A stretch of 63,054 nucleotides of DNA, counting the filler, from Gemmatimonadota bacterium (GTDB taxonomy: Bacteria > 4572-55 > J002): the NCBI GenBank assembly GCA_003697105.1. It is 4 parts of 4 records of this genome, joined end to end, with 100 filler letters (N's around TTAATTAATTAA, not from the genome) between each part and the next. Parts side by side here need not be neighbours in the genome. Positions count along the whole stretch, not along the records: positions 51,714 to 63,054 come from RFFQ01000030.1; 3 more parts are not named here. One strand, written 5' to 3'. Below are positions 1 to 63,054 of this stretch, piece after piece. The notes beneath the pieces were generated by a model. The model made no database searches. It saw only the letters and a program-made list of their open reading frames with translations, and was not told where the DNA came from. A program made the position numbers and the translations under genes. Numbering within the stretch: position 1 is the first letter of the stretch; the number at the start of each line of letters is the position of its first letter.

Positions 1-557
1 GGAAAACATGCCGTTTCTGTTAATAGCTCAAAAATCTGCTCCCGATCGACTCCTTCCTGAAGTATTTCCACTAACCGGGTTTTGCCCCGTACTACTTTAG
101 GCCAGGGTGTGTCTAACAGATGATTACTCAAACCGTACACCCCTGGTTCCAGTCGCTTGATTGTATTTTCCCGATTGGAAAAATAGCCCATTTCCTTACC
201 ATCAAAGACGATCAGGTTAAATCCATTATATTGACTAGCGACGGATTTTACATACTGGAGTGCCTCCCGAGCAGGACGGTTGTCTTGTAAAACGTTCAGG
301 GGTAATTCTCCCCGAGATCGTTCGCCCGCCTGTTCCGTATGAGGGTCGCGATAATTGGTCAATGCGGCAAATTGCCTAGTTTTGGTGACTGCCAACCATG
401 TACCCCCAGCTTGTAAATCGCGCCCAGCAAATATCCCCGGATAATCCTCCCAAAAGTGGGCAGGAGCGGTAGGTCGATCATAAAATTCATCTCGATTAGC
501 GGCGACAACCAGGTCAAATTGGGGATGATAGCGGTACGCAAACAGAATCAGACACAT
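1..557 (-). CDS. NRDE family (TANGO2/DUF833) protein, 3' end truncated by window edge
   Basis: Manual translation from ATG at 557: MCLILFAYRYHPQFDLVVAANRDEFYDRPT...GRDLQAGGTWLAV. It has the NRDE motif and N-terminal MC. Absent from the ORF track because it runs off the edge. Confidence 0.92.
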   Translation of the reverse strand, partial: MCLILFAYRYHPQFDLVVAANRDEFYDRPTAPAHFWEDYPGIFAGRDLQAGGTWLAVTKTRQFAALTNYRDPHTEQAGERSRGELPLNVLQDNRPAREALQYVKSVASQYNGFNLIVFDGKEMGYFSNRENTIKRLEPGVYGLSNHLLDTPWPKVVRGKTRLVEILQEGVDREQIFELLTETACF

Positions 558-558
558 T

Positions 559-1581
559 TTATCCTTGAAAATCTGGAGGATGGCACAAAGCGAATTCCTC
601 GGGTGTAATGAGGTTGTGCTGAAGGAATTCCATGATGATGGTTTCCGTCATATCACTCATAAAAGGGAATTCATAGCGGATGTCGAATACATACGCTTTT
701 AGTCGCATCTTGATGATTGAGCGTCCCTGATGAATCTCATTTTTGAAGATCACACGGATCGGCTTGTTGAGGTAAATATAGCGGGAAACTGCCGCCGCCC
801 GGTATGCCAGCTTGCGGGCTCGTACCAAATCAATATGTGCCGGCAGATAAATCTCGGCAACCACCTGACAGTTGGATTCCCCCGCATTGGCATTGGAGAC
901 TGATTGATTCATAATTTCCCCATTGGGGATCGAAACCAACGAGTCATCCGGGGTGACAATGCGTACCGACCGTAGCCCAATTTGCTTGACCTCGCCGTAG
1001 TAATTGTTAATCTCAATTTTATCACCCACTTGGAATGGTCGATCAAACAGAATCATAATTCCACCAAAAATGTTTTTCAGAATATCTTGAGAGGCGAAGC
1101 CAACGGCTAAGCCTGTAGAAGCACCCACCGCCAGCAACGTTTCCACCGGTGGGGAAAACACCCTCGTAATAATCAGATAAATAACCAACATCCATGCCAG
1201 AATCCGAAATACAGGAATAATTCCTTTGATGGTCAACCGGAGATTTGTCCACCGCTCAGAAATAGCTTCCAATAGTTGGGTCAGGGCTTGGATCAGAAAA
1301 AACGCCAGAATAAAAATAGCCGTAGCCCAAAAAATTTTGCCGTAGGGGATGGAAATCACCGGTTTGGCATCTTTCATTTTTTTGGTGATGGGAGGGGCTT
1401 CCGCGGGGGGTTGTGATGCAGAGATCGCTGGCGTGGGGGCAGAATCTATGACGCTGGACACCGTATCGGCAAACTTAACGTTACGGGTTATGGCATCCAC
1501 TTGTAAGGTCTCCTGTGCCTCGGTGATGCTTACTCCGACGACCGTCAACAGAATAATAATCCAACCAAATGGGTATTTCAT
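559..1581 (-). CDS. MscS-family small-conductance mechanosensitive channel protein
   Basis: TM helices followed by GLAVGFASQDILKNIFGGIMILFDRPFQVGDKI and IGLRSVRI...IPN; N-terminal signal-like segment. Confidence 0.92.
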   Translation of the reverse strand: MKYPFGWIIILLTVVGVSITEAQETLQVDAITRNVKFADTVSSVIDSAPTPAISASQPPAEAPPITKKMKDAKPVISIPYGKIFWATAIFILAFFLIQALTQLLEAISERWTNLRLTIKGIIPVFRILAWMLVIYLIITRVFSPPVETLLAVGASTGLAVGFASQDILKNIFGGIMILFDRPFQVGDKIEINNYYGEVKQIGLRSVRIVTPDDSLVSIPNGEIMNQSVSNANAGESNCQVVAEIYLPAHIDLVRARKLAYRAAAVSRYIYLNKPIRVIFKNEIHQGRSIIKMRLKAYVFDIRYEFPFMSDMTETIIMEFLQHNLITPEEFALCHPPDFQG

Positions 1582-1589
1582 GGTGGGTC

Positions 1590-4500
1590 CTAATGTAGGA
1601 TGTTTTGTATTTTCAGTGCTCGTACAATCGGACGGTACAAAAATGGATGAATACGGTAATAGGTCTTATGCCGGATGACGATCCCAGATTGTTCCATCCG
1701 ATTTAGCATGAGGGCGCTATACTGGAGTTCAAACCGGAACACCCGCGCAGTTTCATCAATACTTAAATTTTCGTGTTGGAGCAAGGCAGCTAATATAAAC
1801 AGTTCGTCTACTGTGAGTTGGTATAAAAAAGAATGATCAAAATCAACAAGGGGCGATACCACTAATTTGTCTTCGGTATTTTTTTTAATAGATCGTTGCC
1901 AGAACAGCATAGCTACGGTGATGTTACTTGCTGCCACGTCGTTTAGTTGGTGAAAAAAGATGTCTTCAAGATAATGTTGCTGTTCTTCTTCAGAGCGCAA
2001 CCGCCTGAATTTACGGGTATTTGCTATTGTTGGGGGGACTTCATAAACCAACTGGTAGCCGCTGGCACGATTCCGGCGCAGAATAATTTCTTTAATTTCT
2101 GCGGTTGCCATGATTTCCATGTGGATGACACGACGAAAATAGGTGGAGATGTGAATCACTTTGTCCAAATATTGCCAACTGTAGAGCGTGCAGCAAAGTA
2201 ACCAGTGGATTCGGGATTGGGTCTTTGTGATGAACAGTAAAAAGGACTCTAACGCTTCAAATCCATCAATCGTGCGTAAGAACATATTTTGGATATTCTC
2301 AAAAATGCAAACCATACTCTCATCTCGCGCTAAAATGCGAGCTTCAAGTTCGTTCAGGTTTTGGGCATCAGGTTCTTTCAACGCCCGTTTCAAATGCTCC
2401 AGAAGTTTCGTTTCCGTATAGACCGTGTTATCCAATCGCACTTTGACGACTGTCGTTTCCTGAAAAATCTGTTTGGCGGCAAAATTGAGCAAACTGGTTT
2501 TTCCGCTCCCTTTTTCGCCCACCACGGCGGTCAACTTGGGTTGTCCCGCTTGCCATGCTTCAAAATCCGTTTGAAGACGCACCATTTCCGCTCTACGACC
2601 CACAAAAAAACGCTCATCGCGTAGTGGCTCGTTGCGGAATAACCGCTGGTATACATACGGTAGGTGTTTAATTCGTTGAGTGGTTTCGTTGAGAAATTGT
2701 GCGATTCGTTCGCCCACATTTTCCGGGGTTGGGGCAAGTCCGGTGATTTTTTTCAGGTGGACAATGCGGGTCTGCAACGTCGTCAACGCGTTTTGGCTAT
2801 ACCGGATGAACGTATTGATGGTATGAGGAATGCCCTGTGTTAGGGTAGTCCACACGTGCTGGTAATAACGATGGAACTGTTCTTCAGCCTGGATCCGGGC
2901 AATTCGTAGTTGAATTTCCAAAATACGTTCGTCATCGGCTAAAGCCAGAATCTGCCGCCCAAAACTCACGGAGCGTTTGCAGAAAAAATGATTGCTCTGC
3001 TGGACAATCTGCTGGCAGTGTTCGATGATGGTATCCAATTGCTTTATGGCGCGTTCTAATCCTTCTACGGCGATTTTTTGGGCGTCATCAAATGCTTCGA
3101 TATTGGTACGTTGTCGCCGCAACAGAGTCAGTGCCGCTTCCAGGTTGAATTCGACAATTTGGTCGGTCTCGGAGATGTCGCGTAGGATATGTTCCACATG
3201 CGTTTGCACCGTTTGCATAAACACCTGATGTTCCTGAGCCAGCTCACGGAATATTTTATCTTCCACCAATTGTTTGAGTGCCACATTTTCCACTTTGGAG
3301 CGGGGTGGAATGTGTTCTAAATCTCTTTCTTTGAAGATGGTGTGGTTTTCGGATACAATCTCCAGCGCATTTTTGGCGCGATATGCATATTCCTGAAGAA
3401 AGCGATCCACCTGCGCCTGAAGCAGACTGTCAATCATCAAAGGCAATTTTTCATCGCGTAACGTTTTTAGCAATGTTCGATTTTCGCTTAAAATATGACG
3501 ACGCAACGCGAGTTTATCTTCTGTATCGACATTCGTAAACGTGGCTAAGGATTGCGCCAGAAGTGCCTTCACCTCACGGAAAATAGGGGTAAGTTGAGTC
3601 TCCATTTTGGATTGCACGGTCTCGAACGTCTTTAAGCTCAATTGCGAAATTCGGAATTGTAACAAAAGCAGTTCTAAATCCTTTTGCCACTCCTCTATTT
3701 CGCCATTCCAGTGGGTTTGCCACGCGGTTTGATCCTGCTGGAACTGTTTGTTCAGCGTATTCCAGTGAGATTGGAGGCGTTTGGCATCAAACATTTTTTC
3801 CGGTAGGGCAAATGTTCCGGCGTATGGCCACTGACGTTTCACTTCCGTTACCCGGGCTTCCCAAGCGGTATACACCTGATCCAACGCATCCACGATGAAT
3901 GTATCCAGTTGGATGATACATTCTTCAATGGTTGTCAAATGATGTTCTAATATTTTCCATTTCTGATCACGTGCTTCTCGGCTTGGTGTTAAACCGGACG
4001 TTTCAATTTCGGATAAAAATAGGAATGCTGTTTTGGTTTCCTCGCTGATTTGATGAAACTGGTAGAGGTGTTGGGCGATGAGGTGCATCAAGCGTTGCCA
4101 TTCATGGTAAAGGCATTCTGCAAACGGATATTCAAGGGTGAAGCGGAGAAAATGGTGCAAATGAAAAGTACGTGTATCGGGAGGTATCTCCTTTTTCGGG
4201 TGGCGTCTGATCCATTGTAGTATTCGATGGTGTTCTTGCCGTAGCCGGTACCGGAATGCTCGGTAGGTTTTCCATAGCCGGACGGGCACAGCATCGGTGG
4301 GGTCACGGTTCCAAAACGTGGGTGGGATTTCTAACGTGATGGTTTCGGGAACGGTCTCTAACGTTGTGCGGAATGTTTCCTGCCACAAGCCCCACACCTG
4401 ATCCGGGGTACTCGTGGCCAGCTCGGAATGCAGATTCTTGACCCATTCCTGAAATTGTTTGACCATGTATTCTTGTTCGCGCCACAAGTTGGTCGATGGG

Positions 4501-4670
4501 GTGTCAGGGCGTTCGGTTTGGCGGCGCCGTTCGAGATTTTCATGGAGTAGCTCAATGTACCGGTTTACCTTATCTTTGTAAGGATTGCGCCACGCCGAAA
4601 GCAACTTTTTAGCCGTTGCTTCGGCAACCTCTTGAAACGGACGTACATACTGGGTCGGGGTTGTCGGCAT
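1590..4670 (-). CDS. Large P-loop ATPase (long helical N-terminus, C-terminal AAA/STAND-like NTPase and probable winged helix)
   Basis: FFVGR motif, Walker A GEKGSGKTS, Walker B-like CIFEN. Start chosen at ATG 4670 (MPTTPT); the ORF track extends to 4781. Confidence 0.75.
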   Translation of the reverse strand: MPTTPTQYVRPFQEVAEATAKKLLSAWRNPYKDKVNRYIELLHENLERRRQTERPDTPSTNLWREQEYMVKQFQEWVKNLHSELATSTPDQVWGLWQETFRTTLETVPETITLEIPPTFWNRDPTDAVPVRLWKTYRAFRYRLRQEHHRILQWIRRHPKKEIPPDTRTFHLHHFLRFTLEYPFAECLYHEWQRLMHLIAQHLYQFHQISEETKTAFLFLSEIETSGLTPSREARDQKWKILEHHLTTIEECIIQLDTFIVDALDQVYTAWEARVTEVKRQWPYAGTFALPEKMFDAKRLQSHWNTLNKQFQQDQTAWQTHWNGEIEEWQKDLELLLLQFRISQLSLKTFETVQSKMETQLTPIFREVKALLAQSLATFTNVDTEDKLALRRHILSENRTLLKTLRDEKLPLMIDSLLQAQVDRFLQEYAYRAKNALEIVSENHTIFKERDLEHIPPRSKVENVALKQLVEDKIFRELAQEHQVFMQTVQTHVEHILRDISETDQIVEFNLEAALTLLRRQRTNIEAFDDAQKIAVEGLERAIKQLDTIIEHCQQIVQQSNHFFCKRSVSFGRQILALADDERILEIQLRIARIQAEEQFHRYYQHVWTTLTQGIPHTINTFIRYSQNALTTLQTRIVHLKKITGLAPTPENVGERIAQFLNETTQRIKHLPYVYQRLFRNEPLRDERFFVGRRAEMVRLQTDFEAWQAGQPKLTAVVGEKGSGKTSLLNFAAKQIFQETTVVKVRLDNTVYTETKLLEHLKRALKEPDAQNLNELEARILARDESMVCIFENIQNMFLRTIDGFEALESFLLFITKTQSRIHWLLCCTLYSWQYLDKVIHISTYFRRVIHMEIMATAEIKEIILRRNRASGYQLVYEVPPTIANTRKFRRLRSEEEQQHYLEDIFFHQLNDVAASNITVAMLFWQRSIKKNTEDKLVVSPLVDFDHSFLYQLTVDELFILAALLQHENLSIDETARVFRFELQYSALMLNRMEQSGIVIRHKTYYRIHPFLYRPIVRALKIQNILH

Positions 4671-4781
4671 GGATAATCTCTTGCCAGAAGTTGGGGTTTG
4701 GTTTGTATAATTGTACTTGATCTTTTCAGAAGTCGTCAAGCAAAATAGGGGCGTTGGCACCGTTACACGAAATGTAAACAC

Positions 4782-4817
4782 AAAAAAGTGATGGCCTGCC
4801 GGATGACCATCACTTTT
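4782..4817 (-). terminator. Intrinsic terminator downstream of ribE
   Basis: AAAAAAGTGATGG...CCATCACTTTT inverted repeat with A/T tails. Confidence 0.7.
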
Positions 4818-4869
4818 GAATTGCCTTGTACTGTGGAGGGCGTCCGAATCGTTTAATACCGGGTTAATT

Positions 4870-5508
4870 TCACGAGTATCCTAAAGTTTTTAGTTTTTCC
4901 AAGGTGAGGGTCTGAGATTTAGGGGTACCGAGTAAGCGCTCGATATATTTGCCCAAAATATCCACCTCAATATTCACCTGATCCCGTATGTGGAGTTGCC
5001 CGAGTGTGGTTTGATCGAGGGTATAGGGAATGAGCGAAACGGTAAATTGTTCTGGTGTAAGGTGGGCGATGGTCAAACTTACCCCATCGACCGTAATGGA
5101 GCCCTGTTCCACCACGTAACGCATCCATTTGGGGTCTATTCGGATTGAAAAAAGGGTACTGCTGGCACGTTCCCGCCGCTCAACTACGGTTCCCACACAA
5201 TCCACGTGTCCGGCAACGATGTGCCCGCCGAAGCGATCCCCCACCGCTAGGGCACGTTCCAAATTGACCCGGCTACCCGGCCGTAAATTGCCCAACGTTG
5301 TTTTTTGGAGGGTTTCTTCAACCGCTTGCACCGTGAATGTGGTTGCCTGACGTTCGATTACCGTTTGGCAAGCTCCATTGACGTTGATGCTGTTATCGAT
5401 CTGTAAATCTTCCAAAACAGCGCGGGCTGAGATGGTGATTCGCCGGGAACCCCCTTGCGGTTGCACGTGTTGCACCATGCCCACTTCTTCAACCAGTCCA
5501 GTAAACAT
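4870..5508 (-). CDS. ribE: Riboflavin synthase (alpha chain; ribC in E. coli naming)
   Basis: MFTGLVEE start, GACQTV, VNLERAL, GGHIVAGHVD, GSITVDGVSLT, VNIEVD. Confidence 0.97.
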   Translation of the reverse strand: MFTGLVEEVGMVQHVQPQGGSRRITISARAVLEDLQIDNSINVNGACQTVIERQATTFTVQAVEETLQKTTLGNLRPGSRVNLERALAVGDRFGGHIVAGHVDCVGTVVERRERASSTLFSIRIDPKWMRYVVEQGSITVDGVSLTIAHLTPEQFTVSLIPYTLDQTTLGQLHIRDQVNIEVDILGKYIERLLGTPKSQTLTLEKLKTLGYS

Positions 5509-5646
5509 GATCAATACTCCTGCAAAAATGAGTAAAGAAGAATGTGTTCGTTCAGTATATGCCAAAAATCCGATTCAAGTCAACAGTAAACCGCGGTGAT
5601 ATGGCGTCCTGAAAAGGAGAGACTGTCCAAAATACCTGAAAAATTC

Positions 5647-5675
5647 TTGACAAGGGTGACACGGTAATGTAAAAT
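5647..5675 (+). promoter_or_regulatory. Sigma70-type promoter for PilZ-ruvB-kinase
   Basis: TTGACA-17 nt-TAAAAT. Confidence 0.7.
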
Positions 5676-5724
5676 GCGACAACCTTCGCTAACTTTTGGC
5701 TTTTATGAAAGGGAGAATAGTTCC

Positions 5725-6099
5725 ATGAATGTTCCTACCGGGGTAGAGCGTCGTCGGTATAAGCGCGTTCCGCTTCAAAACGTTATTATTGAGCTATCCC
5801 CGCCGACGGATGGCAAGAAATACACCGGAATGATCCGGGACATTAGTTTGGGCGGAATGTTGATCGCCTTTGAAACGCAACCGCCTAAGCCGGACGAATT
5901 CGCCCATGTTACGTTCATCTTACCCAGTGCGGGGGTGTTTTCTTATATTAAAATGCAAGTGATGCGCGAAACACGGGATAAAGAAGGGTTGTATGCGCTA
6001 GGGCTTGAGTTTGTAAACTTAAATGCCGAAGATCGTGCTAAACTGGAACGCTTTTTTCAGAATCACGCCAACTATTATAACCAACAGGATGAATCCTGA
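5725..6099 (+). CDS. Stand-alone PilZ domain protein (c-di-GMP receptor)
   Basis: RxxxR (RRYKR) and DxSxxG (DISLGG) motifs, GLEF near the C-terminus; GGGAG RBS before ATG 5725. Confidence 0.88.
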
Positions 6100-6110
6100 C
6101 GAGGTGTTTC

Positions 6111-7145
6111 GTGAACGATTCCGAACGGCTTACCACGCCGGATAAATTAACCGGTGATACAGACCTTGAGATTACCCTCCGCCCCCTTCGCTTAGATGAT
6201 TTCACGGGTCAGGAAAAGATCAAGGAAAATCTAAAAATTTATATTCAGGCGGCAAAAGGGCGCGGGGAAGCCCTTGACCATCTGCTTTTTTACGGACCGC
6301 CCGGGCTGGGTAAAACGACGTTAGCCGCCATTATTGCCAAAGAGATGGGAGTCAATATCAAATCGACTTCCGGTCCCGTCATCGAACGCCCGGGAGACCT
6401 CGCCGGAGTATTGACCAATCTCCGCAAAGGGGATGTCCTGTTTATTGATGAAATTCACCGCTTGAATCATGTGGTGGAGGAATATCTCTATTCCGCCATG
6501 GAAGATTTCACCCTTGATATTATGATTGATAAGGGTCCCAACGCGCGTTCGGTCAAACTCAACTTGGAACCCTTTACCTTAGTGGGTGCTACCACCCGCG
6601 TGGGATTACTTACCTCACCGTTGCGCGCTCGCTTCGGGGTGATTAATCGTCTGGATTATTATGATCCGCCCGATTTGCAACAGATTGTTATGCGCTCCGC
6701 GAAAGTGTTGGGGGTGGGTATTACCGCGGACGGGGCACTCGAAATCGCGCGGCGTTCTCGGGGGACACCCCGTATTGCCAATCGATTTTTGCGCCGCGCT
6801 CGGGATTATGCCCAAGTCATCGCCGATGGCGTCATTACCAAAGAGATTGCCCACCAGACATTGCAAATGCTCGAAGTGGATCAGGAAGGTCTGGATGAAA
6901 TGGATCGCCGCTTGATCTTAGCGATTATTGAAAAGTTTAGCGGGGGTCCGGTCGGGGTAAAAACCGTCGCGGTGGCCGTTGGTGAAGAACCGGACACCAT
7001 TGAAGAAGTCTATGAGCCGTATTTGATTCAAAAAGGGTTTTTAAAACGCACTCCGCGGGGACGTGAGGCGACACCTTATGCCTATGATTATTATGGGATT
7101 CCGCGGTCTGAAGAGACCAATCAACTGTCATTCTTGGCATCTTAA
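6111..7145 (+). CDS. ruvB: Holliday junction branch migration helicase RuvB
   Basis: [43 protein letters not shown]. Confidence 0.99.
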
Positions 7146-7177
7146 GCGATAGCGAGTTGTCCTAAGGAGGTAATCCG

Positions 7178-8875
7178 TTGGAAGAAAATAATGTAACGCG
7201 CCGTAGACCTTCAGGGCGCCGTCGCCCGCCAGGAATAGATGTCCCGCGTCATAGACGCCGGTACACCGACCATCTGGTGGAAAAAGCCCATAAAAAGACA
7301 ATTCTGTTGGTGGATGATGACCCGCTGGTGCGAAGTGCCATGAAAATGGCGATTTCCGATGATTATAATGTCCTTGAAGCCGAAGATGGCTATCAAGGGT
7401 TGGAAGTACTACGAAATCATGTTTCGGAAATCCAATGTGTGGTCACGGATATTCGGATGCCGGGTTTAAATGGTTCGGAGTATATGGCAAAAGCCGGAGA
7501 AGTCACCCAAGATGTCTATTTTGTGATTGTCACCGGGCATAAAGGGGAAGTGACCGAATCTAAATTGATCAGTGATGGTAGTGGGCGGCTAAGCGGCTTT
7601 CTGGAAAAGCCAATCTCCAATGATGAACTCAAATACCAGATTCAAAAAGCGGTTGAATTAACTCAAATTCAACAGGATCGCGCCCGGGCAAATTACAATG
7701 CCCAACAATTAGTCGAAGCTGTAGAGACGATCTATGCCGCCACCAATGAAGATGAACTCTTACAGTTGATCATTGATAATGTCTCGCGTTTTATGTCTGT
7801 GAAAACCGCGTTTTGGGCACTGGCAGACTCGCGGAATAACTTGTTGATCCGGGGCGGGTCAGACCGATTTAGCGGGCTGATCGGTGACCCCATTGAAGGC
7901 AATCCCAACCTCCGGTCTGCGGATGTGGAAGCTGTCCGCAAAGCAATTGAAGAAGATACTGTCACGGAAAATGAGCATATTATGGCATTGCCCCTGTATA
8001 ATGGCGTGATTTTGCTCTTTGGTAATCCTCTGATCGATGCACGAGATAAAAATTTTATCCGAACGTATGTCCGCAATGCGGAACAGGCACTGGAACGCAT
8101 GCATCTTTACGAAAAATTGAAAGATGCCAATACCAAACTCACCCAGTTGGATAAAATGAAAACGAAATTCACGGATATTATCTCCCATGAATTGCGCACA
8201 CCGTTGGCGTCCATGAAAGGGTATCTCTTTTTGCTGGACGTTCAAGCGCGCCCCAAACTGGATGAGGAAACGACCCAAAGTTTAGAAATTATCAATAATT
8301 GCACCAACAAACTGGTGGCTATCGCCAATGATGTGACCAACTTATCGCGTTTGACCTCTGCGGAAATCAAATTACGCTTAACCACTATCAATTTGGCGCA
8401 ATTGTTTCAGGATATTCAGAAAGAGGTCGAGTTATTCATCAAATACCGGAATCAAGTGTTTCAGACCCATATTGAAGAAGGATTGGTTAACATTGTGGGA
8501 GACCAAGAGGGGATTTCACAAGCGATCAAAAACTTGATTATGAATGCCATCAAGTTTACTCCAGATGGGGGAACGATCTCTTTGAAAGCACGTCAAACCA
8601 CTTCCACTTACGAAATTCAAGTATCCGATACCGGAATTGGTATTCCGGAGAGTGAATTTGAGAATATCTTTTCTGGGTTTTATGAAGTCGGAGACACCAG
8701 TTATCACCATTCTGGCACGTTTGAGTTCAAAGCTGGCGGGTTAGGCTTAGGATTGCGGATTGTCAAAAGCATCGTCAGTGCGCATGGCGGGGATGTCCGC
8801 GTAGAAAGTGAATTGGAAAAAGGCTCTACGTTCACCCTTCTTTTGCCGAAAACAATAACCCCCGCGGCAACTTAA
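7178..8875 (+). CDS. Cytoplasmic hybrid histidine kinase (REC - GAF-like - HisKA - HATPase)
   Basis: LLVDDD/TDIRMPG/KP receiver; SHELRTPL H-box; NAIKFT, DTGIGI and GLGLGL boxes; no TM segment. Confidence 0.93.
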   Translation: MEENNVTRRRPSGRRRPPGIDVPRHRRRYTDHLVEKAHKKTILLVDDDPLVRSAMKMAISDDYNVLEAEDGYQGLEVLRNHVSEIQCVVTDIRMPGLNGSEYMAKAGEVTQDVYFVIVTGHKGEVTESKLISDGSGRLSGFLEKPISNDELKYQIQKAVELTQIQQDRARANYNAQQLVEAVETIYAATNEDELLQLIIDNVSRFMSVKTAFWALADSRNNLLIRGGSDRFSGLIGDPIEGNPNLRSADVEAVRKAIEEDTVTENEHIMALPLYNGVILLFGNPLIDARDKNFIRTYVRNAEQALERMHLYEKLKDANTKLTQLDKMKTKFTDIISHELRTPLASMKGYLFLLDVQARPKLDEETTQSLEIINNCTNKLVAIANDVTNLSRLTSAEIKLRLTTINLAQLFQDIQKEVELFIKYRNQVFQTHIEEGLVNIVGDQEGISQAIKNLIMNAIKFTPDGGTISLKARQTTSTYEIQVSDTGIGIPESEFENIFSGFYEVGDTSYHHSGTFEFKAGGLGLGLRIVKSIVSAHGGDVRVESELEKGSTFTLLLPKTITPAAT

Positions 8876-8904
8876 CCTCCACATCCGGCTTTCGCAATTA
8901 GCGA

Positions 8905-8937
8905 CGCTCGGTGGTGGATATCATCGGGCGATTTTTT
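8905..8937 (+). terminator. Intrinsic terminator after kinase gene
   Basis: CGCTCGGTGGT...ATCATCGGGCG stem followed by ATTTTTT. Confidence 0.65.
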
Positions 8938-9104
8938 ATTAGGTAAGGAGACCGTATATGCTGTATCCCAAAGACCCCATTCAGGAGTTTGCGATGGCTT
9001 GTCACCATGCTGGTGGCAACCATCGCCGTTTAACCTCCTCCCCAAACAGAATTTGAATTTAACTCCCTATACTAACACTTTCAGTATTTGAGGTGAAAAC
9101 GAAC

Positions 9105-11051
9105 ATGAATAAATGGATTAACATCACGCTCCCGGATGGTAGCGTCCGCGAATTTGAAGCCGGTGTCACGGGAATGGATATTGCCAAGCGTATCAGCAAA
9201 AAGCTGAAAAAAGCCGCCATTGCCGCCAAAGTCAATGGTGTCGTCGTCGATTTGTCGCGTCCCATTGAGCAAGATGCAACGGTGGAAATTTTAACCTTTG
9301 ATGACCCGGAAGGGCGGGAGGTATATCGGCATTCCTCCACACATATTATGGCGCAGGCGGTAACGGAGCTGTTCCCAGAGGCAAAACCGACCCTGGGACC
9401 GCCGCTGGATGATATGTTCTATTATGATTTTGATGTCCCAAAACCCTTCACTCCAGAGGATTTAGCCGCCATTGAAAAACGTGCCAACCATATCATCAAA
9501 CAAAATTTGGAGTTCAAACGATTTGAACTGTCCCGTGAGGAAGCTCTAAAATTTTATCACGAACGGGTGCCCAATCATTACAAGTGTGAAATTATTGAGG
9601 ACTACCCGGAAGAAGAAACGTGGTCGTTCTATCAACAGGGGGATGGTGAGAACGGCTGGGTGGATATGTGCCGCGGACCGCATGTCCCCTCCACTGGGCG
9701 GATCAAGCAATTCAAAATTTTGAAGGCCTCGGGCGCGTACTGGCGCGGTAATGAAAACAACAAAATGTTGCAACGCATCTACGGCACGGCATACGAATCA
9801 AAAGAACAATTAGAAGCACATTTGCACCGGCTTGAAGAGGCGGAAAAACGAGACCACCGCCGGCTCGGGCGTGAACTCGACCTGTTTAGTTTCCACTCTG
9901 AAGATGCCGGCGCCGGTTTCGCCTACTGGCACCATAAAGGCGCCCTGATCCGGGAATTGGTGGAAAACTTCCTCAAGGAAGAACAGCGGAAACGGGGGTA
10001 TATCTTTGTGGTCAGCCCGCATGTGGTCTCGGCGGAACTTTACAAAACCAGCGGGCACTACGAATTTTTCCGGGATAACATGTATCCGGTGGAGATCGAA
10101 GGGGAGGAGTATTTCATCAAACCGATGAATTGCCCCTGCCACGTGAAGATTTTTGATACCAAATTGCACAGCTACCGCGATCTACCTGTGCGCATGGCAG
10201 AGTTCGGCACGGTCTATCGCTATGAAAAGAGCGGGGTGTTGCATGGCTTGCTCCGTGTACGCGGCTTTACTCAGGATGATGCCCACATCTTTTGCACGGA
10301 AGACCAACTGGACTCGGAAATTCGAGGCGTGATGGATTTGATGGAGTTCATCATGCAGAAATTCGGCTTCCACGAGTATAAAGTCGAACTGAGCGTTGCC
10401 GACCCCAATGATTGGAGCCATTACGCCGGTGAACCGGCCGAGTGGGAGCGGGCGGAACACTCCCTCGTCCAAGCCCTACGCGCCAAAAATTGGGAGTACA
10501 CACGGCACGAAGGCGAAGCGGCATTCTACGGTCCCAAAATCGACCTCAAAGTGGTTGATGCCCTTGGGCGCCCGTGGCAATGCAGTACGGTGCAGTTCGA
10601 TTTTAACCTGCCGCGGCGCTTTGGCTTAAAATACATTGGTTCGGACGGCGAAGCCCACATGCCTTATATGGTGCACCGTGCGATCTATGGCTCGGTGGAA
10701 CGCTTTATCGGGGTGTTGATCGAACAGTACGGCGGTGCCTTTCCCACGTGGTTGGCGCCCACGCAGGTTGTTGTTGCGACAATCACGGATGCTGTGAACG
10801 ACTATGCCCAGTCCGTTGTCCAACAACTGCATGATGCCGGCTTTCGCGTTCATTTGGATGACCGCAATGAAAAAATCGGCTATAAAATCCGTGAACATAC
10901 CACGCAAAAAGTGCCGTATATTCTGGTGGTGGGGCACAAAGAGGCTGAAGCCGGTCAGGTTGCCGTGCGTAAATATGGCGCGGGTGACCAAGGCGTAATT
11001 GCCTTCACGGAATTTCTAGCCGCACTGAACGCCGAAGTCGAAACCGTGTGA
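9105..11051 (+). CDS. thrS: Threonine--tRNA ligase
   Basis: TGS domain (ITLPDGS), HSSTH and CRGPH editing motifs, KPMNCP, RVRGFTQDDAH, FYGPKID, HRAIYGSVERF. GTG 9093 is an alternative start. Confidence 0.99.
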   Translation: MNKWINITLPDGSVREFEAGVTGMDIAKRISKKLKKAAIAAKVNGVVVDLSRPIEQDATVEILTFDDPEGREVYRHSSTHIMAQAVTELFPEAKPTLGPPLDDMFYYDFDVPKPFTPEDLAAIEKRANHIIKQNLEFKRFELSREEALKFYHERVPNHYKCEIIEDYPEEETWSFYQQGDGENGWVDMCRGPHVPSTGRIKQFKILKASGAYWRGNENNKMLQRIYGTAYESKEQLEAHLHRLEEAEKRDHRRLGRELDLFSFHSEDAGAGFAYWHHKGALIRELVENFLKEEQRKRGYIFVVSPHVVSAELYKTSGHYEFFRDNMYPVEIEGEEYFIKPMNCPCHVKIFDTKLHSYRDLPVRMAEFGTVYRYEKSGVLHGLLRVRGFTQDDAHIFCTEDQLDSEIRGVMDLMEFIMQKFGFHEYKVELSVADPNDWSHYAGEPAEWERAEHSLVQALRAKNWEYTRHEGEAAFYGPKIDLKVVDALGRPWQCSTVQFDFNLPRRFGLKYIGSDGEAHMPYMVHRAIYGSVERFIGVLIEQYGGAFPTWLAPTQVVVATITDAVNDYAQSVVQQLHDAGFRVHLDDRNEKIGYKIREHTTQKVPYILVVGHKEAEAGQVAVRKYGAGDQGVIAFTEFLAALNAEVETV

Positions 11052-11091
11052 GTCACCCTCTCCCCCAAAAGTTCATAACCGGTCTATAAGC

Positions 11092-11125
11092 CCCGGTCTC
11101 GTGCGATAGCGAGACCGGGTTTTTT
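11092..11125 (+). terminator. Intrinsic terminator after thrS
   Basis: CCCGGTCTCG...CGAGACCGGG followed by a T run. Confidence 0.8.
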
Positions 11126-11258
11126 ACTTGATAATTTTAGGGGATTGGTTTATTCTAAACCCAGTTTTGCAACCTTGAAATCGCGACTCGAAGAAAAAAA
11201 CGCATGGCGTTACAAGAATGAGTTTATATTGCATCTATTTTGATTGAGGTGGCGGGAT

Positions 11259-12356
11259 ATGAGCCAAATTCGGGTTGGAATTCTTTTTGGCGGGCGCTCC
11301 GCTGAGCATGAAGTCTCGTTGCAATCGGCGAGAAATGTGATTAATGCACTCGATCGCACTCAATATGAGCCGGTACTGATCGGGATTGACAAAACGGGAC
11401 GCTGGTATTTATACGATGAGGCGAATTATCTGTGCCATGCCACAGACCCCAAGCGAATCCAACTGAATACCTCGAATCAGGAGGTGATGCTCGTGCCGGG
11501 TGGGAGCGAGAGCCTCCTGATCCGGTTGGATGAACCTTCGCTCTCCCAGCGGGTGGATGTCGTTTTTCCGGTGTTGCACGGAACATACGGTGAAGATGGC
11601 ACCGTGCAGGGGTTGCTCAAGCTGGTGAATGTGCCGTTTGTGGGGGTAGATGTGCTGGCAGCGGCGGTCTGTATGGATAAAGAGGTCACGAAACGCCTCC
11701 TGCGGGATGCTGGCATCCCCAACGCGGATTTTTTGACCTTTCGCCGGTACCAAAGGACAACGATCGATTACCGGCAGGTAACGGAACGGCTGGGAACCCA
11801 TTTGTTCATCAAACCGGCAAATTTGGGGTCGTCCGTCGGGATTCGTCGTGCCCGCAATGAAGACCAATTTTGGCAGGCGGTTGATCTGGCATTTGAATAT
11901 GATACCAAGCTCATTGTGGAGCAGGCTATCCCAGGGCGGGAGATTGAAATTGCCGTGCTCGGTAATGAAAATCCCATTGCCTCTCTACCGGGCGAGGTCA
12001 TCTCCCCGGATTTTTATTCCTACGAGGCAAAGTATATCACCGACGAATCAACCCTGCATATTCCAGCGGAGCTACCAAAAGAGACTATTCAGCGCCTGCA
12101 AGAGCTGGCGACCCGGGTGTTTCGGGTATTGGAGTGCGAAGGTATGGCGCGGGTGGATTTCTTTCTGCAACCGGATGGCACGTTGCTGGTCAACGAGGTT
12201 AATACCATTCCGGGTTTTACCCCGATCAGCATGTATCCCAAGTTGTGGGCCGTGAGCGGGCTGGCGTACCCCGACCTTATTGATCGCTTGATTCAACTGG
12301 CAATTGAGCGGCATCAACGGGACCAACAATTGAAAACTACCTTTTCCGTGATGTAG
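11259..12356 (+). CDS. ddl: D-alanine--D-alanine ligase (DdlA-like)
   Basis: FGGRSAEHEVS, LHGTYGEDG, GSSVG, FYSYEAKY, NEVNTIPGFT. Confidence 0.97.
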   Translation: MSQIRVGILFGGRSAEHEVSLQSARNVINALDRTQYEPVLIGIDKTGRWYLYDEANYLCHATDPKRIQLNTSNQEVMLVPGGSESLLIRLDEPSLSQRVDVVFPVLHGTYGEDGTVQGLLKLVNVPFVGVDVLAAAVCMDKEVTKRLLRDAGIPNADFLTFRRYQRTTIDYRQVTERLGTHLFIKPANLGSSVGIRRARNEDQFWQAVDLAFEYDTKLIVEQAIPGREIEIAVLGNENPIASLPGEVISPDFYSYEAKYITDESTLHIPAELPKETIQRLQELATRVFRVLECEGMARVDFFLQPDGTLLVNEVNTIPGFTPISMYPKLWAVSGLAYPDLIDRLIQLAIERHQRDQQLKTTFSVM

Positions 12357-12362
12357 GCAGTT

Positions 12363-13148
12363 ATGACATCGTATCATTTTTTCCAGAGTTTATGGCACTC
12401 GTTTTATGATGCTGACTTTTACCGCGAAATTGGGCAACGAGGGCAGGGGTGGGGGCTGTTACATCTCTTTTTAGTGCTCAGCCTCTTCTGGATTCCTCAA
12501 TTGATTCATCTCCAACAGGACTTTGTCAATGAGATCGGCGCGGAAGCCGAACAATTTTTCCAGCAAGTCCCGGCGATTGTCATTTCAGACGGCACCGTGT
12601 TGATCAATGAACCCATGCCCTACCGAATTCAAGTCTATAATCCGGTGGAAAATGACACCTTGATTGTCGTCATTGATACCAGCGGCACTTACACCGACCC
12701 GGATCAACTCAACGCTAAACTGCTGTTGACCAAACACGAACTGATCGTCAAGCAGAGTGAGAGCGAGACCCAACGCTATAATTTGCAAGAGATCGAGACG
12801 TTTATCATCAATGAGCACCGGATGCGAGAGTGGTTTAAGGCATTCCAAACTTGGTTTGCGGTGTTTATGTATCCCTTTTTGGTGTTTGCGTCCTACATCT
12901 TCCGGTTAGCAGAGGCATTTTTACTGGCGTGGGGGGCGCACCTTTGGGTCAAACCCGATATGCTGGCGTATCGCACTCTTGTGCGTCTGATGATTGTTTC
13001 TCTCACACCGGTGATTATCATCAAAACCCTACTTTCGGTGGTTGGGATTCCGCCGGTATTTTGGTTGATGTTTCCGATCACGGTTGGGTATTATCTATTT
13101 GCGTTACGAGCCAATCTGGAAGCCCCGCCACAGTCCGCCAACCCCTAA
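12363..13148 (+). CDS. Membrane protein, DUF1189-like
   Basis: One N-terminal TM helix, an extracytoplasmic domain (IDT motif) and 3-4 C-terminal TM helices; family assignment from pattern recall. Confidence 0.6.
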   Translation: MTSYHFFQSLWHSFYDADFYREIGQRGQGWGLLHLFLVLSLFWIPQLIHLQQDFVNEIGAEAEQFFQQVPAIVISDGTVLINEPMPYRIQVYNPVENDTLIVVIDTSGTYTDPDQLNAKLLLTKHELIVKQSESETQRYNLQEIETFIINEHRMREWFKAFQTWFAVFMYPFLVFASYIFRLAEAFLLAWGAHLWVKPDMLAYRTLVRLMIVSLTPVIIIKTLLSVVGIPPVFWLMFPITVGYYLFALRANLEAPPQSANP

Positions 13149-13398
13149 GGAAATACTTGATCTTTCTTTAGGGATGATGTAATCTAAATCGAGGCTTCGA
13201 GTGCGCTCAAAACCCGATTCACCGGCGGGTGAGCACCATATCGAGATGCAATCACTTCCGCCGCATTGAGCCGGTGAGTGAGCCAGCCAATCCGAGCAAA
13301 TGCGAATTAAGGTGCAATGCGTGTGCATCGCACCCGGGAAGAACTTCCTTGGAGGACTGCCAGTCCTCCAAAACTTATTTTACTCAATACTCAATTTT

Positions 13399-13498
13399 CC
13401 CGACATTCCGCACCCCCTATGTTATGAATAGACATTTTTATATCGGGGTCCGAGACCGTCCAGAATAGTTTGGTGTGTTTCATTGAGATTTAGCACCA
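13399..13498 (-). mobile_element. IS1634-family element end A: transposase C-terminal fragment (13422-13496) and terminus
   Basis: Minus strand reads VLNLNETHQTILDGLGPRYKNVYS*, followed by GGGGGTGCGGAATGTCGGG; cut by the gap. Confidence 0.7.
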
Positions 13499-13598
13499 NN
13501 NNNNNNNNNNNNNNNNNNNNNNNNNNNNNNNNNNNNNNNNNNTTAATTAATTAANNNNNNNNNNNNNNNNNNNNNNNNNNNNNNNNNNNNNNNNNNNN
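13499..13598. other. Assembly gap (N run with TTAATTAATTAA linker)
   Basis: 100 nt of N containing an artificial all-frame stop linker. Confidence 0.99.
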
Positions 13599-13895
13599 AA
13601 AGAACAGGATGAAACGATACCAAATCAGATCAAGCAACCGACACAAACACCAACCTTGAGATGGGTATTTCAACTCATGGAAGGCATCAATCGGGTCATC
13701 CTCAACATTGATGGTAACATTCAGGTTGTCATCGAAGGAGTCACTGAAATTAGAGAAAAGATTATTCGATTATTTGGACCGGAAGTCCTGAAAATATATC
13801 AACTGGAACCGACGTAACTACATGAGAAAATGAGCGCAAAGAAAAATCTATAAGCATAAATCATTTTTTGTCCTACGTAAACTGCTCAATGTGGG
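13599..13895 (+). mobile_element. IS1634-family element end B: transposase C-terminal fragment (13599-13817) and terminus
   Basis: Reads KEQDETIPNQIKQPTQTPTLRWVFQLMEGI...KIIRLFGPEVLKIYQLEPT*. The PNQ..PT..PT.RWVFQ pattern is recognised as IS1634-type. Ends in CTGCTCAATGTGGG. Confidence 0.82.
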
Positions 13896-13919
13896 TTCTA
13901 AGCGGGTTTTTTATTTTAA

Positions 13920-13948
13920 TTGACATCCTTTTTTAGATCGTGTATACT
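13920..13948 (+). promoter_or_regulatory. Sigma70-type promoter for the HhH protein gene
   Basis: TTGACA-17 nt-TATACT. Confidence 0.7.
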
Positions 13949-13999
13949 CCCAGCACAAATCCGTTCTATTTCTCATTTGACAAGGATATACCTCAAAAA

Positions 14000-16651
14000 A
14001 TGATACGGTTAATCGCTTTTTACGGAATCGCTTTCGGATTGCTCCTATTTTTATGCTTACCCGTGTTAGATGCCGCCGAAACCCCTCTCCTTGACCTCAA
14101 TCGTGCTTTAATTTCCGACATTGAGCAACTGCCGGGAGTCTCTCCAGAACTAGCTGAAGCTATTTTTTATCGCCGGGAGACCACCGGTTATTTTGAGAGC
14201 ATCTTTGACCTACGGAATGTGCCCGGCATGACTCCAGAGGTTTTCCTACAAATTCGCCCGCTCGTACGGATTGAAATCCCAGCAGACACGAATCAGGATG
14301 TCTTGGAAAAGATCGAGCGTTTACAATCCCGCCTTGCGGGTGAAGATGGTGTCCCTTCGGAAATGGCACTCGACCAATGGGAAGATTTGCTGATCGACCC
14401 CATGAATGTCAATGAAGCCACCATCGATGAATTGACCATGCTTGACAATGTTTCTCTGATTGATGCCGCCGCCATTGCCCGCCGAAAATGGGAGAAAAGC
14501 CACATTCAGGATTCCCGCAGTTTGCGCCGCACGGCAGGCCTTAGCTATTACGGTTACCGCAATATGCGCGATTACCTGACCTATACCTCTCCGCCCGCCA
14601 CCTTGACCTTTCACGGAAATTATCAGGTGCGCTGGCAAAGTGATAATCTTCTGCAAACCAGTTCCGATTTCGGTATTGAAAGCATGATCGAAGAGACCTA
14701 CAACCGCTGGTGGGAGGTTTCGGAAACCAATCCCGGTTACATTGATCCAACAGAAACTACCCTCCGTGAAACCTTAGAAGCCGCCGGTTGGAGTAAAGCC
14801 AAAATTGATGCTTACCAAGACCAAATGTGGGCTTTATATAATGAACTGAACGGCTACCGTCCCAACGGGTCACTGATCCAAAAATTGCGGGGACGTTTAG
14901 GACAGCGGGTCAAATTTGGCTTTTTGACCAAAAAAGCACCGGGTGAGGAATCCTTTACGGCGTTGGTCAAAGGATATGCCAGTGTTCATGAACTATACCT
15001 TCGCCCCAAATCCCGCGTGAATGATTTCCGTTACGGGATGGATAAACTGGTCGTCGGGAATTACCGGCTTGCCTTCGGACAAGGTTTGACCATGGACAAC
15101 ACCGATGAGCAACGTGACCGCACTACAGACCGTACAACCGGTCTATTTGGGGATGCTTCTTCTATTGATGAATTTCAGTTGCGCGGGGCGGCGGGTCAAT
15201 TTTCGTGGGGACGGCTCCAATCCATCCTCTTTCTATCGCAGGTGGAACGGGATGCCGTGCCCAATTTCACCGATCCCACGGATCCGGATGATCCCTTGCG
15301 GAATACCGTCAACACCCTGATTGTCGCCTCACCAACCCCCTCTATGTTTGAAGACCAGGTGGAAGAGACCACAAGCGGAGGATATGTTCGGTTGGATTTA
15401 GGGCGGCTATGGAAATTCCCGATAGGTACCCGAATCGGATTTTTGAAGTATCAGAGCCATTACAACAAAGCCTTTGTCCCAGACCCGTACTCGCTTGATA
15501 TTCCGGACAGCCCTATCGGACAGGGCAGTAATGAACTGGAAGACCCCAATTACCTGAATCTGTGGAGCGGTAACACTCGCGAGGTACTCGGGGTCGATTT
15601 TCAGACCGTCATCAGTGAGAATTATTCCCTAGAGGGCGAATTTTCCCATTTGCAGGGTGCGGAGGATGGCAATGCGGTGGTACTTAAAGCGCGCGCCGTT
15701 TATGATGATATTTATCTGTTGGCAATTTACCGCCGTACCGGCCTCGGTTACGATAATCCCTACAGCCGCCCGTTTAAGGAACAACGTAAATTTGATGACA
15801 CCCAGCTTGAACGCGAATATCGTTTGCTCAACCCGGTCACGAAAGTATTGGAAGATATGCCCTATGCCAAAGCCGAAGAGGGTATCTATTTGGAAACGCG
15901 CTACCAACTCTCGCGCTCTTTCACTATCACCAAAATGTATATCGATTTATGGAAAAACAGGGCATACGATCTGGCAAATCTGCGATTCCAAACGGAATTG
16001 GAATATCGACCCATTTTTCCCTTGCGATTTCGTCTAAAATGGAAGCATCAGGAGAAACAGCGGGGGCGTCCCGTTGTACCAACCCGTTCGATAACGGATG
16101 AATTAACCTTCCGGGTATTTTGTCTGATCACGGAGAACGATTTTTTCCAGATCGAAGCCTTCCATGCGCAAACAAATGTGACATCCTCCCCCACCATTGC
16201 CGGTGATCCCATTTGGGAGGATGGGGTATCCGACCCGACCTATATCGCCCGGGATGAACTTATCCAAGGACATATTATCGGGGCAACGTGGGAACGCAAC
16301 CTTTCACCCCGATTATCCGTTAAAGGCTGGTATGGGGTGTGGGGTGGCTTTAGCGGGGGCAGTGTTTGGCATTTTGAAGACATCGGGATTGACTTCTTGG
16401 ATGGACGCGGTACCAAATATTATGTCACGATTTCAGACCGGCTCTCAGATCAAGTGCAGTTACGGCTTAAATTTCGGGCTAAACATTTAGAATACCCCCA
16501 TACCAATCTGATCCATCAGGCAAATGAGGATGGAATCGCTACCGGTTCAGACCAATATCACTTTGCCAACGGCATGCCCATCCCATTCAGCCAATTTGAA
16601 GACCGTTTAGATGTCTATAGCGTGGATATCCGGTTTGATTACCGCTGGTAA
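14000..16651 (+). CDS. Exported ComEA-like helix-hairpin-helix protein with probable C-terminal beta-barrel
   Basis: Signal peptide; LDLN...LPGVS...LAEAI...VPGM and a second MNVNEAT..L..L HhH unit; beta-strand-rich C-terminus ending RFDYRW. Confidence 0.78.
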   Translation: MIRLIAFYGIAFGLLLFLCLPVLDAAETPLLDLNRALISDIEQLPGVSPELAEAIFYRRETTGYFESIFDLRNVPGMTPEVFLQIRPLVRIEIPADTNQDVLEKIERLQSRLAGEDGVPSEMALDQWEDLLIDPMNVNEATIDELTMLDNVSLIDAAAIARRKWEKSHIQDSRSLRRTAGLSYYGYRNMRDYLTYTSPPATLTFHGNYQVRWQSDNLLQTSSDFGIESMIEETYNRWWEVSETNPGYIDPTETTLRETLEAAGWSKAKIDAYQDQMWALYNELNGYRPNGSLIQKLRGRLGQRVKFGFLTKKAPGEESFTALVKGYASVHELYLRPKSRVNDFRYGMDKLVVGNYRLAFGQGLTMDNTDEQRDRTTDRTTGLFGDASSIDEFQLRGAAGQFSWGRLQSILFLSQVERDAVPNFTDPTDPDDPLRNTVNTLIVASPTPSMFEDQVEETTSGGYVRLDLGRLWKFPIGTRIGFLKYQSHYNKAFVPDPYSLDIPDSPIGQGSNELEDPNYLNLWSGNTREVLGVDFQTVISENYSLEGEFSHLQGAEDGNAVVLKARAVYDDIYLLAIYRRTGLGYDNPYSRPFKEQRKFDDTQLEREYRLLNPVTKVLEDMPYAKAEEGIYLETRYQLSRSFTITKMYIDLWKNRAYDLANLRFQTELEYRPIFPLRFRLKWKHQEKQRGRPVVPTRSITDELTFRVFCLITENDFFQIEAFHAQTNVTSSPTIAGDPIWEDGVSDPTYIARDELIQGHIIGATWERNLSPRLSVKGWYGVWGGFSGGSVWHFEDIGIDFLDGRGTKYYVTISDRLSDQVQLRLKFRAKHLEYPHTNLIHQANEDGIATGSDQYHFANGMPIPFSQFEDRLDVYSVDIRFDYRW

Positions 16652-16734
16652 CCCGTTATTTCCCTTATATTTCAGAGATTATTGATAGCCAATAGGAAGA
16701 TCCTGTTGGCTATTTTGTCAATTTGAGGTGGATG

Positions 16735-17823
16735 ATGAGTTCCATTATACCCCCGCCGCTTCAAGGTAACATTCGTGACCTCATTCGAGCGCCCCGGTTG
16801 GCATTTAACGCCAAAAAAGTGTGGCTCTTGGTGCCGGTTGTCCTTACCGGGTGGTTAATTTACACCGGCGCACTTTATGCCGGTTATGCCCTCAGCGGCG
16901 TTTCTATCCGGGAGGTATGGGATACCTTCGCATTTTTTCCGCCCCTCAGTCGTGGGTTGACCTCATGGGGGTGGGTAGTAGTGATTTCGGGTCTGGTCGT
17001 GGCACTTGTTCTCTTGCTCTTGGGATCAACTGGCATTGCCAAAATCACTGCCGAGCAGTTACGGGGTGATGATTTTTATCCCGTACGGGAAACGTGGCAA
17101 TTTATTCGTGAGAATGCGACCCGGATTGTACTTTCCCCGCTTCTATTGATCCTTTTTTTCGGGATGTTGATTTTTGGAGCATGGCTTATTAGTTTTTTCG
17201 GCAGAATTCCGGGGATTGGTCCTCTGCTCCTCGCCCTGTTAACCATTCCGGCATATTTTTATGGAATGTTCACCTTGTTAATTGGTGCCGTAGCGGGCAT
17301 TGCCTTGATCTTTTCACCTGCAGTGACCGTTCTGACCACGGGGGATACCTTTGACGCCCTCTTTGACTATTTCTGGATTGGTGTGTACGAGTTAGGGCGG
17401 CTCTTGATCTATCTCCCCTATGCCCTATTGCTGGGGATGGGTGCGGCTCTCGGGTTGGGTGCGGTGAGTGTGCTGATTTTTACCTTGCTCGGCACCATTG
17501 CCGTGGCAGTCAATGGGATTCCTCTACTGGAGATGATCGCGGCAGCACGCCACTATTTACCGCTGGAATTCCTCGGCCAGACCGTCTCATCCGGCGGTGG
17601 TTTTGCCGCATTTGTGATGGGGATGGGTTTTATCTTTACCGTTACCATCTGCGTTGCGTATGGCTGGACAACCTTCATCATCGCCACGTTGCTCTTTTTC
17701 AATGGAGTCTATTTCCGGCGTGAGGGGCAACATCAACTGCAATGGCAATGGATCGATGATGAACCGGAACCCGTTCAACCGGCGACCTCTACCGCCCCTG
17801 ATGCGCCACCACCATCATCCTGA
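16735..17823 (+). CDS. Polytopic membrane protein of unknown function
   Basis: About 7-8 hydrophobic segments; Pro-rich tail; GAGGTG RBS. Confidence 0.75.
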   Translation: MSSIIPPPLQGNIRDLIRAPRLAFNAKKVWLLVPVVLTGWLIYTGALYAGYALSGVSIREVWDTFAFFPPLSRGLTSWGWVVVISGLVVALVLLLLGSTGIAKITAEQLRGDDFYPVRETWQFIRENATRIVLSPLLLILFFGMLIFGAWLISFFGRIPGIGPLLLALLTIPAYFYGMFTLLIGAVAGIALIFSPAVTVLTTGDTFDALFDYFWIGVYELGRLLIYLPYALLLGMGAALGLGAVSVLIFTLLGTIAVAVNGIPLLEMIAAARHYLPLEFLGQTVSSGGGFAAFVMGMGFIFTVTICVAYGWTTFIIATLLFFNGVYFRREGQHQLQWQWIDDEPEPVQPATSTAPDAPPPSS

Positions 17824-17910
17824 TATTTTTGCTTGCGCTCTCCTTCGGGATCGGTTACTATTAATTCAAAATACGCTTTACTTTTTAGCAGGTTACATCA
17901 GCGAGCCGCT

Positions 17911-20289
17911 ATGACTCAACGTACATTTATTGTCCTCTTTTTGATCTGGATTGGCTGGTTCCCTGCCACCGGGGAAGCGGCATTTCAGATTACCGCTCAG
18001 ATCGGTTTTAGGGGGTATCATAAAGTGGATGAATGGACACCGGTGACCGTCTCCATCCAAAATGATGAAGCAGACCTGGAGGCGATCTTACGGATGTCCG
18101 CAACGGATTATAATAACAAAGAGACCGTCCGCTATGAAATGCCGGTGCATCTACCTGCCGGATCGGATAAACAGTTTCAAATGTACATGAAGTTTGAGCA
18201 GGTATCCTCGTATATTGACCCCAACTTGACCTGCAAACTCAATCAAAATATCCCGTATCAAGGGCAATTGACGGATCAGATCACCCTAAAACTATCACAA
18301 AATCGCCGCTTAGAGTACACCGATTATCTGATCGTTGTTGTGGGTCAAAATGATTTGGGGTTAAGTGCCATCAGTGGCAAACTGGGTGACGGTGATGTTC
18401 GGGTGGTGACGGTCGATCCGGCAGAACTACCGGATCAATGGTACGGTTATAAAACCGCTGACCTCGTCATATTGGGCGATATTTCCGTTGCCTCATTTCC
18501 GTTAGCTCAGTTAGAAGCACTCAAAAAATGGGTTATCGCGGGCGGGCGGTTGCTTTTTTCTGGCGGGCAATACGCTTCTGTCTTTCGTGACCCGGCGTTG
18601 GCACCACTCCTGCCAGTAACCATCGGAACATTGCAGCGTTTGCCCCTTACGGAACTCCATTTGTTGCAAACGGTTTACCAGGCGCCATTTGTCGATTCCG
18701 CAGAATTTGTGACAGTTGCCTCCGGCACGCTTCGTCCACAAGCAACCGCGCGGCTGCGTCTGGGGGAATACCCTTTGCTGGCAACCATGCCTTTGGGACA
18801 AGGGCAGACCACATTTTTGGCGGTAGATTTGGGTGCGCCGCCGTTGCTGGGTTGGGCTGGCACTAAGGAATTGGTTTTTAGCCTGTTGGATGTTCATGTT
18901 CAGGATTTTGGTTGGGGGTCTTCCCAACAGATGGTGCAAAAAATCAATAAAGCCCTCGCGAATATATCTGCCGTGGAACCCCCATCTTTCGGGTTTATCG
19001 CATTTTTTCTCATCTTGTATGTTCTGATTGTGGGACCCGTCAATTATTTGGTGCTAAAACGACATCAAAAATTGGAATGGGCGTGGGTGACCATTCCCAT
19101 TATTGTGGTGGTGTTCAGTGGTGGCGCCTATCTGGTGGGTTATGCCTCCAAAGGGGGCGATTTGCTGCTGAAACAGTTCACCATAATTGCCGGCGAAGCT
19201 AACCAGCCGGAAGCTCGGGTACAGACCTATTTTAGCATGTTTTCCCCTAAAAAACAGCGTTACACCATCGCCGGTGTCGCACCAAGTACTCTCATCCAAC
19301 CATTTGATGAGCCATCCAGTTCTCGCCGCGGATCACCCGACGAAACGGGTCTTCTGATATACCAACAAAGCCCGGATCAGTTGCGGATTGACCCCGTCGA
19401 GATGTCCATGTGGAGCTTAAACCGGTTTGAAGCGGAAACGACCCTCCCGTTCGGTGACGGCATTCAGGCGATCGGTATTCGCTATGATGGGCATCATCTG
19501 AGCGGGACGCTGACCAATCGCACCCCCTACACCTTTGAAGCAAATTATCTGATTTTTGGAGGAAACATAATCGCCCTGAAACCGTTTAAAGCGGGTGATG
19601 TGCTCCAGTTAAATATTGACGAAAATGCCATGCAGTCCTTTGATCATGTTCTGCCACTGCCGTTAATTTATCCCAGTACGGAGGTGTCGTTCTTTGAAGA
19701 GTTAATACTTCTCTCCAATGAAATACTGAAAACACACCATTCACGCACCTTATTGCCCAATGAGGCTCCGCTTTTGGAACCGCTTCAACCCATCTGGCTC
19801 GGTCTTGTGGAAGAACCCATCCCGGAAATGGCGATCCATCCGGCAAAACACCTGAAACAGAATAGCGGGGCACTAATGTTTATGCATCTCCCGTATCAGT
19901 TAAGCGGTAGTTTCACCTTGCCGCCCTATACGACGGCACTTACCGTCTCAGATTATGATGCGGCGCAATTTCATCTTAGCTCCAATGGAATTCTGTTGGA
20001 AAATGGCTTTTGTGAATTTACGGTGGCGTTGCCCCAACTACCGGATACCTTGACGGAGTTTAAATTCCAAACCGTAATTGCCGGAAAAAACACGCACCCG
20101 TCCAATTTGAGCGTGTATGATTGGCATAACCAAGAGTGGGTACCGTATGAGGTTGGCACCGGCAACCCGAACCGGTTCTTCCAGCCGCAGACCGGTATGG
20201 CAAAACTAAAATTAGATAGCCGCCAGTTGATTGGAAATACGCTCGAAATCTCAGATATTCAGATCACGATTGAAGGAACGTGGGAGTAA
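17911..20289 (+). CDS. Exported/membrane protein with glutamine-amidotransferase-like domain and two central TM helices
   Basis: Signal peptide, WTPVTV, LPDQWYGY..D, LKKWV..GGRL, YVLIVGPVNY...WAWVTIP. Confidence 0.7.
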   Translation: MTQRTFIVLFLIWIGWFPATGEAAFQITAQIGFRGYHKVDEWTPVTVSIQNDEADLEAILRMSATDYNNKETVRYEMPVHLPAGSDKQFQMYMKFEQVSSYIDPNLTCKLNQNIPYQGQLTDQITLKLSQNRRLEYTDYLIVVVGQNDLGLSAISGKLGDGDVRVVTVDPAELPDQWYGYKTADLVILGDISVASFPLAQLEALKKWVIAGGRLLFSGGQYASVFRDPALAPLLPVTIGTLQRLPLTELHLLQTVYQAPFVDSAEFVTVASGTLRPQATARLRLGEYPLLATMPLGQGQTTFLAVDLGAPPLLGWAGTKELVFSLLDVHVQDFGWGSSQQMVQKINKALANISAVEPPSFGFIAFFLILYVLIVGPVNYLVLKRHQKLEWAWVTIPIIVVVFSGGAYLVGYASKGGDLLLKQFTIIAGEANQPEARVQTYFSMFSPKKQRYTIAGVAPSTLIQPFDEPSSSRRGSPDETGLLIYQQSPDQLRIDPVEMSMWSLNRFEAETTLPFGDGIQAIGIRYDGHHLSGTLTNRTPYTFEANYLIFGGNIIALKPFKAGDVLQLNIDENAMQSFDHVLPLPLIYPSTEVSFFEELILLSNEILKTHHSRTLLPNEAPLLEPLQPIWLGLVEEPIPEMAIHPAKHLKQNSGALMFMHLPYQLSGSFTLPPYTTALTVSDYDAAQFHLSSNGILLENGFCEFTVALPQLPDTLTEFKFQTVIAGKNTHPSNLSVYDWHNQEWVPYEVGTGNPNRFFQPQTGMAKLKLDSRQLIGNTLEISDIQITIEGTWE

Positions 20290-20290
20290 C

Positions 20291-21061
20291 ATGACACATT
20301 ACCAACGGGGTATGATGTACATCAGCCAAAATCGATTGCAAGATGCGGTGATCGAACTCGAAGCCGCCACCCGCGATGAGCCACATAATGCCGATATTTA
20401 CTACAATTTAGGTGTGGTCTATCTCAATCTAAATCAGTTAGAAAAGGCGCTCAATGCGTTTATCCGGGCGTTGGATATCAACCCGGAGTATCTGAATGCC
20501 CACATCAATAAAGGCGTCGTTTACAGTTCATTAGGTGATCTCCATAAAGCGATTGAATGCTTTGAAGCCGCCATCAACATCGCGCCGGAGAGCGCCTTGG
20601 CGCATTATAATTTAGCACATTCGTTCCAACGGTTAGGGGAAATTGACCGGGCTATTGAAGAATATCGCCAAACGATCCGCCTTCAAGTCGATTTTGTCTC
20701 CGCTCATAATGAATTAGGGGTGTTGTATCGCCATAAAGGATTTGCAGATGCGGCGATGCTACACTTCAAAAAAGCCATTAAAATGGACCCCACCCATCGC
20801 GAGGCAACCATGAATCTGGCGGAAGCCTATTTCAAACGCGAGATGTACGAAGACTTGGAAATTTTGATGCTAAAAAGCTTAAAGCGGTTTCCCAATGATG
20901 TGCGGACCCAATTCTGGATGGGCATCGCCTTGTTTGGGCTTAATCGACATGAAGAAGGGCAAGATTATCTGCGGCAGGCGTCTGCAATTGACCCCCTGTT
21001 TGTGAGTATTCAGTTGCAACGCCATGATGTACGGTTGCTGGTTCACGATGGAATGAAATAG
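20291..21061 (+). CDS. Tetratricopeptide repeat protein
   Basis: Multiple 34-aa repeats (YYNLGVVY, AHINKG, AHYNLA, AHNELG). Confidence 0.92.
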   Translation: MTHYQRGMMYISQNRLQDAVIELEAATRDEPHNADIYYNLGVVYLNLNQLEKALNAFIRALDINPEYLNAHINKGVVYSSLGDLHKAIECFEAAINIAPESALAHYNLAHSFQRLGEIDRAIEEYRQTIRLQVDFVSAHNELGVLYRHKGFADAAMLHFKKAIKMDPTHREATMNLAEAYFKREMYEDLEILMLKSLKRFPNDVRTQFWMGIALFGLNRHEEGQDYLRQASAIDPLFVSIQLQRHDVRLLVHDGMK

Positions 21062-21063
21062 GT

Positions 21064-22308
21064 GTGGGCGTGCTTCAAAAAAAGCAAAAAGTCGTGCCGC
21101 TTTCACAGCGGCGACAGCGTAAACAGGTCATACCGTGGATCGGATTGGGGTTGTTGCTGATTGTCTGCTCGGTCGTGGTTTCCTATGCTTATTTCAAGGA
21201 TTCTCTTACCAATGTGACCCTCTTCAGCCGGGGGTCGAGCGGCATCGCTACCCCGGATTACGGGGTGGTGGTTTCAACCAGCCGTCCCGCTAGCTCGCTC
21301 GGGAAAGCGATTGACGACGCGTTGCTGAAGTTAGGCATCTCGGAAACCGACATCCATGTCACCCGGACGGAGCGTATCAACGGGGAAGTGAGTCAGGTGG
21401 TTATTCGTCGCTATGTGGATGTACCCCCCACCTACCCGCTGGCAATTTGCAATCTGGCAATCACCCGGGCTGTGGAAGCAAAAGGCGCCCGGGTAACCGA
21501 AGCCGTTGAGAAAGAGCGACCCACCGATGGCAGCCGGATGGTGCAAATGTCGATCAGCGAAGCCGGTATTCCGACGCACCAAGTGTTCCTGCGGGAAAAA
21601 CGAGCGGCAATCCGTACCGCCCTAACCGTTCCCCGGGTGGAAAAACCGACCCCAATTGCCCTTATTATTGATGATTTTGGACCCTCACTCAATTCCTCTG
21701 CAGAAGCCTTTTTGCGTCTGAATCGACCGATCACCATCTCCATTTTACCCTATTTGCCGGCGTCCAAATCCATTGCCAAAATCGCGCATCGTGAACATAA
21801 GGAAATTTTGTTGCATCTGCCCATGGAGCCGGATGATTTTCGCAAAAGTTACAACCAGCATGTGTTGCTTTCCGTAATGACCCCGGAACGCATCGCCGAA
21901 GAAATTCAAGCCGCCTTGAAGTACATTCCGTATGTAAAGGGTGTAAACAATCACATGGGTTCCAAATTGACGCGAGATGCCGCCGCGATGCGAGCCGTCA
22001 TGTCCACCTTAAAGAAGGAACATAAATTTTTTATTGATAGTATGACCAGTTCCGAATCCATTGCCGCCCAGATCGCGCAGGAAATGGGTTTACCCACCGC
22101 GCGAAATCACTTATTTTTAGATGATGAGGTGGGGCTTGAAAATACCCAACGACGCTTAGTTGAATTAACCCAGATCGCCGCTAAACAGGGGAGTGCCATC
22201 GGTATCGGGCATCCTCATCATAGTACCCTGCAAGCTATTCAAGAAATGATTCCCGTGCTGGAACGCAAGGGATACCAATTTGTGTTTGTCTCAGACTTGA
22301 TCCATTAG
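21064..22308 (+). CDS. Divergent polysaccharide deacetylase family protein (YibQ-like), membrane anchored
   Basis: IALIIDDFG, LLHLPMEP, GVNNHMGS, FFIDSMT, FLD, AIGIGHP. Confidence 0.92.
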   Translation: MGVLQKKQKVVPLSQRRQRKQVIPWIGLGLLLIVCSVVVSYAYFKDSLTNVTLFSRGSSGIATPDYGVVVSTSRPASSLGKAIDDALLKLGISETDIHVTRTERINGEVSQVVIRRYVDVPPTYPLAICNLAITRAVEAKGARVTEAVEKERPTDGSRMVQMSISEAGIPTHQVFLREKRAAIRTALTVPRVEKPTPIALIIDDFGPSLNSSAEAFLRLNRPITISILPYLPASKSIAKIAHREHKEILLHLPMEPDDFRKSYNQHVLLSVMTPERIAEEIQAALKYIPYVKGVNNHMGSKLTRDAAAMRAVMSTLKKEHKFFIDSMTSSESIAAQIAQEMGLPTARNHLFLDDEVGLENTQRRLVELTQIAAKQGSAIGIGHPHHSTLQAIQEMIPVLERKGYQFVFVSDLIH

Positions 22309-22317
22309 AGGTATTTT

Positions 22318-23334
22318 ATGACGAAATCAATTGTGCTTACCGGCATGTTTGCCCTATTTATAATGCTGACCATCCCTTCCAGCAGTCACGCTCGTGCTCT
22401 GGATGTGGCGATTCAGGAATTTATCGATAAAGCCACCACCCGCATTCAGGAACAGGCGGAAGGTGGCGTCAAACCGATTATGGAATCCACAATTGCCGTT
22501 TGGATTTATGATACGGCTTTTGAATTTGACCCCTATACCCGGCGTGAATTTCAGGAAGACCTCCTCACAACATTGGGTAAACAACGTTTCAACATCGCTG
22601 ACCCGGCATACGTGGAGTCCAATTTGAAGGCACTGAACATGAAATTGCCGAACCAATTCAACCCCGATCTATTCTCCGAATTGGGTAACGCGGCGAACAT
22701 TGATTATTTTGCAATCATCACGGTGCAAAACGTCAATGAGGAAGACCCTGCCTTTGTGGAGGCACGGGTGCATCTGCTGGATGTGCAGACCGGCGAAGTG
22801 ATTCCTCTCGGTGAAATTCGCGGTGAAAAAGAAGAACAAATTATCCTTTCTCAGGATGAAATTAAAGACCTTTTTGCCCGTCGAGATCAGCTCGAACAGG
22901 AGTTTCAGTACCTTGAACAAAATGACTACGGCGACCGGGGCAAGCGGAATTTTGTCATGGGTCTTGTTTACGGTTCTATTGGCTTGTTGACCTATGCGGT
23001 CGGTGCGAACAACGCCAATAAGTGGTCTATTAGTGTGGATTCAAACACGCGTAAACTCCATGAAGCCGAAGCCCAAACAAACCCCGATCTGGATGAGATA
23101 GACCGCTATTCGCGGGCGGTGGATCGTGCCGAAGCCCGCCGTGACCCGTGGGTTATGACACGCAACATTGGCGGCGCAACCCTTATCGGTAGTGGTATGT
23201 TAGTTTCGCTCGGTAGTTGGCGGTTGTACCATTTTAATCGCAAAAAAAGCCAGTTGGAAGATGCCCAACGGCAAATCATTCGCTTGAAATTACAACCGCA
23301 AGACCAAACTCTATCATTACATTATTCCTTTTAA
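22318..23334 (+). CDS. Hypothetical exported protein (N-terminal CsgG/FlgO-like alpha/beta domain, two C-terminal hydrophobic helices)
   Basis: Signal peptide; ELG...IDY...ARVHLLDVQTGEV pattern; GAGG RBS. Confidence 0.55.
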   Translation: MTKSIVLTGMFALFIMLTIPSSSHARALDVAIQEFIDKATTRIQEQAEGGVKPIMESTIAVWIYDTAFEFDPYTRREFQEDLLTTLGKQRFNIADPAYVESNLKALNMKLPNQFNPDLFSELGNAANIDYFAIITVQNVNEEDPAFVEARVHLLDVQTGEVIPLGEIRGEKEEQIILSQDEIKDLFARRDQLEQEFQYLEQNDYGDRGKRNFVMGLVYGSIGLLTYAVGANNANKWSISVDSNTRKLHEAEAQTNPDLDEIDRYSRAVDRAEARRDPWVMTRNIGGATLIGSGMLVSLGSWRLYHFNRKKSQLEDAQRQIIRLKLQPQDQTLSLHYSF

Positions 23335-23360
23335 TTAACCTATTTTGAGGAGGTTTGACC

Positions 23361-24029
23361 ATGAAAAACATACTTACCGTGCTACTCATTTTAGCTGTTG
23401 CCGCAAGCCCGCTGTGGCTAAGCGGCTGTAGTGCCAGCAACCAGAATAAAGGCGCTGGTATCGGAGCGGCAACCGGCGCGATTATTGGTGGTATCATCGG
23501 ACACCAATCCGGTAATAAAACGGAAGGTGCTGTTATCGGTGCGGCGGCAGGTGGGGTTTTAGGCGCCATCATCGGTAAACGGATGGATGAACAGGCAAAA
23601 GAACTCGAACAAGTGCCGGGGATGGAAGATGTCCAGTACGATGAAGAAGAACAGAAAATTGAAGCCCGCATCAAAATTTTGTTCGATACCGATAAAGCCG
23701 AAATTAAACCTACGGAAGCTGCTAAATTGGACGAATTGGCAAACGTTTTTTCCAAATATCCCGAAAATATCGTGGTAGTAGAAGGTCACACCGATAGCGA
23801 TGGCTCGGAAGAATATAACTTGAAACTCTCCCAACGCCGCGCAAAAGCCGTAGAAGACTACTTAAAAGCAAAAAACTTGGATATTGCTAGCTTATCATCC
23901 ATCGGCTACGGTGAAGCCCAACCCATTGCCTCCAACGATACCCCCGAAGGCAAAGCAATGAATCGCCGGGTGGAAATTCAGATTACCGTTGACCCGTCAC
24001 GTGTACCTCAAGAAGACGTACAAAATTAA
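23361..24029 (+). CDS. OmpA-family lipoprotein with glycine zipper (YiaD-like)
   Basis: Lipobox LSGC, GAxxGAxxG zipper, VEGHTDSDG, LSQRRA, NRRVEI. Confidence 0.95.
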   Translation: MKNILTVLLILAVAASPLWLSGCSASNQNKGAGIGAATGAIIGGIIGHQSGNKTEGAVIGAAAGGVLGAIIGKRMDEQAKELEQVPGMEDVQYDEEEQKIEARIKILFDTDKAEIKPTEAAKLDELANVFSKYPENIVVVEGHTDSDGSEEYNLKLSQRRAKAVEDYLKAKNLDIASLSSIGYGEAQPIASNDTPEGKAMNRRVEIQITVDPSRVPQEDVQN

Positions 24030-24115
24030 TCAGAACGGGTTGCTGTGGGCTGTGATGCGCCAAACGTTCCCGTTTGCCACATCGCAGCCATTAATTCGTC
24101 AAAAAGGATAGTTTT

Positions 24116-25129
24116 ATGAAAGTGAAAGTATGGGGTGCTCGTGGCTCTATTTCCATCAGTAACGCCAATAGCATTCGAGCTGGCGGTAATACCACCTGTT
24201 ACGAGGTAATTTCAGAATGTCTCCCTCCCGGTACAAAGTTGATGATTGATTCCGGTACCGGCTTTGTCCCCGCCGGATGGCACTATCTCTCAGAAATGGG
24301 TCAGGGTTTGAAATACGTGTTACTATATACCCACTATCACTGGGATCATGTGTTGGGCTTGACCCTCGCACCTCCAACCTTTATCGATCAGATACCGATG
24401 GAGTTGTACGGTCCCCGCGATGAAGGCTACGGACCCAAAGAGGTCGTGCAGTATATTTTCAAACGTCCCTTTTTTCCGGTGGATGCCAAGCGGGTGACCT
24501 ATAAAATGAAATTCCACACCATTGATGACTTTGATGTCCATATTATGGTGGTTCACCCCAAAGGAGGCTTTGCCGTTCTCAATTTAGACCAGTTTAACAT
24601 GCTCCTAAGTGCCAAAAAGCAAATCCCACTAAGGCGCAAAAAATACGATATTTCGGAATGTATGATTATCCGGATGGCAAAAGCAAATCACGGTAATGCC
24701 ACCTGTATCTCTTACCGGTTTGAAGAAATACCCACCGGAAAGGTATTCGTTTTTTGTAGTGATCATGAGGATACCGTTGGGGTGTCCCTTGAACTGCGCC
24801 GCCATTTTTCCAATGCCGATTTATTGGTGATTGATGCCCAATACGACCAACAGAAATACATCAATCAAACGACCGGTTTTGGGCATGGTACACCTTATGG
24901 GGTGGTCAAGCAAGGTGTGGTGTGCCACGTAAAACGTATCGGTCTGACACACCATGACCCCGGTAGTGTCGATACTTTTCTGGAAAACAAAATATTACCC
25001 GAAGCCGTGGAAGCGTTAAAACAATTGCGATCCAACGAAAAATTCCGTCACGATTATCATGTTGATGATATTATCCTGACCGATCAAGATGTATTCCTCT
25101 GTTATGATTATGCAGAGTACGAGGTTTAA
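24116..25129 (+). CDS. Metallo-beta-lactamase-fold hydrolase (phosphodiesterase-like subfamily)
   Basis: WGARGS, GGNTTC, DSGTG, THYHWDH, DHE, GHGT, THHDP. Confidence 0.88.
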   Translation: MKVKVWGARGSISISNANSIRAGGNTTCYEVISECLPPGTKLMIDSGTGFVPAGWHYLSEMGQGLKYVLLYTHYHWDHVLGLTLAPPTFIDQIPMELYGPRDEGYGPKEVVQYIFKRPFFPVDAKRVTYKMKFHTIDDFDVHIMVVHPKGGFAVLNLDQFNMLLSAKKQIPLRRKKYDISECMIIRMAKANHGNATCISYRFEEIPTGKVFVFCSDHEDTVGVSLELRRHFSNADLLVIDAQYDQQKYINQTTGFGHGTPYGVVKQGVVCHVKRIGLTHHDPGSVDTFLENKILPEAVEALKQLRSNEKFRHDYHVDDIILTDQDVFLCYDYAEYEV

Positions 25130-25164
25130 CTTTCGAAAAGATCGTCCGCTGAAATGAACAAGCC

Positions 25165-25683
25165 ATGAAATTATCCGCCCAAACCCAAGATATTTTAAAG
25201 AATATACACCGGCGCCGGCATGATGTCATTGAAGTGCGTGAAGAACGCACCCAACTGCTGATTTGTACGATTTCCGAGTACTATTTTGCCTTGCCCGGCG
25301 CGATCCTCAAAGAGATTGTCCCCGTAGAGTCCGTGACATTCGTCCCCGGGTTACCCAATTATTTTTTAGGTTTATTCAATTTACGGGGCGATATTTTCTC
25401 TATTTTGGATGTCTGCCAACTGTTGGAATTGGAAAAACAGCCGGTAACCTCTAAAAGCCGTTTTATTATTACCCACGTCGATGGGATCAGTACGGGACTA
25501 CTGGTGGATTCCGTGGAAGATGTTCTCGAAATCGAAAAGCGGAAAATTATAGAAACACCCGCCCATAATGACTCGCTTGGTCAATATGTAACGGCAGAGG
25601 TCGAATATGGGGATAAACCCGTGGCGTTGCTTGATATTGCCAAACTGATTCGGGATGTGATTCGTCAGAATGAAGACCGTTGA
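25165..25683 (+). CDS. cheW: Chemotaxis coupling protein CheW
   Basis: VPGLP...GLFNLRGDI...GLLVDSVEDV. Confidence 0.92.
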   Translation: MKLSAQTQDILKNIHRRRHDVIEVREERTQLLICTISEYYFALPGAILKEIVPVESVTFVPGLPNYFLGLFNLRGDIFSILDVCQLLELEKQPVTSKSRFIITHVDGISTGLLVDSVEDVLEIEKRKIIETPAHNDSLGQYVTAEVEYGDKPVALLDIAKLIRDVIRQNEDR

Positions 25684-26131
25684 TGATACCAATGCCACCT
25701 ATACGATCTTGATTTTTCCACTCGGCAAAAGCTGGGGAGCGGTCTTAAGCGAACTCATTGATGATATTGTCAGTTTGACGGCTTTCGGAGATGCCGAAGC
25801 CCTCATGGCAGGTAGGCAAAATAGCTTTTTTTATGAAAACCGTACCCTGTTTATTACGCCGCTCTGGCAAGCGTTGCACGATGAACGGCCACCTCACATA
25901 AAACGTCCTAAAGTGATCATCCCCAAATTATACCCCGAAGGGTCATCCTATGCCCCCCGTCGAGGGTATATAGTAGAAGACCCAGAGGTGATCACCGATG
26001 TCTCCTTAACCCAAATCCACCCGCTCCCGGAACTGATGCAGACCGCACTCCGCGTGCCGTGGTTATGGGGCGTGGTGACGTTAGAGAATCAACTGATTTT
26101 ATTGATGGATCTGCCCCCGCAGGAGGTCTGA
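25670..26131 (+). CDS. Divergent CheW-like protein
   Basis: GYIVE...IHPLP...WGV...LILLMD pattern; lies between cheW and the MCP. Confidence 0.6.
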   Translation: MKTVDDTNATYTILIFPLGKSWGAVLSELIDDIVSLTAFGDAEALMAGRQNSFFYENRTLFITPLWQALHDERPPHIKRPKVIIPKLYPEGSSYAPRRGYIVEDPEVITDVSLTQIHPLPELMQTALRVPWLWGVVTLENQLILLMDLPPQEV

Positions 26132-28197
26132 TGCCCCCTTTTAAAGGTTTTGCCGATATTCCCGTCAAATGGGTCTTAACGTTCAGTTTTTTGGTGATTA
26201 TTCTGATTACTGCGATTCTGTTCTGGTTTAGCTATCGCGATGCCGGGCGGCGAGTAGAAAGGGTCATCCATAACAAGTTTGAAAAACTCGCGGAAACCCG
26301 AATTCAGCAAGACCTTGCGATTGCGGCGGATGTCCTGCAATCTGCTACCCACCGTGTGGAAGCAATGGTCGGGGATACCGGCTTGAGTCTGCGGTTAGCA
26401 CAAGCCGGGAAAACCCCCGCCGCTTTACGGGCAATCCTAGCCGATTATCCGCTGGACTTTCTCCTCTTTTTGGACCTGAACGGGCAACTCATCGCCAGTG
26501 CGAACCACTCCCTTTCGGGGATCGATCTCAGCTATCACCCCATCGTGCAGGCATGCCGGGACCAACAAGCTATTGCGGGGATTGTCACTGAGTCGGAAGC
26601 CCTGTTACGGCAGGAACAACTCGCCGAAAGAGCGCAAATTCATCCCATTGCCCATCCAGAGGGGCGTCCCCTCAATACTACCGCCTCGACAACCGCCCTG
26701 ATGTTGCAAGCCGCCAAAATTATCCAAACCTCCGGCGGGCAGCCAATCGGTATCATTTGGGGTGGTCACCTGCTCAACCATGACCCCTACCTCGTGGATC
26801 GCATCGGGAATTTGCTCTACCAAGGTAGTATCACCGGTATCGCTTCCATTTTTCAAGATGATATCCGGATTGCCACCCGTTTGACCGATAAGCAAGGTAA
26901 TCGTTTAGTCGGCACTCAAATTGACGAAACTATTTACACCACAGTGGTACTGAAAGAAACACCCTATTTCGGAACATTTCAGACCAACCGCACCACTTAC
27001 GTCGCTGGATACCAGCCCCTTTATGACATCAGCGGGCATGCTGTCGGGATGGTCGGGATCGGAATCGATGAAATGTTATTTCGTCGCCCGCAACAATCGA
27101 TTATGACGGCGATCCAACAGCAACAGTGGACCTCGTTTGGGCTGGGGCTATTGATTGCCTTAGTGATCGGGATGTTTGGTGCGTTGTGGTTCTCTAAATT
27201 TTTGTCCTATCCCATCCGGCAACTTGTCGCTAATACCGAACGATTAGCCGCCGGAGATTTAACCACATCCGTCGGCAGTTGTGGCGAAAATGAACTGGGC
27301 ATACTGGGCAAAACGATCCAAAAAACCATTGATAATCTGAACGAACTGGTTGGGCAACTTCAACAAGCCAGCCAAAAAATCAATCACGTGGTGGATGTGC
27401 TCTCCGATGAAGTTCGGCGGCAGGCGAGATCCTCAACGGAGCAATCCACCGCCGTGACCGAAACCACCTCCACCATGGAGGAGTTGGCGGTCAGCTCCAA
27501 ACAAATTGCCCAAAGTACGGATTATGTGGTTCAAATTGCGGAAAAAACACAAGAAGATGCCCAATTGGGCGTAGAAGCCATGGATGAGATGATCGCCCAG
27601 ATGGAAGAAATCCAGAATATGAACGAACGCAGTATCACGGAAATTTTTGAACTCGGCGGACGTACCAAACGGATGCAAGCGATCATGAACATCATCAATG
27701 ACGTGGCAGACCGCACAAAATTGATCGCGTTCAATGCCTCGCTGGAAGCAGAAGCCGCCGGTGAATCCGGTAAGCGGTTTCGCGTGGTGGCTACGGAAAT
27801 CCGCCGCTTGGCAGATAATGTCACCGAATCCACCGAGGAAATCCGCAGTAAAATCCATGAAATCCAACAAGCGACCAATGAACTGGTCATCGCCAGCGAA
27901 GAGACCTCCAAACGCATCACTCAAGGTACAGAAACCGCCATGAAAACCGCATACGCCCTGCAAAATATTATGCATGGTGTGGAAGAAACCACCTCTTCCG
28001 CTAAACAGATTTCGCTGGCAACTCAACAACAACGCACTGCCAGTGAACAGGTGGTTCAATCCTTGCGTGAAGTCTCTACCGGTATCGGGACGACAGTTCA
28101 AGCCATTAAACAAACTGAGAGCATTGTGAAAGACCTACAACATCTCTCCGAACAGCTCTCTCAAACTGTAGATCGCTTTAAACTCAATCCATCCTGA
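26131..28197 (+). CDS. Methyl-accepting chemotaxis protein (Cache sensor, HAMP, signalling domain)
   Basis: Two TM helices; RIAT...RLVGT...YQPLYD..G..VG Cache pattern; hairpin tip TKLIAFNASLEAEAAGESGKRFRVVATEIRRLA; GGAGG RBS. Confidence 0.96.
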   Translation: MPPFKGFADIPVKWVLTFSFLVIILITAILFWFSYRDAGRRVERVIHNKFEKLAETRIQQDLAIAADVLQSATHRVEAMVGDTGLSLRLAQAGKTPAALRAILADYPLDFLLFLDLNGQLIASANHSLSGIDLSYHPIVQACRDQQAIAGIVTESEALLRQEQLAERAQIHPIAHPEGRPLNTTASTTALMLQAAKIIQTSGGQPIGIIWGGHLLNHDPYLVDRIGNLLYQGSITGIASIFQDDIRIATRLTDKQGNRLVGTQIDETIYTTVVLKETPYFGTFQTNRTTYVAGYQPLYDISGHAVGMVGIGIDEMLFRRPQQSIMTAIQQQQWTSFGLGLLIALVIGMFGALWFSKFLSYPIRQLVANTERLAAGDLTTSVGSCGENELGILGKTIQKTIDNLNELVGQLQQASQKINHVVDVLSDEVRRQARSSTEQSTAVTETTSTMEELAVSSKQIAQSTDYVVQIAEKTQEDAQLGVEAMDEMIAQMEEIQNMNERSITEIFELGGRTKRMQAIMNIINDVADRTKLIAFNASLEAEAAGESGKRFRVVATEIRRLADNVTESTEEIRSKIHEIQQATNELVIASEETSKRITQGTETAMKTAYALQNIMHGVEETTSSAKQISLATQQQRTASEQVVQSLREVSTGIGTTVQAIKQTESIVKDLQHLSEQLSQTVDRFKLNPS

Positions 28198-28883
28198 TGA
28201 GCTACCGCCACCTTTTTTCGATCTACCTCATTTTAGCGGTGATACTTCTTACCGGATGTCGCCCCCTGACCACCGTTCCGTTTTTTGAGAAACAGTACGC
28301 TCCGCAGGTGAAATCCGTTGCTGTAGAAGTGGTTTCGGCTTCGCACCAGCTCACCCCCACCGAAGCAGACCGTTTAACCCACCATATTGTGGACCGATTG
28401 AATCATTCCGAACGCATACCGGTGCAGTTTGTCGCGCTACCGGACTCCCTTTCCGCTTACCAGACTCCAAATCCATTTCAAGGGGATTCGCTAGCAAGGT
28501 TTCAGCGCATAAAAGCGGTGCTTGATGTGGAGGGTGTGATGACGGTTGACCTGTTACGGTTAAAAACCACGAACGCTTTCGGATTAATAAAAGCCTATGG
28601 CATGAATGGTTGCCTCAATTTGATCGCCTTACCTTTCACCGTCCTATGTGGGGAAGGTGCTTTGCGCACCCGTTTCAATCCAGATGCCCAATCGCGCCTG
28701 ATTGCGGAAGTCAAACTGCATGACACTATCACCGGAAACCTGCTTTATCACCACTTCCGTGACCACCGCGAGCATTACCGTACCTTTGCCACCATTCCTG
28801 CAAAGACGGCACAACGCCAAGACCAATTTCAGACGCTGATCGACTGGTTAGAAGACCAGTTTCCTATTTTTGTGGATGATTAA
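28197..28883 (+). CDS. Hypothetical lipoprotein
   Basis: Lipobox LTGC; start overlaps the MCP stop codon (TGATG). Confidence 0.7.
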   Translation: MSYRHLFSIYLILAVILLTGCRPLTTVPFFEKQYAPQVKSVAVEVVSASHQLTPTEADRLTHHIVDRLNHSERIPVQFVALPDSLSAYQTPNPFQGDSLARFQRIKAVLDVEGVMTVDLLRLKTTNAFGLIKAYGMNGCLNLIALPFTVLCGEGALRTRFNPDAQSRLIAEVKLHDTITGNLLYHHFRDHREHYRTFATIPAKTAQRQDQFQTLIDWLEDQFPIFVDD

Positions 28884-28886
28884 CCT

Positions 28887-29942
28887 ATGCGCTACCAACA
28901 CGTTTGTATTGAAACCCTTGCCTACGAACTCCCGCCGAACATTATGACCTCTGCCGAGATCGAACGCCGGCTTGCGCCACTTTACGAGCGATTGCGCCTG
29001 CCGGAAGGCAGATTGGAACTAATGAGTGGCGTGCGAGAGCGACGCTTGTGGAACCCCGGTACATTGCCTAGTGCCGGTAGTATTGCTGCCGGACGTAAGG
29101 CTCTGGAAAAATTAGCGATTCCACGTGATAACGTGCAGTGCTTGATCCACGCCTCAGTCTGCCGGGATTTTTTAGAGCCTGCGACCGCAACCGTTGTTCA
29201 TTCCCAACTCGATCTGCCGCAAGCATCGATGATTTTTGATGTTTCCAATGCCTGTTTAGGCGTGATCAATGGGATGTTACTCATTGCCAACATGATTGAA
29301 CTCGGTCAAATCCCTGCCGGAATGGTGGTTGCCGGTGAAACCGCCGAACCCTTGGTAGAAGGCACCCTCCGCGAATTGCTGGAAAATCCGCAACACACCC
29401 GAAAAACCATCAAAGATTCATTTGCATCCCTAACTATCGGTTCTGGGGCGGTGGCAGTGGTGCTTACCCATGAATCGATCAGCAAAACGGGACACCGGTT
29501 GCTCGGTGGTGTGGCGCGAGGTGCTACCCAACACAACGACTTGTGCCGGGGCGGTACTGCCCAGCAAGATACTGGCATGGTGGGTGTCCGCCAACTGACG
29601 ATGCAAACGGATTCCGAAGAATTGCTACAACGCGGTGTTGAACTGGCGGCGGAAACGTGGCACGTGCTCAAATCAGAGCTGGGATGGACCAACGACACCC
29701 CTCACCGGTTCTTCTGCCATCAGGTGGGCATTGCTCACCGGCGCTTGTTGTATGAAAAACTGGAACTTGATATGAACAAAGATTTTGCAACGTTGGAATT
29801 TCTAGGTAATGTCGGGACGGTTTCCATGCCTATCACTTTGGCAATGGGCATCGAACGGGGATTGCTCCAAACGGGTCAGTTGGCAGGACTACTGGGGATC
29901 GGCAGTGGTATCAACAGTGTAATGATGGGAATTAAATGGTAA
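28887..29942 (+). CDS. oleA: OleA-type thiolase/KAS III-fold acyl-CoA condensing enzyme
   Basis: VCRDFLEPATA (catalytic Glu motif), NACLG (Cys), CHQVG (His), GNVG (Asn), FASLTIGSGA, GIGSGIN. Confidence 0.85.
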   Translation: MRYQHVCIETLAYELPPNIMTSAEIERRLAPLYERLRLPEGRLELMSGVRERRLWNPGTLPSAGSIAAGRKALEKLAIPRDNVQCLIHASVCRDFLEPATATVVHSQLDLPQASMIFDVSNACLGVINGMLLIANMIELGQIPAGMVVAGETAEPLVEGTLRELLENPQHTRKTIKDSFASLTIGSGAVAVVLTHESISKTGHRLLGGVARGATQHNDLCRGGTAQQDTGMVGVRQLTMQTDSEELLQRGVELAAETWHVLKSELGWTNDTPHRFFCHQVGIAHRRLLYEKLELDMNKDFATLEFLGNVGTVSMPITLAMGIERGLLQTGQLAGLLGIGSGINSVMMGIKW

Positions 29943-29960
29943 TGAAAGAGGCGGATACAC

Positions 29961-30842
29961 ATGATTAATCCAGAACTCCGAAAGTTATATCCGTTTGAGT
30001 CACATGTTTTGCGGATAGGGGGTTATCGTTACCATTATTTGGACGAGGGGCGTGGTGAAGAAGCGCTGGTGATGCTCCATGGCAATCCGACATGGTCATT
30101 TTATTATCGCCATTTAGTGCTGGCATTTCGGGATCGCTACCGCGTGATTGTACCGGATCACATGGGTTGTGGGCTTTCGGACAAACCCCAATCCTACCGC
30201 TACCAACTGGATCAACATATTTCCAATCTGGAACGCCTATTGGAAACCCTTCAGGTGACACAGTTGACTTTGGTCATGCATGATTGGGGAGGGGCGATTG
30301 GAATGGGCTATGCGGTGCGCCACCCAGAGCGGATCAAGCGGTTGGTGGTGTTTAATACGGCGGCATTCCGCTCCTCCAAAATTCCACTGCGGATTAACCT
30401 TTGCCGGATTCCGGTCGTTGGCGATATTGCCGTGCGCCTGTTCAACGGTTTTGCCGGCGGTGCCATCTATATGGCAACCACCAAACGGATGGCGCCCGGA
30501 GTTAAAGCGGGGTATCTTCTACCCTATAACAGCTACCGTAACCGGATCGCCACATTGCGCTTTGTGCAGGACATCCCGCTGGAAGCCCGTCACCCAAGTT
30601 ATTCTACCTTGGTGGAAATTGAGCAGGGACTCCATCAATTTAAAAACCATCCGATGTTGATCATCTGGGGTAACAAAGATTGGTGCTTCACACGAGACCA
30701 TTTTTTGTTGCGATGGAAGGCGCGGTTTCCGCAAGCGGAAATCCACGAATTTGAAGACGCCGGACATTATGTGGTGGAGGATGCCCACGAGCGGATCATC
30801 CCCCTGATGGAACTGTTTCTCCAAAAAGACAATATCGGTTAA
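29961..30842 (+). CDS. oleB: OleB-type alpha/beta hydrolase (beta-lactone decarboxylase; haloalkane dehalogenase-like)
   Basis: YPFES, LHGNPTWSFYYR, HDWGGAIG, IPLRI, FVQDIP, GHYVVED; directly after oleA. Confidence 0.8.
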   Translation: MINPELRKLYPFESHVLRIGGYRYHYLDEGRGEEALVMLHGNPTWSFYYRHLVLAFRDRYRVIVPDHMGCGLSDKPQSYRYQLDQHISNLERLLETLQVTQLTLVMHDWGGAIGMGYAVRHPERIKRLVVFNTAAFRSSKIPLRINLCRIPVVGDIAVRLFNGFAGGAIYMATTKRMAPGVKAGYLLPYNSYRNRIATLRFVQDIPLEARHPSYSTLVEIEQGLHQFKNHPMLIIWGNKDWCFTRDHFLLRWKARFPQAEIHEFEDAGHYVVEDAHERIIPLMELFLQKDNIG

Positions 30843-31162
30843 GCATGGTCCTCTGCGGTTTCCGGGGGCAATGTCGCATTAGGGCGGGATTTGGTAAGTT
30901 CGTATAACTCGGCGCGGAGTTCCTGATTCGATTTTTCCAGCTTTTTGACCTTTCGTTGTAACTTAATATCGGCATAGGCATTCCAAAAATACATGATGGC
31001 CACCCCGAGAAAAAAGGCGCTCGCCAGCGCCAACCCAACCGGTAAGGTCAATTTCGTCCAAAAAAAGTTGATGGTCACCTGCTCCCCAATGTTCAGGACG
31101 ATAAACGCAGTGAGTACAAAGACCACCAGCAAAATAATCAGGAGCAATAAACGCCACAGCAT
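30839..31162 (-). CDS. LapA/DUF1049 family membrane protein
   Basis: TM helix, N...VTINFF..LP, second TM helix, coiled-coil tail. Confidence 0.75.
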   Translation of the reverse strand: MLWRLLLLIILLVVFVLTAFIVLNIGEQVTINFFWTKLTLPVGLALASAFFLGVAIMYFWNAYADIKLQRKVKKLEKSNQELRAELYELTKSRPNATLPPETAEDHA

Positions 31163-31372
31163 AATACCTCTCCTTCTTTAAAATTAAGTAACGGCTCAAG
31201 ACCCATAGCTCGACCCGCTTATTTGTCCGATAATATGTTGGAATTATTAGGGAATGTCAATCATTTTATATATCCCAGAATTGACAACAAGAGAACCCGC
31301 AGATTATATTTAAGAGGAATCTCAGCCGGTATTGGGGATGGGCAATGGTGTACGATACGCCGAGGATTCGCG

Positions 31373-32017
31373 ATGAAGAAAAAAATTCTAGTAATTGATG
31401 ACGAGTATGATATCCGGCTCCAACTGGTCAAATTTTTGGAGTTGAATGGTTTTGCAAGTCTCACTGCCGAGAGCGGGGCACAAGGGATTGAAATGGCCCG
31501 GAAGGAACTGCCAGATGTGATCGTGTGTGATATTTTAATGCCTGAAATATCGGGTTATGAGGTCTGTAATACGTTGCGTAACCACCCCGATACGGCGATG
31601 ATACCCTTCATCTTTTTAACCGCCATTGATTCCCGCGAGGATACCCGGAAAGGGATGAATTTAGGTGCCGATGACTATATCACCAAGCCTTTTGATTTCA
31701 AAGACTTACTGCAATCTATTCACATCCGGTTGGAAAAACGGGCACAGTTGGAACAGCACTACCGGGATAAACTGAAAGCGTTACAAGATATATTTGGATA
31801 TGCCATGCCCCCACAACTTCGCTCGTCGCTTTCCACCATTATCGCGTTTTCAGAGAAAATCACCAATTTTAATTTGCTTACCGCTACCGCAGAGCCGCTC
31901 GATTTTCAGAGAGTGGGCAAGGTGATTAATCGTACCGCTTGGGATTTGCTTAAGCTGATTGATAACTACCAATACTACGCCTTTTTAGAATGGTTGCGCT
32001 TAATCCCGAAAAAATAG
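31373..32017 (+). CDS. Response regulator (REC) with degenerate HisKA-like C-terminus
   Basis: MKKKILVIDDE, PDVIVCDILMP, FLTA, GADDYITKPF; TTGACA..TATATT at 31281-31310 supports the 31373 start. Confidence 0.88.
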   Translation: MKKKILVIDDEYDIRLQLVKFLELNGFASLTAESGAQGIEMARKELPDVIVCDILMPEISGYEVCNTLRNHPDTAMIPFIFLTAIDSREDTRKGMNLGADDYITKPFDFKDLLQSIHIRLEKRAQLEQHYRDKLKALQDIFGYAMPPQLRSSLSTIIAFSEKITNFNLLTATAEPLDFQRVGKVINRTAWDLLKLIDNYQYYAFLEWLRLIPKK

Positions 32018-32061
32018 CGAACTTGCGGCAACATGCGACATCTCAGCCGGACAAAATTATT

Positions 32062-32161
32062 NNNNNNNNNNNNNNNNNNNNNNNNNNNNNNNNNNNNNNN
32101 NNNNNTTAATTAATTAANNNNNNNNNNNNNNNNNNNNNNNNNNNNNNNNNNNNNNNNNNNN
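32062..32161. other. Assembly gap
   Basis: N run with linker. Confidence 0.99.
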
Positions 32162-32200
32162 GAGTTGGGGAGTTCGGGAGTTTGATGAGTTGGGGAGTTG
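32162..32200. repeat. Short degenerate tandem repeat (GAGTTGGG-type 8-9-mers) abutting the gap
   Basis: GAGTTGGG GAGTTCGG GAGTTTGAT GAGTTGGG GAGTTG; reverse complement of the repeat family at 39017. Confidence 0.8.
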
Positions 32201-32256
32201 GTTTGAACCTTAAACTTGCGCATTGAACTTTATTTTAGGAGAAAAGGAACAGCATT

Positions 32257-33615
32257 ATGGAAAAAGCGATTAGTCTGGTTGGGATTTTAATCCAAATCGG
32301 GATTTGCTATGCCATTTCAACCAACCGGAAAAAAGTGAATTGGAAGCTCGTTGCTGTCGGCATCGGGCTTCAGTTTATTTTTGCTCTGTTAATTTTAAAG
32401 ACCGTCCCCGGGCGGATGTTCTTTGATGCCATGAATAATGTTTTTGTGACCTTATTGGGCTTCACACAGGAAGGAGCCCAATTTGTCTTTGGTAATTTGG
32501 CACAGATCAACATTCCCGTAGGGACACCACAGCCGGGACCGCCTCCCGGTTTTGCCGATTTAGATTTTAGTTCAACGGAATATTGGGCAAAATCTGGAGC
32601 CTATTTCGCCTTTGGGGTAATGCCGACCGTCATCTTTTTCGCGTCGTTTATGACGGTACTCTACCATCTGGGGATTATGCAACGGTTGGTGTATTACGTG
32701 GCCATTGTGATGGAACGGACGATGGGTACCAGCGGCGCGGAATCACTCTCGGCAGCAGCAAACATCTTTGTGGGACAGACGGAAGCGCCGTTAGTTGTCG
32801 CCCCCTATGTCAGTAAAATGACCCAATCCGAATTAATGGCGATTATGTCCGGTGGATTGGCAACCATCGCTGGGGGGGTGATGGCGGCGTATGTAGGGAT
32901 GCTCGCGGCGAAATTTCCCGATATTGCGGGACACTTGATGGCGGCATCGGTCATGTCTGCTCCGGCTTCGCTGGTTTTTGCCAAAATTTTAGTACCCGAA
33001 ACGGAAGAACCGGAAACCTCCGGTCAGGTCGATCTGCCGGTAGAAAAAGTCGATCAAAATGTGATTGATGCGGCAGCACGAGGCGCAAGTGAAGGCATGC
33101 GATTGGCGATTAATATTGTCGCGATGTTGATTGCCTTTTTAGCTCTTGTCGCGATGGGCAACCACATTTGGGGCTGGTTTGTCAATGCCATTGCCGGGCT
33201 AACCGGCATGAATCTTTCGGCGATTGACTCCTTGCAAGAAGTGATGGGCTTTATCTTTGCGCCATTGGCATGGGTAATGGGCGTTCCGGCAAGTGACCTG
33301 CTCGTAGCGGGTCAATTACTCGGCGAAAAAACGATTCTCAACGAATTTGTGGCGTATGCACATTTCGGAGATATTATCAATGGAAAAACCATTGTCGATG
33401 GTGTCACCATTGACCTCACGGAACGCACCCGCATTATCATGGCATACGCGCTCTGTGGCTTTGCAAATCTCGGTTCGATTGGAATTTTGCTCGGTGGGAT
33501 CGGGGGAATTGCCCCCAACCGGCGAGGTGATTTAGCAAAACTGGGCATCCGCGCCTTGATCGCCGGCACATTTGCCTCTTTTGTTACCGCAAATATTGCC
33601 GGTGTTTTGCTGTAA
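32257..33615 (+). CDS. Concentrative nucleoside transporter (NupC/CNT family)
   Basis: ANIFVGQTEAP, ATIAGGV, SVMSAPA, KTILNEFVAY, ALCGFANLGSIGI. Confidence 0.97.
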   Translation: MEKAISLVGILIQIGICYAISTNRKKVNWKLVAVGIGLQFIFALLILKTVPGRMFFDAMNNVFVTLLGFTQEGAQFVFGNLAQINIPVGTPQPGPPPGFADLDFSSTEYWAKSGAYFAFGVMPTVIFFASFMTVLYHLGIMQRLVYYVAIVMERTMGTSGAESLSAAANIFVGQTEAPLVVAPYVSKMTQSELMAIMSGGLATIAGGVMAAYVGMLAAKFPDIAGHLMAASVMSAPASLVFAKILVPETEEPETSGQVDLPVEKVDQNVIDAAARGASEGMRLAINIVAMLIAFLALVAMGNHIWGWFVNAIAGLTGMNLSAIDSLQEVMGFIFAPLAWVMGVPASDLLVAGQLLGEKTILNEFVAYAHFGDIINGKTIVDGVTIDLTERTRIIMAYALCGFANLGSIGILLGGIGGIAPNRRGDLAKLGIRALIAGTFASFVTANIAGVLL

Positions 33616-33665
33616 ATTCCGGGTTGGAGGGCACTTCAGTATAAATCTATAAATCGAAAAAAGTG

Positions 33666-33709
33666 TAAAACCCCCTTAGCGCTTTTTTAGGAACGCTAAG
33701 GGGGTTTTA
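33666..33709. terminator. Bidirectional terminator between the CNT gene and ftsI
   Basis: TAAAACCCCCTTAGCG...CGCTAAGGGGGTTTTA. Confidence 0.85.
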
Positions 33710-33717
33710 TCAACTTA

Positions 33718-35826
33718 TTACAAGGAGCCAATCAACAAGCACCCGCCACCGGTCAGTTGTTTTTGCTGGTGTACCAACCCGGAGCCTTTTACTTGCACCG
33801 GTATCTTTGCCTGATGGAGCCGGGAAAGCGCTAAACGAAGCGGCATCCGGCGCAGATCGGGCACGCGATCGACCTCAGCAGTCAGGGCAACGGTGGCGCC
33901 GGGTTCAACTCGCTTCTGGAGTGGTGTCTGATGGGTGACCCACAGCCCGTCCCCAGTGACCTGTGCCGTTAAGCCAAGCTGTTGCAAGTGTTGGGTTGCC
34001 TGTTGGATAGGGAGTCCACGCAAATCGGGGACGTTGATGGACTCTGGCACTTGGCTTGGTGCCGTTTCTGCCATTGGGGGTGGTTCTACCACGGGCACCG
34101 GGCAACTGGGGGTATGTAAAATTTTCGTCACAATGGTTTTGAATACCGGTGCCGCCACGTCTCCGCCGTAGTACAATCCTTTTGGTTCGTCTAAGATCAC
34201 GAGCACCACCAATTTCGGATCGTCTGCCGGCAAAAATCCGGCAAAGGAGGCGACATAAGCGTTGGGTTTGTAACCGCCCTGAATCGGATCACTTTTTTGA
34301 GCCGTACCGGTCTTTCCGGCGATGAGTATCCCCGGAATATGTGCTTTTTTGCCCGTCCCTCGTTCAACCACACCCACCAAAATATCCGAAAGGGTCCGTA
34401 CGGTCTCGAATGAGGCCACTTGCCGGATCACCTTCGGTTGTCGTTGGTAAACCACGTTCCCCTGATCATCCCGAATTTCTTTAATGATGTGCGGTTCCAT
34501 TAACAACCCGCCGTTTGCTAAGGCACAAAAGGCATTTGCCAATTGTAGCGGGGTCACAGAAAGCTCCTGCCCAATAGAAACGGATGCCAAACTAAACATA
34601 GACCACTCTCGTGGGGAGCGAACCAAGCCTTTGACTTCGCTGGGAAGTTCGATACCCGTCAACGCACCGAAACCATACGCCCGGCTATATTCATACAACC
34701 GGTCAGACTGCAATTGCTGGGCGATCTTAATCACACCAACATTACTCGATTTTTCGAGGATTTGGCGGAAGGAGAGCCACCCGTGGGGCTTTGTATCGCG
34801 AATTTTACGATCCGAGATGGTGATATACCCCATTTCGCAGAAAAGCGAATCTTCCGGCGTAAACAGCCCCTCTTCCAGAGCGGCGGTGGCGGCTACGATT
34901 TTATAGGTTGAGCCCGGTTCAATTTGATCCGTGACACAGCGGTTACGATGATATTCCAAAGGGGTATCGGTGGCGGCGTGGGGGTCAAAATCTGGATAAT
35001 TTGCCATGGCGAGAACATCACTTGTTCGCGGGTCCATGACCAACACCATCCCATGGTGGGCGTTAGTACGTTCAACGGCGGTGCGAAGCTCCGTCTCTAC
35101 AATGCTTTGAATCGTAGTATCTAGCGTTAAAATTAATGAACTTCCGTCTTGGGGTTGCTGGTAAAAGGGGTTATTGGTCAGAAAAAACCCTTTGCCATGA
35201 ACATCGCGCTGAAAAACCGCTTTACCGGCTTTGCCAGAGAGCAAGTCATTGTATTTGCTTTCTAAACCGCTCAATCCCTGATTATCAACGCCGGTAAATC
35301 CAACCACGTGGCTTGCCAATCGATGGAACGGGTAGCGCCGGGAGCGTTCCTCAAATTTATAAACTCCCGCCAGATGGAGTGAATCGATCCGAGCTTCCAC
35401 TGTTGGCGAAACTTTACGAGACAGCCAAACAAACTGGACGCCCGGTTTTGCCAACCGCGGGTATAGGTCTTGTGGATCGCGGTCACACCAGCGTTGAAAT
35501 GCCTGCAAGACGCCCGTGGTATCGGTAATCTCTTCAGGAACGGCGTAATAGGAGGTGGCAGGCATGTTCAGTGCCATAGGGTTCAACTTGCTATCATAGA
35601 TGGCACCCCGTTCGCTGGGTAATTCGAGGATAGTTTGGTGCTGGCTCATAGCGATCCGGCGATAATTCTCGCCATCAATCACTTGAATTTTCACCAGCCG
35701 GCTGACCAAAACCAACCAGAGACAGAATGCGGCCAAAAAGAGTACCCGTACCCGTATTTGAGCGGGCATAATAGCGGGGTCATGACGTTGGGACCGGCGG
35801 TGCGGGAAGGTAGCGCCGTTAGTCAT
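33718..35826 (-). CDS. ftsI: Class B penicillin-binding protein FtsI/PBP3 with C-terminal PASTA domains
   Basis: RGAIYD, RRYP, GLE, EPGSTYK (SxxK), SSN, GKTGTA; VPDLRG and VPDLRR PASTA starts; follows ftsL. Confidence 0.93.
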   Translation of the reverse strand: MTNGATFPHRRSQRHDPAIMPAQIRVRVLFLAAFCLWLVLVSRLVKIQVIDGENYRRIAMSQHQTILELPSERGAIYDSKLNPMALNMPATSYYAVPEEITDTTGVLQAFQRWCDRDPQDLYPRLAKPGVQFVWLSRKVSPTVEARIDSLHLAGVYKFEERSRRYPFHRLASHVVGFTGVDNQGLSGLESKYNDLLSGKAGKAVFQRDVHGKGFFLTNNPFYQQPQDGSSLILTLDTTIQSIVETELRTAVERTNAHHGMVLVMDPRTSDVLAMANYPDFDPHAATDTPLEYHRNRCVTDQIEPGSTYKIVAATAALEEGLFTPEDSLFCEMGYITISDRKIRDTKPHGWLSFRQILEKSSNVGVIKIAQQLQSDRLYEYSRAYGFGALTGIELPSEVKGLVRSPREWSMFSLASVSIGQELSVTPLQLANAFCALANGGLLMEPHIIKEIRDDQGNVVYQRQPKVIRQVASFETVRTLSDILVGVVERGTGKKAHIPGILIAGKTGTAQKSDPIQGGYKPNAYVASFAGFLPADDPKLVVLVILDEPKGLYYGGDVAAPVFKTIVTKILHTPSCPVPVVEPPPMAETAPSQVPESINVPDLRGLPIQQATQHLQQLGLTAQVTGDGLWVTHQTPLQKRVEPGATVALTAEVDRVPDLRRMPLRLALSRLHQAKIPVQVKGSGLVHQQKQLTGGGCLLIGSL

Positions 35827-36235
35827 GGGACGCGGGCGGTGTGTTCGCATGATCCGGGTCAACCTCTAACACAATCAGTTCCGTAGTTAAGTCAGAATAC
35901 CGCATACCCAGTTTTTGGGTGGCAATCTGTTCGATTCGTTCCGGTGAGGAAAGCCGGATATACTCCATTTGCAACTCTTGATGTTCAATTTGGAGTTGCG
36001 CTTCCACCTGTTGCAGTCCCTGAATTTCGGTAATTAAGTCTTTCACGTAAACTCGCTGCCAGATGTATAATAACACCAGCGAGACACAAACTCCGGTGAG
36101 GGCCAACAGCAAAACAAATTGACCTAAAAACGAGGAACTCCGTTTTTTAGAACGGTTGGATTGCGTTTTTGTACGGGATACCCGTTCAGGAACAACAACT
36201 AAAGCAGTTGATTGGCTCGTGCGGTACGAGGGCAT
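35819..36235 (-). CDS. ftsL: Cell division protein FtsL
   Basis: Single TM helix, coiled coil, LSSPERIEQIATQKLGM; between rsmH and ftsI. Confidence 0.88.
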   Translation of the reverse strand: MPSYRTSQSTALVVVPERVSRTKTQSNRSKKRSSSFLGQFVLLLALTGVCVSLVLLYIWQRVYVKDLITEIQGLQQVEAQLQIEHQELQMEYIRLSSPERIEQIATQKLGMRYSDLTTELIVLEVDPDHANTPPASHD

Positions 36236-36272
36236 CGGTTTCTCGCTTTCGGATGGAAATATGGTATAACCT

Positions 36273-37214
36273 CTAACTTCCAATATCTCGCTTTTCCGCC
36301 ACACGCAACCGGGCACTTCGGGCGCGAGAATTGTGCTCAATTTCAGTTGCAGAGGGGTAAATCGGTTTTTTGGTTAAGCGACGGAGTGTGGGTTTACGCC
36401 CACAAACACAGTGTGGAATTTTGGGCGGGCAGATGCACCCTTTTTCTTCGTCCCGAAAGATATTTTTCACAATTCGATCTTCTAATGAGTGATAACTGAT
36501 AACCACCAGCCGTCCGGAAGCGCGCAAACACTCTATCGCTACGTGAAGTGCTTGGGTTAATTGATTTAGTTCATCATTGACGGCGATCCGTAGTGCTTGA
36601 AAAATACGTGCCAGAGACTTTGAGGTATACGGATTATCGCCGACCACATGCCGCACAATCTGGGCTAATTCGGCAGTTGTTTTGAGCGGCGCTTTTGTAC
36701 GAGCCTGCACAATTTGGCGGGCAATACGCCGGGAATGTCGTTCTTCCCCAAACTGGTAAAAGATTGTAGCAAGCTCTTGCTCACTCCGGTGGTTGAGCAG
36801 GTCGGCGGCAGTTTCAGCGGTTCGCGTATCCATCCGCATATCAAGGGGTCCCGCTCCCCGAAAACTAAAACCACGTGTTGGGGTATCTAATTGGTAAGAT
36901 GACACTCCCAAATCCAATAAAATGCCCGCCAGACTGTTGGGCGCAATGACCTGTTTCATTTGGGCAAATTCCAGTTGGTGGATGTGCACCTTCGCCCCTA
37001 GCTCCAAACGTGCCAGATGGGCTTGTGCCGCTTGAATTGCCGTTGCATCACGGTCTAACCCGATCACGCTCCCTCGTGAGGTCAATTTTTGAGCAATCGC
37101 GGCGGTGTGCCCGCCTCCACCGAGCGTACCGTCACAGTAGATACCGTCTGGATCGGTTACGAGCCACTCTACCACTTCCGTGCATAACACCGGAATATGC
37201 TGGTAAGAAATCAC
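36273..37214 (-). CDS. rsmH: 16S rRNA m4C1402 methyltransferase RsmH (MraW)
   Basis: HIPVL, DGTLGGGGH, DLGVSS, PLDMRM, FQALRIAVN, SYHSLEDRIVK, RARSARLR. Confidence 0.99.
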   Translation of the reverse strand: MISYQHIPVLCTEVVEWLVTDPDGIYCDGTLGGGGHTAAIAQKLTSRGSVIGLDRDATAIQAAQAHLARLELGAKVHIHQLEFAQMKQVIAPNSLAGILLDLGVSSYQLDTPTRGFSFRGAGPLDMRMDTRTAETAADLLNHRSEQELATIFYQFGEERHSRRIARQIVQARTKAPLKTTAELAQIVRHVVGDNPYTSKSLARIFQALRIAVNDELNQLTQALHVAIECLRASGRLVVISYHSLEDRIVKNIFRDEEKGCICPPKIPHCVCGRKPTLRRLTKKPIYPSATEIEHNSRARSARLRVAEKRDIGS

Positions 37215-37309
37215 TTTAAGGAATATCCCTTAACTATTTTGATTTGAATACGTTAATTGTACAAGAAGTGCGGAAATTTGTCAAGCGGAAAGATAGGGCG
37301 ACCGGCGCG

Positions 37310-38896
37310 TTACCGGTAGCGAGAAAATGGAATGGGTGAGATAAACGGCTCGCGGTCTTTCATCAGTTGCTCCCACTCATTGATGATATAGTCCCCCACG
37401 CGCAAGGCGTTGGCGGCAATTGTTAAACTGGGATTCACACCGGTCGCCGTAGGCATAAAACTACTATCCACAACGAACAAATTCGGTACATTAAAAAATC
37501 GACAGTAAGGGTCAAGTACGCCGTCTTCAGGGTGATGCGCCATCCGGCATCCTCCCATCAAATAGGCAAAATTTCGGATCGGATACCGTGCGATGCGGCG
37601 TGCCCCCGCCTGACGGAGAATCTTAGCGGCTTGCCGGGAAAGCGCCCACCGGGCAAATCGGTCTCGCCACGTGTACCGGTGATGAACTTGCGCAATTGGC
37701 AAGCCGTAAAAATCTTTTTTATGAGGATTTAACGTGATATGGTTGCGGAAACGTGGTAAATCTTCCGCGAGACAATGTAAATGGAGTTGGTAATCTGCTT
37801 GGTTCGCTTTGAGCGCCCCCCACCCGTGAGACATTTCCGCCGCGATATATTCTGCCGGAGGTACTTGCATCCCCTGAATCATCCCCCAGTGACCTTTTGG
37901 AAACCGCTTTTCCCGCCCATAATAGAAATCAGCAATCCCCATTTGTTTGGTCAGGCGCTGGTCGGGGTTGGGTTGTTCCGGAAAGGTACCCGCAACTAAA
38001 CTCGCACAATGGCGCATCAAATAGCGTCCTAATAATTTCCCGTTTGGATCAACGTTTGCCAATCCGGATTGAATCAACAAGCGTGTGGTGGAGATAGAGC
38101 CACAACCCACCACAAATAGCTTTGCGGAAATGGTAAAGGTATCTTGTAATTCAGAGTCATAGCACTTTACCCCATGAACGAGGTTGTTCCGGTAAACCAA
38201 CTCCAACGCCATCGTGTTGTGGAGTACGGTGACGCCGTGCCGGATCGCTTCCGGTAAAACGGTGGTTACTACATCATTTTTGGCGCATATCTTACACGGA
38301 AAGCGCTCACATTTTGCACATTGGATGCAGGCTTCTCGTGCCGGGTCATCACCAAAATGGATAGCTAAAGGAAGTGGAAAAGGACGTAGCCCTAATGTTT
38401 CTGCGGCAGTACATAGCCGGCGGACGGGTTCAGTGTATGCGGGGGCGGCTTGTGGGAAGCTACCTGCGCGGGGGGGTTCGGTAGGGTCTGCCCCTTTTGT
38501 TCCAGCAACACCGAGCAAATGTTCGGCTTGATCGTAATACGGGGCTAAATCTGTGTATGACAGGGGCCAATCGACATATCCTTTTTGCGGAAAACGAGAA
38601 TTCATCTCAAAGTCGGCTTCTCGCATCCGTAAGGCAACCGCGCCGTAAAAAATCGAGCTGCCGCCAACGGCTTCATCGGGGTAGATCATTTGGCGCTTGT
38701 TCTCGAACGGGGTCAGGCTTTTATATGTGCGGTCAAGGAGAATCTGCCGGGTATCCCACGCCTGCTCTCGATCAACCCATTGTCCCCGCTCCAAAATAAC
38801 GACACGCCGTCCCGCTTGTGCTAATTTCAAAGCGGTCATGGCGCCACCAAATCCGCTACCAATGATAATTACGTCCCATCGTTTATCTTCTGCCAT
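37310..38896 (-). CDS. GMC family FAD oxidoreductase
   Basis: IIGSGFGG FAD motif, VGGSS, CxxCxxC...C, NLFVVDSS, NPSLTIAANA. Confidence 0.92.
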   Translation of the reverse strand: MAEDKRWDVIIIGSGFGGAMTALKLAQAGRRVVILERGQWVDREQAWDTRQILLDRTYKSLTPFENKRQMIYPDEAVGGSSIFYGAVALRMREADFEMNSRFPQKGYVDWPLSYTDLAPYYDQAEHLLGVAGTKGADPTEPPRAGSFPQAAPAYTEPVRRLCTAAETLGLRPFPLPLAIHFGDDPAREACIQCAKCERFPCKICAKNDVVTTVLPEAIRHGVTVLHNTMALELVYRNNLVHGVKCYDSELQDTFTISAKLFVVGCGSISTTRLLIQSGLANVDPNGKLLGRYLMRHCASLVAGTFPEQPNPDQRLTKQMGIADFYYGREKRFPKGHWGMIQGMQVPPAEYIAAEMSHGWGALKANQADYQLHLHCLAEDLPRFRNHITLNPHKKDFYGLPIAQVHHRYTWRDRFARWALSRQAAKILRQAGARRIARYPIRNFAYLMGGCRMAHHPEDGVLDPYCRFFNVPNLFVVDSSFMPTATGVNPSLTIAANALRVGDYIINEWEQLMKDREPFISPIPFSRYR

Positions 38897-39016
38897 ACGC
38901 TGTTCTGTCGTTCCGTTCCATATTTTGTTTGAGTGATCAGAATGTCAAATTTGCCGGTTGAAAATAGGCGAAACCCTTCCAAATGTCAACCCTTGCCTCT
39001 CCGCTGTTGTCATGAG

Positions 39017-39063
39017 ACTCCCCCACTCCCCAACTCCCAAACTCCCAAACTCATCAAACTCCC
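39017..39063. repeat. Short degenerate tandem repeat (ACTCCCAA-type, 6 units)
   Basis: ACTCCCCC ACTCCCCA ACTCCCAA ACTCCCAA ACTCATCAA ACTCCC. Confidence 0.85.
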
Positions 39064-39198
39064 GCAAATTTAGCTTGACTTTCATTCTTTTTTGGTACAT
39101 ATATCCGCTGTTTTCCAAGGTTATTTAACCCATTTAAGAGTTGCTGTTAAGCAACATTCTCAATTTCCATCATTTTAGATGAGGAGGGAACAAGTCAA

Positions 39199-40380
39199 AT
39201 GAAAAAGTTCATTTTGTCTTGTATAGTTTTGGGGGTATTTTTGGCAGCATCCGTACAGGCTATTTCGCTCACGGATTATAAATTTCCGGAAAGCACGTCG
39301 CAGGAGGCGTATTTGAACGGTGCATTCAATCTGGGGGGGGATTCGAACGAGGAAACCGAAGTGGGTTATGATTTTCGGGGGTCATCTTCGTACCGCTTAG
39401 ATTACCGCTCTTTACCTTTTAGTTACAATCTGGATATTCTCGGTGATTTCAACGTTGAAAAAGACCGGTCGAAAGATGCCGAGAGCCAAGACTCGTACCA
39501 ACTATCGGCGACAACAACTGCCGATAAATACTTTAGCAATGAATCCAGCCTATTTGGGTACGGATCGCTCTTTTTTGATTATCAAAAACCATTTGGTGCC
39601 GATGATGCTCTGGATCCATACATCCAAATTGGTGCGGGTATTGGTTATGGACGGACTATCAATGCCACGGTTCTGAAGCAAGCCATTCGGATGAACAATG
39701 ACTTTAAGAAATATAACGTTATCACAGGGGATATGCCCGATGCTTCGTTATTGGAACTCGCGGCAATCATTGATAAAGAAAGTGAATATCGCAGCCGTTA
39801 TGGGGGAGTAGAGTACCGGAAGTATTGGTACGAAGATATGGAAGAAGTGGTGGCGAAAAGCGGCGTAATGGCCGGTGACAATTTAGGTGCGATTGGGATT
39901 GTCCGCATTCAAGAAGTCTTAGACGAACCCACCGCCCAACGCTATCACGGTTGGAATGTGCGAGCAGGTATCGGGGTCGTTCTTCAGGACTATGCCGGTG
40001 AACAAGGTGATCCGTTGCTGGAAGCCAGCTATAACTGGACGCGGCCCTTGAGCTTAGCGTTGCAACTCACGAATACGCTCTCATTGCAGACCGTTTTTCA
40101 AGATGACCAGGTGTACAACATTGAAAATCGCTTCCGGGCGGACTATGAAATTTCAAACCGGATCGATTGGTACAACATCGCGACTATTGGTTATGATTTG
40201 CAAACCGCTGATGATGTTGAAGATGTATTGCGTATTTCGCTGAATAGTACTTACATTTTCTACATTGAAAATCAATTGAGTTTCAACCCGGAATTTCAGT
40301 TTAACTATCTGGATAATGGCGTGGATGATGCGTTTTCCGAGTGGGCACTTTTGGGTAGTATCAGTTATCGTTTGCGCTAA
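39199..40380 (+). CDS. Probable outer-membrane beta-barrel protein
   Basis: Signal peptide, alternating aromatic strands, central helical insert, C-terminal ISYRLR. Confidence 0.7.
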   Translation: MKKFILSCIVLGVFLAASVQAISLTDYKFPESTSQEAYLNGAFNLGGDSNEETEVGYDFRGSSSYRLDYRSLPFSYNLDILGDFNVEKDRSKDAESQDSYQLSATTTADKYFSNESSLFGYGSLFFDYQKPFGADDALDPYIQIGAGIGYGRTINATVLKQAIRMNNDFKKYNVITGDMPDASLLELAAIIDKESEYRSRYGGVEYRKYWYEDMEEVVAKSGVMAGDNLGAIGIVRIQEVLDEPTAQRYHGWNVRAGIGVVLQDYAGEQGDPLLEASYNWTRPLSLALQLTNTLSLQTVFQDDQVYNIENRFRADYEISNRIDWYNIATIGYDLQTADDVEDVLRISLNSTYIFYIENQLSFNPEFQFNYLDNGVDDAFSEWALLGSISYRLR

Positions 40381-40409
40381 GTCTGATTTCAATCCGGTGA
40401 TGTTGTTTT

Positions 40410-40442
40410 CGGGAATGGTTTATAAAAGCCATTCCCGTTTTT
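40410..40442 (+). terminator. Intrinsic terminator
   Basis: CGGGAATGG...CCATTCCCG followed by TTTTT. Confidence 0.75.
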
Positions 40443-40451
40443 ATTTGAACG

Positions 40452-40480
40452 TTGACAAATAGTGACTTTTGTGATAAAGT
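40452..40480 (+). promoter_or_regulatory. Sigma70-type promoter for fabD-mreBCD-mrdA
   Basis: TTGACA-17 nt-TAAAGT. Confidence 0.55.
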
Positions 40481-40546
40481 ACATCGGAATTTTGCAGTGA
40501 TTTGTTACCCGTTTACACTAAAATCAGCGAAAAAGGATATTTACCA

Positions 40547-41485
40547 ATGCAAAACATGCAAGTGGGCTTTCTATTTCCCGGACAAGGATCGCAATATGTC
40601 GGGATGGGTAAAGACCTTTACAATAATTTCAAAAAAGCCCGAGAAATTTACGAAGAAGCAAACGACATTTTAGGGTTTGATCTGGCAAAACTCTCTTTTG
40701 AGGGTCCTGCGGATGAACTTACCAAAACCTTGAACACCCAACCCGCCATCTTAGTACACAGTGTCGCCGCGATGAAATTGCTCCAATTGGAAGGTGTGAT
40801 GCCGGTGGTTGCCGCGGGACACAGTCTGGGAGAGTTTACAGCGCATGTATGTGCAGGATCGATGCGCTTTGCGGATGCACTTTCGACAGTGCGTTTACGG
40901 GGCGAACTGATGTATGAATCCGGTGTTAAACAGCCGGGGACAATGGCCGCCGTGATCGGGTTGGAAAATGCGGTTGTTGATGATATGTGCCGGCAAGCGA
41001 GTGCCAAAGGCATCTGCCAAGCGGCAAATTACAACGGTGGTGGGCAGATTGTTATCTCCGGTGAGGTGGATGCCGTCCAATACGGGATGGAACTCGCCAA
41101 ACAAGCCGGAGCGGCAAAAGTAGTGCAATTGCAGGTCAGTGGCGCATTTCACTCTAAATTGATGGAATATGCTAGTGCCGGTCTCACTGCTAAATTAGAA
41201 TCCATTGAAATTCAGGATGCCCAAATACCGGTGATTGCTAATGTCAGTGCCCAACCGGTACAAAAAGCGGCAGATATCCGGCAAACACTCATTGACCAGT
41301 TAAGCAATGCGGTTCGGTGGGAGCAAAGCATGAAATATATTGCCAGTATGCCGGTAACAACCCTGGTGGAACTCGGACCTGGCAAGGTATTGAAAGGGCT
41401 AATGCGCCGGATTGACCGACGTGTTAAAGTTTTAAATGTGGAAGATGGCCGCTCATTTGAACAAACATTTCACACGCTCTTTTAG
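40547..41485 (+). CDS. fabD: Malonyl-CoA:ACP transacylase
   Basis: FLFPGQGSQ, TQPAI, GHSLGE, VSGAFHS, VRW, ELGPG. Confidence 0.98.
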   Translation: MQNMQVGFLFPGQGSQYVGMGKDLYNNFKKAREIYEEANDILGFDLAKLSFEGPADELTKTLNTQPAILVHSVAAMKLLQLEGVMPVVAAGHSLGEFTAHVCAGSMRFADALSTVRLRGELMYESGVKQPGTMAAVIGLENAVVDDMCRQASAKGICQAANYNGGGQIVISGEVDAVQYGMELAKQAGAAKVVQLQVSGAFHSKLMEYASAGLTAKLESIEIQDAQIPVIANVSAQPVQKAADIRQTLIDQLSNAVRWEQSMKYIASMPVTTLVELGPGKVLKGLMRRIDRRVKVLNVEDGRSFEQTFHTLF

Positions 41486-41503
41486 TAAGGAGACTATCCG
41501 GGA

Positions 41504-42526
41504 ATGGACTTTTTATCAAAATGGTTAATGAATGATATTTCAATCGATTTGGGCACGGCAAACACCCTCGTTTACGTGCGGGGTAGAGGTATTGTCCTCA
41601 ATGAGCCTTCTGTTGTCGCCGTAAAGCGGGACAACCGCGATGTCATTGCGGTAGGGCATCAAGCGAAAGCAATGCTCGGGAAAACCCCGGGAGACATCGA
41701 AGCGATCCGGCCGATGAAAGATGGCGTGATTGCTGATTTTCAAGTCACGGAGAAAATGCTGGCTCACTTTATCCAAAAAGTAATCAAGCGCTCCTTTTTG
41801 ACCAAACCGCGCGTAATTGTGTGTGTCCCTTCGGGGATCACGGAAGTCGAAAAACGTGCCGTCAAGCAATCCGGAGAACATGCCGGAGCGAGTACCGTTT
41901 TGATGGTCTCCGAACCGATTGCCGCAGCAATTGGCGTTCATTTGCCGGTTCATGAACCTTCCGGCAATATGATCATCGACATTGGCGGCGGCACCACGGA
42001 AATCGCCGTGATCGCCCTCTCCGGAATTGTCTGTAACACCTCGATTCGTGTCGGCGGTGATGAAATGGATGAAGCCATCGTCCAATATCTGAAAAAAGCG
42101 TATAATCTGTTAATCGGGGATCAGACTGCCGAACTTATCAAAATGGAGATCGGTTCTGCTTACCCGTTGGAAGAAGAATTGGAGATGGAAGTCAAAGGGC
42201 GGGATCTGGTCAACGGAATCCCGAAGACGATCAAAATTACCTCACAGGAAATCCGGGAATCCCTGTTGGAATCTACAACGGCGATTGTAGATGCGGTCAA
42301 GCTCGCCCTAGAGCAAACGCCACCGGAACTCGCGGCAGACATTGTCGATAAAGGTATTGTCATGACTGGCGGCGGCTCGCTTTTGCGGGGTCTAGATGCA
42401 TTGCTCCGGGAAGAAACAAATTTACCAATCAATGTCGTGGAAGACCCGCTATCGTGCGTCGTGCTGGGTACCGGACGTATCTTGGAAAATCTGAAGCATT
42501 TTGATAAAGTCCTCTTGAAAGAATAA
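41504..42526 (+). CDS. mreB: Rod shape-determining protein MreB
   Basis: [31 protein letters not shown]. Confidence 0.99.
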
Positions 42527-42543
42527 ATGAGTGGTTCTCATTG

Positions 42544-43338
42544 ATGACACGGTGGTTATCCTCTTTCAAACCGGAAACGTATGTGTTCCTCATATTAGTG
42601 TTGTTTGGATTGATTTTGCTCTTTTTGAACACTACTTATAAAGAAATCACCACACGTTGGCTCTCCGGCACGGTTTTTCTACCTTATTACACCGCTTTAG
42701 ATATTCTACCAAAATACCGGCGTTTGGCGCTGGAAAATGAACAGTTACAACAACAAGTCATCCGGCTCTCAGTCGAAAATGAGCAGGCGCGCTCTGCTTT
42801 GGCTGAAAATCAGCGCCTCAAGCAATTACTAGATTTCAAAGCCGAGCATTCCTACCACTTTATATCGGCTCGAATCCTCCGCCAGTTCTACAATGGACGT
42901 AGTTTATCTCTGGTGCTGGACAAAGGTCGCACCGCAGGTATTGCGATAAATCAAGCTGTCGTGACGCCTGCCGGACTCATTGGGCGGATCATTTCTGCCG
43001 AACCCTCTACAGCAATTGTGCAAACCCTGTATGACCCGAATTGCCGCGTCGGGGCTCGTCTCCAGCACAGCCGGGCAATCGGTATTGCGCTGTGGGAAAG
43101 TGGACCTTTCCTTCGCCTGAAGAACATCCCGATTGATACCGATATTCAACCTCAAGAACTGGCGATTACCTCCGGGATGGGCGGTATTTTTCCGGCTGGA
43201 TTTCCGGTGGGTCGCGTGGTCAATGTCCAGCGAGAGCACACCGGACTTTTTTTTGAAGTGCAACTGGCACCCGCGGCGGATTTCTCCCGTCTGGATCACG
43301 TGTTTGTTACCCGCGTGGACTCCCTAAATTCACCTTAG
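42544..43338 (+). CDS. mreC: Rod shape-determining protein MreC
   Basis: ENQRLKQLL, DKG, GLIGRI, TSGMGGIFPAG; synteny. Confidence 0.95.
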   Translation: MTRWLSSFKPETYVFLILVLFGLILLFLNTTYKEITTRWLSGTVFLPYYTALDILPKYRRLALENEQLQQQVIRLSVENEQARSALAENQRLKQLLDFKAEHSYHFISARILRQFYNGRSLSLVLDKGRTAGIAINQAVVTPAGLIGRIISAEPSTAIVQTLYDPNCRVGARLQHSRAIGIALWESGPFLRLKNIPIDTDIQPQELAITSGMGGIFPAGFPVGRVVNVQREHTGLFFEVQLAPAADFSRLDHVFVTRVDSLNSP

Positions 43339-43371
43339 ATTTTCCGCTTTGATAGCTCGGATGGTCTGCCT

Positions 43372-43896
43372 GTGAAACATGTTTTTCGGATTCTCACATT
43401 AGTACTGCTCTGGATCGCCACGGAAGTCTGGCTATTAGACAAACTGGTCCTGATGGATCACGTTCGGATTGAGCTTTTCATCATCACGGTGGTCTTTTTT
43501 GCGATTCACAACGGGGTTCTTGCTGGTACCTTGATGGGTTTTGTTCTGGGTCTCTTGCAAGACACCACGTTGACCGCCTCACTGGGCGCCGGAACGCTTG
43601 CCAAAACTATTCTAGGTTATTCATTTGGGCGTACCAAAGACCAATTGATGACAACCAGTATTCTGACACAATGTTTGATCGCTTTTAGCGCGGTCGTTGC
43701 CCATAATCTACTTTACGCGTTTTTTCTTTGGCTTCGCGATGGTTTTGGGCAAGGATTATGGCATCTTCGCCCAGAAGTTAAAGAAATGTTGCTTGCCTTC
43801 ACGGTGCAAAATGGAATTTATACGGCATTGGTGACGCCGATTTTGCTAGGGATTACCTATTTGATTCTCCATTTGTCTTTACGGATCGAACGGTAA
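43372..43896 (+). CDS. mreD: Rod shape-determining protein MreD
   Basis: Hydrophobic, GFVLGLLQD motif; synteny. Confidence 0.9.
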   Translation: MKHVFRILTLVLLWIATEVWLLDKLVLMDHVRIELFIITVVFFAIHNGVLAGTLMGFVLGLLQDTTLTASLGAGTLAKTILGYSFGRTKDQLMTTSILTQCLIAFSAVVAHNLLYAFFLWLRDGFGQGLWHLRPEVKEMLLAFTVQNGIYTALVTPILLGITYLILHLSLRIER

Positions 43897-45707
43897 TGGC
43901 AGAATATAAAAATCTGAAAGAACAACAAGAGCGTGCCCCGTTTGCTTATTTTTTGATCGTGTTGATGTTGTTTGTTCTCGTAATCCGTTTGGCAACACTC
44001 CAACTGTTCCAAAAAGAAGAATTTAGCCGGCTATCGGAAGAAAATCGAATCCGGTTGGTACCCATTCAAGCTCCTCGCGGGATCATCCGGGATCGAAATG
44101 GCGTTATTCTCGCGGATAATTACCCTTCCTACACCATTTCGATTATCCCGTACCAATTGCCTCCCAAAGAGACTGAAGAGACCATCCGCCGCCTGAGCCG
44201 CCTGTTGAATATCCCCACACCGGAAATTGAACAAAAATTAAAATCACCTAAAACCCATGCCTTTTCACCTGTACGCATTACGCAAAATGTGACGATGCAA
44301 ACCGTGACCATGGTGGAAGAGCACGTTCTGGAACTGCCCGGCGTGGTGGTACAAGTGGAGCCACGCCGTCGTTACCCGTTTGGCACATTAGGCGCGCATG
44401 TTCTGGGGTATTTGGGTGAGATTACTCGGGAAGAACTCGCCAAATTGCGGTCGCAGGGGTATGGATATGGGGATATGATCGGGCGCTACGGGTTGGAGCG
44501 CCAATACGAACCGTGGTTACGCGGGAAAGATGGCTTGGAATTTGAGGAAGTCACCGCCCGGGGGCAACGGCTGGGACGGGTGGAAAACCGGCCGACCATC
44601 GAACCTCAACCGGGAGCAGACCTGACCCTAACCCTAGATTATACCGTGCAACATGCCATGGAACAGGCGTTTGAAACGGTTGAAATTGCCGCCGGCGCCG
44701 CGATTGACCCCCGGACAGGCGAAGTGCTGGCACTTGCCAGTAAACCCGCATTCGACCCGAATGCGTTTGCCACGGGAATTCAACCTCAAGAGTGGCGAAG
44801 TCTCATCTTCAACGCGCAAAAACCGCTATTGGACCGCGCTATTCAAAGCAGTTATCCCCCCGGTTCAACCTTCAAAGTCGTGACCGCTGCCGCCGGATTG
44901 GAATATGGCAAAATCAGTGAAACAACCAAAATGCCGCGTTCCTGCGTGGGCGGATTCAGCTACGGACGGGGCTATTTTGGTTGCTGGAAAAAAGAAGGGC
45001 ACGGACGGATGAATGTGCATGAGGCGATCATGCAATCCTGTGACGTGTTTTTCTACCAACTGGGTTTGCAATTGGGGGTCGAGACGTTGTGCCATTTTGC
45101 CAAACAATGTGGTTTAGGACGCAAAACTGGTATTGACTTACCTCAGGAACGGGCGGGCTTAATTCCGTCACCTGAGTGGTACGACCGGGCGTATGGCGAA
45201 CAAGGCTGGACTGAAGGCGTGATTATTAGTGTCGCAATTGGGCAAGGTGAAGTATTGGCGTCTCCACTGCAGATGGCGAATTTGACAGCGGGTATCGCAA
45301 ATGATGGTATTTATTACACCCCTCATCTCCTCAAGCGGGTTTCTTCTCTGCCCGATACCAGCAAGCCGCTTCCCATGCCCACCATTCAGACCCACCGTTT
45401 ACCCTATTCGGCGTCCACTCTCCGCATCATTCAAAATGCAATGCGGGATGTGGTAAACAGCGATCGCGGTACCGCACGCCGTGCCCGAATCAAAGGAATT
45501 GAGGTGTGCGGCAAGACGGGAACCTCCCAAAATCCGCATGGCGAAGACCACGCCTGGTTCATAGCGTATGCCCCCTATGAAAACCCCGAAATTGCTCTCG
45601 CCATTGTGGTGGAAAATGGGGGGAGTGGTGGTCGTGTTGCGGCACCGCTGGCTCAAAAAGTGCTGCAAGCGTACTTTGAAGCAGATCATCACCAAACCCT
45701 CCCCTGA
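43896..45707 (+). CDS. mrdA: Penicillin-binding protein 2
   Basis: RGIIRDRNG, YPPGSTFK, SCD, GKTGTSQ, HAWF. Confidence 0.97.
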   Translation: MAEYKNLKEQQERAPFAYFLIVLMLFVLVIRLATLQLFQKEEFSRLSEENRIRLVPIQAPRGIIRDRNGVILADNYPSYTISIIPYQLPPKETEETIRRLSRLLNIPTPEIEQKLKSPKTHAFSPVRITQNVTMQTVTMVEEHVLELPGVVVQVEPRRRYPFGTLGAHVLGYLGEITREELAKLRSQGYGYGDMIGRYGLERQYEPWLRGKDGLEFEEVTARGQRLGRVENRPTIEPQPGADLTLTLDYTVQHAMEQAFETVEIAAGAAIDPRTGEVLALASKPAFDPNAFATGIQPQEWRSLIFNAQKPLLDRAIQSSYPPGSTFKVVTAAAGLEYGKISETTKMPRSCVGGFSYGRGYFGCWKKEGHGRMNVHEAIMQSCDVFFYQLGLQLGVETLCHFAKQCGLGRKTGIDLPQERAGLIPSPEWYDRAYGEQGWTEGVIISVAIGQGEVLASPLQMANLTAGIANDGIYYTPHLLKRVSSLPDTSKPLPMPTIQTHRLPYSASTLRIIQNAMRDVVNSDRGTARRARIKGIEVCGKTGTSQNPHGEDHAWFIAYAPYENPEIALAIVVENGGSGGRVAAPLAQKVLQAYFEADHHQTLP

Positions 45708-45732
45708 ATGGCAATTACCGTGTAAAAGACTG

Positions 45733-45761
45733 TTGACAAAATAGATTAACTAGCCTATTTT
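45733..45761 (+). promoter_or_regulatory. Sigma70-type promoter for rpsA
   Basis: TTGACA-17 nt-TATTTT. Confidence 0.55.
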
Positions 45762-45864
45762 ACGCCAACATTTTGGCAAATTTTTGTTAAAAATGGAATT
45801 CACACCAGCGCTAACGGGCGGCGCCAAAGACCCGAATCTAAATTTCAAGGAGGTATATCGTTTT

Positions 45865-47970
45865 ATGTCTAATTCTGATAAACCGGCTCCCGAAGAAAAA
45901 AACATTCAGGAGACGGAAGAGCACGTTCCACAACCCCAAGCGGATGGAGGTGATGCGACGGCAACCGAACAATCACCGGTTGATGAATCCACCTCGTCAC
46001 CAGCTGAAGGTGATGACTCTCAATCACACGAACCTTCTGTCACCGCAGAAACTGTGGCGGAAGAGATGGACGTAGAATTGCGTCCGATTCGCGAAGCCAC
46101 CGAGGATGAAGGCGAACTGATTGCCGGCTCGCTAGATTTCGAGGATGACGAGTACACCAGTGAGGAATACGAAGCACTCATCCGCGGTTACGAAGAAACC
46201 TTGCGCGAACTCGAAGAAGGCGAAGTCGTGAGCGGACGGGTCGTTCATGTCACCGAAGATAACATCACCGTGGATGTCGGCTTCAAATCTGAAGGGATTA
46301 TCCCACGACATGAATTCCCAGAAGGGGAAGAGATCCATGTGGGAGATGAGGTCGAAGTGTATCTGGAACGGATGGAAGACCAAGACGGCGTGGTCGTTCT
46401 ATCGAAAAAGCGGGCAGATTTCATGCGGGTTTGGAACCGTATCAAAGACGCCTATGATAATCAGGAAATTGTAGAAGGAACACTGATGCGTCGCATCAAG
46501 GGCGGTATTGTGGTCAACTTGATGGGTGTCGATGCCTTTCTACCCGGTTCCCAAATTGACCTGCGCCAAGTGCCGGATATGGATTCCCTGATCGGGCAAA
46601 AGATGCGTTTTAAGGTGATCAAGCTCAACAAAAAACGCCGCAATATCGTGATCTCACGCCGGGTGGTCTTAGAAGAAGAGCGCGAACAGAAGAAAAAAGA
46701 GATCATCTCCGATCTGGAAGTGGGACAAGTCCGCGAAGGATATGTCAAAAATATTACGGATTTCGGCGCCTTTATCGATTTGGGCGGTATTGACGGGTTG
46801 TTACACATCACAGATATGTCATGGGGTCGCATGAAGCACCCGTCTGAAATCGTCAGTATCGGTGATAAAATCAATGTCAAGATTTTGGAATTTGACCGGG
46901 AGCGCGAACGGCTTTCCTTAGGTCTGAAGCAATTAACCCCTCACCCGTGGGAAAATATCAATGAAAAATACCACGAAGGCCAACGCGTAATGGGGCGTGT
47001 GGTGAGTATCACGGATTACGGTGCCTTTATCGAAATCGAAAAGGGTATTGAAGGGTTGATTCACATTTCAGAAATGTCATGGACGAAAAAGATTCATCAC
47101 CCCAGTCAAGTTGTCGAAATGGGCGATGAAGTCGAAGCCGTAATTCTTAAAATTGATGCCGAAGAGCAGAAAATTTCATTAGGTCTCAAGCAGACCGAAC
47201 CCGACCCATGGGAAGTTCTGGAAGAACGCTACCCCGTAGGCTCGAAAGTGCGCGGTATTGTGCGGAATCTGACTGCCTTTGGCGCTTTCATTGAAATCGA
47301 AGAAGGCATCGACGGATTGGTGCATATCTCTGATATGTCATGGACTCGCCGTATCCACCATCCCAGCGAAGTTGTCCATAAAGGGGATGAAATTGACGTT
47401 GTCATTTTAGGTATTGATAAAGATCGCCGCCGGGTCTCCTTAGGGATCAAACAATTGATCGACGACCCGTGGGATGAATTGGAACAAATTTACGTTGTGG
47501 GTAAAGAAACCCAAGGTAAAGTGGTGAAACTCCTCGAACAAGGCGTTGTCGTGGAATTGCCGGATGATGTCGAAGGTTTTGTCCCGATTTCCCATCTGGC
47601 AAAAGATGACCTTGAAAAACCAGCGGATACGTTCAAGGTGGATGATGAATTGCCATTGAAGGTGATCGATTTTGATAAACGCAACAAGCGGATCGTCCTG
47701 AGTGTGAAAGCCTATTTTGAGGATAAAGAAGCGGCGGAGTTGGAAGAATATATGATGAAGTACAGCCAGTCCGAAGGCGAAACCTTAGGCGATGTACTGG
47801 GTGACGCAACTCCGGTGGCGGGAACGCCAGCAGAACCGGAAGCAGAACCAACTCCTGAAGAAACTCCCGCCGAACAACACCCGGAAGAGCCTACCCCGGA
47901 AAACGCAAGCCCAGAAGAGAGTGACCCCGCACCCGCAGAAGAAGAAACTGCGGAACCGGAAGCCGAATAG
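45865..47970 (+). CDS. rpsA: 30S ribosomal protein S1 (six S1 domains, acidic terminal extensions)
   Basis: KSEG, AFLPGSQID, repeated FGAFI..G.DGL.HI.DMSW; AAGGAGG RBS. Confidence 0.98.
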   Translation: MSNSDKPAPEEKNIQETEEHVPQPQADGGDATATEQSPVDESTSSPAEGDDSQSHEPSVTAETVAEEMDVELRPIREATEDEGELIAGSLDFEDDEYTSEEYEALIRGYEETLRELEEGEVVSGRVVHVTEDNITVDVGFKSEGIIPRHEFPEGEEIHVGDEVEVYLERMEDQDGVVVLSKKRADFMRVWNRIKDAYDNQEIVEGTLMRRIKGGIVVNLMGVDAFLPGSQIDLRQVPDMDSLIGQKMRFKVIKLNKKRRNIVISRRVVLEEEREQKKKEIISDLEVGQVREGYVKNITDFGAFIDLGGIDGLLHITDMSWGRMKHPSEIVSIGDKINVKILEFDRERERLSLGLKQLTPHPWENINEKYHEGQRVMGRVVSITDYGAFIEIEKGIEGLIHISEMSWTKKIHHPSQVVEMGDEVEAVILKIDAEEQKISLGLKQTEPDPWEVLEERYPVGSKVRGIVRNLTAFGAFIEIEEGIDGLVHISDMSWTRRIHHPSEVVHKGDEIDVVILGIDKDRRRVSLGIKQLIDDPWDELEQIYVVGKETQGKVVKLLEQGVVVELPDDVEGFVPISHLAKDDLEKPADTFKVDDELPLKVIDFDKRNKRIVLSVKAYFEDKEAAELEEYMMKYSQSEGETLGDVLGDATPVAGTPAEPEAEPTPEETPAEQHPEEPTPENASPEESDPAPAEEETAEPEAE

Positions 47971-47994
47971 TTCCGTTTGTGGCACATCTCGATT

Positions 47995-48037
47995 ATGAAA
48001 AAAGAGCCGATCAGCTTTGGATCGGCTCTTTTTTCAT
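47995..48037. terminator. Bidirectional terminator after rpsA
   Basis: ATGAAAAAAGAGCCGATC...GATCGGCTCTTTTTTCAT. Confidence 0.9.
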
Positions 48038-48147
48038 TATGTCCATTAAATTTGCGGATTTGAAAGATTGAGTTTGACCTAAATTTTTGGTAATAAAATA
48101 GTTAGGTTATTAAATGCCTTATGGGGTTGGTGTCGGAATATGCGAAC

Positions 48148-48711
48148 CTACGATGGGATCCGTTCGCGGTAGAGTTGGGGGTCCACTACTGCCGCCATCC
48201 GATCCACCGCCAGCGGCATCTCTAAAAAATCCGCAATTTGGTGCGCCATGACCTCAGGTTGAGTCAATACGTCCTGATGGGAGACCTCCAGTACGGACAT
48301 TCGGGGTTGCGCCATCAGCCACGGTTTGATGTAATTTAGGTGCAATTCAAACGTATGAATCAACTTATCTTTTTCAGCGGTACTCATCTGACCTAAATTG
48401 CGGATCATCTTTTGTTGGGAGTGATATACCTCCACCAAATTACGCTCCATGAAGATGATTTTATAGGGGTACTCCAACGGGAGATGGGGCAATAGATACG
48501 AGATGATCTTAACCGCTTTTCCTTCTGCTTTTTTAAGCCATGAATTATCGGTTTTGAGTGCTTTTACCCGTTCATACTCAAAATAACCCCGCGGATTGTT
48601 TTCATCGGGAGGACGAATATTATCCGTTAAAATAGATAGACCCCCAGCGTGGAGCATTTGCATCATCAACGATGTACCCGAACGGGGCAAACCCGAAACA
48701 ACTGTAATCAT
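48148..48711 (-). CDS. Sulfotransferase-family protein
   Basis: MITVVSGLPRSGTS PAPS-binding loop, NPRGYFE, R...S motif. Confidence 0.85.
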   Translation of the reverse strand: MITVVSGLPRSGTSLMMQMLHAGGLSILTDNIRPPDENNPRGYFEYERVKALKTDNSWLKKAEGKAVKIISYLLPHLPLEYPYKIIFMERNLVEVYHSQQKMIRNLGQMSTAEKDKLIHTFELHLNYIKPWLMAQPRMSVLEVSHQDVLTQPEVMAHQIADFLEMPLAVDRMAAVVDPQLYRERIPS

Positions 48712-49064
48712 AAGATATACCGGGAGCTCACTTAAAATAGTATAAATGCGGAATCGACGAACCATCCTTAAATGTAAAAAACCAGCAAGGATGGGATTTG
48801 TTGGGCAACTACATTAAATCTAGCTAAATCTAACGCCACTCCTGCCAGACTGTCAAGCGTCAAATGACACCAACAGAAAATGAAAACTCTTAAGTTATTT
48901 AAATATTATGGGAATTTAACCCGTTGATTTCAAAGAATGATAATGTCTTGGCGAAGATATGGTAGCATATCCTAGTTTTCCCAACCGGTAATAAAACATT
49001 GATTTTTGTCGCGAGATTATATACAATCAGTGAACCTTGAGATCGATTATGGGGGAGATTCTGG

Positions 49065-49763
49065 ATGAATCCTCAGATTATTATCGCAATGGCAGTGGCA
49101 CCGGGCATCTTCTGGCTCTGGTATTTTTATCAACGAGATACGCTGGAACCGGAGCCGCGGGGGCAGGTGCTCAAAATATTTTTGTGGGGGGCATTCTCGG
49201 CTCTTCCGGCAATCTTCCTGGAGATACCGTTTGGCGGGTTATCCTTGCTTTCCACTGTGGTCGTTGCCCCACTGGTAGAGGAATTATGTAAATTTTATGT
49301 GGTAAAAACCAAAATTTACGACCACGATGAATTTGATGAACCGATGGACGGGATTGTCTATGGTACTGCCGCCGCATTGGGGTTTGCGTCAGCGGAAAAT
49401 ATCCTCTATTTGATGGCGGCATATTATGCCCCGGAATCTTTGAACCTAAGCGGGAGTGCCGTATCAAGCCTTTGGTCCACGTTTGTACTTCGGGCAGTTT
49501 TGTCAGTACCCGGTCATGCGTTGTGGGGTGCCATCTGGGGTTATGCTTTAGGGTTAGCAAAATTCGGTGCCCCTCGTACCGTGATCGGTACCGGCGTTGT
49601 ATTGGCCATCCTGTTACATGGCGCCTTTAATTTCCTTGTAAGCACCCACCTGCTGATGGGGCTGGGGCTTTTCGTTTTGATTCCACTTATGTGGGGAATG
49701 GTCAATCGTCGTATTGCCGTATCCTTGCGACACTCCCCACACCGAGATTCCCCCAAATTATAA
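49065..49763 (+). CDS. PrsW-family intramembrane protease
   Basis: EPEP, EExxK (EELCK), FxxxEN, GH, HxxxN motifs. Confidence 0.92.
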   Translation: MNPQIIIAMAVAPGIFWLWYFYQRDTLEPEPRGQVLKIFLWGAFSALPAIFLEIPFGGLSLLSTVVVAPLVEELCKFYVVKTKIYDHDEFDEPMDGIVYGTAAALGFASAENILYLMAAYYAPESLNLSGSAVSSLWSTFVLRAVLSVPGHALWGAIWGYALGLAKFGAPRTVIGTGVVLAILLHGAFNFLVSTHLLMGLGLFVLIPLMWGMVNRRIAVSLRHSPHRDSPKL

Positions 49764-49907
49764 AATTGAAAATTTAACTAAATACTGCCAGTAACGCTAA
49801 GATTGGTTTGTCGATTTGAAACCCTAAAGATTAAGGAGTCGTCGAAAAACCTTTTTTAAAAATGTAATATGGATGTTTCATTTTACCTTACCTTATTGAG
49901 GTGACCC

Positions 49908-51341
49908 ATGACCGCCACACTCGAATCTCTCACAAAAGATAAGGCTTTCAACCGGGCATACCAGCAATTTGTAGCGGATTATCCGGAGTTCGTCCAGACC
50001 CAACGCTTGGATGTGCTACGGGCAACCGAATTTTCCCGGCTCGACCAACTCCATCATATTTATCTGGATTATACCGGTGGAGGGTTGTACGGGGAGTCAC
50101 AGGTACGCAAGCATTCTGAGATGTTGTTAAATGGGGTTTACGGGAATCCACATTCCTCGAATCCTACCTCCCAAGCGATGACCGAACTCGTCGAAAAGAC
50201 CCGGCATCATATTTTAACGTATTTTAATGCTTCACCGGAGGAATATGGGGCGATTTTTACCCAGAACGCCAGTGGTGCACTCAAGCTTGTGGGTGAGTCG
50301 TACCCCTTCCAGCCAGGCGACCAATATTTATTGACATTTGATAATCATAATTCGGTACTCGGTATTCGGGAATTTGACCGTACTCACGGGGCGACAACCA
50401 CCTACATTCCGGTACAAGCGCCGGAAATGACCGTTGATGAGAATGAATTGCTCCGCTCTCTGGATTTAGCCCGGCCGGACGGCAATAATCTGTTCGCCTA
50501 TCCGGCGCAGTCTAATTTTTCTGGCGTGCAATATCCGTTGGAATGGATCGCGCTGGCACAGGAGAAAGGTTGGGATGTTTTGCTGGATGCCGCGGCATTT
50601 GTGCCAACTAACCGGCTGGATTTAAGCATCTGGAAGCCCGATTTTGTTCCCATTTCCTTTTACAAGATGTTTGGTTATCCAACCGGGATTGGCGCTTTGA
50701 TCGCCAAACGCGAAAAATTACAAAAACTGCATCGTCCCTGGTTTGCCGGTGGTACGATTGTAGCCGTGAGCGTGCAAGCCAACCAGCACCGTTTGGCAAA
50801 AGGGGAAGAAGCATTTGAGGATGGGACAATCAACTATCTTATGATTCCCGCCGTCAAGATTGGTTTGGATTACATGGAACATGTGGGTGTTGATTTAATC
50901 CATGAACGGGTGCGTTGTCTCGCCAGTTGGTTGATCGACCAATTGACGGGGCTGAAACATCGCAACGGCAAACTCGCCACCAAACTCTATGGTCCTCCCA
51001 GTAGCGGCAGACGCGGTGGTACGGTCACCTTCAATCTGTTTAATGCAAACGGACAGGAAATCGATTACGAACTTGTCGAACAAGAAGCCAACCGGCGAAA
51101 AATCTCCTTGCGAACCGGATGTTTTTGTAATCCGGGTTCCGGGGAGGCGGCGTTCGGCTTGGGTAAAGATGAAATTATTTCCTGTTTTTCACGGGCGCCG
51201 GAGTTTCAATCCTCATCGGATTTTCGCGGGTGTTTTAAAGATACTCACGCTGGAGCAATACGCGTCTCGGTGGGGATGGCATCTAACTTTGCCGATGTCT
51301 ATCAGTTTATTGAATTTGTGAAAGAACTGTTTTTGGAGTAG
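49908..51341 (+). CDS. Class V PLP enzyme, molybdenum cofactor sulfurase (MOCOS/ABA3) N-terminal-like
   Basis: YLDYTG, GNPHS, DNHNSV, LLDAAA, SFYKMFGYPTG, LRTGCFCNPG, RVSVG. Confidence 0.85.
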   Translation: MTATLESLTKDKAFNRAYQQFVADYPEFVQTQRLDVLRATEFSRLDQLHHIYLDYTGGGLYGESQVRKHSEMLLNGVYGNPHSSNPTSQAMTELVEKTRHHILTYFNASPEEYGAIFTQNASGALKLVGESYPFQPGDQYLLTFDNHNSVLGIREFDRTHGATTTYIPVQAPEMTVDENELLRSLDLARPDGNNLFAYPAQSNFSGVQYPLEWIALAQEKGWDVLLDAAAFVPTNRLDLSIWKPDFVPISFYKMFGYPTGIGALIAKREKLQKLHRPWFAGGTIVAVSVQANQHRLAKGEEAFEDGTINYLMIPAVKIGLDYMEHVGVDLIHERVRCLASWLIDQLTGLKHRNGKLATKLYGPPSSGRRGGTVTFNLFNANGQEIDYELVEQEANRRKISLRTGCFCNPGSGEAAFGLGKDEIISCFSRAPEFQSSSDFRGCFKDTHAGAIRVSVGMASNFADVYQFIEFVKELFLE

Positions 51342-51449
51342 GGTTGCATTTTAGGATAATAATGTCTTCTGGGGGTCTTTATCCGTTGTTACGGGTATCC
51401 GGTATGTGGATATGACACCCATCCGGAAACGTCCGAAAGGAAACGAAAA

Positions 51450-51495
51450 AAGGGCAGGTGCACCGGAGTAACGGCGCACCTGCCCTTACTTTTTT
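51450..51495 (+). terminator. Intrinsic terminator-like hairpin
   Basis: AAGGGCAGGTGC...GCACCTGCCCTT followed by ACTTTTTT. Confidence 0.7.
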
Positions 51496-51517
51496 ATTCG
51501 GACATGATACCTTGTAT

Positions 51518-51567
51518 CTGACTTTCCGTACCCCTGTTTTTAGAAATTGTATTTTTCGGAATGTGAG
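51518..51567. mobile_element. Degenerate ~50-bp element with IS1634-like ends
   Basis: Left CTGACTTTCCGTACCCC resembles CCGACATTCCGCACCCC at 13400; right TTCGGAATGTGAG is its imperfect inverse. Confidence 0.45.
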
Positions 51568-51613
51568 TTATCTTATCATTTCACCGTTTTGGAGGGAAAT
51601 GAAATGGATACCC

Positions 51614-51713
51614 NNNNNNNNNNNNNNNNNNNNNNNNNNNNNNNNNNNNNNNNNNNNTTAATTAATTAANNNNNNNNNNNNNNNNNNNNNNNNNNNNNNN
51701 NNNNNNNNNNNNN
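51614..51713. other. Assembly gap
   Basis: N run with linker. Confidence 0.99.
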
Positions 51714-52014
51714 CATATGTTTATTATTTTTAATATAAAGTTGTTTTCGGATGAGTTTATCTTTTTTATTTATTAGTAAAAATGTTGTAACTTATTAACA
51801 CAGAATAACTTACCCATTTGTTAATTTTGTAGTAGTTAATTAAAAGTATTCATTTTTATTTCGAATGCAAGCCTAAGTTCCGTATTGCGGCCCGCGAAGT
51901 TCTATCTTGGAGGTTTTTGTCGAAGAAACTGCCACCTTGACACCTTCTCTGAACATATCCCCCAACAATCTGCCATTTTAACCGCAACAGCCTCAAAAAT
52001 AAGCGATTATTTCG

Positions 52015-52028
52015 GGCACACCCCTTGC
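52015..52028 (+). promoter_or_regulatory. Putative sigma54 (-24/-12) promoter of clpB
   Basis: GGCAC-ACCCC-TTGC with exact GG-N10-GC spacing, about 60 nt before the start. Confidence 0.55.
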
Positions 52029-52086
52029 GAACCCCTTAACCGCATGAAACGCATAAACCTTACAAAACGCTTCAGGAGGAATAGTT

Positions 52087-54663
52087 ATGAGACTCGATAA
52101 ATTTACCTTAAAATCGCAAGAGGCATTGCAAGCCGCGCAGGAAATTGCCGATCAGCATCAACATCAGGCAATTCATGATGTGCATCTGCTGCTGGCACTG
52201 ATCGAACAGTCCGAAGGTGTTGTTGTACCGTTGTTGCAAAAGTTGGGTGCCCGTCCAGAACGTATTGTGGACGAAACGCAGCAGGTGCTACAGACAATTG
52301 CCAAAGTGCAAGGTGTTACGGGGCAGCATTATCTTTCTACGGCGCTCCAAAAAGTGTTGGATGACGCCTGGAAAGAAGCTCAACGGCTAAAAGATGAGTA
52401 TATTAGTACGGAACATTTGCTCATGGCACTTGCCACTTCCAGTGAAAAAGCCGGTAAAATCCTGCGGGATAATGGGGTGAAAAAAGATGCCATCCTCAAA
52501 GTTTTAAAAGAGATTCGCGGTTCACAGCGGGTGACTGACCAAAATCCAGAAGATAAGTATAATGCGTTGAAGCGTTTCGGGGTCAATCTGGTGGATGCCG
52601 CCCGGCAAGGCAAAATTGACCCCGTGATCGGGCGCGATGAAGAAATCCGGCGAACGATTCAAGTGTTATCCCGTCGGAAAAAAAACAATCCGGTGCTAAT
52701 CGGGGAACCGGGTGTCGGGAAGACCGCGATTGTGGAAGGTATCGCACAACGGATTGTGGAAGGCGACGTCCCGGAATCCCTTAAAAATAAGCAGTTGATC
52801 GCATTGGATATGGGAGCGCTCATCGCGGGAGCAAAATTTCGGGGAGAATTTGAAGACCGGTTGAAAGCGGTCTTGCGGGAAGTTACCGAAAGTAACGGTG
52901 AAATCATCCTGTTTATTGATGAGTTACACACGATGGTGGGTGCCGGTGCGGCAGAAGGCGCGGTTGATGCCGCCAATATGCTCAAGCCTGCGCTCGCCCG
53001 GGGGGAATTACGCTGTATTGGTGCCACAACCCTCGATGAATATCGCAAATACATCGAAAAAGATGCCGCGTTGGAACGGCGATTCCAACAAGTTTACGTT
53101 GACCAGCCCTCCGTTAGCGACACCATCAGTATTTTGCGCGGTCTCAAGGAAAAATACGAGGTACATCACGGGATTCGCATTCAGGATAACGCCCTCGTTG
53201 CCGCCGCCGTCCTCTCAAACCGCTATATCACGGATCGATTCTTGCCGGACAAAGCGATTGACCTGATCGATGAAGCCGCCTCCAAACTACGGATCGAGAT
53301 CGATAGTATGCCCCATGAAATCGATGAGGTCGAACGGCGCATCCGCCAACTGGAAATCGAACGGCAAGCGCTTAAAAAAGAAAAAGATAAAGCCTCACGG
53401 GAACGGCTGGAGAACCTCGAACGCGATCTGGCAGAACTGAAAGAAAAATCAAGCCAGATGAAAGCGCAATGGCAGCACGAAAAAGAGATCATTTTAGCCA
53501 TCCGGCAGGTCAAAGAAGAGATCGACCAGATCAAAATCCAGATGCAACAAGCCGAACGAAACGGCGACCTGAATCGTGCCGCCGAGTTAAAATACGGGCA
53601 ACTCCCCGCCGCGGAACGGAAACTGGAAGAATTGAATCACAAACTAGCAAAAATTCAACTAGACCGCAGTTTTTTGAAAGAAGAGATCGATGAAGAAGAT
53701 ATTGGCGAAATTGTTTCCAAATGGACGGGAATTCCGGTCAGCAAATTGTTGGAGAGTGAAAAGCAAAAACTGGTGAGGATGGAAGACAATCTACGGCAGC
53801 GCGTGGTTGGGCAAGATGATGCGCTGGAAGCTGTCGCCGATGCGGTGCGACGAAATCGTGCCGGTCTGGGTGACCCCAACCGCCCCATTGGCTCGTTTAT
53901 TTTCCTGGGTCCCACCGGTGTCGGTAAGACCGAAACCGCCCGTGCGCTTGCGGAATTCCTTTTTGATGACGAACGGGCAATGGTGCGAATCGATATGTCC
54001 GAATTTATGGAAAAACATAGTGTCTCCCGTCTGATCGGTGCGCCGCCGGGCTATGTTGGGTACGATCAAGGCGGATATTTGACAGAAGCGGTGCGCCGTC
54101 GTCCGTACAGCGTCATTTTGTTCGATGAAATTGAAAAAGCGCACCCGGATGTCTTCAATGTACTGCTGCAAATTCTGGATGACGGCCGCCTGACCGACGG
54201 GCAAGGTCGAACCGTGGATTTCAAAAATACGGTCATTATTATGACCAGTAACATTGGTAGCCAGTGGATATCTGACCTCGGCGAAAATGTGGAGCAGATC
54301 GAACACCGCGTGATGGAAGCTATGAAACAGCACTTCCGCCCGGAATTCCTCAACCGGATTGACGAAACCATCATCTTCCATCGTCTGAAAAAGGAACATC
54401 TGCGCCAGATTGTGGACATCCAACTGCAACACCTGCGGGATCGCCTCGCAGACCGGAAACTCAACTTGACGATTACCGATGCCGCCAAAGATTATCTCGG
54501 CGAAATGGGTTATGATCCCATTTACGGCGCACGCCCGCTCAAGCGACTGATCCAGAAAGAACTTGAAAATCCGCTGGCACTGCGCTTACTCGAAGGGCAC
54601 TATCTGGAAGGTGATACCATCGTTGTGGATCGCGGTGGTGCCGGGTTGGAGTTTAAGAAATAA
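52087..54663 (+). CDS. clpB: ATP-dependent chaperone ClpB
   Basis: Two AAA+ modules ([16 protein letters not shown]), long middle coiled coil with [16 protein letters not shown]. Confidence 0.99.
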
Positions 54664-54747
54664 CCCGGATCCCATTCACCGCTTTACGGTTACCAAGCCC
54701 GCTCTCGTAAGAGAGAGCGTTTAACTGAGTTTTAGCCTTTTTTCTAC

Positions 54748-54817
54748 CCCACATTGAGCAGGTCATACGTTATAACCTGATAAAACTGAAGTTAATTTTT
54801 GACCTGCTCAATGTGAG
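54748..54817. mobile_element. 70-bp MITE-like element with IS1634-type terminal inverted repeats
   Basis: Perfect 16-bp IR CACATTGAGCAGGTCA (54750-54765) / TGACCTGCTCAATGTG (54800-54815). 54748-54761 is the exact reverse complement of the IS end at 13882-13895. Confidence 0.72.
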
Positions 54818-55267
54818 GGCAACATCCGCCGGAGCGACAGTAGAAAGACGAATTCGACAGAGTCGCAGAGTAAGAGACTTCTCGTGCCAATTCCACTGCC
54901 TTGATTTGTTCGGTTTTGGCTTGGCCTTGAAACTTTTGTTTGCAATGATGCCCCCATTTTACCCCAATTACCAGCACTTTTCAAATTGAAAGATTCCATT
55001 GGGAAAAACGGCACGGTGTCTTTTTCTTTTGATTTGTTTTTTTGCTCCAATCCGGCGCACGATTGCGGACGGCGTTGGCGGTGTCGTTTCCGCCATAAAC
55101 CGGGAGCAATGGAGCGACAAACCGCCAACACGTAAGGAACGGTTCGCCCGTTTTAAGCAATATAGACATTGTTAGCAGGCATTACGGAATTAGTGGATCA
55201 GCACCGAATGCGCATGTTATCCCGCGATCCAAGTCAGAAAAAGTAACTGACACCCTTTAAACAAGTG

Positions 55268-55302
55268 GCTCCTCAATATATTAGTATTGAGGAGCTTTTT
55301 TT
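55268..55302 (+). terminator. Intrinsic terminator upstream of the nap promoter region
   Basis: GCTCCTCAATA...TATTGAGGAGC followed by T7. Confidence 0.8.
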
Positions 55303-55582
55303 ATGGTAGGAGCCAATGCTGAGCGGTAGAATCTTTGCTTGCCATAATTTTATAAACTTGCGCTTCGTTAAACTCATTTTACACCGGCTTCGAGGCGTTA
55401 TTAGCTACCCCTACATGCGGTTTTTCATTTCGTTGACCGATGAAACTTGTCCTTGCCCGTCTGATGTTCTATCTTCTATCCACCGCATTGCATTGTGCCC
55501 ATTATTTGGATAGGAGCCTTAACATTTAGGTAAGGTTATTGGTGCGGGGATTGCGAATTTTTCCCCATCTTTATTTCAGGGA

Positions 55583-55598
55583 CTTGACTAAAGTCAAG
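55583..55598. promoter_or_regulatory. Crp/Fnr-family (FNR/DNR-like) binding site upstream of the nap operon
   Basis: Palindrome CTTGAC-TAAA-GTCAAG versus FNR consensus TTGAT-N4-ATCAA; 85 nt before napD. Confidence 0.7.
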
Positions 55599-55682
55599 GC
55601 TAGATTTGTTGTTTGGGATTATTATGAATTAACCGATAAAAGAGTATTAATACTTAATAATGCGATTTGAAGAGGAATCGTT

Positions 55683-55916
55683 ATGCCAATCAAAAGTTAT
55701 CTTGCCTATCCATTAGAGGGCAAAAAGCAACAACTCGCGCAGGAGTTGGCAAATATAACTGGATGTGAAATCATACCATCAACGAACACCGAATTAATTG
55801 TTTTGGTGACAGAAACAGCAGACGAACAGGCAGAGACCGAGCTAGAAAATCGCTTGAAAAACCTCATGTCATTGCAATGTTTAACAATGGTTTCCGGTTT
55901 TGGCGATCATGCTTAA
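55683..55916 (+). CDS. napD: NapD-like nitrate reductase chaperone
   Basis: 77 aa, MPIKSYL start, LIVLVTET, ferredoxin-like pattern; directly before napA. Confidence 0.75.
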   Translation: MPIKSYLAYPLEGKKQQLAQELANITGCEIIPSTNTELIVLVTETADEQAETELENRLKNLMSLQCLTMVSGFGDHA

Positions 55917-55939
55917 TCTTAACGTTTAGGAGTAAACTA

Positions 55940-58267
55940 ATGAATCGAAGAGAATTTTTAAAGCAGATGGCTGCCGTCACCGCCATGACAGCGGCGGCGA
56001 CGATGTTTCCGGGCATTCTGTTTGCCGAAGACCAGAACAAAACACTACCAAACGATGATCTAACGTGGAAAAAAGCACCATGCCGGTTTTGTGGTGTGGG
56101 TTGTGGGTTGTTGATTGGTTTGTCGGGGGGTCGTGCGGTAGCGGTCAAAGGAGACCCAGCAAGTCCGGTCAACAAAGGGTTGTGTTGTGTCAAGGGCTAT
56201 CACTCTGTGATGGCATTGTACGGCGCCGATCGATTAAAAACGGCGTATGTTCGCAAAAATGGGGAGCTTGTCCCCACGCCAATCAAGGAAGCACTTGATC
56301 TGGTTGCCCAAAAGATGCAAGAAACCATTAAAACACATGGTAAAGATTCGGTGGCAATGTATGGATCGGGGCAGTGGACCATTCCGGACGGTTATGTTGC
56401 TTCCAAATTGATGAAAGGGGCTATCGGGACAAATAATCTGGAAGCGAACGCCCGGTTGTGCATGGCAAGTGCGGTCACCGGTTTTATCAGTACATTCGGG
56501 ATCGATGAACCGATGGGCTGTTATGAAGATATTGATCATGCCGATGTATTTGTGTTATGGGGCAATAACATGGCAGAAATGCATCCGGTGCTATTTTCAC
56601 GAATACTGGATCAGCGCCTTAAACGCAAAGATGTAAAAATTATCGATTTGGCGACGCGAACGACACGCACCAGTATGGCGGCAGATAAATCGATTCTGTT
56701 TTTGCCCCAATCAGATTTAGCCCTTGCCAACGCAATCTGTTACGAAATTTTGCGGAATGGCTGGGAAAACAAATCATTTATCGAAAAACATTGTCATTTC
56801 AAGAGCGGTAAGACCAATATTGGGTATGGGGTAGAGGATAAATTCGCGTTTAAAGACGAGAATACCGATATAACCTTTGATCAATATAAAAAATTTCTGG
56901 AAGATTATACTCCTGAAAAAGTGGAGCAGATATCGGGGGTATCGGCAAAGGACATTCGGTATCTTGCCTCATTATATGGTGATCCCAACCGCAAAGTAAC
57001 CAGTTTCTGGTGCATGGGTATGAACCAACATACACGCGGAACGTGGATCAACAACCTCGTTTACAACATCCATTTACTGGTGGGTAAGATTTCCACCCCG
57101 GGTAATAGCCCGTTCTCACTAACCGGACAGCCCAGCGCCTGCGGAACCGTGCGAGAAGTTGGCACTCTTACCCACAAACTCCCCCACGGTGTGGTAATGA
57201 ACGAGGAGGCTCGGAAAAAAGCCGCGAAAATCTGGAAAGTGCCGGTAGAGAACATCCCTCCCAAACCCAGCCTACACACCGTTGAAATGTTTCGGGCATT
57301 GGATCGGGGCGAGGTAAAATTTATGTGGATTCAAGTCACCAACCCGATGGTAACCATTCCAAAACTGAATCGCTATCGAGAGGGTGCACAAAAAGCGGGT
57401 CGATTTATTGTTGTTTCGGATGTTTACCCCACACCCACAACCGATATTGCTGATGTAATTTTGCCTTCTGCTATGTGGATCGAGCGAGAAGGGATGTTTG
57501 GCAATTCCGAACGACGAACCCAACATTTTGAGAAAATGGTGGATCCCCCCGGCGAAGCCATGAGTGACACCTGGCAGATTATCGAAGTTGCCCGCCGGAT
57601 GGGATTTCAGGAGCTTTTTCCGTGGGATGAAGCGACTCATATTGAAGAGATTTGGAAAGAGTACACCCAATTTCATGCGGGTGAAAAACACGGCATGGCA
57701 CCTTATGAGGTTCTCAAAGAGCGTCCCGGTGTGATGTGGCCCTTCGTCAATGGAAAAGAGACCAAATGGCGTTTTAATGCAGAAACCGATCCGGCAGCAA
57801 AAGATGGTGATCCGTTCAAATTCTATGGCAAACCCGATGGTAAAGCCTGGATTCTGGCGCGTCCGTATGAACCCCCTGCGGAAGAACCCGACGATGAATA
57901 TCCATTCTGGTTAAATACCGGTCGTGTATTGGAACATTGGCATACCGGCTCAATGACGCGGCGAATCCCCGTATTGCATAAAGCCATGCCGCATAGCTAT
58001 GTTGAACTCAATCCCGAAGATGCGAAAGAATTAGGTATCCGTAATGGTGAAAACGTCCTCCTGACTTCCCGACGGGGCAAAATTACACTCCCCGCATCGA
58101 TCAATGAACGGGGTGTTCCACCCAGAGGTCAAGTCTTTGTCCCATTTTTTGATGAAAACCTGTTAATTAACGAATTAACGCTTGACGCGTTTTGTCCCAT
58201 CTCTAAACAACCGGATTATAAAAAATGCGCCGTGAAAGTTCAGAAAGCCCTCAAAAGCGAATCGTAA
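55940..58267 (+). CDS. napA: Periplasmic nitrate reductase catalytic subunit
   Basis: Tat signal NRREFLK; CRFCGVGC...CVKG; GSGQW; NARLCMASA; MGMNQH; SLTGQPSACGTVREVG; TGRVLEHWHTG; PDYKKCAV. Confidence 0.98.
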   Translation: MNRREFLKQMAAVTAMTAAATMFPGILFAEDQNKTLPNDDLTWKKAPCRFCGVGCGLLIGLSGGRAVAVKGDPASPVNKGLCCVKGYHSVMALYGADRLKTAYVRKNGELVPTPIKEALDLVAQKMQETIKTHGKDSVAMYGSGQWTIPDGYVASKLMKGAIGTNNLEANARLCMASAVTGFISTFGIDEPMGCYEDIDHADVFVLWGNNMAEMHPVLFSRILDQRLKRKDVKIIDLATRTTRTSMAADKSILFLPQSDLALANAICYEILRNGWENKSFIEKHCHFKSGKTNIGYGVEDKFAFKDENTDITFDQYKKFLEDYTPEKVEQISGVSAKDIRYLASLYGDPNRKVTSFWCMGMNQHTRGTWINNLVYNIHLLVGKISTPGNSPFSLTGQPSACGTVREVGTLTHKLPHGVVMNEEARKKAAKIWKVPVENIPPKPSLHTVEMFRALDRGEVKFMWIQVTNPMVTIPKLNRYREGAQKAGRFIVVSDVYPTPTTDIADVILPSAMWIEREGMFGNSERRTQHFEKMVDPPGEAMSDTWQIIEVARRMGFQELFPWDEATHIEEIWKEYTQFHAGEKHGMAPYEVLKERPGVMWPFVNGKETKWRFNAETDPAAKDGDPFKFYGKPDGKAWILARPYEPPAEEPDDEYPFWLNTGRVLEHWHTGSMTRRIPVLHKAMPHSYVELNPEDAKELGIRNGENVLLTSRRGKITLPASINERGVPPRGQVFVPFFDENLLINELTLDAFCPISKQPDYKKCAVKVQKALKSES

Positions 58268-58947
58268 ACACCAAATACCGGATCATTTTTATTGGGATTT
58301 GTGTGATTCTGATGACCTCAGCCATCTATATTATCGGTGAGAGTCTCCAGCAAGAACAGCAAGGTGCGGAACTGAAAGCACCTGCCACCGGCGATATACC
58401 GTCAATTCCCGTCGAAGCCGGAGTATTCCGCCGGTCGGAACAGGCGTTGACCTATGCCAATGCACCGGAAAATAACAAAAACCCACGTACGCTGGACACA
58501 TTCTATGATTTGCGGGCGTATCCCGGAGCACCACCGGTAATCCCCCATGAATTGATTAATGAGCAAAGCTATGGGGGCAAAAGTTGCTTACCGTGCCATG
58601 AAAATGGCGGTTATGTCCCCCGATTTAACGCCTACGCACCAGTGACACCGCATCCCGAAATGATCAATTGCCGCCAATGCCATGTGGCCGTCAAAACAAA
58701 AGATACCTTTAAGGAATCAAATTGGGTGACCATAATACCCCCCCCTATCAATCAGGAAGCGATGACGGGAAGTCCTCCGCCCATTCCGCACGGGTTGCAG
58801 ATGCGCGAAAATTGTCTTGCCTGCCATGCGGGACCGGCAGCGCCGACCGAAATTCGGACATCCCATCCTGAACGCATCAACTGCCGTCAATGTCATGCTT
58901 TAAATGATAAACCGACAACGGCTTGGACTCGAAACACTTCTTACTAA
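58225..58947 (+). CDS. Membrane-anchored tetraheme cytochrome c made of two NapB-like repeats
   Basis: N-terminal TM helix; CLPCH, CRQCH, CLACH, CRQCH; each pair preceded by PPxIPH; start codon uncertain. Confidence 0.85.
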   Translation: MRRESSESPQKRIVNTKYRIIFIGICVILMTSAIYIIGESLQQEQQGAELKAPATGDIPSIPVEAGVFRRSEQALTYANAPENNKNPRTLDTFYDLRAYPGAPPVIPHELINEQSYGGKSCLPCHENGGYVPRFNAYAPVTPHPEMINCRQCHVAVKTKDTFKESNWVTIIPPPINQEAMTGSPPPIPHGLQMRENCLACHAGPAAPTEIRTSHPERINCRQCHALNDKPTTAWTRNTSY

Positions 58948-58957
58948 GAGATGATCT

Positions 58958-59611
58958 ATGAAACACTTTACCCGATATTTTCTTATTGTGAGTGCTATTT
59001 TTGGTCTCTATGGGTTGGTGGGCTGTGGTAATCGGGATCATGCGGACTTTGCGGCGATAACAAAACATCGAAGTTTACCGGAACAGCTCGAACATATAAC
59101 AGAACCGAACACCAACGGCGGTGTGACCATTGACGCACTAGTTGCTGAGATTACCACCGTAGATGCCATTGGACTTCCTCCCGATATCCAACCGTTTCAG
59201 GTTAAAGATCGACTGGTTGAATTGAGCAAATATCCGTGCCTAAATTGCCATTCCAAATCCATCGAACAATTAAAAATAGAGCAGGCAGATAGCCTTCGCA
59301 ATGCCCACTGGGACGTGGAACTAAATCACGCCCCGGAACATGTGATGAAGTGTGGTACATGCCATAATGAGGAAAATTTCGATCAACTGAAAACCCTAAA
59401 CGGTGAACCAGTATCGTTTAGCCACAGTTACTTGATTTGTGCTCAATGTCACTCCCAACAACATGAGGATTGGATGATCGGTGCACACGGTAAACGGCTT
59501 GGCGGATGGGCACCACCGCGGGTCGTCAATAATTGTACACACTGCCATAACCAACACCAACCGGCGTGGGGAAAACGGTGGCCCGCTCGTGTGACTCAAA
59601 CCGTACACTAA
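58958..59611 (+). CDS. Tetraheme cytochrome c, probable lipoprotein
   Basis: Lipobox LVGC; CLNCH, CGTCH, CAQCH, CTHCH; GAHGKR. Confidence 0.88.
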   Translation: MKHFTRYFLIVSAIFGLYGLVGCGNRDHADFAAITKHRSLPEQLEHITEPNTNGGVTIDALVAEITTVDAIGLPPDIQPFQVKDRLVELSKYPCLNCHSKSIEQLKIEQADSLRNAHWDVELNHAPEHVMKCGTCHNEENFDQLKTLNGEPVSFSHSYLICAQCHSQQHEDWMIGAHGKRLGGWAPPRVVNNCTHCHNQHQPAWGKRWPARVTQTVH

Positions 59612-59627
59612 TGGAGAACAGGAAACA

Positions 59628-60776
59628 ATGAATGCGAAAAACCCTTCTCATTCAATGGAAAGTTGTAATGAAAATTGCGCAAATACGGCTGATTTAAGCA
59701 TCTCCACCTTGATCGAGGGTATGCTGGCGGAAAATATCCTCTCAACTCCTGAAAAAACAGAACGTGACTTAGAGGTGTTAATGGAGCGTAATCAAGAAGG
59801 AGATGGTTGGAACGAACCCACCGATCAAGTGATTCCCTCGGGCTACCAACAAATGGTACAGCAACCGGTGAACCGGCGAACTGCAGTAAAAATCGTTGCC
59901 GCCGGACTCCTTGCTGGTGCGGGGCTCTTCCAAACTGCATGTAGCCCCTTCGCCAGTGCCGAAGCCAGAGAAAAAGCCCAACTGAATTGGGAAGAGTACT
60001 TCAAAGGCAATTTTCGGTTAATGAGCGACGACGAAAAGGAAGCCACTGTTGCCCGGTTAGAACGCTTGTATGAACTGAACACCGGTAAACATCTTAATAT
60101 TTCGGCGGCGAATGCGCTACCGGGAGTATTGTACGGTTATGCGTTCAATATTTCCAAGTGCCGCGGTTATATGGATTGTGTGCGTGCGTGTATCAACGAA
60201 AATAATCAAGATCGTAAATCGGGAATGCAGTACATCACAATTCATGAGCATAAAAAAGGACAGATCAATTTTGAGCATGCTGAAGATGATTTTTACCATG
60301 AAGTGCCTCAAGAGGGTCATTTTTACATCGGTACACAGTGCTTTCATTGCGAAAATCCACCTTGTGTGAATGTGTGTCCCGTCAAAGCCACATGGAAGGA
60401 ACCTGACGGTATTGTGGTCGTGGATTACGATTGGTGCATCGGCTGCCGTTACTGCGAAGCCGCTTGTCCTTATGACGCACGTCGTTTTAATTGGGCGGAT
60501 CCGGTCATTCCTGAAGAAGAAGTCAACCGAAACCAGCATTATTTAGGCAACCGTCTGCGCAAAAAAGGGGTGATGGAAAAATGTACCTTCTGCATCCAGC
60601 GAACCCGAACGGGTAAAAATCCAGCCTGTGTGGAAGCCTGCCCCACCGGCGCACGAATTTTTGGAAATCTACTCGACCCCAATAGTGAAATACGCCATGT
60701 TTTGCGGACCAAAAAAGTCTTTCGATTAAAAGAAGACTTAGGTACAGAGCCAAAATTCTGGTATTTTATGGATTAG
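59628..60776 (+). CDS. NrfC/DmsB/PsrB-like iron-sulfur subunit with Tat-like motif
   Basis: CFHCENPPCVNVCP, CIGCRYCEAACP, KCTFC...PACVEACP, GTEP; NRRTAVK plus hydrophobic stretch. Alternative start at 59781. Confidence 0.93.
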   Translation: MNAKNPSHSMESCNENCANTADLSISTLIEGMLAENILSTPEKTERDLEVLMERNQEGDGWNEPTDQVIPSGYQQMVQQPVNRRTAVKIVAAGLLAGAGLFQTACSPFASAEAREKAQLNWEEYFKGNFRLMSDDEKEATVARLERLYELNTGKHLNISAANALPGVLYGYAFNISKCRGYMDCVRACINENNQDRKSGMQYITIHEHKKGQINFEHAEDDFYHEVPQEGHFYIGTQCFHCENPPCVNVCPVKATWKEPDGIVVVDYDWCIGCRYCEAACPYDARRFNWADPVIPEEEVNRNQHYLGNRLRKKGVMEKCTFCIQRTRTGKNPACVEACPTGARIFGNLLDPNSEIRHVLRTKKVFRLKEDLGTEPKFWYFMD

Positions 60777-60876
60777 CCAAAGGGGTTCATCAACGAATAA
60801 GCAGTCTTCAATGAGCGTGTCAAGCAATGGTAGGGTTCAAAGTTTACAGAACGTAACTAGATAGGAACGAAAACGT

Positions 60877-62103
60877 ATGAAAGTGTTGATCGGCTTTATT
60901 AAAGATGCGGTAATCTCGGTGACATCCGGCAGTTTAAAATACCATATCTGGATGGCATTCCTCACCTTTTTGATGCTCTGCGGTGCCTATGCCTACTCAA
61001 TTCAGATCAAAAACGGACTGATTGTTACCGGTATGAGCGACGGCGTAAGTTGGGGGCTTTACATTTCCAACTTTACCTTTTTGGTCGGTGTTGCCGCCGC
61101 CGCCGTGATGCTGGTGTTACCCACATACATCTTGAAAGATATCGATTTTTCCCGTGCCGTATTAATTGGTGAAGGGATGGCAGTTGCCGCGTTGGTCATG
61201 TGTTTAGCGTTTGTTACGGTTGATTTAGGGGGACCCGCCCGTATCTGGCACTTGATCCCCGGTATTGGCTTGTTCAATTTTCCCAACTCCATGCTCAGTT
61301 GGGATGTAATTGTTCTTAACGGCTACCTGTTTATCAATTTAACGATCCCCTTGTATATTTTGCTCTGGCATTATCAGGGGAAAGAACCGAAAAAAGCAGT
61401 TTACTTACCGGGCGTTTTTATCTCCGTCTTTTGGGCCGTGGCGATTCATATGGTGACGGCATTTTTATACGCTGGATTGGTTTCGCGCCCGTTTTGGAAT
61501 TCATCCTTGTTAGGACCACGGTTTTTAGCATCCGCCTTCGCCGCGGGACCGGCGCTGATGATCCTTGTTTTGGGGGTGATTCGCCGTAACACGGATTATT
61601 GGGTAGAAGACATCACCTTAAATAAAATAGCGCTGGTGACAACCGTAGCCGCACAAATCAACATGGTGATGCTTATCTCCGAGCTATTTAAAGAGTTTTA
61701 CTTCCCCACACACCATAGTCTGAGTGCAATCTATCTCTATTTTGGGTTGGACGGCTACGATGGATTGACTCGTTGGATTTGGCCCGCCGTGATTATGAAC
61801 CTGATCGCCACGATCATGTTGACCCTGCACCCGTTACGAAAAAATCCGTTTTTCTTAAAGCTCGCGTGTTTGATCTTATTTGTTGCCATTTGGATTGAAA
61901 AAGGAATGGGTTTAATTATCCCCGGTTTTATCCCTGGACCATGGGGGAAAATCATTGAATACACCCCAACCTGGATCGAAATTGTGGTGACTGCTGGCGT
62001 TTGGGCACTGGGTTTATTTGTATTTACCCTACTTGTTAAGATTGCAATTCCCATAGAATTAGGACAATTGCGATTTCACCAGACGGCAACAAACCAACCC
62101 TAA
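60877..62103 (+). CDS. NrfD/PsrC/DsrP-family membrane quinol-interacting subunit
   Basis: TGMSDGVSWGLYISNFTFLVGVAAAA, DLGGPARIWH, SMLSWD, HMVTAFL, IEKG, YTPTWIE; about 10 TM helices. Confidence 0.93.
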   Translation: MKVLIGFIKDAVISVTSGSLKYHIWMAFLTFLMLCGAYAYSIQIKNGLIVTGMSDGVSWGLYISNFTFLVGVAAAAVMLVLPTYILKDIDFSRAVLIGEGMAVAALVMCLAFVTVDLGGPARIWHLIPGIGLFNFPNSMLSWDVIVLNGYLFINLTIPLYILLWHYQGKEPKKAVYLPGVFISVFWAVAIHMVTAFLYAGLVSRPFWNSSLLGPRFLASAFAAGPALMILVLGVIRRNTDYWVEDITLNKIALVTTVAAQINMVMLISELFKEFYFPTHHSLSAIYLYFGLDGYDGLTRWIWPAVIMNLIATIMLTLHPLRKNPFFLKLACLILFVAIWIEKGMGLIIPGFIPGPWGKIIEYTPTWIEIVVTAGVWALGLFVFTLLVKIAIPIELGQLRFHQTATNQP

Positions 62104-62333
62104 AATGCAAAACCCAACCTGAACAAAATTTAAAGACTCTATAACGAATTGACTGACAAAACTATTTCTGAATTTATTTGATAGCTAGGTGAAAAATGTA
62201 AGTTCGATGTTATATTTTTTTAGCGCCACTGTTGTGGTTGCATTCAAAGTGAGGTTATATGATTGTTGTTTCATAAATAGAATATGATAATACCACATAC
62301 CTGTATAAATTTACCCCTACACGTTTTGGTAGG

Positions 62334-62362
62334 TTGACAGATAGTAAAATCTGTTTTATTCT
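62334..62362 (+). promoter_or_regulatory. Sigma70-type promoter
   Basis: TTGACA-17 nt-TATTCT. Confidence 0.55.
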
Positions 62363-62454
62363 TCGCTCGTTCGATTGAACAAAATGATGACACGCGCGAT
62401 CATCAGATATTTTTCTCACTAAATCGAAACTTTTATCAATATGGAGAATAACTT

Positions 62455-63054
62455 ATGAAACACCATATTCTTACCCTTATATCCATATGTTTGGCTTTGG
62501 TTTTTGTTCATCGGCTTTTGCTAATGCGATCATTTCCGATCAACTTCAAGACGAACTGAATACCGCAGGAGAAACCGAGTTCATAGAAGCAATCATTTTT
62601 ATGGTTGACCAAGTTGATACGAAAACACTAGACCGCCAACTGTATAAAGAACAAGCCTCACCCGCAGACCGAGCGTATACCGTTATTACCGCATTGCAGG
62701 ATAAAGCGAATCAGACTCAGAATAGTTTGGCAGCATATCTGGACGCGAAAACATCAGCTGAAGTAAACCAATACAAAAGTTATTGGATTGTAAATGCGGT
62801 TTTTGTTGAAGCTATCCCATCCGTTTTAAGCGAGATCAGTCTTGATCCGACTGTTTATTATATGGATAGCAATGTACCTATTGAAATTGATGAACCGGAT
62901 GCGAACTTGTATCTAGACCCTCCGGATTGTCCTGAAGAAGGTTCTGAAGATATAGAGTGTGGTATTCGAGTCATTAATGCTCCCGCACTTTGGGATTTAG
63001 GAATTACAGGCACTGGAGTTGTGGTTATGAATGTGGATACTGGTGTTGACGGTA
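62455..63054 (+). CDS. Secreted S8 (subtilisin/bacillopeptidase F-like) peptidase, 5' part; frameshift in signal peptide as assembled
   Basis: Propeptide YWIVNAVFV, then INAPALWDLGITGTGVVVMNVDTGVDG (catalytic Asp motif). ATG 62455 with GGAG RBS is out of frame by one base at the T5 run 62501-62505. Confidence 0.85.

Follow-up and report, generated by a model that had tools for sequence, protein, structure and literature searches.

A periplasmic nitrate reductase cluster with an NrfD-family module likely in place of NapC or NapGH, in a Gemmatimonadota bacterium, marine Bacteroidota and other phyla

Introduction

In its usual description, periplasmic nitrate reductase (Nap) is a non-coupling enzyme that receives its electrons from NapC or NapGH, and with either donor the energy of the drop from menaquinol to nitrate is lost. 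In the NrfD family of membrane proteins, an ion-translocating role is under active debate. The E. coli-type quinol:nitrite oxidoreductase NrfABCD joins an NrfD quinol site to a soluble periplasmic reductase by way of a four-cluster Fe-S protein and a multihaem cytochrome (subunits as listed in Table 1 of PMC8076601). QrcABCD and alternative complex III (ACIII, ActABCDEF) share another cast, namely a multihaem cytochrome, a molybdopterin-family protein, a protein with one 3Fe-4S and three 4Fe-4S clusters, and a 10-helix NrfD protein (as given in the part of PMC8076601 available to us). For Nap itself, a 2026 review, in its available part, lists only four operon types: napEDABC, napDAGHB, napCMADGH and napAGHBFLD (PMC13223375).

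Here we describe a six-gene Nap cluster in a Gemmatimonadota bacterium (GCA_003697105.1), a layout that was not described in the available parts of recent Nap reviews or in full-text literature searches. We propose, with a probability of roughly two in three, that the six genes form a self-contained, dedicated menaquinol:nitrate oxidoreductase pathway in which an NrfD-family protein and its Fe-S partner replace NapC or NapGH. The cluster is likely a fifth, widespread Nap operon type with an NrfD-family input module.

Gene content and layout of the cluster

The cluster occupies positions 55683-62103 of the window, by which we mean the whole 63,054-nt stretch of DNA that was analysed, and comprises napD, napA, two tetrahaem cytochrome genes (Cyt1 and Cyt2), an Fe-S protein gene and an NrfD-family gene, all on the + strand (Table 1). 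A sequence-only reading of this DNA had listed the same six co-directional genes with short spacers, and gene calls and HMM searches confirmed that list.

Table 1 Features of the nap cluster and its upstream region, in window positions
Feature	Position	Strand	Description
terminator-like hairpin	55267..55296	+	13 pairs, then T run; closes upstream unit
palindrome TTGAC-N4-GTCAA	55584..55597		perfect; 86 nt upstream of napD
napD	55683-55916	+	77 aa; Pfam NapD 25.9 bits
napA	55940-58267	+	catalytic Mo-bisPGD subunit, Tat signal; NF010055, TIGR01706
Cyt1	58225-58947	+	240 aa; 4 CxxCH; membrane-anchored tetrahaem cytochrome c, two NapB-like halves
Cyt2	58958-59611	+	217 aa; LVGC lipobox, 4 CxxCH; tetrahaem lipoprotein cytochrome c
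Fe-S protein, DsrO/NrfC-like	59628-60776	+	382 aa; DsrO NF045797
NrfD-family integral membrane protein, DsrP-like	60877-62103	+	408 aa; Pfam NrfD, DsrP NF045798

From napD to the NrfD-family gene the genes are separated by 23 nt, a 43-nt overlap (the Cyt1 start with the napA end), 10 nt, 16 nt and 100 nt, and the last gap could leave room for a promoter. The upstream hairpin sets the nap unit off on its 5' side, and a consensus hairpin scan found only two others inside the unit, weaker (8 and 10 pairs) and both within the NrfD coding sequence. Such tight spacing, together with the upstream hairpin, counts in favour of the dedicated pathway, and the six genes may be expressed as one transcript. 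The pattern TTGAY-N4-RTCAA matched once in the whole 63 kb window, against 0.58 matches expected by chance; the palindrome is at best a weak candidate for a Crp/Fnr-family operator, since it was found upstream of napD in none of 58 relatives.

NapA and its NapB-like haem donor

The window NapD scored just below the 28-bit Pfam cut-off; among ten relatives scanned, nine matched the NapD profile, two of them at or above the cut-off, and a NapD homologue lies immediately 5' of napA in 58/58 complete loci. The best napA start is preceded by AGGAG and gives a protein of 775 aa, within an ORF open from 55877. NapA exceeded both equivalog cut-offs (NCBIfam NF010055, 1008 bits against 904; TIGR01706, 980 against 930.55) and carries the twin-arginine signal RREFLK at residues 3-8. 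Its FS0 cysteines C48, C51, C55 and C83, as well as C174 (RLCMASA), which we take to be the Mo ligand, were invariant in 43/43 sequences. Its best solved relatives were the NapB-binding chains 3ml1, 2nya and 1ogy (832-785 bits), with the monomeric 2jio lower (605 bits), and by this measure NapA is more like the NapB-binding type than the monomeric one.

Cyt1 has four CxxCH motifs in the window copy and in 54/54 relatives. It matched Pfam NapB at E 8.5e-5 (23.1 bits, below the 25.1 cut-off), and its family profile found the NapB chains 1ogy_B (4.3e-5, over both haems), 1jni_A and 3ml1_B among solved structures. The two halves of Cyt1 align with each other (38% identity, E 2e-6), and hydropathy gives one N-terminal hydrophobic helix at residues 20-38. 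By sequence, Cyt1 is a duplicated NapB and belongs to that family, but unlike NapB it is a tandem protein anchored by a helix; the NapA end of the chain would thus be conventional. All NapB-family matches in the genomes of five relatives fell inside Cyt1. In NapD, in a Tat-exported NapA of the NapB-binding type and in a NapB-type haem donor the cluster is like canonical Nap, from which it differs in the duplication and membrane anchoring of NapB, in an additional tetrahaem lipoprotein, and in the quinol dehydrogenase, which is NapC or NapGH in canonical Nap and neither of these here.

The Fe-S protein and the NrfD-family protein

In the Fe-S protein a long N-terminal extension precedes a twin-arginine motif (residues 83-84), and 15 cysteines are invariant (178/184/188, 238/241/246/250, 270/273/276/280, 319/322/334/338; alignment A2), with an invariant Y181 at the position expected for a fourth cysteine in the first group. 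This pattern fits one 3Fe-4S and three 4Fe-4S clusters. The NrfD-family protein matched Pfam NrfD at E 2.6e-30 and has ten hydrophobic segments by hydropathy. Its nearest solved chain is the distant ActC 6f0k_C (E 7e-13), and in residue pairs mapped by hand from the phmmer alignment, ActC H139, S164 and R395 correspond to D116, S138 and K342. These three residues, as well as Y62 and D143, were invariant in 65/65 sequences, and the acidic helix-2 residue, pocket-entry Ser and basic helix-8 residue of a quinol-interacting NrfD protein (PF03916) are all present. The available part of a 2021 NrfD review assigns such residues to the quinol site and a mid-membrane gate, with Lys as the state in DsrP1 (PMC8076601). 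The NrfD-family protein is presumed to bear a menaquinol site.

Against family models, the Fe-S protein scored 201.9 bits for DsrO (NF045797, cut-off 200), 152.6 for QrcC, 133.7 for ArrB and 124.3 for NrfC, and the NrfD-family protein about 401 bits for DsrP (NF045798, cut-off 350). By sequence the pair is therefore closest to DsrO and DsrP, both over their NCBIfam cut-offs, rather than to QrcCD, NrfCD or any ACIII subunit. The likeness to DsrP extends to the 10 predicted helices, the quinol-site Asp and the mid-membrane Lys, as in DsrP1, and DsrJOP of DsrMKJOP also has a periplasmic c-type cytochrome partner; here, in contrast, the cytochrome is a tetrahaem lipoprotein without a DsrJ match. 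The cluster is not DsrMKJOP itself: no dsrM, dsrK, dsrJ or dsrAB was found among the scanned window ORFs, and every complete locus has napDA as neighbours. The Nap-linked DsrP-like proteins form a clade of their own and share about 41-42% identity with the DsrP-like representatives that scored highest.

The module had been described from sequence as NrfC/NrfD-type, with QrcABCD and ACIII as its nearest layout. The NrfC/NrfD family assignment stands, with DsrO/DsrP closest by sequence, and judged by analogy of parts the nearest functional analogue is NrfABCD, whose logic is the same, although its reductase is the pentahaem NrfA, whereas here it is the molybdoenzyme NapA, and its single pentahaem NrfB contrasts with two tetrahaem cytochromes. 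Membership of NrfABCD was rejected on the NrfC score (TIGR03149, cut-off 377.6) and on the lack of nrfA in the unit. The cluster does share the cast of QrcABCD and ACIII, but by sequence the comparison does not hold, ActC being only the nearest solved structure. QrcB, QrcC and QrcD reached 73.7, 152.6 and 41.3 bits against cut-offs of 440, 400 and 570. As for ACIII, ActB is a fused protein of about 1000 aa, and the Fe-S protein here, a chain of its own, corresponds to no more than its C-terminal part; the unit has one NrfD gene instead of ActC and ActF, with no ActD or ActE. In both systems the molybdopterin-family subunit is cofactor-less, whereas NapA here is presumably a working enzyme and comes with its own signal peptide and chaperone.

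Among solved structures, the Fe-S protein is related to ArrB, to PsrB and, in ActB, to the C-terminal part. As ArrB and PsrB bind their own molybdopterin subunits directly, and docking of this kind relies on an FS0 cluster, which NapA possesses, NapA might instead dock on the Fe-S protein in a three-subunit molybdoenzyme of the PsrABC/DmsABC type, with the cytochromes as a side branch. We consider this improbable, given that NapA is closest to NapB-binding NapAs, that a NapB-like protein is encoded beside NapA in all complete loci, and that the presence of both cytochromes is conserved just as strictly as that of the Fe-S protein. There would moreover be competition between NapB and a four-cluster protein for one FS0 face.

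The tetrahaem lipoprotein Cyt2

Cyt2 is of the Paired_CXXCH/c7-like type, with a nearly invariant lipobox Cys23, four CxxCH motifs (64/64 relatives) and invariant H117, H124, H177 and H200. A sequence search found no solved relative of Cyt2. Cyt2-like proteins are widespread in other phyla.

As a tetrahaem protein of about 200 aa, Cyt2 looks NapC-like, and it could be a lipid-anchored NapC/NirT descendant that itself acts as the quinol dehydrogenase. Weak matches to the NapC/NirT Pfam profile (PF03264) at E up to 0.1 were obtained for 45/49 relatives (best E 3.8e-8). When eight relatives were scanned singly, however, only three matched at E up to 1e-4, each over 42-52-residue fragments of the 174 profile positions (22.8-30.5 bits, cut-off 24.1), in differing registers and not passing as single stretches, and the window copy gave no match at E up to 0.1. 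The quinol site of NapC/NrfH is formed by a membrane helix, and Cyt2 is anchored through a lipobox instead; it has neither the full-length PF03264 match nor the N-terminal helix of a NapC/NirT protein. A genome-wide search with PF03264 was also empty in four Bacteroidota relatives (0/4). A NapC-like role for Cyt2 is unlikely on these sequence grounds, and a Cyt2 that replaces the NrfD-family protein as dehydrogenase is the least credible of the readings considered here. In the dedicated pathway, gene order and analogy would place Cyt2 between the Fe-S protein and Cyt1.

Search for other electron donors

The lack of napC, napG and napH noted earlier for this locus holds in the window and in the genomes of five relatives (four Bacteroidota and one Calditrichia). 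None of the three families was found among 48 scanned window ORFs, which were 46 of the 51 ORFs of at least 150 aa plus two short ones, the five omitted being antisense inside longer ORFs. In the relatives' genomes NapG was found in 0/5 and NapH over its cut-off in 0/5; weak NapH matches lay in ORFs of roughly 470-545 aa, and CcoG-like ORFs stood beside cbb3 genes. The sole PF03264 match in the five genomes lies in the Calditrichia, 276 nt upstream of an NrfA-like gene, and is NrfH, because it sits beside nrfA. DsrK and DsrA were each over cut-off in 0/5 of these genomes, and NirK was found in 3/5.

All five genomes do carry one or more further NrfD-family genes, probably encoding ActC of alternative complex III, so that another quinol:cytochrome c route to Cyt1 is available. 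Cyt1 and NapA could then be fed by such a quinol oxidase (ACIII or bc-type) through soluble carriers, with the Fe-S/NrfD pair otherwise employed, for instance in reverse, and coupling of Nap to Qcr in Campylobacter, as reported in the available part of PMC6195509, lends this some plausibility. It would leave unexplained, however, both the strict, reciprocal linkage of the Fe-S/NrfD pair to napA and the high conservation of the two proteins among relatives (mean pairwise identity 81% for the Fe-S protein, 85% for the NrfD-family protein), and we judge it marginally less probable even than direct docking of NapA on the Fe-S protein.

Conservation and distribution of the cluster

All six genes occur in the same order in 58 of 66 NrfD-seeded genome loci, and this recurrence means that the arrangement is not due to chance. 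The figure is 58/58 where there is enough DNA: seven of the other eight loci are cut by contig ends, and in the eighth (L028), a Gemmatimonadota MAG with too short a flank, the unit is broken up by unrelated genes, which means that it need not be transcribed as one piece. Seeding with NapA gave the reciprocal result, since cyt1-cyt2-FeS-NrfD follow in 30/30 metagenome loci whose downstream DNA reaches 4.3 kb or more, and 50 further loci with less downstream DNA hold as many of the genes as the DNA allows. Of 301 evenly sampled Bacteroidota genomes, two had NapA, both with the six-gene cluster; one of the two was counted as an additional genome (1/1 with the cluster). Linkage of NrfC/NrfD-like genes to napA thus holds in both directions, and its suggested failure beyond this locus did not occur.

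The guess that this gene order already sits in databases also proved right: among genomes the cluster is present in 66 species, and metagenomes add more than 600 stretches. By record titles the carriers belong to Bacteroidota, Calditrichia, Verrucomicrobia and Gemmatimonadota and include a Cellvibrionaceae MAG, and source names add Chloroflexota and Rhodothermales. The layout is widespread in marine Bacteroidota and in other phyla.

Two separate membrane-anchored tetrahaem cytochromes are more than NapA alone seems to need, which raises the question of whether Cyt1, Cyt2, the Fe-S protein and the NrfD-family protein form a general ACIII-like quinol:cytochrome c hub that serves NirK, NrfA, N2O reductase or cbb3, with NapA as one client. 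This reading gains from the cbb3 oxidase genes found 3' of the cluster in 11 loci, from the NirK genes in three of the five relatives' genomes, with no NapC/NirT-type donor in the Bacteroidota genomes, and from the wide spread of Cyt2-like proteins. Against it, wherever the locus was long enough the module was found next to napDA (58/58, 30/30 and 1/1), while the other flanking genes vary among loci; the role of ACIII could already be filled in each relative by a second NrfD-family gene, and Cyt1 is specifically NapB-like. We regard a general hub as unlikely, though it is the strongest competitor of the dedicated pathway.

Proposed pathway of electron transfer

In the dedicated pathway, menaquinol would be oxidised at a periplasm-side site of the NrfD-family protein (Y62, D116, S138, D143), and electrons would pass to the periplasmic four-cluster Fe-S protein, from there to the lipid-anchored Cyt2 and on to the helix-anchored double-NapB Cyt1, in the overall order NrfD, Fe-S protein, Cyt2, Cyt1, NapA. 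Cyt1 would dock on NapA in the manner of NapB and feed its 4Fe-4S cluster and Mo centre, where nitrate would be reduced to nitrite, NapD having escorted NapA to the Tat system. Since all redox partners except NapA are membrane-anchored, the chain probably operates at the membrane surface, whether or not the proteins associate in a stable complex.

The DsrP-like subunit might in addition move protons through conserved polar residues that meet at K342, which would make this an energy-conserving Nap. We put this forward tentatively, on the strength of conserved residues, with the odds clearly against it. If true, the chain would capture part of the approximately 0.5 V between menaquinol and nitrate, and a large group of marine Bacteroidota, along with other phyla, would have a directly electrogenic form of periplasmic nitrate reduction. 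Cultured carriers, by record titles, include Arenibacter, Aquimarina, Polaribacter, Algibacter, Gelidibacter and Hyunsoonleella, and energy conservation by periplasmic nitrate reduction is thereby open to bench testing.

The cluster also bears on gene-based surveys. Those requiring napB, napC or napGH would miss or undercall such nitrate reducers. Because current NCBI models name the Nap-linked pair DsrO/DsrP (source names Seonamhaeicola, Reichenbachiella and a Rhodothermales MAG), surveys can also count as sulfur-cycle genes, belonging to a sulfate-reduction complex, what really belongs to nitrate respiration.

A nap unit with an NrfD-type membrane protein

Between a strong terminator-like hairpin and an AT-rich gap beyond 62103, the window carries six ORFs, all on the plus strand, which encode NapD, NapA, two tetrahaem cytochromes c (Cyt1 and Cyt2), an Fe-S protein and an NrfD-family membrane protein. 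The coordinates of these and other features are collected in the table.

Coordinates of the nap unit, its surroundings in the window and one locus of a relative
Feature	Position	Strand	Remarks
ClpB gene	52087-54663		
Terminator-like hairpin, strong	55267-55296		5′ bound of the six-ORF stretch
ORF, 65 aa	55316-55513		between upstream terminator and nap promoter region; no family match
napD	55683-55916	+	Pfam NapD 25.9 bits, just below the cut-off of 28
napA	best start 55940	+	start 7 bases past AGGAG
Cyt1 gene	58225-58947	+	43-nt overlap with the end of napA
Cyt2 gene	58958-59611	+	lipoprotein signal LVGC; four CxxCH
Fe-S protein gene	59628-60776	+	best model DsrO, 201.9 bits (cut-off 200)
First ~105 residues of Fe-S protein	59628-59945		N-terminal extension and twin-arginine motif
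NrfD-family protein gene	60877-62103	+	Pfam NrfD E 2.6e-30; ten hydrophobic segments
ORF open at its 3′ end	62487-63053		outside the nap unit; preceded by a 10-of-12 promoter-like site (62334-62362)
NapC/NirT-family gene and NrfA-like gene	G005:C4:93967-96014		Calditrichia relative; NrfA-like gene 563 bits

The NapA protein begins with MNRREFLK and passes the cut-off of NF010055 (1008 vs 904 bits), with 980 bits on TIGR01706. The four cysteines of its N-terminal 4Fe-4S motif do not vary among the 43 sequences aligned, nor does C174 in RLCMASA. Its top solved relatives are the NapB-binding NapAs 3ml1, 2nya and 1ogy (832-785 bits), and the monomeric Desulfovibrio NapA 2jio ranks lower (605 bits). 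As for NapD, a family match was obtained for nine of ten relatives' napD copies, two of the ten attaining the cut-off.

Two tetrahaem cytochromes

Four CxxCH motifs and a single N-terminal hydrophobic helix are present in Cyt1. The NapB signature PPVIPH...CxxCH lies in the first half (Pfam NapB, E 8.5e-5), and the two halves align with each other at 38% identity (E 2e-6). A profile of 39 Cyt1 family members further matched three solved NapB chains, 1ogy_B (E 4.3e-5), 1jni_A (1.3e-4) and 3ml1_B (3.9e-4), with both haem sites covered. Since both halves are NapB-like or repeated and an N-terminal helix is present, we describe Cyt1, on its sequence, as a tandem NapB anchored in the membrane. A NapB-type NapA is thus paired with a NapB-like donor as in canonical Nap, but here NapB is tandem and membrane-anchored.

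Cyt2 is of the Paired_CXXCH/cytochrome c7 kind, and similar proteins of about 200 aa are present across many phyla. Its four CxxCH motifs and four other invariant histidines suggest that it binds four bis-His haems. Searches of Cyt2 against PDB sequences, with the single sequence and with a profile, gave no significant match. Its AlphaFold2 model (mean pLDDT 71.6) had no Foldseek match in the PDB at E ≤0.001 and none with Z ≥5 in a wide VIA-align search, where matches were confined to the signal helix; the predicted model of Cyt1 (pLDDT 68.8) was likewise without Foldseek matches. These structure-search blanks say little, because both models lack haems.

A NapC-like role for Cyt2 would draw on the weak NapC/NirT Pfam matches found in 45 of 49 Cyt2 relatives at E up to 0.1. 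In single scans of eight relatives, three gave matches of this kind at E ≤1e-4, covering 42-52 residues in differing registers at 22.8-30.5 bits (cut-off 24.1), and the Cyt2 of the window had none. We read these matches as generic multihaem similarity, and a NapC-like Cyt2 appears extremely unlikely.

The Fe-S protein and the NrfD-family protein

After DsrO, the models QrcC (152.6 bits), ArrB (133.7) and NrfC (124.3) score lower on the Fe-S protein, which among solved structures is related to ArrB, PsrB and the C-terminal portion of ActB. In its alignment (A2), 15 cysteines are invariant in four groups, of which the first has three only, with the invariant Y181 at the position expected for the fourth. 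This pattern fits one 3Fe-4S and three 4Fe-4S clusters, as Table 1 of a review of NrfD-like subunits (PMC8076601) gives for QrcC. With PsrB among the relatives, NapA might dock straight on the Fe-S protein as in Psr-type enzymes, which we hold to be very unlikely.

The twin-arginine motif of the Fe-S protein lies at residues 83-84, preceded by a long N-terminal extension. Ahead of the motif no stop interrupts the frame in any of 65 relatives, and the extension is Cys-rich in most. Most Bacteroidota copies share a conserved WFSLNL...CGCGK..GGC.SH...DGFDQVF, and the window protein holds SCNENC and EGDGW. Searching the Atlas with residues 1-160 returned unnamed clusters only, with scores of at most 0.90. 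A cysteine follows the hydrophobic region (..QTAC, ..STSC), where it may form a lipobox.

The NrfD-family protein reaches 401 bits with the DsrP model (cut-off 350) but only 41 with QrcD and 29 with TtrC. Among solved chains it matches ActC alone, from three alternative complexes III (ACIII; best 6f0k_C, E 7e-13). In a hand-mapped alignment, H139, S164 and R395 of ActC correspond to D116, S138 and K342. According to PMC8076601, the H139 position in NrfD-like subunits serves quinol protonation, S164 marks the pocket entry and R395 the meeting point of two putative proton half-channels, and Desulfovibrio DsrP has Asp and Lys at the H139- and R395-type positions. All 65 sequences share Y62, D116, S138, D143 and K342; the positions D116, S138 and K342, assigned to the quinol site and the putative proton half-channels, are thereby kept. 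Charge translocation by this subunit would be compatible with K342 and the conserved polar residues, and the drop in potential leaves ample room for it, yet we put it forward as a tentative prediction and consider it somewhat unlikely.

Among 1.84 billion representatives, 252 relatives of the NrfD-family protein were found at E up to 1e-30. DsrP was the sole NCBIfam family (E up to 1e-20) in all 36 full-length representatives scanned (188-479 bits), and the three best-scoring ones are 41-42% identical to the window protein. In a FastTree analysis of DsrP-like representatives (unnamed references) and nine Nap-linked sequences, the latter formed a tight clade with one representative, separate from the top-scoring group. 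By this phylogeny, the Nap-linked NrfD proteins appear as a distinct branch within a broad DsrP-like family.

The usual donors in relatives' genomes

The usual electron donors of NapA were searched for in five relatives' genomes (two complete, those of loci L055 and L039), in place of the window's own. NapG was found in none of the five, nor was NapH above its cut-off (best 65 bits vs 213); the weak NapH matches were ORFs of about 470-545 aa that look like the CcoG-like genes neighbouring cbb3 genes. The NapC/NirT family was absent from the four Bacteroidota genomes, and its sole match, in the Calditrichia genome, is NrfH, since it lies directly (276 nt) 5′ of an NrfA-like gene. The lack of NapC and NapGH, which the sequence-only reading had noted for the operon, thus extends genome-wide in these five relatives. 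NapB matches fell only within Cyt1 of the nap locus, with coordinates checked for the genomes G002 and G005. From its NrfH and NrfA-like genes, the Calditrichia relative is predicted to reduce nitrate to ammonium, probably; NirK was found in three genomes, all Bacteroidota.

Each of the five genomes encodes at least one other NrfD-family protein, ActC-like in size. Delivery of electrons to NapA from ACIII, for which such a protein might speak, is nonetheless very unlikely indeed, given the linkage of the Fe-S and NrfD genes with napA described below.

Conservation of the six genes

An NrfD-seeded scan with one genome per species yielded 66 loci, labelled as Bacteroidota (62), Calditrichia, Verrucomicrobia, Gemmatimonadota and Cellvibrionaceae (one each). 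Cultured strains of Arenibacter, Aquimarina, Polaribacter and Algibacter are among the carriers. All six genes were present with order and direction unchanged in 58, and in seven a contig end falls exactly at the position of the absent genes. The remaining one, in the Gemmatimonadota MAG L028, has foreign genes among the last three and a flank that stops short of napA. At L028:1377-7950, the cyt2, Fe-S and NrfD genes are separated by a nucleotidyltransferase/HEPN-like (toxin-antitoxin) pair, a peptidase of family S9 and a gene of the OmpA family; the interruption may be genuine or may stem from a chimeric assembly. Sources named in the protein search extend the carriers to Caldilineaceae, Anaerolineae and Rhodothermales.

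A NapA-seeded reverse test on metagenome contigs turned up over 600 stretches; 80 entered the analysis. The genes cyt1-cyt2-Fe-S-NrfD followed in order in all 30 loci that extend 4.3 kb or more 3′ of napA, and in the 50 shorter loci they were present as far as the DNA reaches. Of 301 evenly sampled Bacteroidota genomes, only two have NapA, both with a nap cluster of this type. The Fe-S and NrfD genes are therefore kept beside napA, in 58 genome and 30 metagenome loci, and the similar clusters that the sequence-only reading had mentioned from other phyla do exist.

The flanks vary among loci, and the six genes therefore form a conserved unit. Named by eye, the upstream flanks of many Flavobacteriaceae loci hold a ModE-like regulator (24 loci), MoeA (20) and, immediately 5′ of the unit, a porin-like outer-membrane protein (21). 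Downstream are cbb3 oxidase genes (ccoNO 11 loci, CcoP-like 12, CcoG-like 13), and a Crp/Fnr-family regulator immediately follows the NrfD gene at five. An Fnr-like palindrome sought 5′ of napD was found in 0 of 58 relatives. For the five larger proteins, pairwise identities covary over 42 loci (rho 0.49-0.85), which shared ancestry could explain by itself.

A proposed dedicated route from quinol to NapA

We consider a dedicated electron chain from quinol to NapA the best reading, with a probability of roughly 0.65. Quinol would be oxidised at the NrfD protein, and electrons would pass to the Fe-S protein, then to Cyt2, from Cyt2 to Cyt1, and finally to NapA. The NapA end would be conventional, because a NapB-like donor (Cyt1) meets a NapB-type NapA, and by analogy the input end would best be read as following the NrfCD logic of NrfABCD, from which the Fe-S protein differs in its modest score on the NrfC model. 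Anchors are provided by the ten helices of NrfD, the lipobox of Cyt2 and the one helix of Cyt1, and possibly, for the Fe-S protein, by a lipobox or an uncleaved Tat helix; with every carrier having its own anchor, the chain is probably held at the membrane. We infer the order of Cyt1 and Cyt2, a stable complex and a single transcript. A complex prediction of NrfD with the Fe-S protein (108-382) and Cyt2 (24-217; partner) gave a score that lacked specificity on replacement of chain 1 and speaks neither for nor against a complex.

Instead, the module might serve as a general cytochrome c reductase hub, which we regard as rather unlikely. This alternative, like direct docking of NapA, supply from ACIII and a NapC-like Cyt2, explains the strict two-way linkage with napA less simply than a dedicated chain does.

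Known systems and annotation

A 2026 review of Nap (PMC13223375) describes four operon structures, with NrfD-type genes in none of them; a Nap operon with NrfD-type input would be an addition to these. The term "Nap" is likewise absent from the 2021 review of NrfD-like subunits (PMC8076601), which covers fifteen complexes and reports DsrP solely from organisms that reduce sulfate or oxidise sulfur. The papers PMC11896075, PMC5317091, PMC5516251, PMC13047784 and PMC12780646 deal with napCMADGH-, napAGHD- and napGHCAD-type clusters or unrelated NrfD genes. No description of this operon type turned up in these papers or in searches of openly available full text, a scope outside which subscription journals and supplements fall, and an earlier description elsewhere is possible.

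The Nap-linked genes are plentiful in public data, where they are often called DsrO/DsrP or polysulfide reductase NrfD. The NCBIfam equivalog models for DsrO (NF045797) and DsrP (NF045798) score these proteins above their cut-offs, and names of a sulfate-reduction complex therefore appear in Flavobacteriaceae, Reichenbachiella and Rhodothermales sources. While the pair matches DsrO/DsrP of DsrMKJOP, neither DsrK nor DsrA was found above cut-off in any of the five relatives' genomes, and this naming is probably a systematic over-annotation.

Setting of the unit in the window

The 6.5-kb nap stretch is contained almost completely in two DNA runs from one study labelled hot springs metagenome, either of which may be its source, and no RNA run was listed as carrying it. 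The ClpB of the window finds its best match, at 81% identity, in one protein of a large collection; named matches, from many phyla, are about 70% identical, so the lineage is without a close named relative. The ORF beyond the nap unit resembles a family of LPXTG-anchored serine peptidases only faintly (E 0.0044). The window is ordinary chromosome, with RuvB, ThrS, Ddl, MreBCD, PBP2, RpsA, ClpB and a chemoreceptor.
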